A stretch of DNA of 64,000 nt from Limnochordia bacterium (GTDB lineage: Bacteria; Bacillota; Limnochordia; DTU080): assembly GCA_050951545.1 (NCBI GenBank), contig JBMNJG010000006.1, positions 1-64,000 of the forward strand, written 5' to 3'. Below the pieces are notes generated by a model. That model worked only from the letters and a program-made list of their open reading frames with translations, did not search any database and was not told the origin of the DNA. This document shows, in pieces, positions 1-64,000 of this stretch (positions are counted from its first letter, which is position 1; every line of letters starts with the position of its first letter). The position numbers were made by a program, and so were the translations under genes.

Positions 1-815
1 CGGCATAGGCCATCAACATGGGCCGTCCCCACCAATAAGCCTGCCTGGGGTGAATGCAGCCAGTGCCCTTGTTGCAGGGCACGAAGCGGATCCAGTTGCC
101 GAGCTGGCTCTTCTTCCTCCAAGAGCCGGTCAGCCACTTGATAGAATATGTTCTTCCATTCCCGGTTACCTGTATAATGATAACCTTTTAGGAATACACC
201 GTCGTCGAGCAGGGGGCGGCCAGGGTATGGCTGCCGATGTGCCCACGGCGCTCGCTCGATGCTCCAGGTCGATGTAGAGAAAAGGTCATAAAAGAGCCGT
301 TCGTCAGGCAGGTAAGTCTTCCGCGCTACCCAGTCTAGGGCATGTACAGCCCAGCCAGTATACGCATCGTCACCAGTGGCCTCGCTCAGATGAAAAAGAC
401 CATCAAGACACTCCAGAATCGCCGAGGTGTTGACCGAATCACCGACATCTTCAAAACCCAGAATGAGACCGTAATCGTCTTGGCTGGGATCGCTGATGCG
501 GTTATTGTTGATGAACCCGGCACCGTGTCTGGCTGCCGTGAGCAACTCACCCTCCTTCAAGACGCTATGAGCCATAACAAGGGCTTTGATGGCCTGCCCC
601 GTATGCCATGTGGGACAAAAGAAATCCCATTGCCGCGTGGCCGGATGATATTCGCCACGGATAGCTCCGCGCCAGCTAGTGTGGCGGAGATGGTGGCTGT
701 TGTTCTCACTTGTCAGTGAATCACTGCTCATCTGAGCTATATCGGTAAGCCAGGAACACCCCAGGCGCAGTCCTTGAAGCAGCTTATCGCCGTTAATTTT
801 CAGAACCTCACTCAC
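1..815 (-). CDS. Putative (alpha/alpha)-barrel, six-hairpin glycosidase-like protein; runs off left edge; possible frameshift near 100
   Basis: Absent from the ORF track because it is open at the edge. Manual translation from GTG at 815 (RBS GGGAG upstream): MSEVLKINGDKLLQGLRLGCSWLTD...WRGAIRGEYHPATRQWDFFCPTWHTGQAIKALVMA...NTSAILECLDGLFHLSEATGDDAYTGWA. Helical repeats of the type L..L.EATGD..Y...A suggest the fold. Confidence 0.6.
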   Translation of the reverse strand, partial: MSEVLKINGDKLLQGLRLGCSWLTDIAQMSSDSLTSENNSHHLRHTSWRGAIRGEYHPATRQWDFFCPTWHTGQAIKALVMAHSVLKEGELLTAARHGAGFINNNRISDPSQDDYGLILGFEDVGDSVNTSAILECLDGLFHLSEATGDDAYTGWAVHALDWVARKTYLPDERLFYDLFSTSTWSIERAPWAHRQPYPGRPLLDDGVFLKGYHYTGNREWKNIFYQVADRLLEEEEPARQLDPLRALQQGHWLHSPQAGLLVGTAHVDGLC

Positions 816-1254
816 GACGCACACTCCCGTTGTTGAAGTAGCGCAAAACCGCCTAGCCGTCCATCGACGGGTCACCCTCCGAGCTGAGTATACCAGCATC
901 AGCCCTCATGAGGCGATGTGTCCTGCATTCCATGCAGCTATTCCTGCTCCACGCCACCGCCGCATTCAAACGGCTGTTTGACTTTTTCGAACCACTCATT
1001 GCACTCACAGTATGAGTAGCAAACAAGGAGCGGATGTCCTTGTCTAGAATCATATTTGCATAGTGTTCTTTGGGTGGAGTGTAGGCGCCATGACTACCAC
1101 CCGGCCAGAACGAGAAATCCGAATATCGGCGTAGAGATTGTCCCTGGCGCGGGTGGCGCAACGCCAGAGGAAAAGCGGGCGGTCATGGTTGCCGCGGGAG
1201 TGCCGCCTGATCTCGTGCGCAGCGAGGAATACGACATACAGAGGTGTGGTGGGT

Positions 1255-4200
1255 ATGAGGTGTAGGGTTCGATTACGATCACCCTTGTCCTTGATGTGCA
1301 GCCTCGTGTTGGTAGCGGGGTCTCTCATGATGCAACTGCCGCTGACGATGGGCGGCGCGGCCGCGGCCCAGACTATCATGCAAGACATCGGCAGTGCAGT
1401 TAACGAAGATTCCTGGAAACAAGTCGGAACCGCTTGGTTTGCTCAGGCTGGTTCACAGCTTACAGGGGCGTTTACGGCGCGCAGTGTGTTCACCCTTGAT
1501 GAGAGCGTTGATACCCACGTTGAGGCGCTCTATCCGGTGGCGCTTAGTACCACCGCTGATTTCGCACCTGATGCACTGCGTGTGGCGCTTCGGCCTGACG
1601 GTTGGTTTGGGTGGAGTCTCTCCATGGAGAGCGACAAGGGACTCGTTCCAACGTCTCGGGGCATGGATGACCCAAGAGTTGCTGAGATAAGTGGGCTGTT
1701 GCTAGGCCCCGGTACCTATGTCGTGCTTCTGAGCTTTGCTCCCCAGACAGGTGCCCTATCAATTTCCATCGATCAAGTGCAAGGCGGTACGCCGAGGTCC
1801 TTGTGTCGAAAGGCTGTGCAAATTGCTGCCACTGACCAGCCATTGTGGCTCGGGGCAGGACTGCATACTCAAGATGGAAGCCGGGCCCCCGAGCTTGTCA
1901 GTTTTGAGACTCTCGGTGCCGAGGGCTGCTACGTACCAGTCAGCACCCAGTTTGTGGTCGGAACACTCTCTGACGAGGGCCTCTTTCTGCCACACGACGC
2001 CGCCAATTTCGATGAGCAGATAGCGGTGCGTCTTTCAGAGGTAGGCGCAAGCGTACCTGGGCAGTTTCAGCTCATGCTCAGCGATATGGACGGTCGGAGC
2101 ATAGGCTCTGTCAATGTAGAAGCCACGGCCCTGACTCGGCTGCCACAGGAGCTACTGCCTCCGGGCGAGGTAGGGCTGAGACTCGATTACACTGATGGGG
2201 GCGAGGTGCTCATGACGGCTAACCGGGTGATCACGATCGGTCGGCCGCGAATGAGTCTGGACGATATCAAGGTTGACTCGACGTCCGAAGAGCTTTCAGG
2301 GCGCTTGTCTATCGTTGCCAAAGCAGGGATTGGCGACATTGATCTCGCAGTGGATCTCTCACTCTACGAAGAGATCTGGAATCCCTCGTTGGACAAGTAC
2401 GACACGGTGCTATACGCAGAACGACGGATTATCGATGCCGCGGTTGGGTTCGACCAGACTGACGAACGCTACGTCGATTTCCGCTTCCCCCTACCCCAGA
2501 AACCCGGTGTGTTTAGACTGCGTTTGCAGGGAAAGGCCACAGCACCCAGATTGCCAGTCTCGCTAGCAGACCACGAGAGATTCTTCACCACATACCTTCC
2601 GGGCACACCGGATTCGGCATTGAAAGTCGCTTGGCTTGCTGAACCAGTCTCTTCGAGTGAGATGCTCGAAGACTTCTGGAAACGCGGCAGGGTGCGTGAA
2701 CTGTTTATCAATGGCTTGCCCGCCCATAGTGATGCTCTGAGACGATGGGCAGTTCATGGCGTGAATGCCGTTACGGGTATCAGCCCAGCGATAGCGCATC
2801 AGTACGGCCTAAAGACGCGCTCGTGGTTTACGATGAACTCCATGAACCAGCAGCTGGGACAAGAGCGGCTCGAGGCGATGGCAGCGGTCAACGAAGACGG
2901 CAGTTTTCGTCGTCCCTACGATCCATTGTTTCCGACGGTTGCTATGAACTGGACGGCCTGCATCGAGAACCCGCTGTGGATTGAACACTCTCGAGAGGTT
3001 TTTCGCAACATGGCTAGGGCGGGATATGATGGCGCCCATATTGACTATGCGGGTCACTATGAACCGTGTTTCTGCAAATACTGTCATACGGCCTGGGAGC
3101 GCTGGGCGGCGAAATTCGGACTAGAGGGAATCACGTTGGCGAGCGCCATGCACGCAACGGATCTGCGCACACAGCTGCTTGTGCGGGAGTTTCGCATCCA
3201 AGGGGTGATGGCCTTTCTCAAGGATTTGCGCGAAGTCGCCCGCGAGATACGGCCTGGCTTTGCCATCGACGGTACCTGGCACCAAGACAGCAGTTCCACC
3301 TATCAGTGGGCTTACGGAGACCACTTCGATCTGATGTGTATCGAGGGTACTACCTGGGGTCCCTTTCCGCCTGAAGGGACGCAGGTACTATGGATGAAGC
3401 TGGCTCACGCCCTGAGCGAACGGCCCGATCGGCGCCCTCCAGCCATGTCTGTGACGTACCACCTGCTTCACGACAAAGATGGACACATGTTTCATGGACG
3501 CATGGCAGCCGATCGCCTGCGAATAGCTCTTGCTGAGATAATCAGTGAAGGTGGCGTTTCCTGGAAAGGACTTGGCGGCCCTCAGACTGGTAGCTTGCTA
3601 CGTGAGCATCAGGACATCGTACGTGCGTATTACCGGCTCGCCCGAGATATAGAGCCTTTGCTCGTGGATGCTGAAGACGTGGCCGCCATTGGCATCGTCT
3701 TCTCACCGCGCTCATACCTGCTTACAAATGCAATGCGTACACAGCTTTACGCTATCGGACAGGCCCTCATGCAGGCCCACGTCCCGTTTCGCGTGATATC
3801 AGATGTAGGGCTAGAGACAGAAGCCCTAAGCGATCTGTCCGGTGTGGTACTGCTCAGCGCCAGGGCCCTAAGTGATGACGCGTGCACGGCGCTTCAGCAG
3901 TATATAGAAAACGGCGGCCAGGCGCTAGTCATCGGCGGCGACGCGGCGACGCTTACCGAGGACTGGCAGACACGCAAATCGCGACCAGCGTTCGCTGTGC
4001 CCCCCAGTACCCAAGGGACTCTCATTAGCAGACGGATGGGTAAAGGGGAATGCCACTATTGGACGGAGGAGACCTTTTCGGCGAAGGCATTGGGAGCAGT
4101 ACAGAGCGTAGCTCTAGACCACGACCGGCCGACTAAGCTGGCAGTGGAGGGCTGGTCAAGAGCTGAAGACGTAGTAGGTCAGCCGGACGGCAACTACTCG

Positions 4201-5013
4201 TTGTATGTTGATCTCATCCATGCCGACGGTTCTCCTCTGTGGGGACAGACCGCTTTGTTTGGCACTGGCACTCATGACTGGCAGTTCTCACGGCAGATCA
4301 TTGAGTCGAATCAGCCGTTTCGCAGCGCCCGAGTACACACGCTGTTTCGGAACAGACATGGGTCCGTTTGGTTCAAGGATGTCCGTTTTGGGGTCTGGGA
4401 TGAAGAGCGGCAAGAGATCGTGGAAAACCTCCTCGGAAACAGCTTCCGCGACTCTCAGGGCAATCTGCATAGGGCGGTCGGAGAAAAGCCAGGACGAGAC
4501 ACATGGAGTCCATACAGAGATGGCTATGTGCTGAGAAACATGCTGGATGAGGGCCTATGGGCAGAGATGTCTTCTGTCACTGGCTTGGCCGTGGGTCCCA
4601 TGCATCGCTCGCTTCCACAGAACGTCCAGACCGTATTGCGGGCTCTCGCTCCCCTGCTGCCAGCCGAACCCTTCGTGGTACTAGAGGGCGAGGGTGCAGA
4701 ATGCGTCTCTGTCAATCTGACCCGGGCGCATGGACGTATAGCAGTGCATCTGATCAACCATCGCGCCGAGCTGCACCCGGATCTGAGTGAGGCCGAGCAG
4801 CAAGCTCAGGATCGGACCATTCCTACGGGCCAGCTGACCCTAACTCTGAGGGTGCCAAAAACTGATCTGCACCCCATGACGCTGGCCACGCACTTTCCGG
4901 AGGAAACACCTGAGATTGCGATCACGCCAGTCGAAGGCGGTGTCCAGGTGCACATTGGATCATTGACCCACTATGGGGTACTCGCTTTCGATACTTCCCA
5001 GCCAGAAGAGTAG
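1255..5013 (+). CDS. Large secreted multidomain glycoside-hydrolase-like protein (uncharacterised N-terminal region, TIM-barrel-like core with Cys cluster, GH42-trimerisation-like domain, CBM-like insert)
   Basis: ORF 1138..5013; ATG 1255 follows GAGGTG RBS and starts a signal peptide ending AAAA-Q. Motifs GYDGAHID, PCFCKYC, and AIGIVFS...QALMQAHVPFRVI...GVVLLSARALSD...YIENGG (trimerisation-type); GTHDWQF...VWFKDVRF is CBM-like. Confidence 0.7.
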   Translation: MRCRVRLRSPLSLMCSLVLVAGSLMMQLPLTMGGAAAAQTIMQDIGSAVNEDSWKQVGTAWFAQAGSQLTGAFTARSVFTLDESVDTHVEALYPVALSTTADFAPDALRVALRPDGWFGWSLSMESDKGLVPTSRGMDDPRVAEISGLLLGPGTYVVLLSFAPQTGALSISIDQVQGGTPRSLCRKAVQIAATDQPLWLGAGLHTQDGSRAPELVSFETLGAEGCYVPVSTQFVVGTLSDEGLFLPHDAANFDEQIAVRLSEVGASVPGQFQLMLSDMDGRSIGSVNVEATALTRLPQELLPPGEVGLRLDYTDGGEVLMTANRVITIGRPRMSLDDIKVDSTSEELSGRLSIVAKAGIGDIDLAVDLSLYEEIWNPSLDKYDTVLYAERRIIDAAVGFDQTDERYVDFRFPLPQKPGVFRLRLQGKATAPRLPVSLADHERFFTTYLPGTPDSALKVAWLAEPVSSSEMLEDFWKRGRVRELFINGLPAHSDALRRWAVHGVNAVTGISPAIAHQYGLKTRSWFTMNSMNQQLGQERLEAMAAVNEDGSFRRPYDPLFPTVAMNWTACIENPLWIEHSREVFRNMARAGYDGAHIDYAGHYEPCFCKYCHTAWERWAAKFGLEGITLASAMHATDLRTQLLVREFRIQGVMAFLKDLREVAREIRPGFAIDGTWHQDSSSTYQWAYGDHFDLMCIEGTTWGPFPPEGTQVLWMKLAHALSERPDRRPPAMSVTYHLLHDKDGHMFHGRMAADRLRIALAEIISEGGVSWKGLGGPQTGSLLREHQDIVRAYYRLARDIEPLLVDAEDVAAIGIVFSPRSYLLTNAMRTQLYAIGQALMQAHVPFRVISDVGLETEALSDLSGVVLLSARALSDDACTALQQYIENGGQALVIGGDAATLTEDWQTRKSRPAFAVPPSTQGTLISRRMGKGECHYWTEETFSAKALGAVQSVALDHDRPTKLAVEGWSRAEDVVGQPDGNYSLYVDLIHADGSPLWGQTALFGTGTHDWQFSRQIIESNQPFRSARVHTLFRNRHGSVWFKDVRFGVWDEERQEIVENLLGNSFRDSQGNLHRAVGEKPGRDTWSPYRDGYVLRNMLDEGLWAEMSSVTGLAVGPMHRSLPQNVQTVLRALAPLLPAEPFVVLEGEGAECVSVNLTRAHGRIAVHLINHRAELHPDLSEAEQQAQDRTIPTGQLTLTLRVPKTDLHPMTLATHFPEETPEIAITPVEGGVQVHIGSLTHYGVLAFDTSQPEE

Positions 5014-5034
5014 AGGAATGCCATTTACTAACCA

Positions 5035-5058
5035 GAGGAGAGCCCTATGGCTCTCCTC
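5035..5058. terminator. Hairpin between convergent genes
   Basis: GAGGAGAGCC-ctat-GGCTCTCCTC, perfect 10-bp stem. Confidence 0.55.
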
Positions 5059-5122
5059 GCTTGTATGGCTGCCTCTCGTTTCCCGAGCTCCGGCCCCGCT
5101 GGGCCGAATGATTCACACTCAC

Positions 5123-6409
5123 CTAGGGCGTGCTGGCTTCCGCGAAGTAGGCCGTGATGAGACGATCGGCTTCCTCGAGGGCGATGCGAGCCGACGCCTC
5201 ACCGCGCCACACCCTGTTGAGCTGGTTCGTCAGAGTCGTGGTGATACGCGTATCCATGATCATCCCCTCTTTGAGGAAGATGTTGTCCGGGTGTACGGAC
5301 TGCTCGAAGAACGCCATCCAGTTGGCTGGTAGATCCGGAACGCAGGTGTTCCAAGCGCGGGCGACCCTAGCCAGCATGGGAAGCCGGCCAGTATGCGTGG
5401 CCATACTGCGCTGTGCCTGTTCCGTGGTGCTGACAAACTTCACCCACTGCCACGCCTCCTGCGGATTCTTCGTCTGGGAGCTGATCTGGAAGCCATTCAA
5501 GGAGACGTTCGTAGCATTGCCGGCTGGTCCGTAGGGCTGAAGCGCTACATCCCACTCGAATGGCACACCCTTCATATAGGTGCCGAGAATCCCCGGACCA
5601 TCCACCACATCGATAGCCGCCTTACTGTGGTAGAAGTATGTACCGCCTCCGACACTCGCAGGCTGCGTCACCCGATCCTGCCAGATCAGCCGCTCAATAA
5701 ACTCGATGGCTGTGACCACGGGCTCACTAAGCACGAGGCTCTTCGTCGGGAATATGTCACGATCGAAGAAGTTGCCGCCCGCCTGAGTCGATTGGATATA
5801 CGGGCGGGACCTCATGCGGTCCAAGCCCCAGATCTCGGCTACCCCGTCCCCGTCTGAGTCCTTCGTGAGTTTGCGACCGTAGCTGCGCATCAGCTCCCAG
5901 GTCCACTCTCCGGTCTTGAGCTCTGCCGGGGGAGTCAGGCCCGCCTGTCGCAGCATGTCGAGGTTGTACCAAGTGACAATGGAGTAGACTTCGATAGGCA
6001 GCGCGTAGAGAATGCCCGTCGGAGTGGTCAGGGCCTTTAGCATAGCTGGGGGAAACAGGCCCCTTGATTGGGCATCGAGGAACCTATTCAGATCAAGGAA
6101 CATACCCTCAGCGATCAGCGGTGCGGAGACATGCGTCACTAAGTCAAGCACGTCCGGTGAGACTCCTCCAGCACACATCACGAGGAATTTCTCGTTGGGT
6201 CTGGCCTCTGTAAGAACCTCGACCTCGTACCCAGGGTTCGCCTTCTCAAAAGGTACCTTCATCTCGCGCAGGAAATCCTGCCAGGAGTCACTGTGGGCTC
6301 CTGAGCTCAGATGCGTGATCTTCACCGGGGCAGCCCCGAGACACGGGAGCGTGACGACCAGGGCAGCTGCGACAATAACGAACAGCACTAGCCTTATCCG
6401 ACTCAACAA
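5123..6409 (-). CDS. ABC transporter extracellular solute-binding protein (family 1, sugar-type)
   Basis: Likely TTG start 6409/6406 after GAGGTG; signal peptide; AGGVSPDV, YALP...WYNLDML..AGL.PP, WTWE, EAWQWVKF motifs. Confidence 0.85.
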   Translation of the reverse strand: MLSRIRLVLFVIVAAALVVTLPCLGAAPVKITHLSSGAHSDSWQDFLREMKVPFEKANPGYEVEVLTEARPNEKFLVMCAGGVSPDVLDLVTHVSAPLIAEGMFLDLNRFLDAQSRGLFPPAMLKALTTPTGILYALPIEVYSIVTWYNLDMLRQAGLTPPAELKTGEWTWELMRSYGRKLTKDSDGDGVAEIWGLDRMRSRPYIQSTQAGGNFFDRDIFPTKSLVLSEPVVTAIEFIERLIWQDRVTQPASVGGGTYFYHSKAAIDVVDGPGILGTYMKGVPFEWDVALQPYGPAGNATNVSLNGFQISSQTKNPQEAWQWVKFVSTTEQAQRSMATHTGRLPMLARVARAWNTCVPDLPANWMAFFEQSVHPDNIFLKEGMIMDTRITTTLTNQLNRVWRGEASARIALEEADRLITAYFAEASTP

Positions 6410-6495
6410 TGCTACGCACCTCTTTTCTAAGCTCTTTGGGGAGAATTTGTGATATTGACGGCCCATTCTGCAGATAAAGTCACCGCGATGGCGTC

Positions 6496-6592
6496 TTGGA
6501 CCTCCCTTCTGTGACAGGCGACTACTCCACCAAGCTCGTTGTCGCCATCGCGGCTGGTACGTCGCCCGATGTGACACGGGTGATCCCCAGTA
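6496..6592 (+). pseudogene. Short remnant of an SBP N-terminal lobe
   Basis: Translates as LPSVTGDYSTKLVVAIAAGTSPDVTRVIPS, matching PTDYYNKLSVAIAAGVPPDVAQLIPT of SBP 22809..24110. Confidence 0.6.
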
Positions 6593-6597
6593 CAGTG

Positions 6598-9500
6598 CTA
6601 AAGCCTGATTGCCAACACGCCGCCGGGCGGAATGCTGTTCTCCTCGTATTTCCTAACGGATTTTCCGCTGTTCATCATGAGCAGCAGCCTGGCACCGGAT
6701 TCATTGACCAAGACTTCATAATCATCATGCTCCCACCCCGGAATCTCCATGTCGTTACCGCGCCGGTCGCCTGTGACGAAGAACTCTTCATTGTCGGCAA
6801 CGATTCTGCTGACAACGGCTATCGCATTGAACGTGCGTGCATCCAATGTTTCCAGGGAATAGATCAGTATTCCCCCCGTCGAGTCGGCGGCGCGCCGCAG
6901 CAGGCTTGCCGCGGAAAGATAGCTTGGAGCGGTACGTTGTCTGACATCGTACGGGTACGCGATGTGGCCCAACACTAGCGGAGTTTTGCCCAGAGCCGCG
7001 CGAGTGGCGTTGAGCTCGTCGAGCGGACGACCGTACCCCACCATGCCGAGGTCGATTTTGTCGGCCAACAATGACCAATCTATGCCGTAAAACCGCATAT
7101 GAGCTTCGCTTTGGTATCCGCTGTAAACGGAAAAACGGATACTCTCATCGCAGGCACGTAGTGCGGAACGGAATTTCCCGGCCAGCTCCGCCATCTGCAT
7201 GCACATGAAGCGGGTCCATTGCTCCATGTAGCTGTCGGGGATCTCGCTGGGCTCCGGTACGGTTGAAAGCCCTGCATACTGCTGAAAGCGTTTGAGGCAG
7301 CGCGGACAGAAACAGGCGATATATGAACTGGTTACTCTGCTTTCGTAATCCCAGTTGACATGGTGCGGGCGCCCCCATTTTTCGTACCACGCTGGCATGT
7401 TATCTTTGAGATAGTCGGAAAAAGCGGCTCCCTCAAGGATGGCGCTTGTACAAACGAACGTACCGCTTTTTTGTCCGGCGAGATTCACCAGCCGATCCTG
7501 GGGGTTGGCGGCGAGATAAGGCTGACAATCGAAATTCCAGGTCTCGAAATTGATGAGCACAAAGGACCGAACGTTCGGGTTGGTGCTTTCCCGGCATTCC
7601 GTTATGCCCATTTTCTCAAACTCACGATAGCATTTTGCCAGCAATGCTTTGTCGTCAAGACTGGACAACCAGCCAGTCCACAGCTGCACGATCAGTTTTT
7701 CAGGCTGGCGCCCGTTCAGAGGAGGCAGCAGATGAACTTGGATCTTCTGCGGGATTTCGACCACGTTACTCGTTTGACTACCGCAGTAGTAGTAGATCGG
7801 GTCGCCGGCATCTGCTTCAAGGGGGGCTCGGAAGAAAAAGGCCACATGACGGTGCAGCGGTTCGGAGAAATCCGGATCGTATGAAACCCCTGTCTCGAAC
7901 TTTATTGCATGGCGCACATACTTCTTGCCGTGGCGCACGGTTTCACCCGCCAGCTCATGTTTGAGCGGCCATACTCCGTAATACCCCGACGCGCCTTCCA
8001 CCGTGTAGTCGGCGGGAAGCTCAAAAAACAGCCTATAGTCCCTGAGCACGTGGCCTTCTATGCCAAGCGGACGGACCAAGAGCTGTTGAAGCCCACCGCG
8101 GTTTACCGTAACCCCCCCGGCGTCTTCCCAGTTCGGCCAAATCTGCGTGTGTCCAGCCAGCAGTACCATCTCGCCTCCCGGGTGACGGAAGGTGAAATCG
8201 CCGACGCTGAATTCCCCGCCATCAGATTTCACGATGTTTGTGCCCCAGTTGAGCGCTACTCCCGAATGAGCGGCAGCGCCGTTCAGAACCACCTTTTGGG
8301 CACTCCCGAAATTCAGCGACATCGCCGACGCATGCACGGTGCGCAGCGGAGACTCATAGTAGAGTGCAAGGTCGCCGGGCCGGCTGGCCGTAAACTGAAA
8401 ATCCAGTTCGCCGTCGGCTACCGAGAACAGCAGCTCTGTGCCTACCGCAAACTCGCGACATAGCGTGTCGCCACACCGGGTGGTGACAGCAATAGCGGCG
8501 GGCAGATTGAAAGCGAGGCGGTTGCTCCCCGAAGTGAAACCCGGCATTTCTGTGGCTACCAGCGCGGGAACGTCTTCATCCAGAATTAACTCCCCAAAGG
8601 TATTCTCATGAAAGCCGGTATTCAGCACCTGCCAGGAACTGGCCTCTTTCCTGCTCGCCTGAAGACGCCCGGCCATAACGTACAGTCGGGCATCCGGTCC
8701 GGGCCGGAAACCAAGCGACTGAAACGGGATAGCCATGTTGACCGTCCATCCTTCACTGTCGCGAGTCGCCGCCACTTTGGCCCCCGAATTCCATTCGAAC
8801 CTGCGAGACCCCCAGTAATCCGGCGCCGAGCATTGCGCGTCCAGCAGCGCTCCGTTGGCGTTGACGACAAAATCATAAGCAATGTCCGCAGCCGGGTCCG
8901 GCTTCACCAGCAGCAGCACGCAATCGTCGTCATATATTCGAGTGTCGTCATTGGCATCGACCGTGTTTTTGAACTCATGGAGACGGTTTTCCACGGGATC
9001 CAATGCGGATTCCAGGCAGTGAAATGTCGCGAAGAGATGGGTTGCGTTGTAGGCAAAACGTACGGTGGTCTGTTCCGTGGCAAGTTTCTTGGTCTGATTC
9101 AGCATGAACGGCCCGACGGCGATGCTGTTTTGCGGGGTTGCCTCGTCGCCCCGTCCGATGCGGACCCGCCCGGAAACGGGAATGGCGTTCACCGCCTCGT
9201 CAAGGTTTCCAAGCTCAGGGGAGGTGGAGATGACCACTCGATCTAGCAGGATCTCGGTTTCTGGGTCGGTCCCATACTGGACTGTCACCGCGGGGTAAGC
9301 CGCCGCCGCATCAACCGGCCCGATCCGCAACCATTTCCATGTTTCGGCACCCTGCGATTCGGCTTGCGCCACCGTCTGGTACCCGTTACGCAAACTGACC
9401 GTAATCGCCTTTTGCGTGTTGCATCGGATTCGCAAGTAATAGTGAAGTGGGCGCGACGTCAGCGGCGTCGGGACGCGGGTGACCTCGTACCAGCGTTTCC

Positions 9501-9984
9501 CCCACATTGCCGCGCCACCGGAGGCATCGGCGATCTTGACGACTCTACCATGCACCGCCGGATAGCCTTCAGCTTCAAAATCAAGACGTTTTACCTCCAT
9601 GTCTGAGCATTCGGGTTGTACGGCTTCCTTGATTTCGAAGTTTCGCAGTTGGTATTTGGCGGCGTAGTTGGACTCCGAATAGATGCTCACGGACTCGGGA
9701 CCCTCGAAGAAATAACCCAATTCAGTCGTCTGCCACTCCTCGGTAAGGCTAACGGACGGCCCGTAGCTGACGACGTTGTTTTTTCCCCAGACTGCAAGGC
9801 CTATTTTCCCTTCTCCGAGAGCCTCGAAACGGATTACGCCGTGCTTCCCGGTGAGATTGTACAAATGGGAGACATTATTAATGTGGATTCCCCCAAGACG
9901 GGCAGGCGCATCAATGGTGATTACCTCTCCGGCGGTCTCGATCGTGGCGCCTGAAACCGCTCGCCAGTTAGGTATAGCTGCCAT
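6598..9984 (-). CDS. Large multidomain carbohydrate-active-like protein (CBM-like modules, CBM9/DOMON-like sugar-binding domain, C-terminal glycoside-hydrolase-like barrel)
   Basis: ATG 9984 after GGAGGAG. TTVRFAYNATHLF...IYDDDCVLLLV...WTVNMAIPFQSLG is CBM9-like; HVNWDYE...CFCPRCLKRF is a GH-like Cys cluster; no obvious signal peptide. Confidence 0.65.
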   Translation of the reverse strand: MAAIPNWRAVSGATIETAGEVITIDAPARLGGIHINNVSHLYNLTGKHGVIRFEALGEGKIGLAVWGKNNVVSYGPSVSLTEEWQTTELGYFFEGPESVSIYSESNYAAKYQLRNFEIKEAVQPECSDMEVKRLDFEAEGYPAVHGRVVKIADASGGAAMWGKRWYEVTRVPTPLTSRPLHYYLRIRCNTQKAITVSLRNGYQTVAQAESQGAETWKWLRIGPVDAAAAYPAVTVQYGTDPETEILLDRVVISTSPELGNLDEAVNAIPVSGRVRIGRGDEATPQNSIAVGPFMLNQTKKLATEQTTVRFAYNATHLFATFHCLESALDPVENRLHEFKNTVDANDDTRIYDDDCVLLLVKPDPAADIAYDFVVNANGALLDAQCSAPDYWGSRRFEWNSGAKVAATRDSEGWTVNMAIPFQSLGFRPGPDARLYVMAGRLQASRKEASSWQVLNTGFHENTFGELILDEDVPALVATEMPGFTSGSNRLAFNLPAAIAVTTRCGDTLCREFAVGTELLFSVADGELDFQFTASRPGDLALYYESPLRTVHASAMSLNFGSAQKVVLNGAAAHSGVALNWGTNIVKSDGGEFSVGDFTFRHPGGEMVLLAGHTQIWPNWEDAGGVTVNRGGLQQLLVRPLGIEGHVLRDYRLFFELPADYTVEGASGYYGVWPLKHELAGETVRHGKKYVRHAIKFETGVSYDPDFSEPLHRHVAFFFRAPLEADAGDPIYYYCGSQTSNVVEIPQKIQVHLLPPLNGRQPEKLIVQLWTGWLSSLDDKALLAKCYREFEKMGITECRESTNPNVRSFVLINFETWNFDCQPYLAANPQDRLVNLAGQKSGTFVCTSAILEGAAFSDYLKDNMPAWYEKWGRPHHVNWDYESRVTSSYIACFCPRCLKRFQQYAGLSTVPEPSEIPDSYMEQWTRFMCMQMAELAGKFRSALRACDESIRFSVYSGYQSEAHMRFYGIDWSLLADKIDLGMVGYGRPLDELNATRAALGKTPLVLGHIAYPYDVRQRTAPSYLSAASLLRRAADSTGGILIYSLETLDARTFNAIAVVSRIVADNEEFFVTGDRRGNDMEIPGWEHDDYEVLVNESGARLLLMMNSGKSVRKYEENSIPPGGVLAIRL

Positions 9985-10091
9985 AACTCCTCCGCTCCCT
10001 CCACTCGCCATCACAAGTGACTCCGACACGTGTCCTTAGCCATGAGACGGCCCCTTTCCTTCCCACCGCGAGCATGTAACCAGCACCCATA

Positions 10092-10132
10092 GGCCCTCAC
10101 CTCAAGCGCACTCCGCGAAAGAGGTGAGGGCC
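10092..10132. terminator. Inverted repeat, probable terminator of a decayed upstream gene
   Basis: GGCCCTCACCTC (10092-10103) ... GAGGTGAGGGCC (10121-10132), 12-bp perfect stem. Confidence 0.45.
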
Positions 10133-10348
10133 ATTTCATCGGTTGGCAGTCAGCGGCTACTGCAACAGTGCGCGCATTCTCTTTGCCGCGTTGTCCATCT
10201 CACCAGGGACGGGCATACCCTTGTCGTAGATGTTGGTCCTGCTTAAAGAATACGCTCCAAAGATCCGGATATGGCCCGATGGGCTGACGCAGAGTGGTGG
10301 CTATCACTGCTTTCTAGCCTCCATAGACATCATGGATTTCACTGGCGA

Positions 10349-10740
10349 TCATTCAACGCCGCAATGAGCCGCACCTATCAGGTGGTACTGCGTATCCCCC
10401 AAAAGAAAGGGCTGATCCCCAGAATCAAAAGCGAAGCCCCAAGGCACATCCTTCGCAGCACGCAGAAATCCTCGCTGCGCTTTGTTAGCTGGTTCTATGG
10501 TGACAGTCCCCTCTTCCATCAGGCCTTCATCGACCGAGCCACGGTTGTCTGGTACATCCACGTCTCAGGCTCGTTGGGGCAAAAGCGGAATCTCCATGTG
10601 CTATCACCATCGAAGAAGCCGCCGATCTGCATCTTGTTTCCCGACGGACTCGTGATAGTTGACACCATTTGAACGTCAGTGAAAGGGTTCCGATAGACCC
10701 GATCTGAGCGTAGCTCCATCTCACAAACCTGCCCCAACAT
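10349..10740 (-). pseudogene. Frameshifted, truncated DUF5060/DUF4038 (apiosidase-like) gene remnant
   Basis: Two frames: YRNPFTDVQM...SPSG...GFFDGDSTWRFRFCPNEPETWMYQT (DUF5060-like), then RGFLRA...WGFAFDSGDQPFLLGDTQY (start of a DUF4038-like domain), then stop. Confidence 0.65.
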
Positions 10741-10796
10741 CCCTCGTCGCGTCAATCCGCTCGGCTCTCCCTTCCCCCATGAGCAGCGAAGGTTCG

Positions 10797-11129
10797 CTAG
10801 CTATGGCACCAGGGCGCCCGCCAAAGAGGCTGGGCCTGCTGCCGCCAATAGGTCAGATGTGAGGCATACAGTCCTTCGCGGCGCAGCAAAGCGCCCCTTT
10901 CCTGGGCCGTACAAGCCTCCGCTTCCTTTAGGATTCGTAGCTTGTACTCCGCTGTGAAAGTCCGTCGCGTTGCCCGCGGCACCACCTCCGGGTTTGGTGG
11001 TACCTCTAGACCTCTGGCCATGCCTTGTCCGTCACCCTTGTTAACGTCCGCCTTGCTGTTCATGCCATCCACCTCTCCCACCCTCTACACTAAATTCGGG
11101 ATGGAAGGTGTCTCACCTATCTTGGCACA
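10797..11129 (-). mobile_element. IS3-family insertion sequence remnant (left end plus truncated orfA)
   Basis: PEVVPRATRRTFTAEYKLRILKEAEAC...GALLRREGLYASHLTYWRQQ is an IS3-type OrfA HTH. The minus strand starts TGTGCCAAGATAGGTGAGACACC at 11129 (TG-terminal IR). No orfB and no right end. Confidence 0.8.
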
Positions 11130-12232
11130 GAGGGGCAACGCTGAGGTTTGAGTACACCGATGACTGGTCGAGCCAGAAACTGACCGTGGCGATCGCAGGT
11201 GGAGCGCCGCCCGACGTCAGTCTGGTCTCTATGTCACGCGCTCGCACTTTCTACGAGTCCGGGATGCTCATGGAGCTTAACTCCTATGTGGACAAGACAC
11301 CTCATATGGCACTCGACCAGTTCCTGCCCACTGCCATTCCCTTTGTTGAGAGAGAGGGTCGGATCTACGGTCTTCCTTGGAGCCTAGAGGCAAATGTGGT
11401 TCTCTACAACCGCGAGTTTCTGAACGAGGTGGGTCTGGATGACCAGCCTCAGGCCTTGAACACCTGGAATGATCTGATCACCTACGGCAGAGCCCTCGTC
11501 AAGCGGGATGAGAACCAGGTTATTCAGCGCAGTGGAATGGTCCTAGCGAAAGGAGTCCCTCATTTTGCTGCCTACCTATATGCAAACGGTGGCCAGTTCT
11601 ACAATGAAACCGGTACTAAGGCGGCCTTCCATGACTCCAAGGGCATCGAAACCCTGGAGATGATGGTCAGATACGCGAGGGAATATGACGTGACCCGTGC
11701 AAACGCTGTTGGGTGGCGTGATATCGGTAATCGGACGGCGGCCATGGCTATCGGTGACAGCTCCAATACAGGTGTCATCCGGGCAGCGGCGCCGGACTTT
11801 GTCTCATGGCTAGGTATGGCTCCCATCCCCCGTGGCCCGCAGGGAACTCGTTCTTCGACGGCGAGTTGGAGTAACATGTTTTCCATCCCCAACGGCGCCA
11901 GGAACCCAGACCTGGCTTGGAGCTTCATCAAACTATGGTTACATCCAGATATGGTGGTCGAGCGTTTCCTCCACTACGGGCGTGAGAACGTAACAGCACC
12001 GCGTCGAGATTTCCTGCAAAGCCACGCCTTCAGAACAGCCATGCAAGATATCCCCTGGATGAGAGTCATACCAGAGGTCTTCAACAACGCAGGTCCCTAT
12101 CCGTTCATCCGGTTCCCCGACATCACTGCCAAGATGGGTCCGCTGCTCACTCGGGCAGAGAGAGGTGAGATGGCCCCGGCCGCTGCTTTACTGGAGGCAC
12201 AGCGCGTCGTCAACGCCATTCTGCGGGAGTAA
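11130..12232 (+). pseudogene. SBP family 1, 5'-truncated by the IS3 remnant
   Basis: Frame begins at GATLRFEY...KLTVAIAGGAPPDV immediately after the IS end; signal peptide and first strand are missing, the rest is intact. Confidence 0.75.
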
Positions 12233-12466
12233 AGAAGCCGCCGGATAGTCATACGGGATACACAAGAGGATTGCGTTCTGCACGACGTAGCGAATGATGC
12301 ACCCGTCGGAGGAGATCACCCGCACACATCAGTGCCCATATTCCTCGAAGGTCCCGAGCGCATAGGGGCCGTCAGTTTCCGCTCGCGATTACCAGCTTCC
12401 TAGCGTGGAGATCCATGCTGACTCGCCTTCGCTACCTGGGCCCTGACCCTGCGCGAATCAACCGAT

Positions 12467-12499
12467 GAGGACGCTGCCCGGATAAAGTGCAGCGTCCTC
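12467..12499. terminator. Hairpin between convergent genes
   Basis: GAGGACGCTGC...GCAGCGTCCTC, 11-bp stem. Confidence 0.5.
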
Positions 12500-12572
12500 T
12501 CGGGGTGCGCCCGATAGCTATGGCGGCGGCTGGTCGCCGAGAGTCATAGTAACCGCCGCAGCCTCACCGTCC

Positions 12573-15500
12573 TCAATGTGCAAGACCGACCAGCACCACG
12601 CGGCCAAACTGCATTGCCGCGCCTTCCGCCCGCTCGCCGTCCCATACCAAACGGAACAGCTCCGGGTTTGCAGTCGGCGGTACGTCACCGCTCAGAACGA
12701 GTCTGGACCAGCCTGTTGCCGTCTCCGTCTCCTGTGCCCCCACCTGATAAGCTACCGGTAGCCATTCATCCCCGTCCGCCGAAACGGCGATGTCCAGCGC
12801 CTCCATCGCAGCCGGATCCTGGACGAAGACTGTCACTTCGAAGCGCCTCAACCTGGCCAGGTGCCACGTCAGATGCTGCCTCTCCCCACCTGTGGGCGTC
12901 AATCGGTCCGGATCGCCCAAAAACGCTTCGGGCTCATCAGCGGTATACTGCCAGCCTTCCGACTTGTCGGCCACCCTCAGCCTGTCCACAGCGGTGAACC
13001 ACCCCGAGGGCGGCAGCAGTTCATCGATCAAAGTAGTCCAGTTATTGACCAGAATGCGAGTTGTGTCAGCGTAGATTCGTCCTTGATCTGTTTCGACAAG
13101 AAACTCCAACCTGCATACCCCATCTGCGACCTGGAACGTATCGAACCATACCGTACCCGGCCACGTCGCCCCCTGATGGATGACAAATTCCTCGTCGTAA
13201 TCCTTCCCTGAAGTGCTCCTCACCGTTAGGGAATAACCCACCGCCTTTTCTCCCGGAGGAAGGGAGACGTGGGCGACGACGGGCTGTTTTCCGTGCGCTG
13301 GCTCACTTGCCACGGACTCGATGTAGGCGACCTGCATGGGACGTGCACTTTGGACGGTACCTATCTTGCCCTGCCAAAAAGGCGTCCGCCTGGCCTCTTC
13401 GGATAGAATCGCCGCTTCGTCTAGCCAGTACGTGTCACCCGGCTTGCTTATAGACAGGGCCTCCATACCGAGCCTGCGCAGCATCGTCACCTCGGGATAG
13501 ACGTCCCGAATCATCCTGGCATCAAAGACCAGCACCTGCCACTCCCCGTCATCCACGAGTTGGTACGGGAGCAAGTCACCGGCCCTCTTTCCTCTCCCCG
13601 GTAAAACGCTGGCCACCAAAACGCGCCGTTCCTTCTGCGCATCCGCATCAAAGGCCCGCACATACACCCCGACGGGGGTCCCTTCTGTGATCCGGTACTT
13701 GAGGTATACAAACGGGTAGCGATCGATGTCCCATTGCGCTGGATTCGTATGCAAAGGCAATGAGCCTCCACCCGGGTTGGTGATCCTTAGAACTCCCTCC
13801 CCCGTTTCTCGATCTACCTCCTGCTCCGCCTCTACAGGCGTGGGGCGGCTTTTGTACCAGACCCACCACGCGTCGTTATCGTCGGCATCAAAAGTCGTGT
13901 ACATGAGGGGCATCTCTAGGCTTTCTGGCGGGCCATACTCTACAAAACCGACACCAACGTAACTTGCCCCCTCGCGGTCTTTGACCCGCACCCGAATCGG
14001 GAAGCCCTCAGGGCTAAACAGTTGGTCCACCGAGAACTCATAGGTGTGGGTGATCTCCTGACCATAGACTAGGGTGCCGTCACCGAGCCGCCACTCAAAA
14101 GACACCGGATCGATGGGCCCGTACACATGCGCCCGCATCTTCACCGGTTGGCCTGGGTAGACGACAAACGGATCCACCTCAACGAAAACGCTGACCCGAC
14201 CCGTGTCGCCGTGCTCTATCGCTCCCATGTCTGGGGCCGCCCCTGACCAGGCCAGGCTCACCGCGTCGCCCTGTTGCCACGTCAACACCCTATCGAGTTC
14301 CAAAGTACCCGATTCCACATCGACCTTGACAACCCGTGCTTGCCGAGCAGCGTCACCGACAGCAATGAGATCGCCCTGCTCCCCGGCAATACCGAAACCG
14401 TCGTAGAAGTAATGGACATCCTCAACCGCCAGCACCTGACCGCGACCAGCGCTCAGGGCGAACGTCAAGGGCGCCGCCGCGTCCCGCAAGGGGCTCTCGG
14501 CAGATAGGCGGTGATCATATCGCCCCAGATCGACGAAATCGACGGGCCCGCGGAAATTGCCGCCAAACTGCCCATCGCCATTGGATTGCAGATCGTCCGG
14601 ATCCCGGGAGAGGGCATTCGAAAAGCCGATCTTGCCGCCCTCACCGAGGGCGTTATGCTCAAAACGAACATGCTGGGCGCCCTTGCTCAGCACAACCTGG
14701 CGTTCTTCTCCGTAGGGGTCATTGCGGTAGAAGATATTGTTCTTCACCACGTTGTCGCGTACAGGAAAAGAGACGTTCCGTTCGATGATCCGTAGAGCCT
14801 CCAAGCTATTGCGGTCAAACACGTTATTATAGATGCGCGTATCGGTAACGCCGTGCACTTCCAGCCACGGATGCATGACAATGGGGTTTCCCCAGTTGCG
14901 AAAGATACGGTTAAAGCGATAGATGGCGGCAAAGGCATTGGGTTGGGATGCTTCGCTAGCAGACCTGCCGCCATGAAGCGAATGAATGATGATGTTGTTC
15001 TCAAACAAGGCGTTACGGGCCATGAGAAATTCGAAAGCCCGCCCCCAGGTGGGGCTAAAGACATTGCCTCGCAACACAACCTCCGTATCATAAACCGTTT
15101 CGGTGCCGTCCCAAAACTGCAGGGGGGAATGCCCAGCGTAGGAAATCGCGTTGCCTTCAAAGAGGATGCGGCTAGAGCGTTGGACCACTGCCATATTGAA
15201 CGGACTCTTTTTCAGGCAACTATCGCGCACGAAAATGTCCTCACTGTCCCTGATCAGAAACGGAGTTCCCTCCACCGCATCCCTACTGCGCTCCATCAGC
15301 ATATCTGTGAGATGTATGTCTTTAGCGTTTTGGGCAAAAAACCATAATCCCCGGGGCGAGGCAGGGAAGACATGTAGCCCTTCCAGCCGGATGTGTGAGA
15401 CACCGTCTAGCACAATGGCCCGGTCGGTCCCTGCAGTGCCTGTAAGCAGGGCCGTACGCCGTTCGGCCGCCCGGAAAGTAATGGGCGCCGCCGCCGTGCC

Positions 15501-16304
15501 GCTGTTTTTGGGCGCCAGGATGTTAGCGTAGCCCGCGTATGTACCGGGCATAAGCACTATCACATCGCCTGGCAAAGCCTCACGCGAGGCCTTGCCCAGC
15601 GTGGCCCACGGGTGGGCGCTGCTACCACTCTGACCGTCATCACCATCCGGCGACACATAGAAAACGCCTGCTTCTCTGGCCATCATAGTATCGTCCTTCA
15701 CTTCGCCCTTCACTTCGCCCATCTCCAGATTGCTCAATTTGACTGCCCCACTAGAATTCCTTAGGTAAAATGAGACCCACAACACCTCAGTCCCGGGCGG
15801 GACTTGAAATTCGTTTTCTAAGCGAATCCAATCGGTCGTGCCAGTGGGAGCGACTATTCTGAGCTGATCGCGCACGGCCTGCAGCCCTTCATCAGTCGCC
15901 TTGAAAAACTCGACCCGCAGAAAGCTATTGGCGTTGGCCCGCATATTCACACCGCTGCCCTGATACCAGGCCGATATCTTGAGTGTCTTGCCCTCCAAGC
16001 CCTGGGCTGAGATGCCTCTTTGGTTCACGATCACCAGGCCCTCTTCTTCACTGCCAGTGATCCGCAGGGCCGCAGCCCCGGCAAAACCTTCGGCGTCTGC
16101 GAAAATTCCATACCCTGAGCCCCTGTCAGTGTAATCCCAACCAACAGGGCGACCGGCCTCGCCCCAGTCGCTGAAATCGCCATTAACGATGAGATTGGCG
16201 GTGTCCGGCGATGCAGCTTGCGCCTCAACCAGCGACTGGCAAGCCGCATAGGCGGTAACCAACACACAAAACAGAACAGAGATCTTCCAAGTTCTTGCGA
16301 ACAT
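12573..16304 (-). CDS. Secreted multidomain protein: CBM4/9-like, DUF1565 plus right-handed parallel beta-helix (polysaccharide lyase-like), PKD domain, uncharacterised C-terminal module
   Basis: ATG 16304 after AAGGAGGGG; signal peptide; NLIVNGDFS (CBM4/9); FYVSPDGDDGQSGSSAHPWATL...PGDVIVLMPGTY (DUF1565); Asn-ladder repeats; APDMGAIE; SFEWRLGDG...ITHTY (PKD). Confidence 0.75.
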   Translation of the reverse strand: MFARTWKISVLFCVLVTAYAACQSLVEAQAASPDTANLIVNGDFSDWGEAGRPVGWDYTDRGSGYGIFADAEGFAGAAALRITGSEEEGLVIVNQRGISAQGLEGKTLKISAWYQGSGVNMRANANSFLRVEFFKATDEGLQAVRDQLRIVAPTGTTDWIRLENEFQVPPGTEVLWVSFYLRNSSGAVKLSNLEMGEVKGEVKDDTMMAREAGVFYVSPDGDDGQSGSSAHPWATLGKASREALPGDVIVLMPGTYAGYANILAPKNSGTAAAPITFRAAERRTALLTGTAGTDRAIVLDGVSHIRLEGLHVFPASPRGLWFFAQNAKDIHLTDMLMERSRDAVEGTPFLIRDSEDIFVRDSCLKKSPFNMAVVQRSSRILFEGNAISYAGHSPLQFWDGTETVYDTEVVLRGNVFSPTWGRAFEFLMARNALFENNIIIHSLHGGRSASEASQPNAFAAIYRFNRIFRNWGNPIVMHPWLEVHGVTDTRIYNNVFDRNSLEALRIIERNVSFPVRDNVVKNNIFYRNDPYGEERQVVLSKGAQHVRFEHNALGEGGKIGFSNALSRDPDDLQSNGDGQFGGNFRGPVDFVDLGRYDHRLSAESPLRDAAAPLTFALSAGRGQVLAVEDVHYFYDGFGIAGEQGDLIAVGDAARQARVVKVDVESGTLELDRVLTWQQGDAVSLAWSGAAPDMGAIEHGDTGRVSVFVEVDPFVVYPGQPVKMRAHVYGPIDPVSFEWRLGDGTLVYGQEITHTYEFSVDQLFSPEGFPIRVRVKDREGASYVGVGFVEYGPPESLEMPLMYTTFDADDNDAWWVWYKSRPTPVEAEQEVDRETGEGVLRITNPGGGSLPLHTNPAQWDIDRYPFVYLKYRITEGTPVGVYVRAFDADAQKERRVLVASVLPGRGKRAGDLLPYQLVDDGEWQVLVFDARMIRDVYPEVTMLRRLGMEALSISKPGDTYWLDEAAILSEEARRTPFWQGKIGTVQSARPMQVAYIESVASEPAHGKQPVVAHVSLPPGEKAVGYSLTVRSTSGKDYDEEFVIHQGATWPGTVWFDTFQVADGVCRLEFLVETDQGRIYADTTRILVNNWTTLIDELLPPSGWFTAVDRLRVADKSEGWQYTADEPEAFLGDPDRLTPTGGERQHLTWHLARLRRFEVTVFVQDPAAMEALDIAVSADGDEWLPVAYQVGAQETETATGWSRLVLSGDVPPTANPELFRLVWDGERAEGAAMQFGRVVLVGLAH

Positions 16305-16383
16305 GGATCCACCCCTCCTTAATACCGCCCCCGCCTGCTGAAGGAAGGCATACGGCGGGGGCATGTCAGACGTTTTCATCTGG

Positions 16384-17679
16384 CTATAGGTCTGGGTCAC
16401 GAATAATCCTCGATGTGCGCATGCCTTCAGGCTTTACTAGATCCCCGTAGGTGCTCCAACGCCGCTCTTTCTTAAACAGCACAGTCGCTTCGCCCCGTCT
16501 GGCCCCCACGGACAAGTTGCGCATGCCGAAATAGCGATCTAGATCGACCTCGGCACAGACGGTCTTGGGATCGCCCATCGTAGTGGCCAGAATCTCGCCG
16601 GTCTTATCCAACACCTGGCTGGGACTTGTTCCGGTAGATGAAGCCACAATGACGACGCCATTATCCATCGCCCGTGTGGGCCACGTATGCTCGTAATGGC
16701 CGGGAAGCCCAGAACCCGCCAAAGGAAAGGCGATCACTTCCGCCCCGTTGAGGGCTAGAATGCGGGCAGACTCGGGAAACCACAGGTCCCAACAGACCGC
16801 GATTCCCAGCCTACCGAAATCGGTTTCAAACACCGGGAACGAGTCTCCGGGAGTGAGTCCTTTTTGTTGTTCCATGTAGGTGAGATGCACTTTTCTGTAC
16901 TTGCCCACCAGACGACCGGAACGGTTGATCAAAACCGCAGTGTTGTAAAAGTGCTCCCCTTCAACTTCGTGAAGGCTGGTTACGAGATAGGTCTTGTGCT
17001 GAGCCGCCTTAGCCGCCAAGCGAGAAACGACTTCCCCCGGGATCGGCTGCGAGTTACTCGCATAGTCTCCCGGAACGCCCCGATCTACGAAGTTCTCAGT
17101 CAGACAAATGAGATCGGGCTGATGCTGGGCGGCCTCATCGATGACGTCTTCCATCTGCCGGACGTTGCGCTCGATCGTCGGATCAGGCGCGGGGGCAATG
17201 CGGGTTGTGGCCAAGCGTACATGCCGGGAGGGCATTTTCGCGATAGGCTGCACCTCGACGCTCTTCCACACAATCCGCCCCCGCGGGGTGTTTCTCATGA
17301 TTAGGCACACCCTGAGGCGGGCCGCACCACTGTGTGTGCGCACACTTCGCCGCAGGCGCCGAGATTTTCCCCCTGTCGGGTGTAGGCCGTCGAGGTAATC
17401 AACGGCGACGGGGCGTCCGGTAGCATCGCTCCACTCGAGCGTCACCGCGACGTTCTCTTCATCATGCACAAGATCGTCGACATCGAAGTCTACTGTTACT
17501 GTGTAACAATGGGCGTCTGATACGTCGTACTCAGACCACCAACCACCGTACACGCCCCGATGACCAGTCGCTGCCGTCACAAGAACACCCTCCAGGGCAT
17601 AACTCTTCGGCGACGTCGCTGGCCGCTGGCTCCACTGCTGCCATTTCGATGCATCCAAGATTGACCAAACCTCCCGCAA
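16384..17679 (-). CDS. Carbon-nitrogen hydrolase (nitrilase superfamily) with extra N-terminal ~150-aa beta-rich domain
   Basis: Catalytic triad motifs DLICLTE, GKYRKVHL, AVCWDLWFPE. Confidence 0.85.
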   Translation of the reverse strand: MREVWSILDASKWQQWSQRPATSPKSYALEGVLVTAATGHRGVYGGWWSEYDVSDAHCYTVTVDFDVDDLVHDEENVAVTLEWSDATGRPVAVDYLDGLHPTGGKSRRLRRSVRTHSGAARLRVCLIMRNTPRGRIVWKSVEVQPIAKMPSRHVRLATTRIAPAPDPTIERNVRQMEDVIDEAAQHQPDLICLTENFVDRGVPGDYASNSQPIPGEVVSRLAAKAAQHKTYLVTSLHEVEGEHFYNTAVLINRSGRLVGKYRKVHLTYMEQQKGLTPGDSFPVFETDFGRLGIAVCWDLWFPESARILALNGAEVIAFPLAGSGLPGHYEHTWPTRAMDNGVVIVASSTGTSPSQVLDKTGEILATTMGDPKTVCAEVDLDRYFGMRNLSVGARRGEATVLFKKERRWSTYGDLVKPEGMRTSRIIRDPDL

Positions 17680-17694
17680 GCATTGTTACTACCA

Positions 17695-18918
17695 TTACCG
17701 CGACTGTTGGGAAATATAAGCATTGATGGCGCGTTGAACCTGGGGAACGACTGTCTCAGGCGCCGCCTGCCCTTGCCAGACAGATTTCATACCAGCATCA
17801 AAAGCAGACTGAATGTAATCGGAGTGCACGTGATAGGGATAGGGCTCCGCAAAACCCAGCGAGTTCATTAGACCCGTCAGCAGCTCCCTAGTCTCCAGCG
17901 GTAGGGTGACATCACGGCGCATGGGCACCCTACCTCGGGCCACTACAAATTCCTGACTATCTCGGGACGTCAAGTACTTGAGATAGCGCCAGGCCGCATC
18001 TTTTTCCTTGGCGTTGGTGGTCAAAGCAAAGGAGGTCACGTAAGCTACTTCACCCTTCGTCACATCTTGCGTACCCGAAGTAACCCCCACAGGCGTATCC
18101 CCGATGCCGCTACCGATGCTGCCAGTGCCCAGATGAATCGAGGCCACTTTGCCATTCAAAAACAAGCTGGTCGATCCCCCGTGGATCCCGTCGCGAATCA
18201 ATCCGAGCAGCCAGTTCATGGCCTTGTACGCCGCGGGAACATCGATATCCAACAGATCATCCTTGTCAAACATACGTCCGCCCGCCTGGTAAATAAGCGG
18301 AACGATCTGCGTGTATGGAGTACCATGGTAGTAGCCCCAGATCTCAGGCTGCCCATCGCCATCCATATCGACGGTGCTCCGCTTGGCGACATCCCGTATC
18401 TCTTCCCAAGTTATCCAGCTATCGGCCGCAGGAGGCACAACACCGCGCTGCGCCAGAATGTCCTTGTTATAAGCATAAGTATAATTCACTACAAATCCGG
18501 GCATCCCGAACATTATGCCGGCATAGCGCACTGCATTTAGCGCTCCGGGGATCCACGCCCGCGTGTCTAGCGACTTGTCTCGCTCGATCCAAGGCTCGAG
18601 ATTCTCCAACACACCGCCAACCGCCAACGGGGCTACTTGCTCAGGCGGTATTTGCAGCACGTCGGGAATGCTGCCAGTGGCAGCCAGCACGGCCACTTTC
18701 GCAGCGTACTCCTTATGGCTAGCAATGGTTGAAACGTCAAGTTTGATGTCCGGGTTATTCTTTTCAAAGAAATCCATTTGTCTTCCGTAGGTGCCACTCC
18801 AGCGTTCAGGCGCCAACCACGTGCCCACGCTCAACATCGTTTTGCCCTGCGCAGGAATGGACAAGACCGCCACCGCCAAGAGCAAGCCACATATCAACTG
18901 CCTGACACACCGAGGCAT
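17695..18918 (-). CDS. SBP family 1
   Basis: Signal peptide; ATGSIPDV, YNKDIL..RGV.PP, ITWEE, DMDGDG, AAWRYLKYLTS. Confidence 0.85.
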   Translation of the reverse strand: MPRCVRQLICGLLLAVAVLSIPAQGKTMLSVGTWLAPERWSGTYGRQMDFFEKNNPDIKLDVSTIASHKEYAAKVAVLAATGSIPDVLQIPPEQVAPLAVGGVLENLEPWIERDKSLDTRAWIPGALNAVRYAGIMFGMPGFVVNYTYAYNKDILAQRGVVPPAADSWITWEEIRDVAKRSTVDMDGDGQPEIWGYYHGTPYTQIVPLIYQAGGRMFDKDDLLDIDVPAAYKAMNWLLGLIRDGIHGGSTSLFLNGKVASIHLGTGSIGSGIGDTPVGVTSGTQDVTKGEVAYVTSFALTTNAKEKDAAWRYLKYLTSRDSQEFVVARGRVPMRRDVTLPLETRELLTGLMNSLGFAEPYPYHVHSDYIQSAFDAGMKSVWQGQAAPETVVPQVQRAINAYISQQSR

Positions 18919-19441
18919 CGATCATCCTCCTTACATAGTAGGTACAACTCCAGCGTACATCTGGCTCCTTAACCCTCTTCTCCTTGAATGACCAACGTCC
19001 TTTGGCTTGCGGCATCAGTTCTTCAAGAGTCCAAACGTCAGACAAACCCCGCCTAGATTGATCTTGTCCCAGAGCAAAAGAAAATGATCAAATATCAAAC
19101 CCGTGTCTGCCCTGGGGGAAGCCAACTTCGATTGTTTTGGAGCCGGAGCCTTTCTCGGCAATGAGCTCAACGGCCTTTCTTTCCACAGCGGCCATGCGCT
19201 CTTCTTCTGTGAGTTCTTTTCGTTTCACATGCTGGTTGAGCGCGTCTTGCGGCGGCCGCTCCGGCCACTCGCTAGCAGGAGACATATGACCTGTCGTGAA
19301 GTGCACCAGATGCGCAAGCAAACACAATATAAGTATAGCGTCAGCGCATTGGGCGGTGACGGCCCGGATCTCGTTCGGGACCCGACGCGTTCGCACACGT
19401 TCTGGAGTCTGTGACAACATCAGCATACAGGAGGTCGAGTA

Positions 19442-20695
19442 ATGTTGTTGCCCCGTCTGCGAAGAACTGCTATCTTCCTAGCCTCAGCATTCCTCCTACT
19501 AACTGGCTGCCTCGCCGCAGCTGCGGCAAGAGAGCAGCTGATAGTCTGGCATTGGGATGCTCATGCCAAGGGGGACTTTGCCCAATGGCTTGAGTACGCG
19601 AAGCTTTCATTTGAACAAAAGAATCCTGAAGTAGAGGTTGTCTATCAGTACGTTCCCTTCGGTCCAGACCGCTTTGTCCTGGCTGCCAGTGCTAACGTAA
19701 TGCCTGATGTATCCATTGCCTCGGTCACCTATGCCAGAGATCTCCATGAAAGCGGCTTGCTGCAGCCACTGAATGAGCACTACGCGGCCACCCCTGATCT
19801 ACAACGCGCCCTCCTCCCAGTCACCCAGGCGTTCAACCAGCACAACGGGGTGATCTATGGAGCCACAAACAGCCTAGAGGCTTCTGCTATTCTGTACAAC
19901 CACCAGCACTTCCTTGAGGCTGGCTTGAGCATTGACCCACTCGCCATAGGCACATGGACTGACCTTGCGGCGATTGTGCGGAAGCTGACGCGCATCGACA
20001 GCGACGGGACTTTGGTGAGGGCAGGTTTCTACGACTGGGTGAGCACTGAATCATATGCCCCCTGGCTCTACAGTAACGGTGCAGCATTCTTCAATGATCA
20101 GCAAACCCGAGCGGCGTTTAACACCGATAGGGGCCGAGAGGCCCTCGCTTTCCAAGAGGAACTGTGGAACATCACGGGAGCTATCAGAGGCTTCGTGCCT
20201 AACTTCGTGAAGGGCAATGTCTCCCTGCAGCGCATGGAGACGGCAGTGAGCCATATTCCCGACATCGGCGATGTGGAGTTTGGCTATACCAGCGCGCCAG
20301 TAGGGCCTGCAGGCAGCAGACGCGGGAGTGTGGCCTGGGGAAACATGTATGTGATTCCGAAGGGTGCTCGACACCCGGACCTGGCGTGGGATTGGATCGC
20401 ACATTATCTGAGCTTGGAGAGCCAGATCAAGCAGCTAGAGATCATGAGAACGCCCTTCTCGCCTCGTCGGGACGTGTACCTATCAAGCGCCTGGCGAAAA
20501 GCAGTAGAACAACGCAGCTATATGGCCTGCGCACTAGACATCTTCCAGACGGCTGGTGTATACCCGTTCTACCGGGCGAGTGCCATATCCGCCGAGGTCA
20601 ACCCCATCTTGCGTCAGGTCTTTAGTAATCAGCTGTCACCCGCGACTGCCATAGAGCAAATGGAATCCATCGTAAACCGCATCGTGGCCAAGTAA
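19442..20695 (+). CDS. SBP family 1
   Basis: RBS AGGAGG; signal peptide; ANVMPDV, ILYN, TWTDL, HPDLAWDWI. Confidence 0.85.
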   Translation: MLLPRLRRTAIFLASAFLLLTGCLAAAAAREQLIVWHWDAHAKGDFAQWLEYAKLSFEQKNPEVEVVYQYVPFGPDRFVLAASANVMPDVSIASVTYARDLHESGLLQPLNEHYAATPDLQRALLPVTQAFNQHNGVIYGATNSLEASAILYNHQHFLEAGLSIDPLAIGTWTDLAAIVRKLTRIDSDGTLVRAGFYDWVSTESYAPWLYSNGAAFFNDQQTRAAFNTDRGREALAFQEELWNITGAIRGFVPNFVKGNVSLQRMETAVSHIPDIGDVEFGYTSAPVGPAGSRRGSVAWGNMYVIPKGARHPDLAWDWIAHYLSLESQIKQLEIMRTPFSPRRDVYLSSAWRKAVEQRSYMACALDIFQTAGVYPFYRASAISAEVNPILRQVFSNQLSPATAIEQMESIVNRIVAK

Positions 20696-21090
20696 CGAAG
20701 AGACGCCCACATCCTTCTGGGCCCATACGGCACTCGGGCTGTCCCTCAATCGAATAGGGTGACGCTCGCTGATCAAGCGGGCGTCAGTCCTCTTGCAGAA
20801 CTGAACGTACGGACCACGGCCCCTCTGGGCCCGCCATCTATCGGCAAGTGCCCGACAGCACGCGGTAGCCCTTGTCGCTATAGCACGGCTCCAGCAGGTC
20901 ACGAAGTCACTATGCCCTGCGTCGAGTAATCCGGTCACTTTCAGGCGCGACTGCGGCGTTCCATAGTCGTCCCTCACCTCACCCCTGGCGCCATAGATCC
21001 CAAAAGACAGGGGAGCGTGGCCCCCCTGTCGGTGATCCCTCGTCGTTTCAGACATACCTGCGAATGGCAGATGAGGCCTCCATCAAGTCA

Positions 21091-22416
21091 TCACTTGGGA
21101 CTCGAAGCCCGATTGGCATCGATGCCGTTGTTGATACCGATTCTCATGTTCTCAATAGCCTGGTTCTCCGGGATCCGATCTCGCCAGAAGTCAAAGGCAG
21201 CCCGTGACACGATATTCTTGTAGGAGTCCTCGATCAAAGGCAAGGGACTCGATGTCGGCAGGGCATCGAGAAGAACGCCTCGGTTGCTTGGAATCGTGTT
21301 GGCTCGCAGCCAGGTTTTGAGCATAGTTGGCCGATGCGGCAGGACCGCACCCTTTCGATGCTGAACCGCCAACTCCATCGCCGCGGGACTGCTGAAGTAC
21401 CGCAAGACCTCAAATGCCTCGTCGGTGTTGCCCGATTCTTTGACAAGGCCCCATCCGATGGCATTCGTTACCGCCACATTGCCTGCAGGACCACTGGGCA
21501 AACACGCCACATTCCAGTTGGAGTTGAACTCAATACCCAGCGGAATAGCACTCTGCATGTACAGAGAATTCGCTAGTCCCATCGCACTCAGACCGTGAGC
21601 CACAATGTTGGCAGATGTACCGCCCGACCCACCAGTGCCGAAAGTGCCCGGTGGCGACATGGCACCAGAGCGGACCAATTCACGGTAGACCCTCAGGGCC
21701 TCCCGTACTTCGTTAGTGTCGCCCGTGAAAGACCGGGGGTTGGCCCAGTTGTCAACCAGTGCACCGCCATAGTGCCAGATGGTAGACCACCAGTGAAACC
21801 ACTGCGGCTCTCTCATACCCCAGCGTTCCGGCTGCGCCTCACCGCTTGTTCGTTTCGTCAGTTTGCGCGCCATTTGGAGAACATCGTCCCAGGTCCATCC
21901 TGGCCAAGGCTCCACCTGCCCAGCCTCGTTGAAGGCATCTACATTGTACATCACCGCCTGAGTTTGAAGGTCCATGGCCGAACCCCATATGCTCCCGTCG
22001 AGCGTGAAGAACGACCATGTGATCTCAAAGAAATCGTTGAATGGGCTGTTGCGAGGTTCGCGCTGGAGGTAGGGACCAAGGTCAACAAGAGCACCCTGTC
22101 GAGCCATATTGAGCAAGTTGTTCGGATCCTAATAGATGATATGTGGCGCTTCCCCCGCTATGATGAGGACTTGGAGCTTACCGTAACCTATGCCCTCCCC
22201 CCCGCCAGCCAACTCGATGCGAATCCGATTCTGCTCCTTGTGAAACGATTCGATGACAGCATCCTGCCAGTCCCTATCAGCCTGACGAATGGAGCGCTGC
22301 ATCTGTATCACGACCGGAGCGCCCACAGCGGTGGGTAACAGAAAACTCAACATCAAGACCAACGACCATACTGCCGCGTGCACACATGACATTCTTCTTT
22401 TATGTACCAGCACCAT
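21091..22416 (-). pseudogene. SBP family 1 interrupted by a single in-frame TAG at 22129-22131
   Basis: ORFs 22129..22416 and 21091..22116 share a frame: ...IIAGEAPHIIY*DPNNLLNMARQGALVDL... Confidence 0.8.
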
Positions 22417-22808
22417 ACTTCCCCCTCCGAGTACACTGAAGTAGATATACCTGGCCCTATGTTAGCACCTTCCATTGCTCCGTGCAAACTGCTTAATTGA
22501 CCTAAATCTACTAATGGTGAACCTAAATCGAACGACGGCTTAATCTGCCGCCCTTTCGCTTCTGTGCACCTCATCGGATGCGGGTCTATCGACAGGGAGG
22601 AGCCCCTGCGGCCCACATTCCGCACCGTACGACGCGGTTTCCCAAAGCGATGAGCTCGCACAGGTGAGGTTGTCGCCTGCGGTGGAGGTAACCGCATTCC
22701 TGCCAGAGAACATGAATGGGAAAACAGAACTCATTCGCGTTTAGAAGGCTAGAGAATACTGGTTGGCACCAACATCAGGGCATCAGTGTGTTTTTGGGGG
22801 TATATAGC

Positions 22809-24110
22809 ATGACGATACTGAAGAAAAGCCGGGGCTTTCTGGGGCTCATCATACTGGCTAGTCTCATCACCGTTATTCCTATGGTTCAGGCCAAGGCAAC
22901 GACAACCCTCGTTCTCTGGGACAAGCTTACTGCAGATTCGATGGAGATGGAGTTGCACTGGATCGACGCTTTCGAAGCGACGCATCCGGGTACTGAAGTT
23001 GAGCATGTGAGTATGCCTACGGACTACTACAATAAGCTCTCAGTGGCCATCGCTGCCGGAGTACCACCTGATGTAGCACAGCTCATACCGACATTCTCCT
23101 TGGCAGAGTTTGCCGAGGGCGGACTCATCCAACCTCTTGATACCTTCGTCCAGAAAGCAGGCATAAAAGAGCGAGACTTCTTTCCTTTAGTGTGGGACTC
23201 CTGGCACTATGATGGCAGTATCTGGGCAATGACCTATGATGTCGACCCTCAGATGCTTTTCACCAATCGGTCTCTGTTCGCAGCTACAGGGGTCTCTCTT
23301 CCTAACACCATCGAGGAGTTGGACGAGGCTGCCAAACGCCTTACGCTGGCAGACGATGAAGGCAATGTGAAGCGTATGGGGTTTGTCCCTTGGTTAGGCG
23401 ATTGGTGTACCTGGTTCGCAGCATGGGATGCCCAGCTGTGGGACGCGAAGGCAGGCCGTATTGTCGTCGATAACACTAATGCTGTCAGCATGTTCGCTTG
23501 GATGGCCTCGTACTCCGAGCGCTACGGTTACGCTCGCATCAACGCACTGACATCTCGCATTCAGAACTACCATCGGGGTGAGCCCCTATTCACTGATCAG
23601 TTGGGTGCCCTGGTTTCAGGCCCGTGGGTGGTGCGGCGATTTGGTCTGTATGCCCCGGAATTTGAGTGGGACATGCTTCCCTTACCGTATGCTGCCAGCG
23701 GTAAGCCCGACTCTACCACGGGCAACGCCTTGACCTTAACGATACCCGTAGGCGCCAAACACCCACAGGAGGCCTTTGAATACATACGCTGGCGGACCAG
23801 TCAGGAACACATGCTTGACCGCGTTCACGTTCCCCCTGCGCCTGGATTCCCAGCCCGCGTCGCGGTTGCTAGGGCCTACGTGCAGCGCTATCCGGAGTTC
23901 ATGCCGATGGCCAATGCCTTGGCGGGACCCAATTCGCGGCCGTATCTGCCTACCATGCCAGTGAGCGTCTTTCTCTCGGGCGAGCTAACCAGGGCCCGTA
24001 ACCAGGTGATCCAGCTGCAGTCCAGCCCGCGAGGAGCCTTGGACGCGGTGACGAAGGTCGTCCAGGCTCGCCTGGATGAGGTGTTGCGTATGTCACGCCG
24101 GAGTCGCTGA
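22809..24110 (+). CDS. SBP family 1
   Basis: ATG 22809 after GGGGG; signal peptide ending VQA; AAGVPPDV, GFVPW, HPQEAFEYI. Confidence 0.85.
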   Translation: MTILKKSRGFLGLIILASLITVIPMVQAKATTTLVLWDKLTADSMEMELHWIDAFEATHPGTEVEHVSMPTDYYNKLSVAIAAGVPPDVAQLIPTFSLAEFAEGGLIQPLDTFVQKAGIKERDFFPLVWDSWHYDGSIWAMTYDVDPQMLFTNRSLFAATGVSLPNTIEELDEAAKRLTLADDEGNVKRMGFVPWLGDWCTWFAAWDAQLWDAKAGRIVVDNTNAVSMFAWMASYSERYGYARINALTSRIQNYHRGEPLFTDQLGALVSGPWVVRRFGLYAPEFEWDMLPLPYAASGKPDSTTGNALTLTIPVGAKHPQEAFEYIRWRTSQEHMLDRVHVPPAPGFPARVAVARAYVQRYPEFMPMANALAGPNSRPYLPTMPVSVFLSGELTRARNQVIQLQSSPRGALDAVTKVVQARLDEVLRMSRRSR

Positions 24111-24123
24111 GCCAGAAGAGCGG

Positions 24124-24153
24124 GCAGAGCGGTCTGACACCAGGCCGCTCTGC
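24124..24153 (+). terminator. Hairpin downstream of SBP gene
   Basis: GCAGAGCGGTCTG-acac-CAGGCCGCTCTGC, 13-bp stem with one G-U pair. Confidence 0.55.
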
Positions 24154-24251
24154 TCAGCACTTGATTGTCAGGGGTTCAGCCCCTCCCTATGGTTCGCAGT
24201 TGCAGCACTTCTGGGAAATCGCAAGTCCAACCACAGCACTGCACTACCCGT

Positions 24252-24462
24252 CGCCCGCCCTTAACCTACCCCCTCGTTCTCTATCTATCACTTCACTAAG
24301 CACTGCTTTGCAGAGCGGGTGGGCGGCCCGCGGCGGCACTCATGAGGCGTATGCGCTCCGGATTGAGGACCACATAGCGCGCGAGTTCCCAAGTCTCCGC
24401 GTCGTGTTTGCAGTCACGGACATTGAAGCCTTGCCCACGGTGAACCCATGGCCCGAGCGTTC
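24252..24462 (-). pseudogene. Internally deleted remnant of the 3' end of a paralogue of SBP 29896..31176
   Basis: Three collinear blocks align to 29851-29914, 30132-30237 and 30371-30417. Confidence 0.75.
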
Positions 24463-24557
24463 CGCGAGTACAAGTCTTGTCAATTGGCTTATTCTATGCA
24501 ACAATATGGTCGAGGGCTGGGTTATTCCAGTCCTACATCCTTCTCGGGGGTGCTAGC

Positions 24558-25133
24558 ATGCACGTACTGCTGATTTCGGGAAGCCGCAGTCTGGATGGGC
24601 AAACCGCCCGAGCTGCAGAGGCCTTGCTGCGGGGGGTAGAACACGCAGGAGGAACAACGGAGCGCGTAGCCCTGCCACAGCTGCGAGTCTTGCGCTGCGA
24701 GCAGTGTCAAGATAACGGCTGGGGCACCTGCCGCACAGAAGGCCGCTGTTCCACATCTGACGATTTTCGCTCCTTAGTCGATAAGCTGATGGAGGCCGAT
24801 GTCTGCGTATTCGCCACCCCGGTGTACTGGGGCGATCTGAGTGAAAGCATGCGAGCGTTTCTGGACCGCCTACGCCGCATCTGCACCCACAGTACCGTGA
24901 AAGAGCGCATCCGTACCAAGTCTGCTGTCGGCATATGCATAGCTGGTGGCGGTGGCGGCGGTGCACCATCCTGCGCGGTGAGTATGGAGAGAGTGCTGAA
25001 CACCTGCGGTTTCGCTGTGCTCGATATGATCCCCGTCAGACGGCAGAACCAGAAGCTGAAGCTAGCTGTACTGGAACTGACTGGGCAGTGGATGGTGGAG
25101 CAGGCAGCCGCCACCGAGCAGCCTGCTGGTTAG
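24558..25133 (+). CDS. Flavodoxin-family / iron-sulfur flavoprotein (NADPH-dependent FMN reductase-like)
   Basis: ISGSRSLDGQT FMN loop; CEQC...C...C cluster; ADVCVFATPVYWGDLSESMRAFLDR. Confidence 0.85.
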   Translation: MHVLLISGSRSLDGQTARAAEALLRGVEHAGGTTERVALPQLRVLRCEQCQDNGWGTCRTEGRCSTSDDFRSLVDKLMEADVCVFATPVYWGDLSESMRAFLDRLRRICTHSTVKERIRTKSAVGICIAGGGGGGAPSCAVSMERVLNTCGFAVLDMIPVRRQNQKLKLAVLELTGQWMVEQAAATEQPAG

Positions 25134-25162
25134 GTCGCTGGCGCACGCTAGTGAAGTCTCGA

Positions 25163-25184
25163 GAGCCCGGTGAGGACCGGGCTC
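25163..25184. terminator. Hairpin between convergent genes
   Basis: GAGCCCGGT-gagg-ACCGGGCTC. Confidence 0.5.
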
Positions 25185-25227
25185 CTACCTGTCGAGGATC
25201 CAACACGGATTCTGGGCACCCTCATCT

Positions 25228-26481
25228 CTACTTGCTAGTTCCATAGGCTTGATTGAGAACCTTGTTAATCTCCTGAGCAGCACGCATGACACCCTCTGCA
25301 GCAGAACGCTCACCCCGCAGTACCGGATCAATCCCAGAGCGTTTTGCCGCCTGCCATATGGCCCAGTCAGGGCTCCAATCGGCGTCGCTCATAAAGCCAA
25401 CCGACTGAGCGAGAATCTGCTGAATATCGTTCATCTTCGTACGTGCAGCCACAGAGCGCACGGACGGTATGCTGTACGGGGCCTGGTACGATGTCCAGAA
25501 GGCCTCAATTGTCTCCTGCGTCAGCAGTAGCTTGAGAATCGTCCATACGGCCTGCAAGTCTTGACCTGGCCGATACATTACCTCAAACATATTAGATCCA
25601 CCGTAGGTGTTGTGGGCAACCGGGCCCTTGGGCATGGGAGCCACGCCCCAGTCTAACCCCTCAACCCGGCCAACGTGTTGGATGGCATACGTACCAGTAA
25701 TGTGAAAGCCTACATTACCCCCTACAAGACTGGCACCGATTAGCGCAGACCGATCTTCCTGGATCATATCCGTCAGGAACTGGGTAGCCTGAATGGCCTG
25801 AGGCGAATCAATCCCTGCCGACTTGCGATCAGGGTTGAGAATCATGCCGCCAAACGACTTGACCAATGGATCGAACAACTCATGGTTGGATGCCGCTCCC
25901 ACGCCCCACAGATCATTCTGACCATCACCATCGATGTCTCGAGCGATCTTCTTGGCCGCTGCCCGCAGGTCAAACCATGTCCACGAGGAGGTCGGTGCGT
26001 TGACACCAGCGTTACGCAGGAGCTCATTGTTGTACCACAACACCACACCTACCGTATCCCAGGGTAACCCGTAGATCCCTTGACCATCAGGCTGAGGCCA
26101 ACGTACCTCGTTCCAGGGACCTGGCCAGAAGCTGTCTTTGCTCAACGCACGATCCTTCTCGAGCAGCGGTGCCAGATTGACAGCCCCGCCACGAATCACA
26201 TGACCGAAAACGTAAGTACCAGCCGTATCGACGATATCAGGGGCCTGGTCGGTACTCATCAACACCAGTAGTTTGTTCCAGAAATCCGGATAATTGACGA
26301 TCTGAATGTCGATGTCCTTGTGGGCTGCCTGCCACTTGGGGATCAGGCTGTCACGTAGAATCTCGTAACGGGGTTGGGAGTAAGTGGCGATCGTCACAGT
26401 CGTCTTAGGCGCCGCGCAAGCCAAACCTGCCAAACTGATGACCAACAGGGCCACTGTGAGCCTGGAACACCTCGTTTTCAT
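25228..26481 (-). CDS. SBP family 1 (close paralogue of 51637..52890)
   Basis: Signal peptide; TDQAPDIVD, WTWFDL, DIDGDG; long identical blocks shared with 51637..52890. Confidence 0.85.
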   Translation of the reverse strand: MKTRCSRLTVALLVISLAGLACAAPKTTVTIATYSQPRYEILRDSLIPKWQAAHKDIDIQIVNYPDFWNKLLVLMSTDQAPDIVDTAGTYVFGHVIRGGAVNLAPLLEKDRALSKDSFWPGPWNEVRWPQPDGQGIYGLPWDTVGVVLWYNNELLRNAGVNAPTSSWTWFDLRAAAKKIARDIDGDGQNDLWGVGAASNHELFDPLVKSFGGMILNPDRKSAGIDSPQAIQATQFLTDMIQEDRSALIGASLVGGNVGFHITGTYAIQHVGRVEGLDWGVAPMPKGPVAHNTYGGSNMFEVMYRPGQDLQAVWTILKLLLTQETIEAFWTSYQAPYSIPSVRSVAARTKMNDIQQILAQSVGFMSDADWSPDWAIWQAAKRSGIDPVLRGERSAAEGVMRAAQEINKVLNQAYGTSK

Positions 26482-26711
26482 GGTGCTAACACCTCGCCTC
26501 TCCTTGAGTTGAGTACATCATGGTCATTTTTTCGCATTGCCAGTGGCTAGTCCTCTTTTGTGGCAATATAAGTGAACGCCTTCTCGTGTTACAGTGGTGG
26601 GATCATTTGCTTACTTTGAGCAAGGCACTGATACCGTCTTCTACGTCAACGGGGCCACGGAGAAAACTGCGGTAATCTCCCTGCGTTCGCTTGGGTTGGT
26701 GGAAAGAACCT

Positions 26712-28498
26712 AGCGATGCGGTCTTGGCGGAGCCCTTTTTGCTAATTCTGATCGCCGTGAGGGCTTATTTCGCTGCCTAAGAGCACGCTTTCCCGCTCTG
26801 GTGGCCCCTTTGGGGCTACTGGGCAGTACATAACCGGACGCCATTGATCGCCTTTTCCCGCTCAGGGATTGGATCAGCTGTCCGACGCGCGATCATGGCA
26901 GGCTCGCCGTGATCCCTTTGCGGACAGGCCCTTCGGTGTTACCCCGGTCGGTACATTTGGAGGAGAATGGGCGGATGCATGGACACGCTCGCGAGACAGG
27001 GCCGGTAGTCGAACAGATGCACCCGGATTGGTACGTGAGTCGGGGCCAAGAATCCGACCGCCATGGCAAAAGAGCCGCCTCATTAGCCCCCGGGGCCAAT
27101 GTACGTGGTAAAAGTGCAGCGTTGCGGCCTTCGCGGTGCCCTTTTTGCTCATTTTGACCGCCCGAAGGGCTCTTTTCCCCGCAAAGAGCACGCTTTCCCG
27201 CCTTGGTGGCCCCTTTGGGGCTACTGGGCAGTACATAACCCGACGGTGGTGATACCTTTTTCCCACTCAGTCGATGGGGTCAGCTCCCCAGTGCGCGATC
27301 ACAGCGGGCTCGCTCGGATCCCTCTGCGGACCAATCCTTCGGTGTTGCCCCAGTCGGTACATTTGGAGGAGAATGGGCGGATTCATGGACACGCTCGCGA
27401 AACAGGGCCGGTAGTCGAACAGATGCACCCGGATTGGTACGTGAGTCGGGGCCAAGAATCCGACGGCGATGGCGGAAGAGTCGCCTCATTAACCCCCGGG
27501 CCCAATGTACGTGGTAAAAGTGCAGCGATGCGGCCTTCGCGGAGCCCTTTTTGCTCATTTTGACCGCCCGAAGGGCTCATTTCCCCGCCCAAAGAGCGCG
27601 CTTTCCCGCCTTGGTGGCCCTTCTGGAGCTACTGGGCAGTACATAACCGAACAGTGTCGATAGCCTTTTCCCACTCAGCCGATGGGGTCAGCTCCCCAGT
27701 GCGCGATCACAGCGGGCTCGCGCGGATCCCTCTGCGAACCGACCCTTCAGTGCTAACCCGGTCGGTGCATTTGGAAGAGAATGGACGGATGCATGGACGC
27801 GCTCGCGAGACTCGCTCGGTAGTCGGACAGATGCACCCGGATTGGTACGTGAGTCGGGGCCAAGAATCCGACCGTGATAGCAAAGGAGCCACCTCATTAA
27901 CCCCCGGGCCCAATGTACGTGGTAAAAGTGCAGCGATGCGGCCTTCGCGAAGCCCTTTTTGCTCATTTTGACCGCCCGAAGGGCTCATTTCCCCCCAAAA
28001 GAGCGCACCTTCCCGCCTTGGTGGCCCTTCTGGAGCTACTGGGCAGTACATAACCGAACAGTGTCGATCGCCTTTTCCCACTCAGCCGATGGGGTCAGCT
28101 CCCCAGTGCGCGATCACAGCGGGCTCGCGCGGATCCCTCTGCGAACCGACCCTTCAGTGCTAACCCGGTCGGTGCATTTGGAAGAGAATGGACGGATGCA
28201 TGGACGCGCTCGCGAGACTGGCTCGGTAGTCGGACAGATGCACCCGGATTGGTACGTGAGTCGGGGCCAAGAATCCGACCGTGATAGCAAAGGAGCCACC
28301 TCATTAACCCCCGGGCCCAATGTACGTGGTAAAAGTGCAGCGATGCGGCCTTCGCGAAGCCCTTTTTGCTCATTTTGACCGCCCGAAGGGCTCATTTCCC
28401 CCCAAAAGAGCGCACCTTCCCGCCTTGGTGGCCCTTCTGGAGCTACTGGGCAGTACATAACCGAACAGTGTCGATCGTCTTTTCCCACTCAGCCGATG
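26712..28498. repeat. Tandem array of ~4.4 copies of a 405-408-bp unit (degenerate extension to ~26640)
   Basis: Marker CTACTGGGCAGTACATAACC at 26816, 27221, 27629, 28036 and 28443 (periods 405, 408, 407, 407). Marker AGCG(A/T)TGCGG at 26712, 27118, 27524, 27932 and 28339. Confidence 0.97.
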
Positions 28499-28629
28499 AT
28501 CCGAGGGGGAAATGCTGTCGACTCCCGGTGGCCACCGGGTCTTAGCTGGCAATGCGCGCGCAGTCAGCGAAGAACTATTGTCTGTGGAAGGATTCTGTCC
28601 TCACGTACCGAACATCGCATCGAGACAAT

Positions 28630-28643
28630 CGAACACACGGTCG
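28630..28643 (+). promoter_or_regulatory. Candidate Gram-positive LexA (Cheo/SOS) box
   Basis: CGAAC-ACAC-GGTCG versus consensus CGAAC-RNRY-GTTCG (one mismatch), just before the RBS of the HTH-nuclease gene. A weaker CGAAC-ATCG-CATCG lies at 28609-28622. Confidence 0.4.
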
Positions 28644-28661
28644 TTGTGTGAGGTGAGGCCT

Positions 28662-29723
28662 TTGTACTCTCTCTATGTAGATGAGGTGAACGTGCCGCTC
28701 TCACTGCTACTGACTCGCGAGCTAAAAGCCAGCGAGAAGATCGTTTGGATGGCCTTAACGATGGATGATCAGCTGGAGGAGAGTTTCCTTTTCTCGCCCA
28801 GCCGCCTGGGGCGGCGCACGGGTATGTCCCGGCCTACCGTTCGCAGGGCGACAGCCAAGTTAACCACCGAGGGCTGGTTTGCTCCACCGGCTAGGCGGGG
28901 ACCTAGCCAGACCGCGGCACAGAAGCCATCCCCGGATAGGGTCTCCGTACCTGTGGAGCTAGTCATGGCTACTGAAATCCATGCACAGGCCAAAGTGGTT
29001 TATGCCCTACTGCTGTCCAAACCTACGGACCCACCTCGCAAAAGGCAGTTCACGTACGCTGAGTTAGCCGGCCGGATGAGTCTGAGCCCCCAAACCATCA
29101 AACACGCGGCTCGTCAGTTGGCCAAGCATGGTTGGCTGGAGATGGAGCAGGCGCACAAGCGGGCACCGATTCGCTTCACTCTCCACAACCCGGTTGATAA
29201 GCGAAATGTAAAAGAAATACTAGACGTGCAGGATGAGCTCCACCGCGCTACGCACCTCGGAGAGGCTCTCATGCAGGCTATCTTCTTGGCGCTTGTCGAT
29301 TGCCTTGACTTCGACGACGGAATGCGCCCAGGTTTCATGAGGAACCCAGCAACTGGCAAGCGTCTGGAGGTCGATCTCTTCTATTACTTGCACAATACGG
29401 CCATGGAGTTCAATGGGGCGCAACACTACCGCGTCACGGAGCGGAATTCGGCTGAGCAGGTCCATAAGCAGCAATGCCGTGACCAGACCAAACAGCAGAT
29501 CTGCGCTAAGAAGAAGATCAAGCTGATCGTGATTCAGGCTCACGAGCTGTCCTGCAAGATCATCAAGCGCAAGATTCGCAGGCGGCTGCCATTCCGGCGC
29601 GGTCAGGACTTCAACCGGAGGCTCATCAACTATCTCGAGTGTAGATGCGGTGAGTACCAGCAAAGAATAGATGAGCGTGGCTGGGGAACCGCCAGTGAAT
29701 CTGAGAGAAAGCAAGACGAGTAG
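28662..29723 (+). CDS. Tandem winged-HTH protein with C-terminal Vsr/DUF559-like (PD-(D/E)XK-fold) endonuclease domain
   Basis: TTG 28662 after GAGGTG. Two repeats VnVPlsLl...K.Vw.aL...(T/S)..(E/R)L..R.g(M/L)S..T(V/I)......L...GW. C-terminal GEALMQ...RPGFMRNPATGKRLEVDLFY...AMEFNGAQHY...QQCRDQTKQQICAKKKIKLIVI. Confidence 0.75.
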   Translation: MYSLYVDEVNVPLSLLLTRELKASEKIVWMALTMDDQLEESFLFSPSRLGRRTGMSRPTVRRATAKLTTEGWFAPPARRGPSQTAAQKPSPDRVSVPVELVMATEIHAQAKVVYALLLSKPTDPPRKRQFTYAELAGRMSLSPQTIKHAARQLAKHGWLEMEQAHKRAPIRFTLHNPVDKRNVKEILDVQDELHRATHLGEALMQAIFLALVDCLDFDDGMRPGFMRNPATGKRLEVDLFYYLHNTAMEFNGAQHYRVTERNSAEQVHKQQCRDQTKQQICAKKKIKLIVIQAHELSCKIIKRKIRRRLPFRRGQDFNRRLINYLECRCGEYQQRIDERGWGTASESERKQDE

Positions 29724-29772
29724 TCACCCTGGGTTACCTTGCCCGTTTCGTCAGGGCTCACATCAGCCGTGC

Positions 29773-29814
29773 AGCCCAACTCTACCACGGGCAACGCCTG
29801 GTCCTGAAGGTACC
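29773..29814 (+). pseudogene. Tiny remnant of a paralogue of SBP 22809..24110
   Basis: AGCCCAACTCTACCACGGGCAACGCCT matches 23704-23730 at 26 of 27 positions. Confidence 0.65.
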
Positions 29815-29895
29815 GCCATGCACAGGCCACGCGGGCGGCGCCACAGCCGCCGCCCGTCCCTAACCTGCCCTCTCACTTTCTATCCATCATTCACT

Positions 29896-31176
29896 TCACT
29901 GGACACTGCTCTGCAACAACGCATTAATGCGCTGCTCCATCTCGACAAGCGCTCCAGGAATCGCTCTGTTGCCGTCGACCACCTGACGGAGGATCGGGTT
30001 GATCACACCATAGATGGCGTTCAGGTGCTCAGACACCAGCGTCTGTCGGGCGTTGACTATGCCGTCCACGAACTGCCGCGCATTCGATGGTTTCGGCCCC
30101 ACACTCTCTATGTAATATGGAATAGCTCGCCGCAGAGCGGGTGGGCGACCAGTAGCGGCGCTCAGGAGGCGTATCCGATCGGGACTGAGGGCCACATAGC
30201 GCACGAACTCCCAAGCCTCTGCCTTGTGCTTGCTGTCCTTGAGAATCTGCAAATTGTTGAAACCCACTTCGCGCAGGTTATTGGCTGGGCCAGTAGGCAC
30301 CGATGCGATGTCCCATTCAAAGCTGGGGTTGGATGCCCTCAGTGTAGCGATGTAGAAGGGGCCGTCCACGACGGACATTGCAGCCTTGCCAAGGGTGAAC
30401 CCGTGACCTGAGCGTTCGCCATAGGAGGGAACTACCTTATGCTCATTCCAAAGGCTTGAGAAGAACTCCAATCCCTGGCGGGCTTGCTCAGTATCGATGG
30501 TGGCGCGTCGGGGAGACACGTCCCGATCAAACAGCGCCCCTCCCGCCTGCCATACGTAGATATACCAGTTTTGGTAGGTAGCTGATGTCCAGATCCCAGC
30601 TTGCTTAACGGTCCTGCCGTCACCATATACGGTAAGCCGTTTGGCTGCATTGAGCATGGTCTCCCACGTCCATCGGCCCTGGCGCTGTAGAGCCAATGGA
30701 TTCTCCACACCCCGCTCGGCGAAAAGGTCAACATTGAAGTAGATCTCTCGCGTCTGCGCTGCCAGAGGCATCACATACACGCCGCCATCCCAAGCTATGG
30801 CCTCACCGACGGGCGGGATGAGCAGCGAGTTGATATCAAGCCGCTCTCGATCCAGGTAGGGCTTGAGGTTCTCCAACCATCCACGTTGGGCAAAGGCTGC
30901 GGTCTCCATGCCAATGAGATGCGTCACGTCTGGGGCAGTACCCGCCAATACCATAGTGGTCACACGATCCAAATAGCCAGCACTCGGAACTGTCTGTATG
31001 TCAACGTGGATGTTCGAGGTTGCCTCAAATTCCTGGGCAAAGTGACTGAGCGCATTCGTCATCTGTTCACCATGGGGACCACCGATATAGGTGATTGTAG
31101 TGCGAGCTGCCATCACTGATGCACTACCTAGAAGCAGCAGTAACGTCGTAATCGTGCCTATCGGTTTTCTCAACAA
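29896..31176 (-). CDS. SBP family 1
   Basis: RBS GGGGGGAG; signal peptide; LAGTAPDV, YFNVDLF, WTWE, AEAWEFVRY. Confidence 0.85.
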   Translation of the reverse strand: MLRKPIGTITTLLLLLGSASVMAARTTITYIGGPHGEQMTNALSHFAQEFEATSNIHVDIQTVPSAGYLDRVTTMVLAGTAPDVTHLIGMETAAFAQRGWLENLKPYLDRERLDINSLLIPPVGEAIAWDGGVYVMPLAAQTREIYFNVDLFAERGVENPLALQRQGRWTWETMLNAAKRLTVYGDGRTVKQAGIWTSATYQNWYIYVWQAGGALFDRDVSPRRATIDTEQARQGLEFFSSLWNEHKVVPSYGERSGHGFTLGKAAMSVVDGPFYIATLRASNPSFEWDIASVPTGPANNLREVGFNNLQILKDSKHKAEAWEFVRYVALSPDRIRLLSAATGRPPALRRAIPYYIESVGPKPSNARQFVDGIVNARQTLVSEHLNAIYGVINPILRQVVDGNRAIPGALVEMEQRINALLQSSVQ

Positions 31177-31358
31177 AAATATCTCCCCCCCGTAATATGG
31201 AAGACTATTTCATTGCTTAGTTGCACGCGGGCGCCTTCTTCCCTCTTGATGCAGATGCCCTGGTCACTATGACAAATGGACCAAACGACCTACGGCAAGC
31301 GCCATAAGCACTCAAATGCCATTTTTGACACAGGTCTTTCGAGTCCTTCTGTCGGCAG

Positions 31359-31404
31359 GCTCCTGGGAAGGACACAACCGGACGGTATCGATAGGTTTTC
31401 CCCA
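31359..31404 (+). repeat. Solitary degenerate copy of the core of the 407-bp repeat unit
   Basis: GCTCCTGGGAAGGACACAACCGGACGGTATCGATAGGTTTTCCCCA matches the unit at 27628 at 36 of 46 positions without gaps. Confidence 0.65.
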
Positions 31405-31579
31405 GATTGAGTGCCCGGGGCAATCTGGCAGCTTACCACTGCGAACCCGCTGCACTCCCCAGGATGCCATGGCCGGTCTTTCCGTTTCAGCAGGAGAACT
31501 CGAGTCGAGGAATCCCAACGTACAGAGGACTAGGGAGTCCAGAGGCAGTACCCTAGGGATGGGCGAATGCATATGCGTA

Positions 31580-33684
31580 CTAGCGTGAGTTTCCTACTTA
31601 CGGCGCCGAATCATGCTTAGATGGCAGGACATAGGTGGGTCTAGGGCTCGTTGGTTGTTGTGGATAAACTGTCTAGCTGGTCTTAAGCTCCGTCAGGGGG
31701 TGACAGGGTCTTCGTATAAGCACGGAATGATCTGTATTACCCCAAGAACCCAGTCGTTTTGGCTTCGCGGAAGATCCGCGTTTTTCCCACTACTGGGCCG
31801 TAAAAACTGTTTGGTCGCCAGGAGGATTTGGCGTTTTGACTGCGAATGACGTATTACCCTTGTTTGAGGTGGTGCGTCGATGGCTTCGATCATCAAGAAA
31901 CGCAAAGGCCAACCAAGTCTATTACTACGCTGCCCAGTGTCAGCGCGTAAATGGCAAGCCGCGCATTGTATGGCAGAAGTACTTGGGCAAGCTGGAAGAT
32001 ATCGTGGCCAAAATGTCCGACCACGACGTGCCCAAGCCCTATGCCGCTCATGTGTTTCAGTTCGGTGCTGTAGCGGCCCTCTATCACATAGCACAGCGTC
32101 TTCAGCTTGTGGATAAGATTGATCGGCATGCGCCAAAACGAGCGCAAGGAGGCACAGTAGGCGAGTATATGCTGGTGGCCGCCATTAACCGTGCCGCCGA
32201 TCCCAAAAGTAAGCGCCAAATCGGCGAATGGTTTGAGGGTACCGCTTTGCGCCGTTTTCTCCCCCACATGAACGCAAAAACGTTGGCCAGTCAACGTTTT
32301 TGGGACCACATGGGTTACCTGGACCAGAAGAAAATCCAAGCCATCGAGAAAGACCTGACGGAACACATGGTCAAGGTATTCGATCTCGACCTGCAGGCTG
32401 TCGTGTACGATGCCACCAATTTCGTGAGTTACATCGATACAGGTTCTGAATCCGAATTGGCACAGCGTGGCAACAGCAAGGCTAAGCGGCACGATCTGAA
32501 GCAGATAAGTCTTGCACTTATGGTTACTATGGATTACCACATCCCCCTCTTCCACGACGTGTATCCCGGCAACAGACCAGACGCAGTTCAGTTCGCCTCC
32601 GTCACCGAACAGCTTGTGGAGCGCTACAAGCTACTCGCCAAACACTGCGAGCACATCACCATCGTCTGGGATAAGGGCAACAACTCCAAGAGCAACCAAC
32701 AGGCCTTTGATGCGCAAGCTTCCTACCACGTTGTCGGCTCTTTGTCGCCCAGTCAGCACCTGGATCTACTGGCACAGGCATCCGTGAGTTTTGGGCCCAT
32801 GAAAGGCGAATACATTGGCCACAAAGCCTTTCGAACTCGCCGGCTCGTGATGGGCAAAGAGCGCACCGTAGTGGTGGTTTTCAACCCGGCACGTTCGTTG
32901 GGGCAGCAGCAAGGATTATTGACAAAAACTGAAAAAGGCCGAGAAGGCATTGCGAGAGCTATGCAAGAAGCTCGAGCGACGCCGCGTCGGGGAAGTTAAG
33001 AGTGGCCGAGCCCCCACCTACGAAAGCATTGAAAAACAAGTTAGTGACATTCTCAAAGACCCGGAGGTTCGAGCTGTCATTCAAACCAAGCTCACCGGCG
33101 GCGATATTGTGCCTGAGCTGGTCTTTGAGATCGACCAGCAGTCCATCAATGCCATGGTTGAGCAGCGCTTTGGCAAACTGATTCTCTTCAGCGACAACCA
33201 GGACTGGACCAACGAAGAGATTCTTGCTGCCTATCGCGGACAGTTTCATATCGAAGACGCTTTCAAGCAGATGAAGGATCCGCATTTCGTCGGCTGGAGC
33301 CCCATGTTCCACTGGACAGATTCGATGATCCGCGTGCATGCATTTTACTGCGTAATCGCCCTGACTCTTAGCTCGCTACTATGGCGAGAGGTCTGCCACC
33401 AATTCACGGCGGCCAACAAAGCAGAACAGGCACCCAAGAGCATTCCCGCCTTGCTTGAGAGCCTTGAGGGCATCGCCGAGGTGGCGCACATCTACCCGCC
33501 ACAAATGAACATCCAGGATCACCTCACGCTGTCGCAGATGAATCAGCAGCAAAAGACGCTTTTCGCCACCCTAGGCTTGGAGCGCTTTGCCCCGAGGTGT
33601 GGTAATACACCGCCATAGCCGAAAAGGCCCATAACTAAGCAGTTTCCGGGCCCTTGCGATTCATAACTAGGAAACTCACGCTAG
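31580..33684 (+). mobile_element. IS1634-family insertion sequence, full length
   Basis: Terminal inverted repeats CTAGCGTGAGTTTCCTA (from 31580) and TAGGAAACTCACGCTAG (to 33684) enclose the transposase. Confidence 0.88.
31880..33618 (+). pseudogene. IS1634-family DDE transposase with two +1 frameshifts (~31905 and ~32925)
   Basis: MASIIKKRK/NQVYYY...RVNGKPRIVWQKYLG N-terminus; DDE motifs VVYDATN, IVWDKGN, HIEDAFKQMK; FHWTDSMIRVHAFYCVIAL. Confidence 0.85.
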
Positions 33685-33688
33685 GGGG

Positions 33689-34384
33689 GTGCAGTGTCCA
33701 CGCCCTTACGTCCGACAGACCATCTACACTGGTGAGCCCAACGAGCGGGTGCTCTGCGTTGTAGGCGACCTAGACGGAGACCGCATACCTGAGATTGTGA
33801 TTGGTGCCCGACATCCCCGAGCCGAGCTATTCTGGCTTGGCCGTACTGCAGATGGCACCTGGCAACGTTACGATATGGACACCAGCTTCGGCACTCTTGA
33901 GGCTGGCGGCGTACTCTACGATGTTGATGGCAACGGGGATCTCGACTTCATCGCTGGCCAAGACGGCTGGGGTGACCTGCTCTTCTGGTGGGAGTGCCCC
34001 GAGGACCCCACACCGCCCTGGATTCGCCGAGTGATCTGCCAGATGCCAGACAGAAAATGCCACGATCAGCTCGTTGCCGACCTTGGTGGGGACGGTCGTC
34101 CTGAGCTCTACTTCTGGAATCAGGGTTCCAAGACGCTGTTTACAGTACCTATTCCCGAAGACCCGCGCGTCTGCCCGTGGCCCGGGATCCGCCCCGTTGT
34201 GGAAGGTGTGCTGGAAGAGGGGCTGGCTGTGGCCGATGTGGACGGCGATGGACGCCTGGAGCTTACCGCAGGGCAATCATGGTACAAGCCGCCGCGTGAC
34301 CGGAGAGGAATCTGGGAGCGCCATGTTTTCGCTACTGGCTTCGTCTCTACGCGAGTAGCCGCAGCGGACCTCGCTAGAATATAG
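33689..34384 (+). pseudogene. FG-GAP/VCBS repeat (beta-propeller) protein, probably C-terminally truncated
   Basis: Repeats GDLDGDRIPEIV, DVDGNGDLDFI, ADLGGDGRPEL, ADVDGDGRLEL; ends abruptly at the next AADL. Confidence 0.7.
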
Positions 34385-34797
34385 GCTGCTGCCACGAGTA
34401 GTGTCGCTGGCAGGGCGGTTTGGTCGGCCTCTTCAGGACGACTTACCAGGCATCCAGCTGCAGCAAACAATGCTGAGTAGACAGCACGTAGAGGCCATTG
34501 GTCCACGTCCTTGGCGGCCCAGGTAATGCGACTGGCTGACATGATCAATGATCATACTCATGGCGAATATCGCCGTCTCTACCGCCACTCATCCCGACAC
34601 GAAGGAAACCATGCCCTGTCTATCTAAGCTACACTATACAGTCCAGCGAGCAGCTACCTTTCATGAGGTAGGTCACAAGCGATGGGTCACATGCCAGCCC
34701 CTAGCTGCCCCACAGCATAGTAACGAAGCTAAAATAGCCCATATAGATGATGCATTGTATTATTGGTGAATTCTTTTCACAAGGAGGTGCACACGCT

Positions 34798-36693
34798 ATG
34801 GGTCGATTTGGTGGCCCCGAGGGCTTTTCAGGTGGATACGGAGAAAGATTCAGAGGCTCTTACCGCGGCGGCGACCCCGCTGATGAGCGAAAGAGCGATG
34901 TCGACTGGCACGAAGTGCGCCGCGTCTTAACGTACCTGAAACCATACAAGTGGCAGATCGCCCTGGTTCTGCTCAGTATCGGTGTAGGCAGCGTGCTCTC
35001 TTTGGTGCCGCCACAGCTGATTCGGGCCATCATCGACAGGGCTCTCGCCCAGCGCAATGCGCGATTGCTGAATCTACTGTCACTGGGTAGCATCGCCTTG
35101 GCTGTAGTCAGCGCCCTCTTAAGCGTAGGGCGCACCTACCTTATCACTTGGACCTCGCAACGCATCATGCTTGATCTGCGTGCCCAACTGTATGAACGCC
35201 TGGCCCACATGACTCTGCGCTTCTACACTCTGACCCGCCCTGGCGATATCATCACACGTCTCAACAACGATGTAAGTGGAGTGCAAGGCCTGATCAATGT
35301 CATCGTCGTGACGATCGTGACCAACGTGATCACGCTGGTTACCACTCTTATCGTGATCTTTGCCATGAACTGGCAGCTGGCTGTGCTGGCAGTGATCCTG
35401 GTACCCTTGTTCGTACTACCGGTACGCCGAGTGGGACGGATTCGACGTGCCCTTACTCGGATGATGCAGGAGAAGAGGTCTGATCTCAACAGCTTCATCC
35501 ACGAGACCCTCGGAATCAGCGGCTACCTCTTGACCAAGGTCTTCGGGCGGGAAGAACTACAGCAGGAACGCTTCACCGAGAAGAACCTAGACCTCATGGA
35601 ACTATCCATCCGTCAGGCCATGGTCGGCCGCTGGTTCTTTGCCATGCTGGGCGTGCTAGGGGCTTTCGGAAGCGCTATCATCTGGTGGTCTGGCGGGCAT
35701 TTACACTTCAGACACGGCCTGTCCTTGGGGACGATTGTGGCCTTTACCGCCTACTTAGGCAGGCTGTATGGCCCTGTACGCAGTTTAGCCAATGTACGCG
35801 TGGAATTCGTCCGCAGCATGGCCCATTTTGAGCGCCTTTTCGAGTACATCGATGCCTCTCCTGAGATCGTTGACGGCGAGCGAGAGCTGACATCGCCTAA
35901 AGGTAGCCTGGAATTCTCAAGCGTCACCTTCTCCTACGAACCTGATGGCAAACCAGCCCTGAAGGATGTGAGCTTCGCTGCACCTGCGGGGCGTATGGTA
36001 GCCCTTGTGGGTCCCAGCGGCGCTGGAAAGACAACCATCACCTATCTCATTCCCCGCCTTTATGACCCAAGTGTGGGTCAGGTGCTCGTTGATGGAGTCA
36101 ATGTGCGCGAGTTCACGCTTACCTCCTTGCGACGACACATCGGCATGGTCACGCAAGAGACCTTCCTGTTCCATACCACCGTGCGAGAGAATCTGCTCTT
36201 TGCGAATCCTGATGCCACAGACGAACAGCTCGAGCAAGCCTGCCGCCAGGCCGACATTCATGAGCGAATCGTAGCCCTACCCGAGGGGTATGAGACGACG
36301 GTCGGTGAAAGGGGCTTCAAACTCTCCGGAGGCGAGAAGCAGCGCCTCGCCATCGCCCGAGTCATCCTCAAACAGCCTCGCATCTTGATCCTTGACGAAG
36401 CTACTTCCTCCCTGGACTCTGAGTCTGAGGCTCAGGTCCAGGCGGCCTTGGAGCGCCTTATGGTGGGCCGGACCAGCATCGTCATCGCCCACCGACTTTC
36501 CACCATCCTTGCAGCCGATCTGATACTAGTGCTACATGAGGGCCGGATAGTCGAACAAGGAACTCATGCGCAGTTGCTCCAAGAGGCAGGGCTCTATAGC
36601 CGCCTGTTCCATCAGCAGTTTGCCAGAGGCCTTGAGCTCAACGGTATCTCTGGCGAGTCTCATAGGGGTCGGCGACGAGCCGCTGAGAACTGA
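34798..36693 (+). CDS. ABC exporter, fused permease/ATP-binding protein (MsbA/Atm1-like)
   Basis: RBS AAGGAGGTG; multiple TM helices; GPSGAGKT, LSGGEKQR, ILILDEATS, IAHRLST. Confidence 0.92.
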   Translation: MGRFGGPEGFSGGYGERFRGSYRGGDPADERKSDVDWHEVRRVLTYLKPYKWQIALVLLSIGVGSVLSLVPPQLIRAIIDRALAQRNARLLNLLSLGSIALAVVSALLSVGRTYLITWTSQRIMLDLRAQLYERLAHMTLRFYTLTRPGDIITRLNNDVSGVQGLINVIVVTIVTNVITLVTTLIVIFAMNWQLAVLAVILVPLFVLPVRRVGRIRRALTRMMQEKRSDLNSFIHETLGISGYLLTKVFGREELQQERFTEKNLDLMELSIRQAMVGRWFFAMLGVLGAFGSAIIWWSGGHLHFRHGLSLGTIVAFTAYLGRLYGPVRSLANVRVEFVRSMAHFERLFEYIDASPEIVDGERELTSPKGSLEFSSVTFSYEPDGKPALKDVSFAAPAGRMVALVGPSGAGKTTITYLIPRLYDPSVGQVLVDGVNVREFTLTSLRRHIGMVTQETFLFHTTVRENLLFANPDATDEQLEQACRQADIHERIVALPEGYETTVGERGFKLSGGEKQRLAIARVILKQPRILILDEATSSLDSESEAQVQAALERLMVGRTSIVIAHRLSTILAADLILVLHEGRIVEQGTHAQLLQEAGLYSRLFHQQFARGLELNGISGESHRGRRRAAEN

Positions 36694-36700
36694 TCTTGCG

Positions 36701-37549
36701 TCATGAGTCTCCATTGGACAATCCGGTCACGGCCTCAGCGATCTTCTCCAGGTTCTCGTTGACCTTGCTTCCCATGTCTGATGTCAGCACCGTGATCAGA
36801 CAGTCAACCACCAGCAGTTGGGTGATACGCGAGGTAGTAGCGAAGCTGTGAAACGGCAGTTCGTCTGACGCAGTCAACAACAAGACATCCGCTGCTTGGA
36901 CGATCCTGGAGGCCATGTTGTTCGTGACGGCAATGGTGAAGGCACCCCGTTCACGGCCAATACGCAACAGGTTCACGATATCCAACGTATTTCCCGAATG
37001 GGAGAAGGCCATGACCACGTCATCTGATGTGGCCAGAGCCATGTGTATGGCCATATTCTGAGACTGGTCATCATACAAAGCGGTGATCCCCAGCCGAGCT
37101 AGCTTGATCTGGGAATCGCGGGCCACCACTCCAGACGTGCCTGCACCCAGGAGATAAACACGCGAAGCTTGCCTAATCCGCTCCGCCGCCAACACCAGAT
37201 GCTCCTCAGAAAGCACCCGCTGGGTACTGCGAATCGATGTCACTGCCCTCTCAAACGTATGATCAAGTTTGCCTTGCAGCGATGCATCAGCGACCTGCAC
37301 GCGATGCGGCTCCGACGCCTGCGACGCAAGAGCGATTCTGAGTTTGAGTTCCTTGAAACCACTGTACCCAATGGATTGGCAGAAGCGCACAATGCTGGCG
37401 TCACTGACACCCACTCGATCAGCCAATTCCCTGGCCGTGAGGTAGATCACCTCCGACTCATTATTCAGGATGTATTGGGCAATAGCCCGCTCGGATGGAG
37501 TCATGGCCTCCACTCTCTGAAGAATGGCCCTCAGCGAGTTCTCATTCAA
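36701..37549 (-). CDS. MurR/RpiR-family transcriptional regulator
   Basis: HTH ELADRVGVSDASIVRFCQSIGYSGFKELK plus SIS domain (FSHSGNT); adjacent to murQ. Confidence 0.9.
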   Translation of the reverse strand: MNENSLRAILQRVEAMTPSERAIAQYILNNESEVIYLTARELADRVGVSDASIVRFCQSIGYSGFKELKLRIALASQASEPHRVQVADASLQGKLDHTFERAVTSIRSTQRVLSEEHLVLAAERIRQASRVYLLGAGTSGVVARDSQIKLARLGITALYDDQSQNMAIHMALATSDDVVMAFSHSGNTLDIVNLLRIGRERGAFTIAVTNNMASRIVQAADVLLLTASDELPFHSFATTSRITQLLVVDCLITVLTSDMGSKVNENLEKIAEAVTGLSNGDS

Positions 37550-37618
37550 CCACTCGTCACTCCCTATGCCCTACCCCTGGCCGATACAGTACCCTCGTTT
37601 GCATCCGGATACCGTCAG

Positions 37619-38507
37619 CTACCTTTTCTCTGCCTCAGCGCGACCCAACGCTCCCCGAAGGGATCCTTGGGTCTGCGCCAGCAGCTTTCGAGCGCTTTCG
37701 AGATCACGTGTCCGTAGTAGCAGCGCGGCCAGTCTCAGGTCTCCTTGCGCGAACTCGAGCGCCTGATGACACGTCTGTTCGTCCTCATCAGAGATCTCCC
37801 TGAGAATCGCTAGAGCCCGCTTTTGGCACTTTGCGTTCCGGCTGGTCATGGCCACCATGAGATTATCATAGACGAGTCCTAAGCGCACAGCCATCGTCGT
37901 GCTGAGCATGGTCAGCACCATCCGTTGGGCTGTGGCTGCCTTCATGCGGGTAGATCCTGTGACCACTTCAGGACCCGTGGGAACTACCACCGTAACGTCG
38001 GCCGCCATGGTTGTTTGGTTGCAGGCTATGAGAACGGTGCCAGCACCCTGCTTCTTGGCATACTCCAACCCGCCGCGCACAAAGGGTGTCGTACCGCTAG
38101 CTGATAGGCCCACGACAACGTCATTTGCGCCTACGCCCAGCGTCTTCTAGCTGAGTGGCCGCATCCGCGGCCTGGTCCTCAGCCAACTCATTTGCCTGAA
38201 ACACGCTCTGTGGTCCGCCAGCCACAACCACCACAATACGTTCAGAGGGCAGCCCGTAGGTGGGCGCCAACTCAGCAGCATCCGCGACGGCCAAACGAGC
38301 GCTCGTACCAGCACCGATATACACCACTCGGCCCCCCGCTTTATACCGGCTAACAAGAAGCTCCACGGCCTGAGCAATTTCCTCCAGCGCCTCACGCACC
38401 AGTGAAGCAATGGTTTGATCTTCGTCGTTGATCAGTGTCAGGATTTGCGGAGTTGACATGAGATCAAGCCCGGACGAACGCGGATTGCGATCCTCAGTTG
38501 TCAGCAC
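37619..38507 (-). pseudogene. murQ: N-acetylmuramic acid 6-phosphate etherase, one frameshift near 38145
   Basis: LTTEDRNPRS..LD, YIGAGTSARL, GLSASGTTPFV, TGPEVVTGSTRMKAATAQ, VYDNLMV, split over two frames. Confidence 0.88.
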
Positions 38508-38550
38508 TAACCAGCACCCACCTTTGGAGAGCAGATTCCCACCCTCGCTG

Positions 38551-40857
38551 CTACGGCCGACCCAGCTCTACCATCGCTGCACTTCGCCCTGGCACCGTCA
38601 ACATGACGTCAGCCCAGGAACCCTTCCTAGAGCGCACTTCTACAGCGACTCCGGCACCCGTTAGGTCTTTGCCCGTAATCTGCACCGAGTCGGGTACCTC
38701 TACCCTGTACGTTGCCTCGCGTGTCTTCTCGGAAAGGTTAGCCACCGCAAACGCCTGGCTCCCCGCCAAGCTGCGCCACAAAGAGGCCATGAGGCATGGA
38801 AGCTGAACTGTGTGCGCTTGGCCAGGTCTGTAATACCAGTTCGTCGTCAGAACCTCCATTGGCGTCAAGGCCACTGGAGGACGGCACATATGCCCCTCGA
38901 TGAGATACTCACGGCCCGAAGCGAAAGCGCGACACACACTGTCGAGGAACTCAGCGTCACTGGTGTGTTCAGCGCTCAGAAGCTTCTCGGCAACAGAGTT
39001 GCGAATCCAGCCCAGCTGACAGCCCCACACAAGCATCTGGGCGATCTTTGCAGCAAAGGCCTCTGGCTGTTGGAGATCGGCATCATAGAAAGCCCTGCCA
39101 AACGTGATGACATAGCCGCTATAGACGGCAGCGAACAGCGGCACTTGGTAATCCGGGCAAGGCATCCACATCAGATAGGCTGGTATACCAGCCATGAACG
39201 GTTCGGCGTTGGACTCGGTGGTGAGGGCCAAGCGGTCCCCGCCAGAGGCATTCAGCTTGTGGATCTTCTCCAGCATTGCCTCATAGCCACGAATGCCATA
39301 GTCCCCACCTCCTAGGGCATGCCCGTGGTCTGGAGCGAAACAGACAGGCGGTGCGCCACAGGCTACCTGATCGAGGTAGACAGCGCCGATGCCCAGCTGC
39401 TCCCGCATGGCTTCAACGGTGCTGGCCACCTTGTCTTGCCAGTACTCCGTAGCGCTGCACATCGGCACTAGGTATTGCTGATTCGCGTACTGCTCGTAGA
39501 GCATCGGGTAGTGATAGGGTTCACAGCGTGGAGAGGCCTTGCGAGCACAGAAACGGGCAGCGTCATCCTGTTGCCAGGTCTGGCTGTTCGGATCAGCAAG
39601 ACGCGCGTTGATATAGGGCATGACCTTCACGCCTGCGGCATCAAGGCGGCCCACCTGCTCAGCGAAACCTTCCTTCGCAGGCAGATAATCAGGAAACGAA
39701 GTGTTGAAGGGAATGCAATGCCAGTTGTACCAGTGGACCCCGGTGGGATAGGGGAAGCGCTTATGTAGAGCTAGAGCCACATCCCCCACTTCCTCTACGG
39801 CCACCTCCCGCTCAGTGGAGAGCGTTCCTGTATCCTTTCCGGAAGACAGGCACCACCACAGCACCGTATCTTTGAGCCACTCCGGAATGTCTTGGCGCTC
39901 CTTCACCGGGCCTTTGCGGGCCCAAAACTGCTCCAGTGCCCAGTCGCGGTAGAGCCCAGCAGCGTCGTACCAATCCCCTGTGAACAACCCAATCACGAGG
40001 CCTTCCATATGCGTCTCGGCCTGCACTCGGGCCATGTCTTCGGGCATGTGACTCACGGACATGTCGATCGTGCTACTCCGCGCGTCTGTAACGGCCCGAA
40101 ACGTCTTAGGCCGGGCTGTGGGATCGTGCCAGCCTAAGTACAGGCCATTCTCCCCACTGTGAAAGGCCATAAACTGCATGCAGCAACGGTGGCTCGGGTA
40201 GGTAGCTGTCCAGTTCATCTGTCTGTGAGCAGGTCGTGGCACGTACCATCCCCAATCGGCTGGTAACGTAAGGTGTTCATCCTCTCTATCGCCGTCCACC
40301 CTATGCACGTTTCCTGCCCTGGGAAAGACCACCTGCCACAATGTGTAGCACATGCTCCTGTTCCATACATGCCAGGACCACCGCGTCAACGGCTCGTCCT
40401 TGGCAAGACATACGCGCACCTCCACGTCGACCGTGTCAGTATCCGGAGAGCTGTCAACAGCTGCCGCAACCTCCAAGGAACCATACCGGGCGAGGCGCAG
40501 CGACAGCTCCTTCCAGCGGAGTGTGACAGTCAACTGATCACCCTCAGGGCCCTGCGTAACCTCATGGCTGAATCGGCTTGGCGACTGGTTGGTGAGCGTG
40601 GCTCGGAAAGCGTCCCGATCGCGCCACTCCATCTCCCACCAGACATCATCAGAGCCTCTCGACAAGCCGAAGATCGCATCACGCTTTCCGTCCGAAACAG
40701 CGCACAACTGCCAGGCATCACGGTCGTGTTCCCGCCGGAATTCAACACCTATCAGACCGTTACTCACCCACAAACGCTTGCTGTCATCCATAACGTCAAA
40801 GTGTGAGCATCTTGGCACATGCAACAACCTCCTACTACACGGCCTGGCACAGAGCAA
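38551..40857 (-). CDS. DUF6259-like putative glycoside hydrolase (start uncertain)
   Basis: GDWYDAAGLYRDWA, HWYNWH..PF...FPDYLPA, GVKVMPYINARL, GAVYLDQVA, TTESNAEPF; upstream of murQ on the same strand. Confidence 0.65.
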   Translation of the reverse strand: MLCARPCSRRLLHVPRCSHFDVMDDSKRLWVSNGLIGVEFRREHDRDAWQLCAVSDGKRDAIFGLSRGSDDVWWEMEWRDRDAFRATLTNQSPSRFSHEVTQGPEGDQLTVTLRWKELSLRLARYGSLEVAAAVDSSPDTDTVDVEVRVCLAKDEPLTRWSWHVWNRSMCYTLWQVVFPRAGNVHRVDGDREDEHLTLPADWGWYVPRPAHRQMNWTATYPSHRCCMQFMAFHSGENGLYLGWHDPTARPKTFRAVTDARSSTIDMSVSHMPEDMARVQAETHMEGLVIGLFTGDWYDAAGLYRDWALEQFWARKGPVKERQDIPEWLKDTVLWWCLSSGKDTGTLSTEREVAVEEVGDVALALHKRFPYPTGVHWYNWHCIPFNTSFPDYLPAKEGFAEQVGRLDAAGVKVMPYINARLADPNSQTWQQDDAARFCARKASPRCEPYHYPMLYEQYANQQYLVPMCSATEYWQDKVASTVEAMREQLGIGAVYLDQVACGAPPVCFAPDHGHALGGGDYGIRGYEAMLEKIHKLNASGGDRLALTTESNAEPFMAGIPAYLMWMPCPDYQVPLFAAVYSGYVITFGRAFYDADLQQPEAFAAKIAQMLVWGCQLGWIRNSVAEKLLSAEHTSDAEFLDSVCRAFASGREYLIEGHMCRPPVALTPMEVLTTNWYYRPGQAHTVQLPCLMASLWRSLAGSQAFAVANLSEKTREATYRVEVPDSVQITGKDLTGAGVAVEVRSRKGSWADVMLTVPGRSAAMVELGRP

Positions 40858-41098
40858 GTCCTGCTACTGTAGCCCGCCTACGTACTGTTCCGTTGCCGTA
40901 AGGTTACTACACGCCTCGCATAGCTGTCAACGAGCCAGTGACCACAAAAGCCTGAGGCTAGCATTGACTGCCGACGGCTATTGAGGCTCGGTGCGAACAG
41001 CCTAGCCACACATGCCCGCTGTGTCGCCCCTGCCCTACCCCAGCGAACATAGTTCCATCATTTCACTAAAACGGCCATCTCGAGATCTATTGTCGGAC

Positions 41099-41128
41099 TT
41101 GACGTCACACAACGCACTATGGTAGCAT
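41099..41128 (+). promoter_or_regulatory. Candidate sigma-A promoter of the SBP-namZ unit
   Basis: TTGACG-18 nt-TAGCAT with TG extended -10. Confidence 0.4.
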
Positions 41129-41221
41129 TGCTACAGATACGGTTGTACATGTAGGCTTGGTGACACCGCTCTGCTAAGGCAGCCCAACCCCCCCAAAAAA
41201 CCACAAAGAGGAGTGTTGACC

Positions 41222-42442
41222 ATGAAACGCAATTCGTTGATCACGTCGTATCTGGTACTCACGTTAATGCTTGCCATCAGCCTGTCAGCAAGTGCTGAAA
41301 TCATCACCATACAGCATCTATGTCATGGCGGCATTACCGAACAGGAGCTGTATGCACAGCTAGCAGATGGGCCCTTCAAGTCGACACACCCCAACATCAA
41401 GGTCGAGATTCTAGAGCCTGGTTCGCGCGGATGGGTCGAGAAACTGATCACGATGGTAGCAGGTGGTATCTCTCCAGACACCGTCTTCTGTGCCAACTGG
41501 TGGATTCCCGAAATGGTAGAGAAAGGGCTCTTTCTAGACATACAGGGGTATGTCTCACGCGACAAGACATGGAACGACGATGACTACTTCCCAGTGACCA
41601 TAGCGCAGACATTCTACAAAGGCGGACGTTACGGCATTCCCCGGCATTTCTCGCCGATGCTGATGTTCATTAACCAGGACCTGTTCCGCAAGAGTGGGCT
41701 CGCTGATCCTCCAGCGGATTGGACATGGGATAAGTTCGTGGAAATCGCTAGACGTCTAACGCAGAGTACCGGGAATGTGAGGACACAGTGGGGATTCGAT
41801 CTTATCGGTCCCGGCGATCTTGCGGGGGACGCACTCACAATTCCCATCGTCCGCTCTCTGGGCGGTGACCTGTTCTCAGACGACGGAATGCGACTGGCGT
41901 TGGCCGAACCCAAGAGCGTCGAGGCCATGCAATGGCTGATCGACCTGAGCAATGTGCACCATATCGCCCCAATTATCTCCGAATCCTCCGGCGGTTTCGC
42001 TGGTGGCAGAGTCGCCATGAATCTCTTTGCCTTCTATAGAATTATGCAGCTCAGAAGTGCGAATGTCCCCTTTGAGTGGGACGTGGCTCAGATACCACAA
42101 GGCCCTGCTGGCCGAGTGAATAGAGGGGCTAGCGGCACGCATGCTGTAGTCAGCACATCGAAGCACCCAGAAGAGGCATGGCAATGGATCAAGTTCCTTG
42201 CAGGAAGAGAAGCGCAGCTAGCCTTTGCCTCCAGTGGTCTGGTCATGGGTGCTAGACGTGACTCTGCAATCGTCAAGACGCTCACAAGAGACGATACGCC
42301 GCCCAAGAACATCAGTCTCTTCCTTGATGCAGCGATGGACGCTTGGCCATATCCAGCCACGCCCTACTTCAACCAGGCAGTGGCCGCCATCCGTCCCGCT
42401 ATGAACGTCGCTTGGCGTGGCGAGAAAGTCCTTTCCGGGTAG
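41222..42442 (+). CDS. SBP family 1; C-terminal helix probably frameshifted
   Basis: Signal peptide ending ASA; AGGISPDT, WTWD, HPEEAWQWIKFL. The expected terminal helix (VAINEV...QVELILQGK) lies in shifted frames at 42439-42498. Confidence 0.8.
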   Translation: MKRNSLITSYLVLTLMLAISLSASAEIITIQHLCHGGITEQELYAQLADGPFKSTHPNIKVEILEPGSRGWVEKLITMVAGGISPDTVFCANWWIPEMVEKGLFLDIQGYVSRDKTWNDDDYFPVTIAQTFYKGGRYGIPRHFSPMLMFINQDLFRKSGLADPPADWTWDKFVEIARRLTQSTGNVRTQWGFDLIGPGDLAGDALTIPIVRSLGGDLFSDDGMRLALAEPKSVEAMQWLIDLSNVHHIAPIISESSGGFAGGRVAMNLFAFYRIMQLRSANVPFEWDVAQIPQGPAGRVNRGASGTHAVVSTSKHPEEAWQWIKFLAGREAQLAFASSGLVMGARRDSAIVKTLTRDDTPPKNISLFLDAAMDAWPYPATPYFNQAVAAIRPAMNVAWRGEKVLSG

Positions 42443-42591
42443 CGATCAACGAGGTGAAAGGACCAGGTCGAGCTAATTCTGCAAGGTAAGACTCAGTGAC
42501 TGGATCGCACCAGCACAAGCAAACGCTGTTACACTAAGTGCCGTCGCTTTTCCAGACTAGATCGTCACGCTGAAAGGAGCTGCTTCTGCAG

Positions 42592-43761
42592 ATGGTTATG
42601 CGCCCGTCAACGCGCCGCAAGATGGGGCTTCGACTCGGAATCGATCGCCTACTTGGTTCCGAGTACAAGAAGCTAGAAGGCAAACGCCTCGGTCTGATCA
42701 CCAACGAGACAGGTCAGACGTCTAACCTCGTGCCTACAATCGACGCTTTGTGCGAGCACCCCCGCCTGAATCTCGTGGCCCTCTTCGGCCCCGAACACGG
42801 TGTCCGCGGGTACGCTCAAGCAGGGGCCCGGGTTTCATCAAGTACTGATCCTGGAACAGACCTGCCTGTGCATAGCCTTTACGGCAAGAGCGTGAAGCCG
42901 ACTCCCGAGATGTTGAGTGAAGTGGACGCGATCATTTTCGACATCCAAGACGCTGGAGTGCGGTTTTTCACCTACATGTCGACCCTCGCCCATGTGATGC
43001 AGGCCGCTGTGGGTACAGACATCGACATAGTGGTCCTCGATCGGCCAAACCCCATAACCGGAACCCGTGTTGAGGGCACTGTGCTCGACCCCAACTTTGC
43101 CTCGTTTGTCGGGCTATACCCCATTGCCCTGCGCCATGGCATGACTGTCGGTGAAATGGCGCACATGTTTAATGAAGCATTCGGCATTGGCTGCAAGTTG
43201 AGCGTGGTCCGGATGGAAGGATGGAATAGGTCTTCGTGGTACGACGAAACTGGGGCCTTCTGGGTGCTCCCGGGGCCGAATGTCGCCACGCTTGATTCTG
43301 CCATTTTGTACCCCGGTACCTGCCTGGTGGAAGGGGTCAATGTATCAGAGGGGCGAGGGACGACACGCGCTTTTGAGAACATCGGCGCTCCGTGGATCGA
43401 CGCCCGTGAGCTGTGGCGAAGCCTGCGCGCGCTCGATCTCGCGGGCGTGGCCTTTCGGCAAGCTTACTTCATACCCACGTTCAGTAAGTATCAGGGAGAG
43501 CTATGCGCAGGTGTACAGCTGCATGTTACCGATCGCGACACCTTTCAGCCCGTCAACACTGGGCTGCATTTGATCGCCACCCTGAAGTCCCTGTATCCGG
43601 AGCTCCTCGAATTCCGTCCACATTTCGATAGACTGCTGGGCACGGACACCGTGCGCAAGCAGCTCGAAGCCGGGCACAGCGTAGAGTCCATCGTGGCGAG
43701 CTGGGCACCTGAATTGGAGCGTTTCTGCCAGCTGCGAGACAAGTACCTTCTCTATGACTAA
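42592..43761 (+). CDS. namZ: Exo-beta-N-acetylmuramidase NamZ-like (DUF1343 / GH171)
   Basis: LFGPEHGVRG, FDIQDAGVRFFTY, VLDRPNP, RHGMTVGE, SEGRGTT. Confidence 0.85.
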   Translation: MVMRPSTRRKMGLRLGIDRLLGSEYKKLEGKRLGLITNETGQTSNLVPTIDALCEHPRLNLVALFGPEHGVRGYAQAGARVSSSTDPGTDLPVHSLYGKSVKPTPEMLSEVDAIIFDIQDAGVRFFTYMSTLAHVMQAAVGTDIDIVVLDRPNPITGTRVEGTVLDPNFASFVGLYPIALRHGMTVGEMAHMFNEAFGIGCKLSVVRMEGWNRSSWYDETGAFWVLPGPNVATLDSAILYPGTCLVEGVNVSEGRGTTRAFENIGAPWIDARELWRSLRALDLAGVAFRQAYFIPTFSKYQGELCAGVQLHVTDRDTFQPVNTGLHLIATLKSLYPELLEFRPHFDRLLGTDTVRKQLEAGHSVESIVASWAPELERFCQLRDKYLLYD

Positions 43762-43796
43762 CTCAAGCAGAGAGGATGCCGCAGAGAGCGTAATAG

Positions 43797-43850
43797 CAAG
43801 GGGGGGCGGCTCGGGAATGTCTGGAACCCCTGGAAGCCGTCCCCCCCTTG
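43797..43850. terminator. Long hairpin between convergent genes
   Basis: CAAG-G-run-CGGCT ... AGCCGT-C-run-TTG. Confidence 0.5.
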
Positions 43851-43879
43851 TACCTCGAAAAACTCGGATAGCATCACGC

Positions 43880-45124
43880 CTACTTGCCAAAAACCGCGGC
43901 GAAATCCATTTCTAGCAGAGTCTGGGCTTCATCGAGAGCCGCCTTTGGCGATTGCTTGAGCCCGGCTACGTCTGTCATCACCTTCTGCGTCCGATTTATG
44001 AAAGGTGGATGCCACAATGGAGGCCGTCCCCAGGCCTCGTCTGCTTGGCCCAACAGTGCTCTCTGGGCAGCGGGAAGCTCATTTCGAATGAGAGCTATCG
44101 CGTCGGGACGCGTCGGCAGGCGCGTCGTCTGACGCCACCAGCTCGCCTGAGTCTCCTTGCGCGAAAGCCAATTCAGCAGAATCCTGGTGTCTTCCGTGAC
44201 ATGAGCACCAATCGGTACTGAGTGTGCAGTGCCCCCCAACCAAGTGCCGTTGTGCCCGTACTCTGGATGTGGGAATTCCCCAACACCATAGCTGAAGTGC
44301 GGGTATCTGGCGGCGATGATGCCCACCTGACCGCTCTCGTGAGCTATCATGGCGAGCCTGCCTTGGTAGAAGGGATCAGTTCCCAGCGATGCTGTGACTG
44401 CAGCGTAGCTGTAACGCTCACCGTAGCTCTGTATCCACTCAAATCCGCGTACATGGTTAGGTGTGTTGATTGTGGGTCGCTTGGTGGCTGCGTCATAGAT
44501 CTCGCCCCCAAAAGTGTACAACCAACCCACAGCATACCAATTACCAGTCCATGGAATGAATCCGAGCTGTGTGAACTTGCCCTCCGCATCGCCTTTGGTC
44601 AGCTTTCTGGCCATATCGTCCAGTACCGCTAAGGTTGCTGGCGCCCGCGAATCATCGAAACCGCCTTGCCCTAGAAGATCCTTGTTCCAGTACAGTCCAC
44701 GGATGTCGGTGTCCCAAGGCACTCCGTAGCACTCGCCTTCATGCTGCACCTCGCTGTAGGTACCGGGTAACCAAGCACTGCGCACCGGGGTGTCGACAAA
44801 TCTGTCTAGGGGTTGGAGCAATCCCTTGTGTGCCATTTCCCGAATGTGCGACCTTTCACAATGTACGATATCGGGCGGCGCTCCTCCGGCGATGAGAGTT
44901 ACAAGCCTATCAAGCCCTCCACCACCTCTCAGCGGCTCAACCTCAATTCCCGGGTGCTCCTTCTTGAACTGCTCGATCAACCCCAGATACACGGGATCAA
45001 CAACGTCTTCGGCGTACCAGTTGTACTGGTAAACTACCCTGGCCATGGCTGACGGCACTACACACAAACCGACCAGCGTCACGAGCACTCCAACCAAACA
45101 CGGCCGACACAAGAATACCTTCAT
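43880..45124 (-). CDS. SBP family 1
   Basis: RBS GGGAGG; signal peptide ending AMA; AGGAPPDI, YWNKDLL, GFIPW. Confidence 0.85.
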   Translation of the reverse strand: MKVFLCRPCLVGVLVTLVGLCVVPSAMARVVYQYNWYAEDVVDPVYLGLIEQFKKEHPGIEVEPLRGGGGLDRLVTLIAGGAPPDIVHCERSHIREMAHKGLLQPLDRFVDTPVRSAWLPGTYSEVQHEGECYGVPWDTDIRGLYWNKDLLGQGGFDDSRAPATLAVLDDMARKLTKGDAEGKFTQLGFIPWTGNWYAVGWLYTFGGEIYDAATKRPTINTPNHVRGFEWIQSYGERYSYAAVTASLGTDPFYQGRLAMIAHESGQVGIIAARYPHFSYGVGEFPHPEYGHNGTWLGGTAHSVPIGAHVTEDTRILLNWLSRKETQASWWRQTTRLPTRPDAIALIRNELPAAQRALLGQADEAWGRPPLWHPPFINRTQKVMTDVAGLKQSPKAALDEAQTLLEMDFAAVFGK

Positions 45125-45382
45125 CAGTGATACCTCCCATTTCCGTACAGCTCTAGGGATGTGTCCGGGCGCGAGAGTGTGCGGTTAGCCGTGCATTCGT
45201 TCATTAAATATACTTATATTTTTCCTATGCATATCCTTTGTTTCGGGTGCTAATGACAGTCTTATCCGAAACTGGCTATTGTATGGGTCCAGCCACACGG
45301 GCCACCACGCTACAAGTGTAGGGCCCTCCAAGCACGCCGTTGAGGGGCCCTTCCTCTGTTGAAAACAAGCGAGTGACAGCGT

Positions 45383-46522
45383 TCAGCCTTCCGCCCGCAG
45401 TGCCTTCCACTCGTCGATCATGGCCATCACGTTCTCCCACTGCCATTGTGGCCTGATAGACGGTACAGCAGTGAGAATGAAACCCTCCCTGCCAAACACC
45501 TCGATAGCCTTTCTGACCGCTACCCGCACATCGTCTGGCTTTCCCTCACCGATGTGTATCGGCGCGCTCACCCCGCCTCCGAGGCATTTCGTGCGCCCTA
45601 GCTCGCTCGCGATTCGGTGCATGTCTTGGCCGCCCAGCACAGGCTCGATCGTGTCGAGGTAATCGAAGTCCATCTCAGCCAGGATGGGGATGAGAGGCAT
45701 GATACCCGTGCACATCGTGTAGTTGAAGATGCAACCCGCATCATGAGCCATGGCGATCTCCTTCTCGACATGCGGCCTAATGTAGCGTGCATACTGCTTG
45801 GGGCTCCAGAAGTCTGTGCTCTCGTACCAGCCATTGCGACGTACCACGTCAACGCCCAGATCAAGCAAGATCTCGAGGCATCCCACAGCCGTTTGGTGGA
45901 CTATCTCGGAAAACCTGTCGAACGTCTCTGGTTCGTCCATGGAAAGAAGTGCCCCGCCCTCTACACCGAAGAGCGAAAGAGCGGCTGTGAGGCCCAGAGT
46001 ATAGGTGGCCAGTACGGGTACCTGAAACCTCTCCACAATCGGCGCGAGATGCCTCCAACGCTGGCGAGCCTTCCCCACCTGCTGATCCCCAGGAGGCAGA
46101 TGGCAGTACGCAAACCGCTCCACATCCTCGAGCGACTCCAGCCACGGCTTCACGTATCTGGAAACGTTGAAATCAGAGACAAAAGGGATGTCCTGCCCAT
46201 GGGGCCAATCCTCGGTCTTCCTCACGACCGCCCGGAGCGTGCCTCGTGGGGTCTCCACCTCTTTCACCAACAGTGGATAGGGCTCTCCTGGCCGCTGCTC
46301 TTCCCACACTCGCCAGCTCACATCCGGATGGATGCGCACGTCCACGCCAAAGTGAGTGATCGCATCAGCTCCGAGCTTCCCGATGATCACCTCAAGCCGC
46401 TCCACCTCGTTTGCCCACTGATACCCCTCCACCTGAGGCGTCGACCAAAAAGCAGGCAGGCACGGGACGTAGTCGGTCGCCTGCCTCTTCATGGCTGCGA
46501 TAAGCCGCTCCTTTGATGTCAT
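45383..46522 (-). CDS. Uroporphyrinogen decarboxylase-family (MtaA/CmuA-like) protein
   Basis: MTSKERLIAAM.RQATDYVP N-terminus; ETPRGTL; WSPKQY; GRTKCLGGGV; GFIL...ENVMAMI. Confidence 0.75.
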   Translation of the reverse strand: MTSKERLIAAMKRQATDYVPCLPAFWSTPQVEGYQWANEVERLEVIIGKLGADAITHFGVDVRIHPDVSWRVWEEQRPGEPYPLLVKEVETPRGTLRAVVRKTEDWPHGQDIPFVSDFNVSRYVKPWLESLEDVERFAYCHLPPGDQQVGKARQRWRHLAPIVERFQVPVLATYTLGLTAALSLFGVEGGALLSMDEPETFDRFSEIVHQTAVGCLEILLDLGVDVVRRNGWYESTDFWSPKQYARYIRPHVEKEIAMAHDAGCIFNYTMCTGIMPLIPILAEMDFDYLDTIEPVLGGQDMHRIASELGRTKCLGGGVSAPIHIGEGKPDDVRVAVRKAIEVFGREGFILTAVPSIRPQWQWENVMAMIDEWKALRAEG

Positions 46523-46624
46523 AGCACACCCTCCCCACCCTGAATTCTGCATCAAACATACCATTCACTAAGCACACACTGCCACTGTGACAGAAATCGC
46601 GCCACAGGCGGTCAGCATGTTAGG

Positions 46625-47437
46625 TTTGCGGAATCTGGTCTCCAGCCATTCGGTTCACTCAAGGGCAACTGGAATTGGCAAGACTTCCGCGACCTGGCCC
46701 GTAAGCTGGCACGTTTTGGTGCCGATGCCACGGTGGAGCGCTACGGAGCTAGTAGCTGGACCTTTCAGCAGTGGGTGTATAACGCAGGAGGTTGGCCGTT
46801 TGATCGTTTTGTCGACCCCACGAAAGCTACACTCTTGTCCGAACCCTGTATCACGGCCATCAGCTTCCTACGCTCCATGATCCACGAAGATCGGACGCTC
46901 ATGCAGGCATATCATCGCCTCTATGGTGGAGGGGCAGTCGCCTCCATCTCTACAAGCGCCGGTCCCGCCCTGACCCTCCTCCTGCGCGCCGATGGCTCGG
47001 TGCCTGAATGGAGCTATGGTCCACAACCGAAACTGGTGCGCCAAGGCACGGATGTTCAGTCGATCGGGGTCTCGATGAGTGCCAACACTAATAGTCCTGC
47101 TGCGGCCTGGAAGTGGATGGTATTCCTGGCCACTGAATGCGCACCGCTCCACATCGCAAACACAGGACGGCCTGTGCCCTACAGTGGGGCTGCGCGGCGC
47201 TATCTGAACTACTACCCGAACCCGTCTCCCTATGAATACGTGTGGATCGATCTGGTGTCGCACCCCGACGCCTTTGGCAGGCCAGTGGTAGATCAGCAGA
47301 TCTGGACCCAAGTGGAAACCCGTGTCATCCGCCCCGGAGGTGTCCTGGCAGCACAGGCGGTCGCAGTTGAAAGCGTTCTGCGACAGTTTCAGGACGAGCT
47401 GAATGCAGTTCTTCCTGCCCTTAGGATGGAGAAGTAG
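46625..47437 (+). pseudogene. SBP family 1, 5'-truncated
   Basis: Frame reads FAESGLQP...NWNWQDFRDLARKL...AAAWKWMVFL; signal peptide and N-terminal lobe are missing. Confidence 0.7.
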
Positions 47438-47477
47438 CCCTAGGCCCATCTACTCACACAGGCATATGCGGTGGATT

Positions 47478-47592
47478 GCGGGCCACGTAGATCATGTAGA
47501 TCGTGCCATCGGGAGCCTGGACACCGTCTAGATAGGATACGCCAGTACGAGCACCTAAGGTCAGGCCTCCACACCGGGTTGCACCCTCAATA
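47478..47592 (-). pseudogene. Remnant of a sialidase-family (BNR repeat) gene C-terminus
   Basis: EGATRCGGLTLGARTGVSYLDGVQAPDGTIYMIY resembles the motif DEG.TW.GGL.LD.R.GVSYPD..Q..DG.IY.IY. Confidence 0.5.
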
Positions 47593-47670
47593 CCAGTAGC
47601 ATAAGGCTGATCTCGCTACTCAGCTGACTTGGGTAGAAGGCCCCTACAGGCATAGTGGGCAAATACCGCC

Positions 47671-48774
47671 CTAAGCCTGCAACTCCCGCCAGAGAGCCAC
47701 CACCCCATCGGGATCACTATCTGCTGGACCGTGCAACAGCAGGCCTCGCTTCTGGCCGCCGAGTGCGTGCCAAATGCGCCGGTAGTACTCCGTGGACGGA
47801 GGGCTATCCCTATAGGGCAGGTTGCCGTTAAATACCAAACCAGCCGCCTGGCAATCGGCTATCACCTCATCGGGGCAAAAGCGCTGCGGATCGCCGAAGT
47901 TGAGTCCGCTGGCCTCAGGGATGTCATGCAGACATGCCCGATAAAGATGCGGGTTACTGCCACAGAAATGAATCCACCCCCCACCAAAGGCCTGAAGCAG
48001 CTGCCGTATGTAGGGCACCCCAAACTCCTGAATGTGGCTGTCGGACAGCAGTGTGGTCGTGTCCTCACTGGTCTTGATACCACCGCTGCTAGCGTAGATG
48101 CCGTTATAGTGGTAGGCCCACTCCCCTGCCTCGCCGTTCACTTCTTTGCAGGCCCTGATGCCCTTGATCAAGGCCTGAGTGCATAGCTCGAGCAAGTGAT
48201 GCATGAAGGGTGGGTCGTCATAGAGCTCCGTGAAAAAACTGTCGCCTATCGCCTGATGAGCGGTGTCGATAGGCCCCTGCACATCCATCGTATAGACAAA
48301 GGCCCGCCCTTGTAGAGTCTCCTGGAAGAAGGCCATGTACTCGAGGCCGCGGGCAAACTCGCCCGTATAAGGATCGATGTCATCCGGGGTCATCTGCATC
48401 AGCTTCTGCTTGCTGACATGCCCCGTGATCCAAGGACGGACGTCAGGCCGAATGGTGTACTCCGCGCCTAGTAGCGTGGGGAATATGCCACAGCCCATGT
48501 CCGCCCGCATCGAAGGTATGCTATCGCCCGGAGAGTAGGCCGACTGGAGCAGGCCTGGAAGATGGTTATAGAGCATCTTGACGGGGTCATAGTAGGCCTC
48601 TCGCAGGTCATAGGTGGGCAGACCCGACAGGTACTCTCGGGGTGGTTTCCCAGGGATCACAAGCGGCAGTACGTCGGGCTCCCGGCCCTCCCACACTGCC
48701 GCCATGCGTTCACGGGCTTTCTCCACCCGCACACCCATTACTGGTAACCGCTCTACGGCCGCATCCAACTCCAC
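47671..48774 (-). CDS. Uroporphyrinogen decarboxylase-family (MtaA-like TIM barrel) protein
   Basis: MDVQGPIDTAH...FTELYDDPPFMHHLL, SEDTTTLLS...EFGVPY, GWIHFCG. Confidence 0.7.
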   Translation of the reverse strand: MELDAAVERLPVMGVRVEKARERMAAVWEGREPDVLPLVIPGKPPREYLSGLPTYDLREAYYDPVKMLYNHLPGLLQSAYSPGDSIPSMRADMGCGIFPTLLGAEYTIRPDVRPWITGHVSKQKLMQMTPDDIDPYTGEFARGLEYMAFFQETLQGRAFVYTMDVQGPIDTAHQAIGDSFFTELYDDPPFMHHLLELCTQALIKGIRACKEVNGEAGEWAYHYNGIYASSGGIKTSEDTTTLLSDSHIQEFGVPYIRQLLQAFGGGWIHFCGSNPHLYRACLHDIPEASGLNFGDPQRFCPDEVIADCQAAGLVFNGNLPYRDSPPSTEYYRRIWHALGGQKRGLLLHGPADSDPDGVVALWRELQA

Positions 48775-48909
48775 GGCGCACCCCCTGACTCACGTAGTCA
48801 TAACACGGTGCTCTTTCGTAGCCCAGGGATGCTTCTCCTTCTGCTATGGATGGGGCTTCGTCTGCGACCGCCGTATACGCTTGCCCTCGTATCCACACTA
48901 CGCGTTAGT

Positions 48910-50175
48910 CTATTTCCCCCTCAACACAGGTCGGATTTCCGCTGCAGCGTTGGCCATCGCGTTCTGCGGAGACACCGCACGGGAAAAGACAGTTGCCAGA
49001 TGACGGTTCATAATCGTGTTTAGCTCCCCGTAAGTGGTCCAGTAGTTCATGTTGTGAATGCGATTCTCCCCATAGAGAGTGTTCATCAGGAAATCCTGGA
49101 CAGAACGCCTCTGATCGGTAGGCAGACGCGAGAAGTACATCTCCCACAGCGACGAGCTTTGTATGATAGGCTGCCTGTTATCATGCACCACCCATGCCTG
49201 CTGCCCTTCATGAGTGAGAAACCATTCAAGCACTTGCCAGCTTTGGTCAGGTTTCGCGGCATTAAACGGTATACTCCACAAGTGACCCTGTGCAAAGCTA
49301 TCTCCATTGCTCGGACCCAAGGGGAAGGTCATAAGGCGCCAGTCATAATTCACCCGGTTGGCTAGATCAAAGGCTGTAGATACCCAGCCCGCGAAAATGC
49401 CGTAACCCCCGTCCCATTCGTTACGAGCAGCCGCAACCCCAGGGCCTGGCACAGCACCATAGTTGTAGATCAGATCTAACCACATCTCGAGCATCTCGAT
49501 CATGGGAGGCTCTTCAATGCACACGTCGGTTCGGTCGTCATTCAGCCATCCTGTCCCGTTAAAGAGCACCGCCCACTGCCAGTTCACCGTACTCCAGTGG
49601 CCCATCAGCTGCGACCCGTATACCCCTTTTGTCGGCTTAGCTAGGCGCCTGACGTACGTTTGCCAGGCCTCCATGGTCCAGTTGGTGTCCGGCTGCACCA
49701 AACCAGCCTGGGCGACTAGGTCTCCGTTGAGTACCAGGATTCGAGCATTGTAGTCGTGTGGTACGCCGTAGATGCGACCTTTGTAGCTGGCCGCCTCTTC
49801 GGCAAAAGGGTACGGTCGGGCTCTTTTGATGACGACGCTGCTTTGCCAGCGCTCGGTGAGATCCAAGAGGAGCCCTTGCTCAACCCACTGCGGTTTGTAC
49901 TGCGCCCAGGCCTGGAAGATGTCTGGTGGTGCACCAGCGGCAACCATCACGGCTATCTTCTCGGGATAGCCGTTGTAGGGATACGCATCGATGCGCAGCT
50001 CGTATTCCGGGTGCGCAGCATTGAACACCGCAGCCACTTTGGCATGTCGTGTGTAGACCATGGGGTCTTCAGCGCCATAGGTGGCCAGCAGAATGGGTGT
50101 CTTCGCGTCGGCACAGCCAGCAAAAACTGCAAGAAGGAGTACAATCAGCGCCAGGGTTCGGTTTACCAGCTTCAT
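48910..50175 (-). CDS. SBP family 1
   Basis: RBS AAGGGGG; signal peptide; AAGAPPDI, NWTME, SWQVLEWF. Confidence 0.85.
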   Translation of the reverse strand: MKLVNRTLALIVLLLAVFAGCADAKTPILLATYGAEDPMVYTRHAKVAAVFNAAHPEYELRIDAYPYNGYPEKIAVMVAAGAPPDIFQAWAQYKPQWVEQGLLLDLTERWQSSVVIKRARPYPFAEEAASYKGRIYGVPHDYNARILVLNGDLVAQAGLVQPDTNWTMEAWQTYVRRLAKPTKGVYGSQLMGHWSTVNWQWAVLFNGTGWLNDDRTDVCIEEPPMIEMLEMWLDLIYNYGAVPGPGVAAARNEWDGGYGIFAGWVSTAFDLANRVNYDWRLMTFPLGPSNGDSFAQGHLWSIPFNAAKPDQSWQVLEWFLTHEGQQAWVVHDNRQPIIQSSSLWEMYFSRLPTDQRRSVQDFLMNTLYGENRIHNMNYWTTYGELNTIMNRHLATVFSRAVSPQNAMANAAAEIRPVLRGK

Positions 50176-50311
50176 TCTGATATCCCCCTTCATTCAGATC
50201 ATCTCACCCAGTCGTCGTGTACTGGCGGCATTGCGCCAGGGAATATCCTACTTCCGCTCCTCGCTCATCTCTGGCACCCAAGATGCGGCCCACTAGCAGC
50301 CCTTGGCGAAT

Positions 50312-51559
50312 CTACTCCTTAGCCAGTTCGACGTTCATGATGTGTTCTGCTCGCATGAGAGCTTCGGGCACCGCGACTCTCCCATCAAAGGCTGCGACAA
50401 ACTCCCGGCCTACCGGGTCTCGAAATCGGTCATAGCGTGTGTGTTTGACACCATGGAGCAACAAGGGTGAGTGAACAGCAGCTAGCATCTGTGTCTTGAG
50501 GGGGTGCGTTTGAAACTCGGGGTCACTAAAAAGCGAACGGCGCACGGGAAGCATGCCGCGGTGAACAAGGTATTCCTTGAGGTTTTTTGGTTGCACCCAC
50601 GCTTCAATCACCCGCCAGGCGTCGTCGGGAACCTTGCTGGATGAGGTAATAAAGAGATTCGCCGACATCACATGCAGGTTATCGGTACCAGCGATAGGAC
50701 CGGGATATCTGTCGAAAGCAAGCAATCCTGGATCTGCGGCGTCAGGTCGGGCCGCGCAGAGAGTGGCCCAATATGCTCCACTCCAGCTGTAGTAGATGCC
50801 ACCCTTTCCGTCAACAAGCTGAACTTGGTCCGGCGATTGTCGCCCGCCGATCTCCGTAAGGTCACGCAAGTAGTCCATGGCCCGTATGCCTTCTGCATGG
50901 GTGAGTTTGACTTGAGTATCTCTTTCTGAAATAATGCTCACGCCCTGCTGCCTGAAGAGGCTTTCCACAAGGGCCATCTGGTACAGGATACCGCGCTCTA
51001 CCCGCACCCCCCAGCGCTCGATATTCCCATCGCTGCCCACGCGCGTGAGGCGCCGAGCAGCTACCAGCATCTCCTCCCAGGTCTTTGGGCACTCTTTCAT
51101 CGCAGCTTCGGCAAGGACGTTCCGATTCCATAGTACGCCCCAAGGCCAGACCATGAAGGGCATGGCCTGCAGCTCACCACGATAGGTAAGTCCCTCGATC
51201 ACATCGGGCAGGAAGTCGTTCCGATTCGGAAGGGCGTTGAAGTAGCGGTTGAGAGGTAGTGTGATGCCAGCCTCCACCCACCGCCCCACGACGGAGTCTA
51301 CCTCGTAGACGATGTCAGGCCCGACGCCCGCAGCTATGGTGACGGGGAGCTTGTCACGTGGACTGGCCGTTTGTGTCTCCAGCTCAAGTTTGATGTCGGG
51401 GTTCTCTCTTTCGAAGGCGACCCCCCATTCCTTCACCCATGGTTCGGCCTCAGCCTGCCAATGCATCCACCACGTGACTGACGTCTTAGCACATGATAAT
51501 GCCCCAGCCAAACCGACACACAGCAAACAGCAGCCTATTACTCTCCACGCCTTTCCCAT
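50312..51559 (-). CDS. SBP family 1
   Basis: ATG 51559 after GGGAGG; AAGVGPDI, PKTWEE, DDAWRVIE. Confidence 0.85.
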   Translation of the reverse strand: MGKAWRVIGCCLLCVGLAGALSCAKTSVTWWMHWQAEAEPWVKEWGVAFERENPDIKLELETQTASPRDKLPVTIAAGVGPDIVYEVDSVVGRWVEAGITLPLNRYFNALPNRNDFLPDVIEGLTYRGELQAMPFMVWPWGVLWNRNVLAEAAMKECPKTWEEMLVAARRLTRVGSDGNIERWGVRVERGILYQMALVESLFRQQGVSIISERDTQVKLTHAEGIRAMDYLRDLTEIGGRQSPDQVQLVDGKGGIYYSWSGAYWATLCAARPDAADPGLLAFDRYPGPIAGTDNLHVMSANLFITSSSKVPDDAWRVIEAWVQPKNLKEYLVHRGMLPVRRSLFSDPEFQTHPLKTQMLAAVHSPLLLHGVKHTRYDRFRDPVGREFVAAFDGRVAVPEALMRAEHIMNVELAKE

Positions 51560-51636
51560 CTTCCAGCGCCTCCCTCTTTGCTTTGGTCTTCCTACAGTAC
51601 GGGGCCCGTTGGCAGGCGCGCTCACCGCGCTCACTC

Positions 51637-52890
51637 CTACCTATCGGTTCCGTACACGTTGCCGAACACCTTGTTGATCTCTTCTGCCGCACGCAATACG
51701 CCTTCAGCTGCAGAGCGTTGTCCGCGCAGTACAGGCTCGATACCAGCTCGCTTCGCATTCTGCCATATCGCCCAGTCGGGGCTGGAGTCAGCATCGCTCA
51801 TATAGCCGACAGACTGTGCGAGTGTCTGCTGAATGCTGTTCATTTTGACACGCGCAGCGACTGACCGCACCGACGGAATGCTATAGGGCGCCTGATATGA
51901 CGTCCAGAAAGCTTCGATTGTCTCTTGTGTGAGCAACTCCCTGAGCACTGCCCACACCGCCTGAAGATCCTGGCCGGGCCGCCGCATGACTTCGAACATG
52001 TTGGATCCACCGTAGATATCGTGGGTCACTGGCCCTCTGGGCACCATCGCTGTGCCAAAATCAAGCCCCTCAACTCTAGCGAACGTGTTGATCAGCCACG
52101 AGCCTCCAATCTGAAAACCTAGGTTGGCTCCTGCTAGACTGCCGCCGACTATCGCCGAGCGGTCTTCGAGAGCCATGTCTGCGAGAAACTGAGTGGCCTG
52201 AATGGCCTGTGGCGAATCAATCGCCGCAGACCTGCGGTCTGGCTGCAGAATGCGGCCACCGAATGACTTTACGAGCGAATCGAAGATCTCGTAGCTGGCC
52301 CCTACAGACAGTCCCCAGATGTCGTTTTGGCCATCGCCATCCGTGTCACGAGCGATCTTCCGGGCTGCGAGACGCAGATCCGCCCAGGTCCACGAGGCGC
52401 TAGGTGGGTTAACGCCCGCGTTGCGCAGCAACTCGTTGCTATACCAGAGCACTGAACCTACCGTGTCGTAAGGCAGACCGTAGACGCCCTTTCCATCAGG
52501 TTGGGGCCAGCGCACTTCGTTGAAGGGCCCGGGCCAGAAGCTCTCTTTGCGCAGGGTAGCATCTTTATCCAGCAATGGTCCCAAATCCACAGCCCCTCCG
52601 CGCACCACATGGCCGAAGGCATACGTTCCTGCTGTGTCCACGATGTCGGGAGCCTGGTCAGTGCTCATCAGCACGAGCAGCTTGTTCCAGAAATCTGGGT
52701 AGTTGACAGTCTCGATGCCAATACCAGGGTGCTTGGCCTCCCATTTGGGTATAAGGCGGTCACGCAGTATCTCAAAGCGAGGCTGCGAGTACGTGGCGAT
52801 GGTCACCGTGGCCTTGGCCGCAACGCAGGTCGGAACTGCGAGAGAAACGACAAGCCAGGCAGTGAGGAACACGCCTACCCTGGTTCTCAT
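51637..52890 (-). CDS. SBP family 1 (close paralogue of 25228..26481)
   Basis: ATG 52890 after GGGGTGG; TDQAPDIVD, WTWADL, DTDGDG. Confidence 0.85.
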   Translation of the reverse strand: MRTRVGVFLTAWLVVSLAVPTCVAAKATVTIATYSQPRFEILRDRLIPKWEAKHPGIGIETVNYPDFWNKLLVLMSTDQAPDIVDTAGTYAFGHVVRGGAVDLGPLLDKDATLRKESFWPGPFNEVRWPQPDGKGVYGLPYDTVGSVLWYSNELLRNAGVNPPSASWTWADLRLAARKIARDTDGDGQNDIWGLSVGASYEIFDSLVKSFGGRILQPDRRSAAIDSPQAIQATQFLADMALEDRSAIVGGSLAGANLGFQIGGSWLINTFARVEGLDFGTAMVPRGPVTHDIYGGSNMFEVMRRPGQDLQAVWAVLRELLTQETIEAFWTSYQAPYSIPSVRSVAARVKMNSIQQTLAQSVGYMSDADSSPDWAIWQNAKRAGIEPVLRGQRSAAEGVLRAAEEINKVFGNVYGTDR

Positions 52891-53230
52891 GGCATTACCA
52901 CCCCAGTGACAGCGCCTGTGATAAGCAACACCACGCCTACCAGAAGCACCAACTGTGCGGACCATCGGCTCCTCTGTCTACACACTGTAAACACCACCCT
53001 AGCTTGATTTACCAGCGCCTTATGTAATTCAGTCTACCGCACTTAGTTTTCCACCTCTTTTATGCATTTCCTTCGGCATCGGTTATTCCCTCCTAGATGC
53101 GGCCAAACAGATGGGGATCGCTTAACCGTGTCCGACACCGACGAGATCACGAGAGGGTAGCTTCCGTTCACGTATTTGAGGCGGCTCATTTGCGAGCCAC
53201 TTTCCCGATTAAGCATCTTCCTCTGAATAT

Positions 53231-53440
53231 TCTACTCCTTAGACAGCTCGACGTTGATGACGTGTTCTGCTCGCATAGGGGCTTCGGGCACCGCCACATT
53301 GCCATCGAATGCTGCAATGAACTCTCTTCCTACCGGGTCTCCAAACAAATCACAGCGTGTGTGTTTGGCACCGTGGAGCAGCACCCGCACACGTTGCTAA
53401 GCACCTTGGTGATCTCCTCAGCGGCACGTAAAACGCCTTC
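53231..53440 (-). pseudogene. Fused remnant of the 3' ends of paralogues of SBP 50312..51559 and SBP 51637..52890
   Basis: 53231-53380 aligns with 50311-50460; 53386-53440 aligns with 51651-51705. Confidence 0.75.
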
Positions 53441-53478
53441 TTCTGCCCCAGCGGCGGTACCTTGCGAGCCATGTGCCG

Positions 53479-54270
53479 CTATTTCGTCAGAATCCATTCC
53501 GGCCTGTCTCGCAACAAGTCGCTGGCCAAAGCCACGTTGTCTTCGGCGGATAGTGTGCGCACCAATGAGCGACCAATCATGACGCTTTTCACCACACTTG
53601 CATCCTCGTATACCGACTCCATCTTCGCCAGATACCGCGTGATGCCCAGACGACTGCAGGCATAGCGACGAAACGTTCGTATTGATTCCCGCCCGTGGCG
53701 ATCGATCACCACTACCTCGGCCTCTTCATCGTACGAAAGATAGGCCGGCCTCACCAGGTCTTCTGCCACATGAAACATTGAATTCGACCCAAAACCAACA
53801 CCGACGAAGAGACAGTGGCCACCCCACTCCCACAGTTTCCAGTACGGAGACCCTGGTCCACAGGGCGTATCGCCATGCCACGCGGTGATCTCTTCGGCCC
53901 TGGCCCCCACAGCAGCCACAGATGACAGAGGGTGCAAGCTTCGGTATGCGTCAGACCGGCACCGCAACGTCTCCGTGATGAGCCCGGTTTCGGAAGGCTG
54001 AGTACGGGAATCAAAACGGCGATTGGACTTCTCGAAGCCGCGAAACGTCAAAGTCGGTACCACAAGGGACCCCGTCGGGCCCAAAGCGTCTAGTACGCCA
54101 TCGATCACCGCACGGGCCCCGCCCTGCACATGACCCAAACTACTGAGCGAACTGTGCATGAGCACGATGGCCCCTTCCGGCAGACCGAGCGACCGCAACC
54201 CGGCCGAGATGTCATTCTGAGTGACGGAAGATGGGGCAGCGGGTACTGACTCTTTCTGATTGGTAGCCAT
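53479..54270 (-). CDS. AAC(3)/YokD-family N-acetyltransferase
   Basis: VLMHSSLSSLGHVQGGA..VIDG...GSLVVPT, RSLHPLSSVAA, SMFHVAE. Confidence 0.85.
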   Translation of the reverse strand: MATNQKESVPAAPSSVTQNDISAGLRSLGLPEGAIVLMHSSLSSLGHVQGGARAVIDGVLDALGPTGSLVVPTLTFRGFEKSNRRFDSRTQPSETGLITETLRCRSDAYRSLHPLSSVAAVGARAEEITAWHGDTPCGPGSPYWKLWEWGGHCLFVGVGFGSNSMFHVAEDLVRPAYLSYDEEAEVVVIDRHGRESIRTFRRYACSRLGITRYLAKMESVYEDASVVKSVMIGRSLVRTLSAEDNVALASDLLRDRPEWILTK

Positions 54271-54294
54271 AGATAAACCACCTCTTGAGCATGA

Positions 54295-54936
54295 TTAGAC
54301 GCCCACATGAGGCGTCTCCTGCCGCAAGATCCACCGAACCGCGCCCAGCACATCTGGGGCCACATATGCGGGCTCGACCCCAGCCCAAGTATGTCTAAAC
54401 TCGCCAAGGCTGCCCTGGCCCACACCTGTTAGCACCAGAATTCCCTTGGCTCCACAGGCCTCAGCCAGCAGCATATCAGCAGCCCCCATATCGCCAATGA
54501 TGTAGCTTTGGCCGACACAGATGCTGAACTCCTGGGCAGCCTGATCGATCATTCCCGGTAACGGCTTCTTGCACTTGCATCCGTCATCCTTGTCATGTGG
54601 GCAGCAATACACTGCGTCGAAATAGGCACCTCTTCGAGCGAGGCTGCTCCTGATATCACGCATCCGCTGCTCGTATTCACCGTAGGTGAGAAGGCCCTTA
54701 CTGATGTGACTTTGGTTGGTGATGACAATGGCCAGGAAGGGAGACCTATTGAGGAGCCGCACCGCATCGGCAGCACATGGGTAGAAGCTGAAATGCCGTA
54801 CGTCATCTAACCCCTCACCGCCCAAGGTGCCCTGCAGGTCAAGAAAGGCCGCCCGCCTATACTGGCTAGGCTGCTTGTGTTGGAGGATACTCTGTTTCGC
54901 CTGTATGCCCACGACCCCCCTTGAAGACCGTATCAC
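54295..54936 (-). CDS. HAD-IIIA hydrolase (GmhB / histidinol-phosphatase-like)
   Basis: AAFLDLQGTL, ITNQS, CPH....CKCKKPLPGMI, IIGD...D. Confidence 0.85.
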   Translation of the reverse strand: MIRSSRGVVGIQAKQSILQHKQPSQYRRAAFLDLQGTLGGEGLDDVRHFSFYPCAADAVRLLNRSPFLAIVITNQSHISKGLLTYGEYEQRMRDIRSSLARRGAYFDAVYCCPHDKDDGCKCKKPLPGMIDQAAQEFSICVGQSYIIGDMGAADMLLAEACGAKGILVLTGVGQGSLGEFRHTWAGVEPAYVAPDVLGAVRWILRQETPHVGV

Positions 54937-54977
54937 GCTGTGCGGGCATGTCAGCGCAGACAGCTAACGCCCGGGGT

Positions 54978-55184
54978 TCATCTCCACCGCAAAACGTTCG
55001 AGCCATGTGCTGTCAGGTTCAGACGCACGTGGCTCATGCCACTCTCAAAGCTGGCGTTCTGAAGGCTATTCGCTGCTGAAGCACATCCAACCGCTGTGAG
55101 AACGCAGCAGGCGGCAACAGCGATGGCGACGAACCGCCATGCAGCTGACTGATGCCTCTTTACGGCCCGTGTGGTTTTCGTCAT
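54978..55184 (-). pseudogene. 5' remnant of a secreted CBM4/9-type protein
   Basis: Signal peptide (WRFVAIAVAACCVLTAVGCASA) followed by NSLQNASFESG, then early stop. Confidence 0.45.
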
Positions 55185-55461
55185 GGCTATGCATATCCTC
55201 CTAGGGTACCGCACGCCGTCGATGGGTTCGCTAGCCACCGCGCCGATCTCAGCATACGTGGTGAGCCTGCGCGCACTAGAGATCACCGGGGAATCGACAC
55301 CCGTGTTAGACAAGCCCTATGGCGAAACCTGCCTTCATTCTGGAGTCCTTGCGACGAGTGCTTGGGCTGTGAGGTGTATGGTACTATGCAAGTGGTACCT
55401 GATTAGGGCGCATACGCCAACCGCGTGAAATCCCACGCCGAAAGGATCTGCAGGAGACACC

Positions 55462-56303
55462 ATGACCTATTCGAGAGCATGGCCAGCATGGGGCCTGGTG
55501 GAGCTTGATACCACGCCTACAGATCTTTCCGTCTGCCTGCCCAGCTACGGATGTGCGGTCGATGTGATCCGCAGCAGGGGCATGCAGCGCCATAGGCACC
55601 CCGCTTGGGAGATGGCTTGGGTACACAGTGGTACTGTCGTAGTCAGCATCGGTGACTCTTACGAGGTGCTGACACCGGGGGACCTTGTAGTGTTTGACGG
55701 GACAGTCATCCATGGTTTCTGCCCTATCGGAGCCTCGTATACGCGTACCTCCGTTCACTTCGTCCCCCAACTGGTGCCCACACCAGAGTCCTCCCTATCG
55801 CCACGTACACCGCTAGCGATGTCGGTCACGAACGGGACTGCACGTGAGGTCATCGAGAGCGTCTTGCAGTTGCGGGCTGCCTTTGAGACTGGGGCGGCTG
55901 GCACATCCTTGATCGAAGGCATAGCGAAGCTGCTCCTGGAGCTTAGGCGGGTCGCCACATCACCGCCGAGGGCCCTGCTACCCCCCTTGGTGCCGAGGTG
56001 CTGGAATTCATGATCCGCCATCCCGAGCGTTCGGTTAGTCTAGGCGATCTGTCCAACCAGTTCCATGTGTCGCGAGGACACCTCTGCCGCCTGTTCCAAG
56101 AAAGTCTGGGCCATTCTCCCCAGAGTATCTGGTTACGGGTGAAGATCCAGCACGGTTGTCATCTTCTACTCAACCAAGTGAGCATTAGTTCGGCCTCGGC
56201 CGCCACGGGGTTCGCCACACGACGAGGCTTCGAGCGCGCCTTTCGTCGTGTAACCGGGCTCTCCCCAGGCGAGTACAGAGAAGCCCGGAGCCACCTCTCC
56301 TGA
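55462..56303 (+). pseudogene. AraC-family regulator (cupin plus HTH) split by one frameshift near 55985
   Basis: HRHPAWEMAWVHSG cupin in 55462..56013; SLGDLSNQFHVSRGHLCRLFQ...GF....FERAFRRVTGLSPGEYR in 55998..56303. Confidence 0.8.
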
Positions 56304-56393
56304 GGGGCAGCAGCATGATGTGACTTCTGGTCGCAGGAAGACACACGGCGTCATCCAAAGGTCTCCTGACGACTAGTAAGGGGGTCGAACACG

Positions 56394-57671
56394 TTGCTTC
56401 GCAGGAACCTAGCCATGGTCTTATGTGTTACCAGCCTTCTGGCGGCGTTCGGTGTCCAGGCCACTGCCCCAAGCATTCGCCACATGGAGCACTCCGGACG
56501 CGAATTCGAGGAATGGATCACACAGCAAGCTGTTCGCTTTCACGAGCAGACCGGGATAGCGGTCGAGGTGGAGTTTGGTGGGCAAGCAGGGAAAGTTCCC
56601 GAGAAACTAGCTGTACGCGTAGCGGCAGGGCTAGCCCCGGATACCACTTTCATGAGCCTCAATCTGCTACCGCTCACGAAGGTACCACTTGTGGACCTGC
56701 GCCCTTTCGTTGACCGTGATCGCCTGAATCTGTCGCGCTACCCCAATCCGGTGATCTCGCATCTCACCGTCCAGGAGGGACTGCGCCAGGGGGCCTTCCT
56801 TGGTCTGCCCGTCAGTCTGTGGACCTACGGCGTTGCCTACAACAAAGGCATGTTTGAGCAGAACGGTCTACCCAAGCCGAACCATGACTGGAGCTGGGCT
56901 GACCTGATCACCTACACCCGCAAGCTTGGGGCAGATACGTCCGGCGACGGTACCATCGATCGTTGGGGCCTGATGCTGCCCGTCGCCTGGACGCGTATGG
57001 GTGTCGTCGTCCATCAGGCTGGCGGAGGATGGCTTGATAGTCAGACAGACCCCAAGCGGGCGACGCTCGCCAACGCCAACACACGTCTAGCACTGGATTT
57101 CATAGACGAACTGTTCGCAACTGGAGGTGCTGATGGCGGCTGGGAGGCTTTTTGGCGCAACCGAGCCGGGATTTCATACGATGCCGGTCCCAACTACGGC
57201 GAACGGATAGCCCAGCAGTCGAACCCGTTTGAGTTCGAGTGGATACCATACGCCAAGGGCCCCGGCCCTAACACAGGTGGCGAGCTCGCTGTTCAATTTT
57301 ACGCCATGCTCGAAGACAGCCGGAGCAAGGACGCCGCTTGGCAGTGGCTGAAGTTCCTCACCCACGACATGCAGAGCCAGCTGGAGTATGGTGCGCGTAC
57401 CCAGCGCATCCCTGCATACCTACCAGCATCACAGCGTTACTTCAGCGACATGTCCAAAGCTAACCCTAGCATCATGGAGATCGTCACACTTGTGGCAGAT
57501 CCGACCTCGTATGTCCGCCCCACGTCCTGGGAGGCCGTTGGCGACATCATCGATACCTGGCTCACCAGAGCGTATGTGCAACGCGACATCAGCCTACACG
57601 AGGCAATAGTGCAGACCGAAAGACTGATCGAGGGCAGACTGGCCTCGTTACGGACACAAGGCATTCAGTGA
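56394..57671 (+). CDS. SBP family 1
   Basis: Signal peptide ending VQA; AAGLAPDT, YNKGMF..NGLPKP, WSWAD, DAAWQWLKFL. Confidence 0.85.
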   Translation: MLRRNLAMVLCVTSLLAAFGVQATAPSIRHMEHSGREFEEWITQQAVRFHEQTGIAVEVEFGGQAGKVPEKLAVRVAAGLAPDTTFMSLNLLPLTKVPLVDLRPFVDRDRLNLSRYPNPVISHLTVQEGLRQGAFLGLPVSLWTYGVAYNKGMFEQNGLPKPNHDWSWADLITYTRKLGADTSGDGTIDRWGLMLPVAWTRMGVVVHQAGGGWLDSQTDPKRATLANANTRLALDFIDELFATGGADGGWEAFWRNRAGISYDAGPNYGERIAQQSNPFEFEWIPYAKGPGPNTGGELAVQFYAMLEDSRSKDAAWQWLKFLTHDMQSQLEYGARTQRIPAYLPASQRYFSDMSKANPSIMEIVTLVADPTSYVRPTSWEAVGDIIDTWLTRAYVQRDISLHEAIVQTERLIEGRLASLRTQGIQ

Positions 57672-57788
57672 GTAGCTAGACAGATAGGCATGTCGACAAC
57701 TCCTTGCCCTCCCGTGCGGGCCAAGGAGTTGTTGCTATCTAGGCGAACAAGCCCGTAGTAGATCCTATTCGCGGAGGCTGATCGCACC

Positions 57789-59267
57789 ATGGACGACGCA
57801 GGCAAGAACCCTGACAGACCCAACGTGCTCTTGATCTGTTGCGACCATCTGCGCGCTGACTGGCTGAGCTGCAACGGGCATCCGGTGACGATGACACCCC
57901 AAATCGACACGTTGGCAGGTGAAGGCCTCAACTTCCAGCGAGCAGTTAGCGAGTGTCCGGTCTGCGTACCAGCCAGACGCATTCTAATGACGGGCATGGG
58001 TCCCTACGGTGTGCATATGAACACCAATCGAGATACGCAACCGTTTTCAGAAGGGCCCAAGCTGGCCGAAGTGATGACACGAGCGGGCTATCAGAGCTTC
58101 GCCTCAGGCAAGATGCACACGCACCCGCAGCGCAACCGCATCGGTTTCGAAGATGTGCAGCTCAACGAGGAAGGGCGCAAGCAAGGCGGCCTCTTGAAAG
58201 ACGACTACGAAGCGTTTTTGGACGACCACGGTTACGGCCATCGAGCTTATACCCATGGCCTGGGCAACAATCAGTATGGGATGCGCATCAGTCCACTACC
58301 CGAACCCTACACCACCACACATTGGACTGCACAAAAGGCCATGGAGTTCATTGGGCGGCGCGATCCCACTCGGCCTTTCTTCCTCTATGTCTCGTTCGAC
58401 AAGCCTCACCCCCCGATCACCCCGCCACTGGAGTATTACGAGCTCTACCGTGACGCTGCCATGCCAGAACCAGTCTGCGGAACGTGGGTGCAGCGCAAGC
58501 GGCCCCAGAGCATCGATACGGGAGCCATGCGACATAGCCTCGCCTATTGGCGGGACAATCCGCTCCTACTGCAGCAGACACTGCGGGGGTTTGCGGCCAT
58601 GATCACGCACATCGACAGCATGGTTGGAGTCCTGCTGGGTACCCTGCGCGAACATGCTCTTCTCGACAACACCCTGATCATCCTCACCAGCGATCATGGT
58701 GACAACCTCTTTGACCACGGGTTTTTCGCCAAGACCAACTTCATGCGTGGCTCCGCCAACATTCCCTTCATCGTGCGCCCGCCGCGGGCTTGGGGACAGA
58801 CCCACGGTGCTCGCCGTGATCGTGTCAATACAACCGCTCCGGTGGGCCTCATGGATATCATGCCTACGATCCTAGACATCTGCGGCATACCCATCCCGGA
58901 CAACGTTGAGGGCCAAAGCGTCGCCCCCTTTTTGCTCCACGATGACGCTGCTTTCCGTCACATCAGCTACGGCAACTGCGGCCCGCATTACAGCGTAAAC
59001 GACGGCCGCCTGAACTACACTTGGTTTGCTGACGATGGCCTTGAGTTCGTTTTTGACCAAGAAGCAGATCCTCACGACCGCCACGACCTGGCTGAAGATC
59101 CTGCCTATCGCGAGCAGTCAGTCCACATGCGCCAGCTCATGCTGCAATGGATGGAAGAACACGACGATGCACGTGCAAATGCCGCCGTCTTTGGCGGGCA
59201 GGCGAAAAGAAGAGCCTTCGCACCATCGACGTCTCGCAGTGGCTGGAATAACCGTGGGAGGCACTAG
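57789..59267 (+). CDS. Formylglycine-dependent sulfatase (choline/aryl-sulfatase-like)
   Basis: RPNVLLICCDHLR, CVPARRILMTG (CxPxR), GKMH, KPHPP, TSDHGD. Confidence 0.9.
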   Translation: MDDAGKNPDRPNVLLICCDHLRADWLSCNGHPVTMTPQIDTLAGEGLNFQRAVSECPVCVPARRILMTGMGPYGVHMNTNRDTQPFSEGPKLAEVMTRAGYQSFASGKMHTHPQRNRIGFEDVQLNEEGRKQGGLLKDDYEAFLDDHGYGHRAYTHGLGNNQYGMRISPLPEPYTTTHWTAQKAMEFIGRRDPTRPFFLYVSFDKPHPPITPPLEYYELYRDAAMPEPVCGTWVQRKRPQSIDTGAMRHSLAYWRDNPLLLQQTLRGFAAMITHIDSMVGVLLGTLREHALLDNTLIILTSDHGDNLFDHGFFAKTNFMRGSANIPFIVRPPRAWGQTHGARRDRVNTTAPVGLMDIMPTILDICGIPIPDNVEGQSVAPFLLHDDAAFRHISYGNCGPHYSVNDGRLNYTWFADDGLEFVFDQEADPHDRHDLAEDPAYREQSVHMRQLMLQWMEEHDDARANAAVFGGQAKRRAFAPSTSRSGWNNRGRH

Positions 59268-59323
59268 CTCGATGAACATCACAGAGTCCGAAGAATCACA
59301 TACGAATCAGGAGGCGTGTGTTC

Positions 59324-60381
59324 ATGAAAACCATGGTCCGACTACATTCGTCAAGACACTCAGCCACTGCAGCAGTAGCTTCTGCCCTAGCCATTGTACT
59401 GACACTCTCATCGGTTGCTTTTGGTGCGCCACGAACTGTTGAGTATATGTACCAAGCGGGTGTCGAAGCCACTGAGAAAGCTGCGGCCGATAGCGTCGCC
59501 ATCTTCGAGGACGCCAACCCTGACATCAAGGTTGAGCGTATACGCGTGCAGTCGAACTATCGGGATCGGTTAGTGGCACTCATCGCAGCTGGCACCGTAC
59601 CCGATGTGGTGAACATCGACATGCAGGACATTATGAGTTTTGCCGACGAGCGCTTCCTTCATGATCTGCGCCCGTTGGTGGAAAAGACACCGTCTTTCCA
59701 GTTCCAGCGCTTGGCCCCGCCCATCGTAGACATCTACACCGTTGACGGTAGGATATATGCCCTTTACCTTCTATGACCACGAAGTCAGGACTTGAATCGG
59801 TGCAGTTTCTTCACAGTATGATCTGGGAAGATGGGGCCATGTTGTTCACTAACCAGGTCTCGCGCAATATCGGTGCCAATGACGTGACAGGCTTCACCCG
59901 GGGCAAGGTAGGCATGACCACGCGTTGGTTCTCTTACGTCCCCGATTTCTCTCAGGCTGCCTCGACCATCGGTTTGGTTCCGCATCCCAAAGGTCCCAGA
60001 CCTCAGGGACGCTATACCACGGATTTGGGGAGCTGGGGTATCTCCATCAGTCGAGAGACTCGTGACCTCGACGCCGCTTGGCGCTTCGTCGCCTACACGG
60101 CAGGACCAGCCGGAGCTGCCCAGAACGCTAAGCTGATGGGGCGCACGCCCGCCCGTCCTATCCAGCTAAGCTGGCTGTCGAAGACTGTTGTGAACCCGGA
60201 GATCTATCCCGACATTCTCATGGCAACGACGTCACGTGTCGTCTCTCTTGGTAGGCTGGATCTTCAGCGCATTATTGACTCCGAACTGAACGCCGTATGG
60301 GCCAACCAAGTGGAGCCAAAGAGCGCTGTTAGCGAGATCGGGCGACGTATCCGAGCTTTCCTGAAAGACAATCCACAGTAG
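59324..60381 (+). pseudogene. SBP family 1 with internal deletion and frameshift at ~59765-59775
   Basis: N-half ends GRIYALYLL*, C-half begins MTTKSGLESVQFL; the usual YN..LF...G...WTW...KLT segment is absent. Confidence 0.7.
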
Positions 60382-60459
60382 GTCGTGGACGAACGCCTTG
60401 ACTGTATTCTGGCAAGGGTGGATCCCACTCGCTACTGACCGGATGGAGGAGTCCTCAGC

Positions 60460-61344
60460 GTGCAGCTCATCCCGGCCAAGACAATCATCTCCGGCTACAC
60501 CGAGGGGAGTCAGTGGTTTGGTAACAACTACAACATGAATATCTACAAGGGGTGTTGCCACGGATGCATCTACTGCGACAGCCGCAGCGAGTGTTACCAG
60601 ATAGACCGCTTCGACCAAGTGCGGGCCAAGGATAACGCCTTGGCCCTGATCGCCGGTGAGCTGGAACGCAAGCGCCGAAAAGGCGTTGTGGGTACGGGTG
60701 CCATGGGCGATCCATACAACCCCCTTGAGCGCGAGTACCGCCTCACCAGAGGCGCGCTGGAACTGATCGACACTAACCGCTTCGGGGTGTCGATAGCAAC
60801 CAAGAGCGATCTGGTGACACGAGACATCGACGTCCTTTGCTCCATCAAGACCCATTCGCCTGTGCTGATCAAGATCACCATTACGACAGCCAATGACGAG
60901 TTATGTCGAAAGGTAGAGCCAAACGCCCCGGTATCCTCTAGGCGTTTTTTTGCCATGAGGCAGCTGGCTGCGAGCGGCATCTTCACCGGGGTACTGCTCA
61001 TGCCAGTACTCCCTTTCATAGAAGACAACGATGAGAACATAGCCGACATCGTTCGGCTGGCGGCTGAGGCTGGAGCTCGGTTCATCTACCCCGCCTTCGG
61101 GGTCACGCTGCGCCAGAACCAGAGAGAGTGGTACTACGCAAAGCTCGATGAGCGCTTCCCTGGGCTCCGGCGCCAGTATGTGAGGCAGTTCGGCAATGCG
61201 TACGAATGCCAGTCCCCCAGGGCGCAGGAGCTATGGCATCTGTTCAAGGAGGAGTGCGACACACGCGGCATCCTGTACAAGATGAAGGACATCATTGCGG
61301 CCTACCGCGATCCATACAGCAAAACTCAGCTGTCACTTTTCTAG
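60460..61344 (+). CDS. Radical SAM protein (SPL-like / Rv2578c-like)
   Basis: NIYKGCCHGCIYCDSRS (CxxxCxxC), DPYNPLE, TKSDLV.RDID, C-terminal QLSLF. Confidence 0.88.
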   Translation: MQLIPAKTIISGYTEGSQWFGNNYNMNIYKGCCHGCIYCDSRSECYQIDRFDQVRAKDNALALIAGELERKRRKGVVGTGAMGDPYNPLEREYRLTRGALELIDTNRFGVSIATKSDLVTRDIDVLCSIKTHSPVLIKITITTANDELCRKVEPNAPVSSRRFFAMRQLAASGIFTGVLLMPVLPFIEDNDENIADIVRLAAEAGARFIYPAFGVTLRQNQREWYYAKLDERFPGLRRQYVRQFGNAYECQSPRAQELWHLFKEECDTRGILYKMKDIIAAYRDPYSKTQLSLF

Positions 61345-61428
61345 GTGAAGCTGCTCTCAGCTCCACTGTAATCACGTCAGAGAACAGCCAAGCAGGTATT
61401 GCGGGCTGCAAGAAGCGTGACCAACCTC

Positions 61429-61710
61429 TCACTGCCGCTGCCCGCAGTGTCGACAGAACCGATCAGACTTGGCCGCGCCTCTACCACAGCTTGAACAGAC
61501 CACTGCAGGCTTCCTCTTGTCTACAGAGCCGAGAACCTCAGTCTTCCGAAAACCCATCCCCGGGATGGAAGTAGTCCGTCGCACCTTGCCGTCGGAACCC
61601 AGTGATATCCGCATGCCACGAACACCGACAGAGAACCCGACTCCGGAACGCGACACATTGATGCGGCCGAACTTCCCGAAAGGAATCGATTTGCGAAATC
61701 GCCACGCCAC
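61429..61710 (-). CDS. DUF4236-domain protein with C-terminal zinc ribbon
   Basis: WRFRKSI....RINVSRSGVGFSVGVRG.R...SIPGMG; CSSCG...FCRHCG. Confidence 0.8.
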   Translation of the reverse strand: MAWRFRKSIPFGKFGRINVSRSGVGFSVGVRGMRISLGSDGKVRRTTSIPGMGFRKTEVLGSVDKRKPAVVCSSCGRGAAKSDRFCRHCGQRQ

Positions 61711-61760
61711 GTCGCTGCTCACCCCCGCCAAGCATATACGCCGGTGCATCGCCCGTCGCT

Positions 61761-62684
61761 TTACGTAGTGGCGCTCTTCAGCTTGCCAAAGAAGTCCCGG
61801 AAGATAGGATCACGCTGCACATGATACACATAGCGCATCCAGTGCCTGGTGTGATCGACACTCCACGTCAGCTGATCGGTCAGACGTGGGCTATGCACGA
61901 GTGCACTCGGCAACCACTCGCTGTTGACGACATACGCCACGGCAGCTACATCCCATAGCACCTTCGACCAGCCAAAATGGTTGGTCGTATAGCCTTTGAA
62001 GATCTGTGCCAAGTAGTCACCGACCACACCTTGGCCCTGTACGTGCAGTTCGACCTCCGGCACCGTCGTAGCCAGATGCGTAGTCACACCCATACACGGC
62101 ACATGCACAAAAGGAACACCGCAATCAAGGATGGTCCGGGCGGCTGGCACATCCTGCTGCAAGTTGAATTCCTTCGTATGGGGCCAGTGTAGAGCATGTC
62201 CACCGAGCCAGACTACCACGATGCGCTCAATGATCTTCGGTTCTAGCAGAATAGCCGAGGCCACATTGGTGATCGCCCCCACTGCCACCACATATAACGG
62301 ATCTTCCGCGGTTCCAGCCATCGCTCGCTTTACGAGATCCAGCACAGCAGGGCTGCGCTCCGGCACACCGTCAGCGCTCAGGTAGGCAGAGCTGCCCCGA
62401 TAGGCAAACCCCTGCGGCGAGCGGCCCAAGAGCTCGAGTAGGCGAACGATTTCTTCGTAGCTCTTTTCCATGCCGTCTGCAGGCCCTGACGAACGCGGGT
62501 TGTAGAAGGGAGCCGCGTAAATGGCTTGTACATCCAGTTTGTCAGGTGACAGGAGAGCATAGACCACCGCAAACTGATCATCGATTTCGTTATACGTATC
62601 GGTATCAAGCACCATCCGCGCCCTTTTGGTGGGCGGTCTCAGCAGCGCCAAGCGATGTTCCTCTGATACTGACAGTGAGTTCAC
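61761..62684 (-). CDS. Inosine/uridine-preferring nucleoside hydrolase-family protein
   Basis: VLDTDTYNEIDDQFA, VGAITNVASA, EFNLQQD, LWDVAAV. Confidence 0.88.
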   Translation of the reverse strand: MNSLSVSEEHRLALLRPPTKRARMVLDTDTYNEIDDQFAVVYALLSPDKLDVQAIYAAPFYNPRSSGPADGMEKSYEEIVRLLELLGRSPQGFAYRGSSAYLSADGVPERSPAVLDLVKRAMAGTAEDPLYVVAVGAITNVASAILLEPKIIERIVVVWLGGHALHWPHTKEFNLQQDVPAARTILDCGVPFVHVPCMGVTTHLATTVPEVELHVQGQGVVGDYLAQIFKGYTTNHFGWSKVLWDVAAVAYVVNSEWLPSALVHSPRLTDQLTWSVDHTRHWMRYVYHVQRDPIFRDFFGKLKSATT

Positions 62685-62829
62685 TGCAACTCTCCCCTTC
62701 TCTGACCGTCAACACAGCCTCATCAGTTCTCCTCTTTTCGTTCGCTGCACCAAGTCCTATTCCTTTGCCTATCAATGCACACATGACGCTCTAGAAGGAC
62801 TATACATGCGGGCAGGGAATGTCTCGCTA

Positions 62830-63092
62830 CCACGAACCCTGGCAGCCGCGCATCCTACGTCTGCCGTCTGGTCGTCTGATTGGCACCATGGACCAAGGTG
62901 GGCCAAGAGTCGTGCATCTTCCAGGCCCCAAGGCTACACGAGGTGAAGGGCTCACTGCTGGCAAGGCAAGGTCTTCACTTCTGATGATGGCGGTCAGACA
63001 TGGACACATCGTGCGAGCTTCCCCTTCTTTCACGCACGGCCTTTCCAGGCCGGGGAAGCCTGCTATGTTTTGAGGCATGCCGGGGATCTGAT
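62830..63092 (+). pseudogene. Remnant of an Asp-box (BNR) sialidase-like gene
   Basis: RILRLPSGRLIGTMDQGGP, then in a shifted frame QGKVFTSDDGGQTWTHRASFPFFHARPF (SxDxGxTW Asp box). Confidence 0.6.
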
Positions 63093-63137
63093 GACCAGTC
63101 CGCTGCTAAGTGGAGGAATTTACATAGGAGGCGAACT

Positions 63138-64000
63138 ATGACGGACCTTAGCAGGTATACACTATGGTACGACCGTCCCGCCCGAGAGTGGACGCAAGCC
63201 CTCCCGATCGGCAATGGGCGACTGGGGGCCATGGTCTATGGCACCGTCCCCGCCGAAGAGCTGCAGCTCAATGAAGAGACCGTCTGGGCTGGCCTCTATC
63301 GGGACCGAGCCAACCCTAAGGCTCTTGAGGCCCTGAATCGCGTAAGGTCACTACTATTTGCTGGCCACAATGAAGAAGCCGCCCGTCTGGCTCAAGAGAC
63401 CATGCTCGGCGTGCCCCCGCGCGTAGAGTCCTACCAGCCGCTGGCCGTACTGCATCTGGAGTACGCGCCAGAACGCAATACGACCTTTTCGGACTACCGC
63501 CGTGAGCTCGACCTCCGCACCGGGATCACCCAGGTCATCTACAAGCAGCACGGTATCACCTTTTCGCGACAGGTCATAGCCTCAGCGGTGGACGGTATCA
63601 TCGCTGTCCGTCTCACTACCGATCGGCCTCGCGGACTCACCCTTCGTGTCCGTTTGGAGAGGGCTCAAGATGTGACGACCAACCGCGCCGACGGCCAGCG
63701 CCTGGTGCTGAACGGCCGTTTGAGTACAGACGGCCTTTGTTTCCAGGCTGAGGCTCTGCTGCAACTGGAGGGTGGCCGTTGCCAACCCCGCGGCAATGCC
63801 CTCTGGGTGGATAGTGCGGATGCCGTAACCCTTTACGTTACCGGAGCAACAAGCTATGTCGGCCCAACCGACTATTCCGCCGACCCGGCGGTCAGATGCA
63901 GCAAGACACTGACTCGCGTTGCCAAGAAACCCTTCGCTCAGGTCTTGGCCGACCATGTGGCCGACCACAGCCGTCTGTTTGGCCGTGTCGATTTGGATCT
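63138..64000 (+). CDS. Glycoside hydrolase family 95 (alpha-L-fucosidase), runs off right edge
   Basis: RBS AGGAGG; MTDLSRYTLWYDRPAREWTQALPIGNGRLGAMVYG...LQLNEETVWAG...SYQPL...YRRELDL. Confidence 0.9.
   Translation, partial: MTDLSRYTLWYDRPAREWTQALPIGNGRLGAMVYGTVPAEELQLNEETVWAGLYRDRANPKALEALNRVRSLLFAGHNEEAARLAQETMLGVPPRVESYQPLAVLHLEYAPERNTTFSDYRRELDLRTGITQVIYKQHGITFSRQVIASAVDGIIAVRLTTDRPRGLTLRVRLERAQDVTTNRADGQRLVLNGRLSTDGLCFQAEALLQLEGGRCQPRGNALWVDSADAVTLYVTGATSYVGPTDYSADPAVRCSKTLTRVAKKPFAQVLADHVADHSRLFGRVDLD

What the first reader, a model, noticed from the sequence alone, without database searches (positions are those of the whole stretch)
26712..29723. Candidate undescribed system: long-unit (~407 bp) tandem array coupled to a tandem-wHTH endonuclease gene
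Seen: about 4.4 head-to-tail copies of a 405-408-bp unit end ~160 bp before a single gene encoding wHTH-wHTH plus a Vsr/DUF559-like nuclease domain. The module is unrelated to the surrounding sugar-uptake genes and has no integrase, transposase or cas gene. The units are far too long for CRISPR repeats or iterons, have no unique spacers, and their period is mostly not a multiple of 3. Inference: a selfish or defence module in which the protein binds, nicks or amplifies the units (homing or rolling amplification), or in which the units are transcribed into structured RNAs for the nuclease.
Basis: partly seen in the sequence, partly recalled or inferred. Interest (0 to 1): 0.85.

Follow-up and report, generated by a model that had tools for sequence, protein, structure and literature searches.

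The report
Repeat array of a multicopy nuclease transposon
The 407-bp repeat array and the nuclease gene beside it are one copy of a mobile DNA element, present about 15 times in this Limnochordia-type bacterium, whose only gene encodes a DNA-binding, homing-endonuclease-like nuclease rather than any known kind of transposase.

Summary
In detail: 4.4 copies of a 407-bp unit (26712-28498) end 163 nt before a gene (28662-29723). The gene encodes two winged helices and a Vsr/EDxHD-like nuclease.

- **One mobile element.** Array and gene belong to a ~3.1-kb repeated element (about 26651-29777). The genome holds 25 unit loci and 15 near-identical gene copies, 13 of them intact and under purifying selection.
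- **Ends.** Complete copies carry imperfect terminal inverted repeats. Four of six have 9-bp target duplications. No known transposase is present.
- **The window copy** lacks the right end.
- **Regulation.** A LexA-type box precedes 27 of 28 gene copies across four diverged paralogue groups.
- **The array** is an amplified non-coding module of the element. It moves with the element and also expands locally. Relatives in this and other genomes carry unrelated arrays of 40-354 bp, 7.7-fold enriched within 1.5 kb of the gene.
- **Not supported:** an RNA, a coding role or a defence role.

Best reading: an SOS-induced, nuclease-driven transposon-like element of an undescribed kind. Whether the nuclease itself moves the element is inferred, not shown.

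This scan noted a paralogous family in the same genome before (e1-1449791, e1-1449792).

The parts
26651..26672 (+). Left terminal inverted repeat of the element (GGGGCCACGGAGAAAACTGCGG; 2 mismatches to the family consensus)
   Evidence: The motif scan gives 14 hits of at most 4 mismatches, all at ends of these elements. Repeat coverage rises from 1 to 15 at about 26650. A flank contig of metagenome X5 stops at 26659.
26673..26698 (+). Short leader between the left end and the array
   Evidence: Conserved among copies in the upstream junction print-out.
26699..28498 (+). Tandem array: four full units of about 407 bp (starts 26699, 27104, 27512, 27919) plus a final partial unit (28326-28498, unit positions 1-173). 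Units 3 and 4 are 98% identical; unit 1 is the most diverged.
28499..28661 (+). 5' region of the gene, with ribosome-binding site GAGGTGAGG at 28650-28658
   Evidence: Sequence read. The N-terminal 50 codons of the long ORF are not kept in frame in other copies, where tblastn alignments start at residue 24 or shift frame. Homologues start at the MYS/LYS position.
28630..28643 (+). LexA-type box CGAACACACGGTCG, one mismatch from CGAAC-N4-GTTCG, 18 nt before the start codon
   Evidence: Genome scan. A box with at most 1 mismatch lies at the equivalent place before 27 of 28 gene copies of four paralogue groups. lexA's own upstream region carries a perfect box and two one-mismatch boxes.
28662..29723 (+). 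Gene for a 353-aa protein. wHTH-1 is at about 28683-28880, wHTH-2 at about 28938-29186, and the Vsr/EDxHD-like nuclease domain at about 29247-29594.
   Evidence: Pfam; AF2 model, pLDDT 77; fold matches; PHROGs; invariant D238, E249, G252, H255, D274, K277 in 68 sequences; 13 intact copies with third-position differences of 3.3% against 1.0% at positions 1 and 2.
29724..29777 (+). Conserved tail after the stop codon. Homology to other copies ends here, so this copy lacks the right subterminal modules, the right inverted repeat and a target duplication.
   Evidence: Tail alignment; coverage profile; a flank contig of X5 starts at 29773.

Best explanation
Window 26651-29777 is one copy, truncated at its right end, of a multicopy mobile element.

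**Anatomy of complete copies (2.5-4 kb)**
1. A left inverted repeat.
2. A short leader.
3. One to five-plus copies of a 407-bp non-coding unit, always finishing at unit position 173.
4. A LexA-type operator.
5. A single gene.
6. A tail with optional short modules.
7. A right inverted repeat.
8. A 9-bp direct duplication of the target on both sides.

**The gene.** It encodes two winged-helix domains, which resemble replication-initiator and DnaD-type DNA binders. They are fused to a Vsr/EDxHD-type nuclease, the catalytic domain of the homing endonuclease I-Bth0305I.

**Inferred mechanism**
1. LexA keeps the gene off.
2. DNA damage induces it.
3. The winged helices bind repeated sites in the ends and units.
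4. The nuclease cuts element ends and/or target, so that the element is copied or moved to new sites, often just upstream of tRNA genes.

**The array.** It is an amplified sub-terminal module that travels with the element and also grows locally. Growth is either by recombination between its A-B-A repeats or as a by-product of repeated nicking.

**Shown:** multicopy state, ends, target duplications, selection on the gene, domain folds, operator conservation, and recurrence of arrays beside relatives.

**Inferred:** that the nuclease is the mobility enzyme, that the units are its binding sites, and that LexA controls it.
For: **Multicopy state and coupling**
- The unit gives 85 BLAST pieces at 25 loci.
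- There are 13 intact gene copies and 2 broken ones, at 95% aa identity or more, each directly after an array.

**Boundaries**
- The repeat-coverage profile is sharp at both ends.
- In an independent landfill metagenome, depth is about 20-24 on the flanks, 264-299 on the gene and 400-1170 on the array. Flank contigs break at 26659 and 29773.

**Ends**
- In the six complete copies the ends match as inverted repeats at 16-19 of 30 anchored positions. Random 30-mers average 7.6, and 17 or more occurs in 0.03% of them.
- The 9-nt flanks match 9/9 in three copies, 8/9 in one, and 4/9 and 2/9 in two.
- All 14 left-end motif hits lie in these elements, so no other gene shares the ends.

**Gene under selection**
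- Third-position differences are 3.3% against 1.0% at positions 1 and 2.

**Protein**
- Residues 54-225 align to the Pi initiator bound to iteron DNA (2nra): Z 8.4, 162 residues aligned.
- The nuclease domain ranks I-Bth0305I and Vsr first by two programs.
- PHROGs homing-endonuclease families match at E 1e-9 to 1e-11, and replication-initiator families at 1e-7.
- D, E, G, H, D and K are invariant in 68 sequences.

**Regulation**
- A LexA-type box precedes 27 of 28 gene copies in four groups that share only 45-54% aa identity.

**Arrays recur beside relatives**
- Other periods occur beside paralogues in this genome: 94 or 104 bp in 7 of 7 copies of one group, and 255-282 bp in 2 of 4 copies of another.
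- Across 79 loci of other genomes there are 22 arrays in 207 kb near the gene against 4 in 289 kb further off.
- In a Limnochordia MAG, a module that is single-copy upstream of several paralogues is tandemly amplified in one.
- Some arrays are positional orthologues, and 18 of 45 units have their nearest relative in the same array.

**Target preference**
- Six of 29 copies lie 59-161 bp from a tRNA gene, where 1.1% is expected.
Against: - No nuclease of this fold is known to carry out transposition on its own. A 9-bp duplication is typical of DDE transposases, and I-Bth0305I leaves only a 2-nt overhang (PMC3239194, passages read).
- The genome is 94% complete, so a trans-acting transposase could be missing.
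- Two of six complete copies lack a clear duplication.
- Ends of the paralogue groups looked different by eye. The 47% group seems bounded by direct, not inverted, copies of a 42-nt motif. I could not define target duplications for that group or the 54% group.
- No empty site or polymorphic insertion was found: no contig bridges the site, and same-genus genomes gave only one flank at a contig end.
- Fold scores are middling (Z 6-8). There is no sequence match to any solved structure for the nuclease domain, and Pfam DUF2726 appears only weakly, in 20 of 68 members.
- Local alignment found no significant likeness between the left end and the unit, so 'units are binding sites like the ends' has no direct support.
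- Most homologues in other genomes (59 of 79 loci) show no array.
Confidence: 0.55

Rival explanations
1. The element is non-autonomous. A conventional transposase encoded elsewhere, or lost from the assembly, recognises the inverted repeats and makes the 9-bp duplications. The nuclease is then cargo: a homing-type or addiction-type selfish gene, or a regulator, that rides on it.
For: A 9-bp duplication with inverted repeats is the signature of DDE transposition (established knowledge). The genome has DDE_Tnp_1 genes (14 matches) and IS256-type fragments, and it is only 93.9% complete. Short gene-less derivatives with the same ends exist, at C7 457714-458148 and C16 2098-2330.
Against: No other gene lies between ends of this type: 14 of 14 left-end hits are in these elements. 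The one IS found next to two copies has unrelated ends. Four diverged paralogue groups each keep the same single gene, intact and under purifying selection, which is not expected of cargo. Relatives are multicopy in several other genomes.
Confidence: 0.22
2. The array is the functional core. Its units are transcribed into structured RNAs, or encode small proteins, that work with the nuclease as guide, scaffold or antitoxin.
For: RNAalifold energy of 51 units is somewhat below column-shuffled controls: plus strand -45.4 against -31.7 +/- 5.1, minus strand -59.5 against -39.6 +/- 5.8. Each unit starts with a hairpin followed by a T-run, and that stretch is also conserved in the 262-bp unit of a paralogue group.
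Against: Rfam gives nothing over 25-31 kb at E up to 1 except one chance-level hit outside the array. Pairs with double-sided changes number 4 and 11, against 6.4 and 8.5 in shuffles. The antisense ORF varies from 11 to 139 aa in 51 units. RNA contigs of two metatranscriptomes cover the gene but not the array, which is weak evidence because contigs drop repeats. Arrays of relatives share no sequence and range from 40 to 407 bp.
Confidence: 0.08
3. A remnant replicon or partition-like module. The tandem winged helix is a Rep or DnaD-type initiator, the repeats are giant iterons, and the element multiplies as a circle that integrates.
For: The two-domain alignment to the Pi initiator on iteron DNA scores Z 8.4. 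PHROGs replication-initiator and DnaD-like hits reach 1e-7 to 1e-6. Gene and array keep their relative orientation but swap order between paralogue groups, as in a circular permutation.
Against: There is no match in 72,556 plasmids. Units are 20 times longer than iterons. There is no helicase, primase or partition gene. Target duplications and inverted repeats are not features of replicon integration. wHTH matches at this level are common (note).
Confidence: 0.08
4. Assembly artefact: the array, or its copy number, is produced by mis-assembly of a repeat.
For: Copy number at this locus was not checked with long reads. Short-read contigs break inside the array.
Against: Units within the array differ by 2-16% in a fixed order. 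Nineteen arrays have unique flanks and different unit sets. An independent metagenome shows the expected 13-15-fold gene depth and 20-50-fold unit depth over the flanks.
Confidence: 0.03

Closest known systems
EDxHD (Vsr-like) homing endonucleases, prototype I-Bth0305I (PDB 3R3P; PMC3239194, passages read)
   Same: - The catalytic domain is the best fold match.
- Phage families annotated as homing or intron-encoded nucleases match by sequence.
- Conserved D...N-G-x-x-H...D residues come in the same order as D196, N208, H213 and D222 of I-Bth0305I. This mapping is by order and spacing only.
- An N-terminal DNA-binding region is joined to a C-terminal nuclease.
- It is a selfish gene.
   Different: - The DNA-binding part is two winged helices, not NUMOD motifs.
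- The gene is not in an intron or intein, and not beside one conserved target gene.
- It lies at many unrelated chromosomal sites, with inverted repeats and 9-bp duplications.
- It carries tandem arrays and a LexA-type operator.
Bacterial insertion sequences and transposons with terminal inverted repeats and 8-9-bp target duplications (for example the IS4 and IS256 families; family properties recalled, not from a call)
   Same: - Multicopy, with imperfect inverted repeats and 9-bp duplications.
- Short gene-less derivatives exist.
- One gene per element.
   Different: - The protein has no DDE/RNase H, HUH, serine or tyrosine recombinase domain.
- There are long sub-terminal tandem arrays of 94-407 bp.
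- NCBI and JGI name its relatives only 'helix-turn-helix domain-containing protein' or 'hypothetical protein'.
Iteron-binding initiators (Pi of R6K, PDB 2NRA; RepA/DnaD-type winged helices)
   Same: A tandem winged-helix fold sits next to directly repeated DNA.
   Different: - Repeats are 40-407 bp, not about 20 bp.
- There is a nuclease domain.
- The setting is chromosomal and multicopy.
- There is no plasmid relative.
TnsA of Tn7 (restriction-endonuclease-fold nuclease that cuts transposon ends)
   Same: It is a PD-(D/E)xK-type nuclease with a winged helix inside a transposon. There is a weak fold match: 1t0f Z 4.5 and 9bw1 Z 3.8.
   Different: TnsA acts only with the DDE transposase TnsB (established knowledge). 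Here no partner gene exists in the element, and the domain order is reversed.

Membership tests
EDxHD / Vsr-like homing endonucleases | Vsr-like catalytic fold | tested here: met
   With the domain alone, I-Bth0305I scores Z 6.6 (80 residues aligned, rmsd 3.2) and Vsr Z 6.2; these are ranks 1 and 2 of 48,161 chains. They are also the top two in Foldseek, at weak E-values of 0.067 and 0.13. In the whole model, Vsr scores Z 8.0 and 3r3p Z 7.9.
EDxHD / Vsr-like homing endonucleases | Conserved catalytic Asp, Asn/His, His and Asp residues | tested here: inconclusive
   D238, E249, G252, H255, D274 and K277 are invariant in 68 sequences. The order and spacing fit D196, N208, H213 and D222 of I-Bth0305I. 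No residue-level alignment was obtained, and profile searches of PDB sequences found nothing.
EDxHD / Vsr-like homing endonucleases | Homing into a cognate allele that lacks the gene (one conserved target) | tested here: not met
   Copies lie at unrelated sites with different 9-bp duplications: CACGCCCGA, ACCATACGG, AGCTGCTTG and GAGTAAAAT.
Insertion sequence / DNA transposon | Terminal inverted repeats | tested here: met
   16-19 of 30 anchored positions match in 6 of 6 complete copies; random 30-mers average 7.6.
Insertion sequence / DNA transposon | Target-site duplication | tested here: met
   The 9-nt flanks match 9/9 in three copies, 8/9 in one, and 4/9 and 2/9 in two, of 6 complete copies.
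Insertion sequence / DNA transposon | Element-encoded transposase of a known class (DDE, HUH, serine or tyrosine) | tested here: not met
   Pfam and NCBIfam give only HTH families. The 68 relatives give HTH families and a weak DUF2726 match.
Insertion sequence / DNA transposon | Demonstrated movement (empty site, polymorphism or assay) | tested here: inconclusive
   No bridging contig appeared in 4 runs. Same-genus genomes have no gene copy and gave only one flank at a contig end.
Iteron-type replication initiator | Two winged-helix domains binding short tandem iterons at an origin | tested here: inconclusive
   Pi-iteron complex 2nra scores Z 8.4 over 162 residues. Repeats are 407 bp. Binding is not testable here. 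There is no plasmid relative.
CRISPR array | Short repeats alternating with unique spacers, with cas genes nearby | tested here: not met
   Whole 407-bp units repeat with no unique spacers. The neighbours scanned have no cas family.
Known anti-phage defence systems (PADLOC) | Match to a defence protein model | tested here: inconclusive
   There are only three weak hits of HTH level, with E 7e-4 to 7e-3.
LexA (SOS) regulon member | CGAAC-N4-GTTCG operator at the promoter (consensus recalled) | tested here: met
   A box with at most 1 mismatch lies before 27 of 28 gene copies. The same motif stands upstream of lexA itself. Binding and induction are not testable here.

The most novel reading that the evidence does not exclude
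This is a new class of prokaryotic DNA transposon. Its transposase would be a Vsr/EDxHD-type nuclease fused to a replication-initiator-like tandem winged helix. It would be SOS-induced and would make 9-bp target duplications, often upstream of tRNA genes. Its own nicking activity would keep generating long sub-terminal tandem arrays, which would then serve as multi-site platforms for the protein.
Probability: 0.35. Interest if true: 0.9.

Novelty: new variant of a known kind. Interest (0 to 1): 0.7.

Why it matters
All well-studied bacterial transposons rely on DDE, HUH, serine or tyrosine enzymes. Nucleases of the restriction-endonuclease or Vsr fold are known as helpers (TnsA) or as homing enzymes tied to one target.

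An element that spreads to many sites with inverted repeats and target duplications, yet encodes only a Vsr-like nuclease, would do one of two things. It would add a new mobility chemistry, or it would show how a homing endonuclease gene became a transposon.

The recurrent birth of long tandem arrays beside members of this family also gives a tractable case of how satellite-like DNA arises in bacteria. The conserved LexA-type operator links that spread to DNA damage.

The protein, a sequence-specific binder joined to a nicking or cutting domain from thermophilic Bacillota, could interest tool builders.

Tried and rejected
**Searches that found nothing**
- Rfam over 25-31 kb gave only a chance-level sX12 hit outside the array.
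- A small protein in the unit is rejected: the antisense ORF is 11-139 aa long in 51 units. Three earlier scripts for this test were flawed and are discarded.
- The structured-RNA test showed no covariation above shuffles.
- Local alignment of the left or right end against the unit, and of the ends against each other with gaps, did not exceed shuffles. Only the anchored, ungapped end comparison is significant.
- PDB sequence searches found wHTH hits only, and nothing for the nuclease domain.
- The plasmid collection gave no match. The phage collection gave 8 short C-terminal hits to hypothetical proteins.
- The search for homologous proteins found only 10 clusters. The exhaustive profile search showed the family is larger, with 353 clusters at E of 1e-30 or better.

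**Empty site**
- Same-genus genomes gave one flank at a contig end.
- No contig joins across the element in X1, X5, X15 or X16.
- One X5 contig joint, 26658 to 27050, has a 29-nt side and was not interpreted.

**Trans-acting transposase**
- ISL3: none. IS256: fragments only. DDE_Tnp_1: 14 matches.
- The IS next to two copies has unrelated ends.

**Other paralogue groups**
- Target duplications could not be defined for the 47% and 54% groups.

**Motifs, promoters and defence**
- Motifs such as ACATAACC are about 19-fold enriched in element neighbourhoods. That count is not independent of the repeats themselves.
- The promoter scan found no repeated sigma-70 site in the units.
- PADLOC gave only weak HTH-level hits.
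- RNA contigs do not cover the array. This is told here only, because contigs drop repeats.

**Literature**
- No paper describing such an element was found in five full-text searches. A sixth was rejected for a term's spelling.
- Supplements of PMC3239194, which list that family's members, could not be seen.
Full report
**1.

Tandem Repeats Finder reports one array at 26712-28498: period 407, 4.4 copies, 91% matches. The repeat finder places copy starts at 26699, 27104, 27512, 27919 and 28326.

The array ends 163 nt before a TTG start at 28662. Homologues begin at this start, and a GAGGTGAGG ribosome-binding site precedes it. A longer ATG ORF from 28512 exists, but its first 50 codons are not kept in frame in other copies.

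Pfam sees two winged-helix regions and nothing in the C-terminal third. The neighbouring ORFs are solute-binding proteins and an FMN reductase.

**2. Array and gene are one multicopy element.**

- The unit gives 85 BLAST pieces at 25 loci of the window's own 3.64-Mb, 16-contig genome.
- At 20 of the 25 loci a piece ends at unit position 173.
- Full arrays start at about unit position 13 after a conserved leader.
- tblastn finds 13 intact and 2 broken gene copies at 95% aa identity or more, each directly after such an array. It also finds fragments, and 13 copies of three paralogue groups at about 54%, 47% and 45% identity.
- In the window, sequence repeated elsewhere runs from about 26650 to 29780, between unique flanks.
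- In an independent landfill metagenome, flank depth is about 20-24, gene depth 264-299 and array depth 400-1170. Flank contigs stop at 26659 and 29773. This fits about 13-15 gene copies and many more units per genome, and argues against an assembly artefact.
- The exact number of units at this locus was not verified with long reads.

**3. Ends and target duplications.**

- Upstream of each array lies a conserved end, GGGGCCACGCAAAAAACTGCGG (window 26651-26672, two mismatches).
- Complete copies end in ...ATTTCNCGTGTGCACCC.
- Anchored at the termini, the two ends match as inverted repeats at 16-19 of 30 positions in six of six complete copies. Random 30-mers average 7.6, and 17 or more occurs in 0.03% of them.
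- The nine bases outside the two ends are identical in three copies, 8/9 in a fourth, and unlike in two (4/9 and 2/9).
- One duplication brackets a composite: a full element plus a 435-bp gene-less derivative with its own ends.
- The window copy keeps only 53 nt after the stop codon. It lacks the right end and any duplication, so it is a truncated copy with an intact gene.
- All 14 left-end motif hits lie in elements of this kind.
- The genome has no ISL3 transposase, only fragments of IS256 type, and 14 DDE_Tnp_1 matches.
- A 1.7-kb IS that sits beside two copies has unrelated ends.

**4. The protein.**

- *Model.* The AlphaFold model has mean pLDDT 77.
- *N-terminal half.* Residues 54-225 align as a two-domain unit to the Pi initiator on iteron DNA, with Z 8.4 over 162 residues. 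Many single winged helices score similarly.
- *Nuclease domain.* The C-terminal domain matches Vsr (Z 8.0) and the I-Bth0305I catalytic domain (Z 7.9) in the whole model. Folded alone, it again ranks these first and second of 48,161 chains (Z 6.6 and 6.2), followed by other restriction-fold nucleases, including TnsA at Z 4.5. Foldseek ranks the same two first, but weakly.
- *Sequence families.* PHROGs families annotated as homing endonuclease, intron-encoded nuclease or 'HNH endonuclease' match the C-terminal domain at E 1e-6 to 1e-11. Replication-initiator and DnaD-like families match the winged helices.
- *Conserved residues.* In 68 relatives, D238, E249, G252, H255, D274 and K277 are invariant. 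Their order fits the catalytic D196, N208, H213 and D222 of I-Bth0305I (passages of PMC3239194). I obtained no residue-level alignment.
- *Selection.* The 13 intact copies differ at 3.3% of third codon positions and 1.0% of first and second positions, so the protein is under selection.
- *Size of the family.* It has 353 representative clusters at E of 1e-30 or better.
- *Naming.* NCBI and JGI name it only 'helix-turn-helix domain-containing protein' or 'hypothetical protein'.
- *Hosts.* It occurs in multiple copies in MAGs labelled Limnochordia, Symbiobacteriaceae, Thermaerobacter and other Bacillota.
- *Same-genus genomes.* Two fragmented genomes of the same genus have no copy.

**5. A conserved LexA-type operator.**

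- lexA's own upstream region in this genome carries a perfect CGAAC-N4-GTTCG box and two one-mismatch boxes. The consensus itself is recalled, not from a call.
- A box with at most one mismatch lies just before the start codon of 27 of 28 gene copies: 15 of 15, 6 of 7, 4 of 4 and 2 of 2 in the four groups. In the window it is at 28630-28643.
- A further box lies next to the right end in ten copies.
Binding and induction are untested.

**6. What the array is.**

- *Not coding.* The antisense ORF is 11-139 aa long in 51 units.
- *Not a supported RNA.* Rfam finds nothing. Covariation does not exceed shuffles. RNA contigs cover the gene only, which is weak evidence.
- *Faster divergence than the gene.* Units differ far more than the genes: 85.6% identity between arrays and 89.1% within arrays, against 98.2% for the genes.
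- *Inherited and amplified.* Some arrays are positional orthologues. For 18 of 45 units the nearest relative is in the same array, for example window units 3 and 4 at 98%. Arrays are therefore inherited with the element and also amplified locally.
- *A-B-A layout.* Every array has the form (A-B)n-A, with A as positions 1-173. Unequal exchange between flanking A copies would give this; that is inference.
- *Shared with a paralogue group.* The first 43 nt of the unit, a hairpin with a T-run, are also conserved in the 262-bp unit of the 54% group: score 36 against 18.9 +/- 1.9 for shuffles.
- *Other periods in this genome.* Paralogue groups carry arrays of 94 or 104 bp (7 of 7 copies) and 255-282 bp (2 of 4 by TRF). 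There they lie after the gene but in the same relative orientation.
- *Other genomes.* In 79 loci, arrays of period 40 or more number 22 in the 207 kb within 1.5 kb of the gene and 4 in the 289 kb further away (p about 1e-5; the loci are not independent). Yet 59 of the 79 loci show none.
- *Repeated origin.* In one Limnochordia MAG, a module that is single-copy upstream of several paralogues is tandemly amplified in one copy. Amplification of the non-coding module is therefore recurrent and lineage-specific.

**7. Target choice.**

Six of 29 copies of all groups lie 59-161 bp from a tRNA gene. Four of them are 407-bp-family copies at 59-90 bp, facing the tRNA's 5' side. About 1.1% of the genome lies that close to a tRNA gene.

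**8. Reading.**

The best-supported account is an SOS-controlled, transposon-like selfish element whose only protein is a tandem-winged-helix, Vsr/EDxHD-type nuclease. The 407-bp array is its amplified sub-terminal module.

| Status | Points |
|---|---|
| Shown | Multicopy state; ends; duplications; selection; folds; operator conservation; recurrence of arrays |
| Inferred | The nuclease moves the element; the winged helices bind the units and ends; LexA controls the gene; nicking or A-A exchange drives amplification |

The main rival is mobilisation in trans by a conventional transposase that I did not find.

The main difficulty for my reading is that no nuclease of this fold is known to transpose DNA by itself, and that I-Bth0305I makes only a 2-nt stagger.

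**9. Comparison and novelty.**

- The nuclease domain belongs with the EDxHD/Vsr-like homing endonucleases, but the element fails their defining behaviour of one cognate target.
- It has the hallmarks of an insertion sequence, but fails the test of a known transposase class.
- It resembles iteron-binding initiators only in fold.
- Five full-text searches found no description of such an element. The supplements of PMC3239194 could not be seen.
- This scan had already noted a paralogous family of the same genome as a 'mobile nuclease-gene cassette' with a multiplied end sequence (e1-1449791 and e1-1449792).
- New here are the 407-bp family, its inverted repeats and 9-bp duplications, the tRNA-proximal insertions, and the cross-genome enrichment of arrays.

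Noticed in passing
G000 C7 about 658400-660050 and C11 about 1510-3230 (outside the window): A 1.7-kb IS with ends CAGGACTTCCGCAAG and a DDE_Tnp_1 transposase has three copies. Two of them sit 8-20 nt outside an end of a 407-bp-family element. This may be chance, or a shared target preference.
   Followed up: partly
G000 C2 124489, C3 130782, C12 190890, C16 2422, C16 77639, C5 217844 (outside the window): Element copies lie 59-161 bp from tRNA genes in 6 of 29 cases, against about 1% expected. This suggests insertion upstream of tRNA genes.
   Followed up: partly
G000 C6 153894-159109, C16 153015-157743, C9 15169-16945 (outside the window): Tandem arrays of period 61-67 look like CRISPR arrays. 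A fragment of the element (unit positions 1-173 plus a gene piece, C6 159497-159833) lies right next to the end of one of them.
   Followed up: no
G000 C4 141547-147253 and C7 358071-361578 (outside the window): There are very long tandem repeats of period 1480 (3.9 copies, 95%) and 1218 (2.9 copies, 81%). They may be repetitive protein genes.
   Followed up: no
G000 C7 457714-458148 and C16 2098-2330 (outside the window): Short gene-less derivatives (435 and 233 bp) carry the same kind of left and right ends. They sit 20 nt after the right end of a full element, and in C7 the 9-bp duplication brackets the pair.
   Followed up: partly
window 31836-32999 (+): A 387-aa ORF has no Pfam family at E up to 0.01.
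   Followed up: no
loci L095, L098, L119, L129, L141: Relatives of the gene occur on contigs of MAGs labelled Mycobacterium leprae, Actinomycetales and Bacteroidota. These are probably mis-binned Bacillota contigs rather than true hosts.
   Followed up: no
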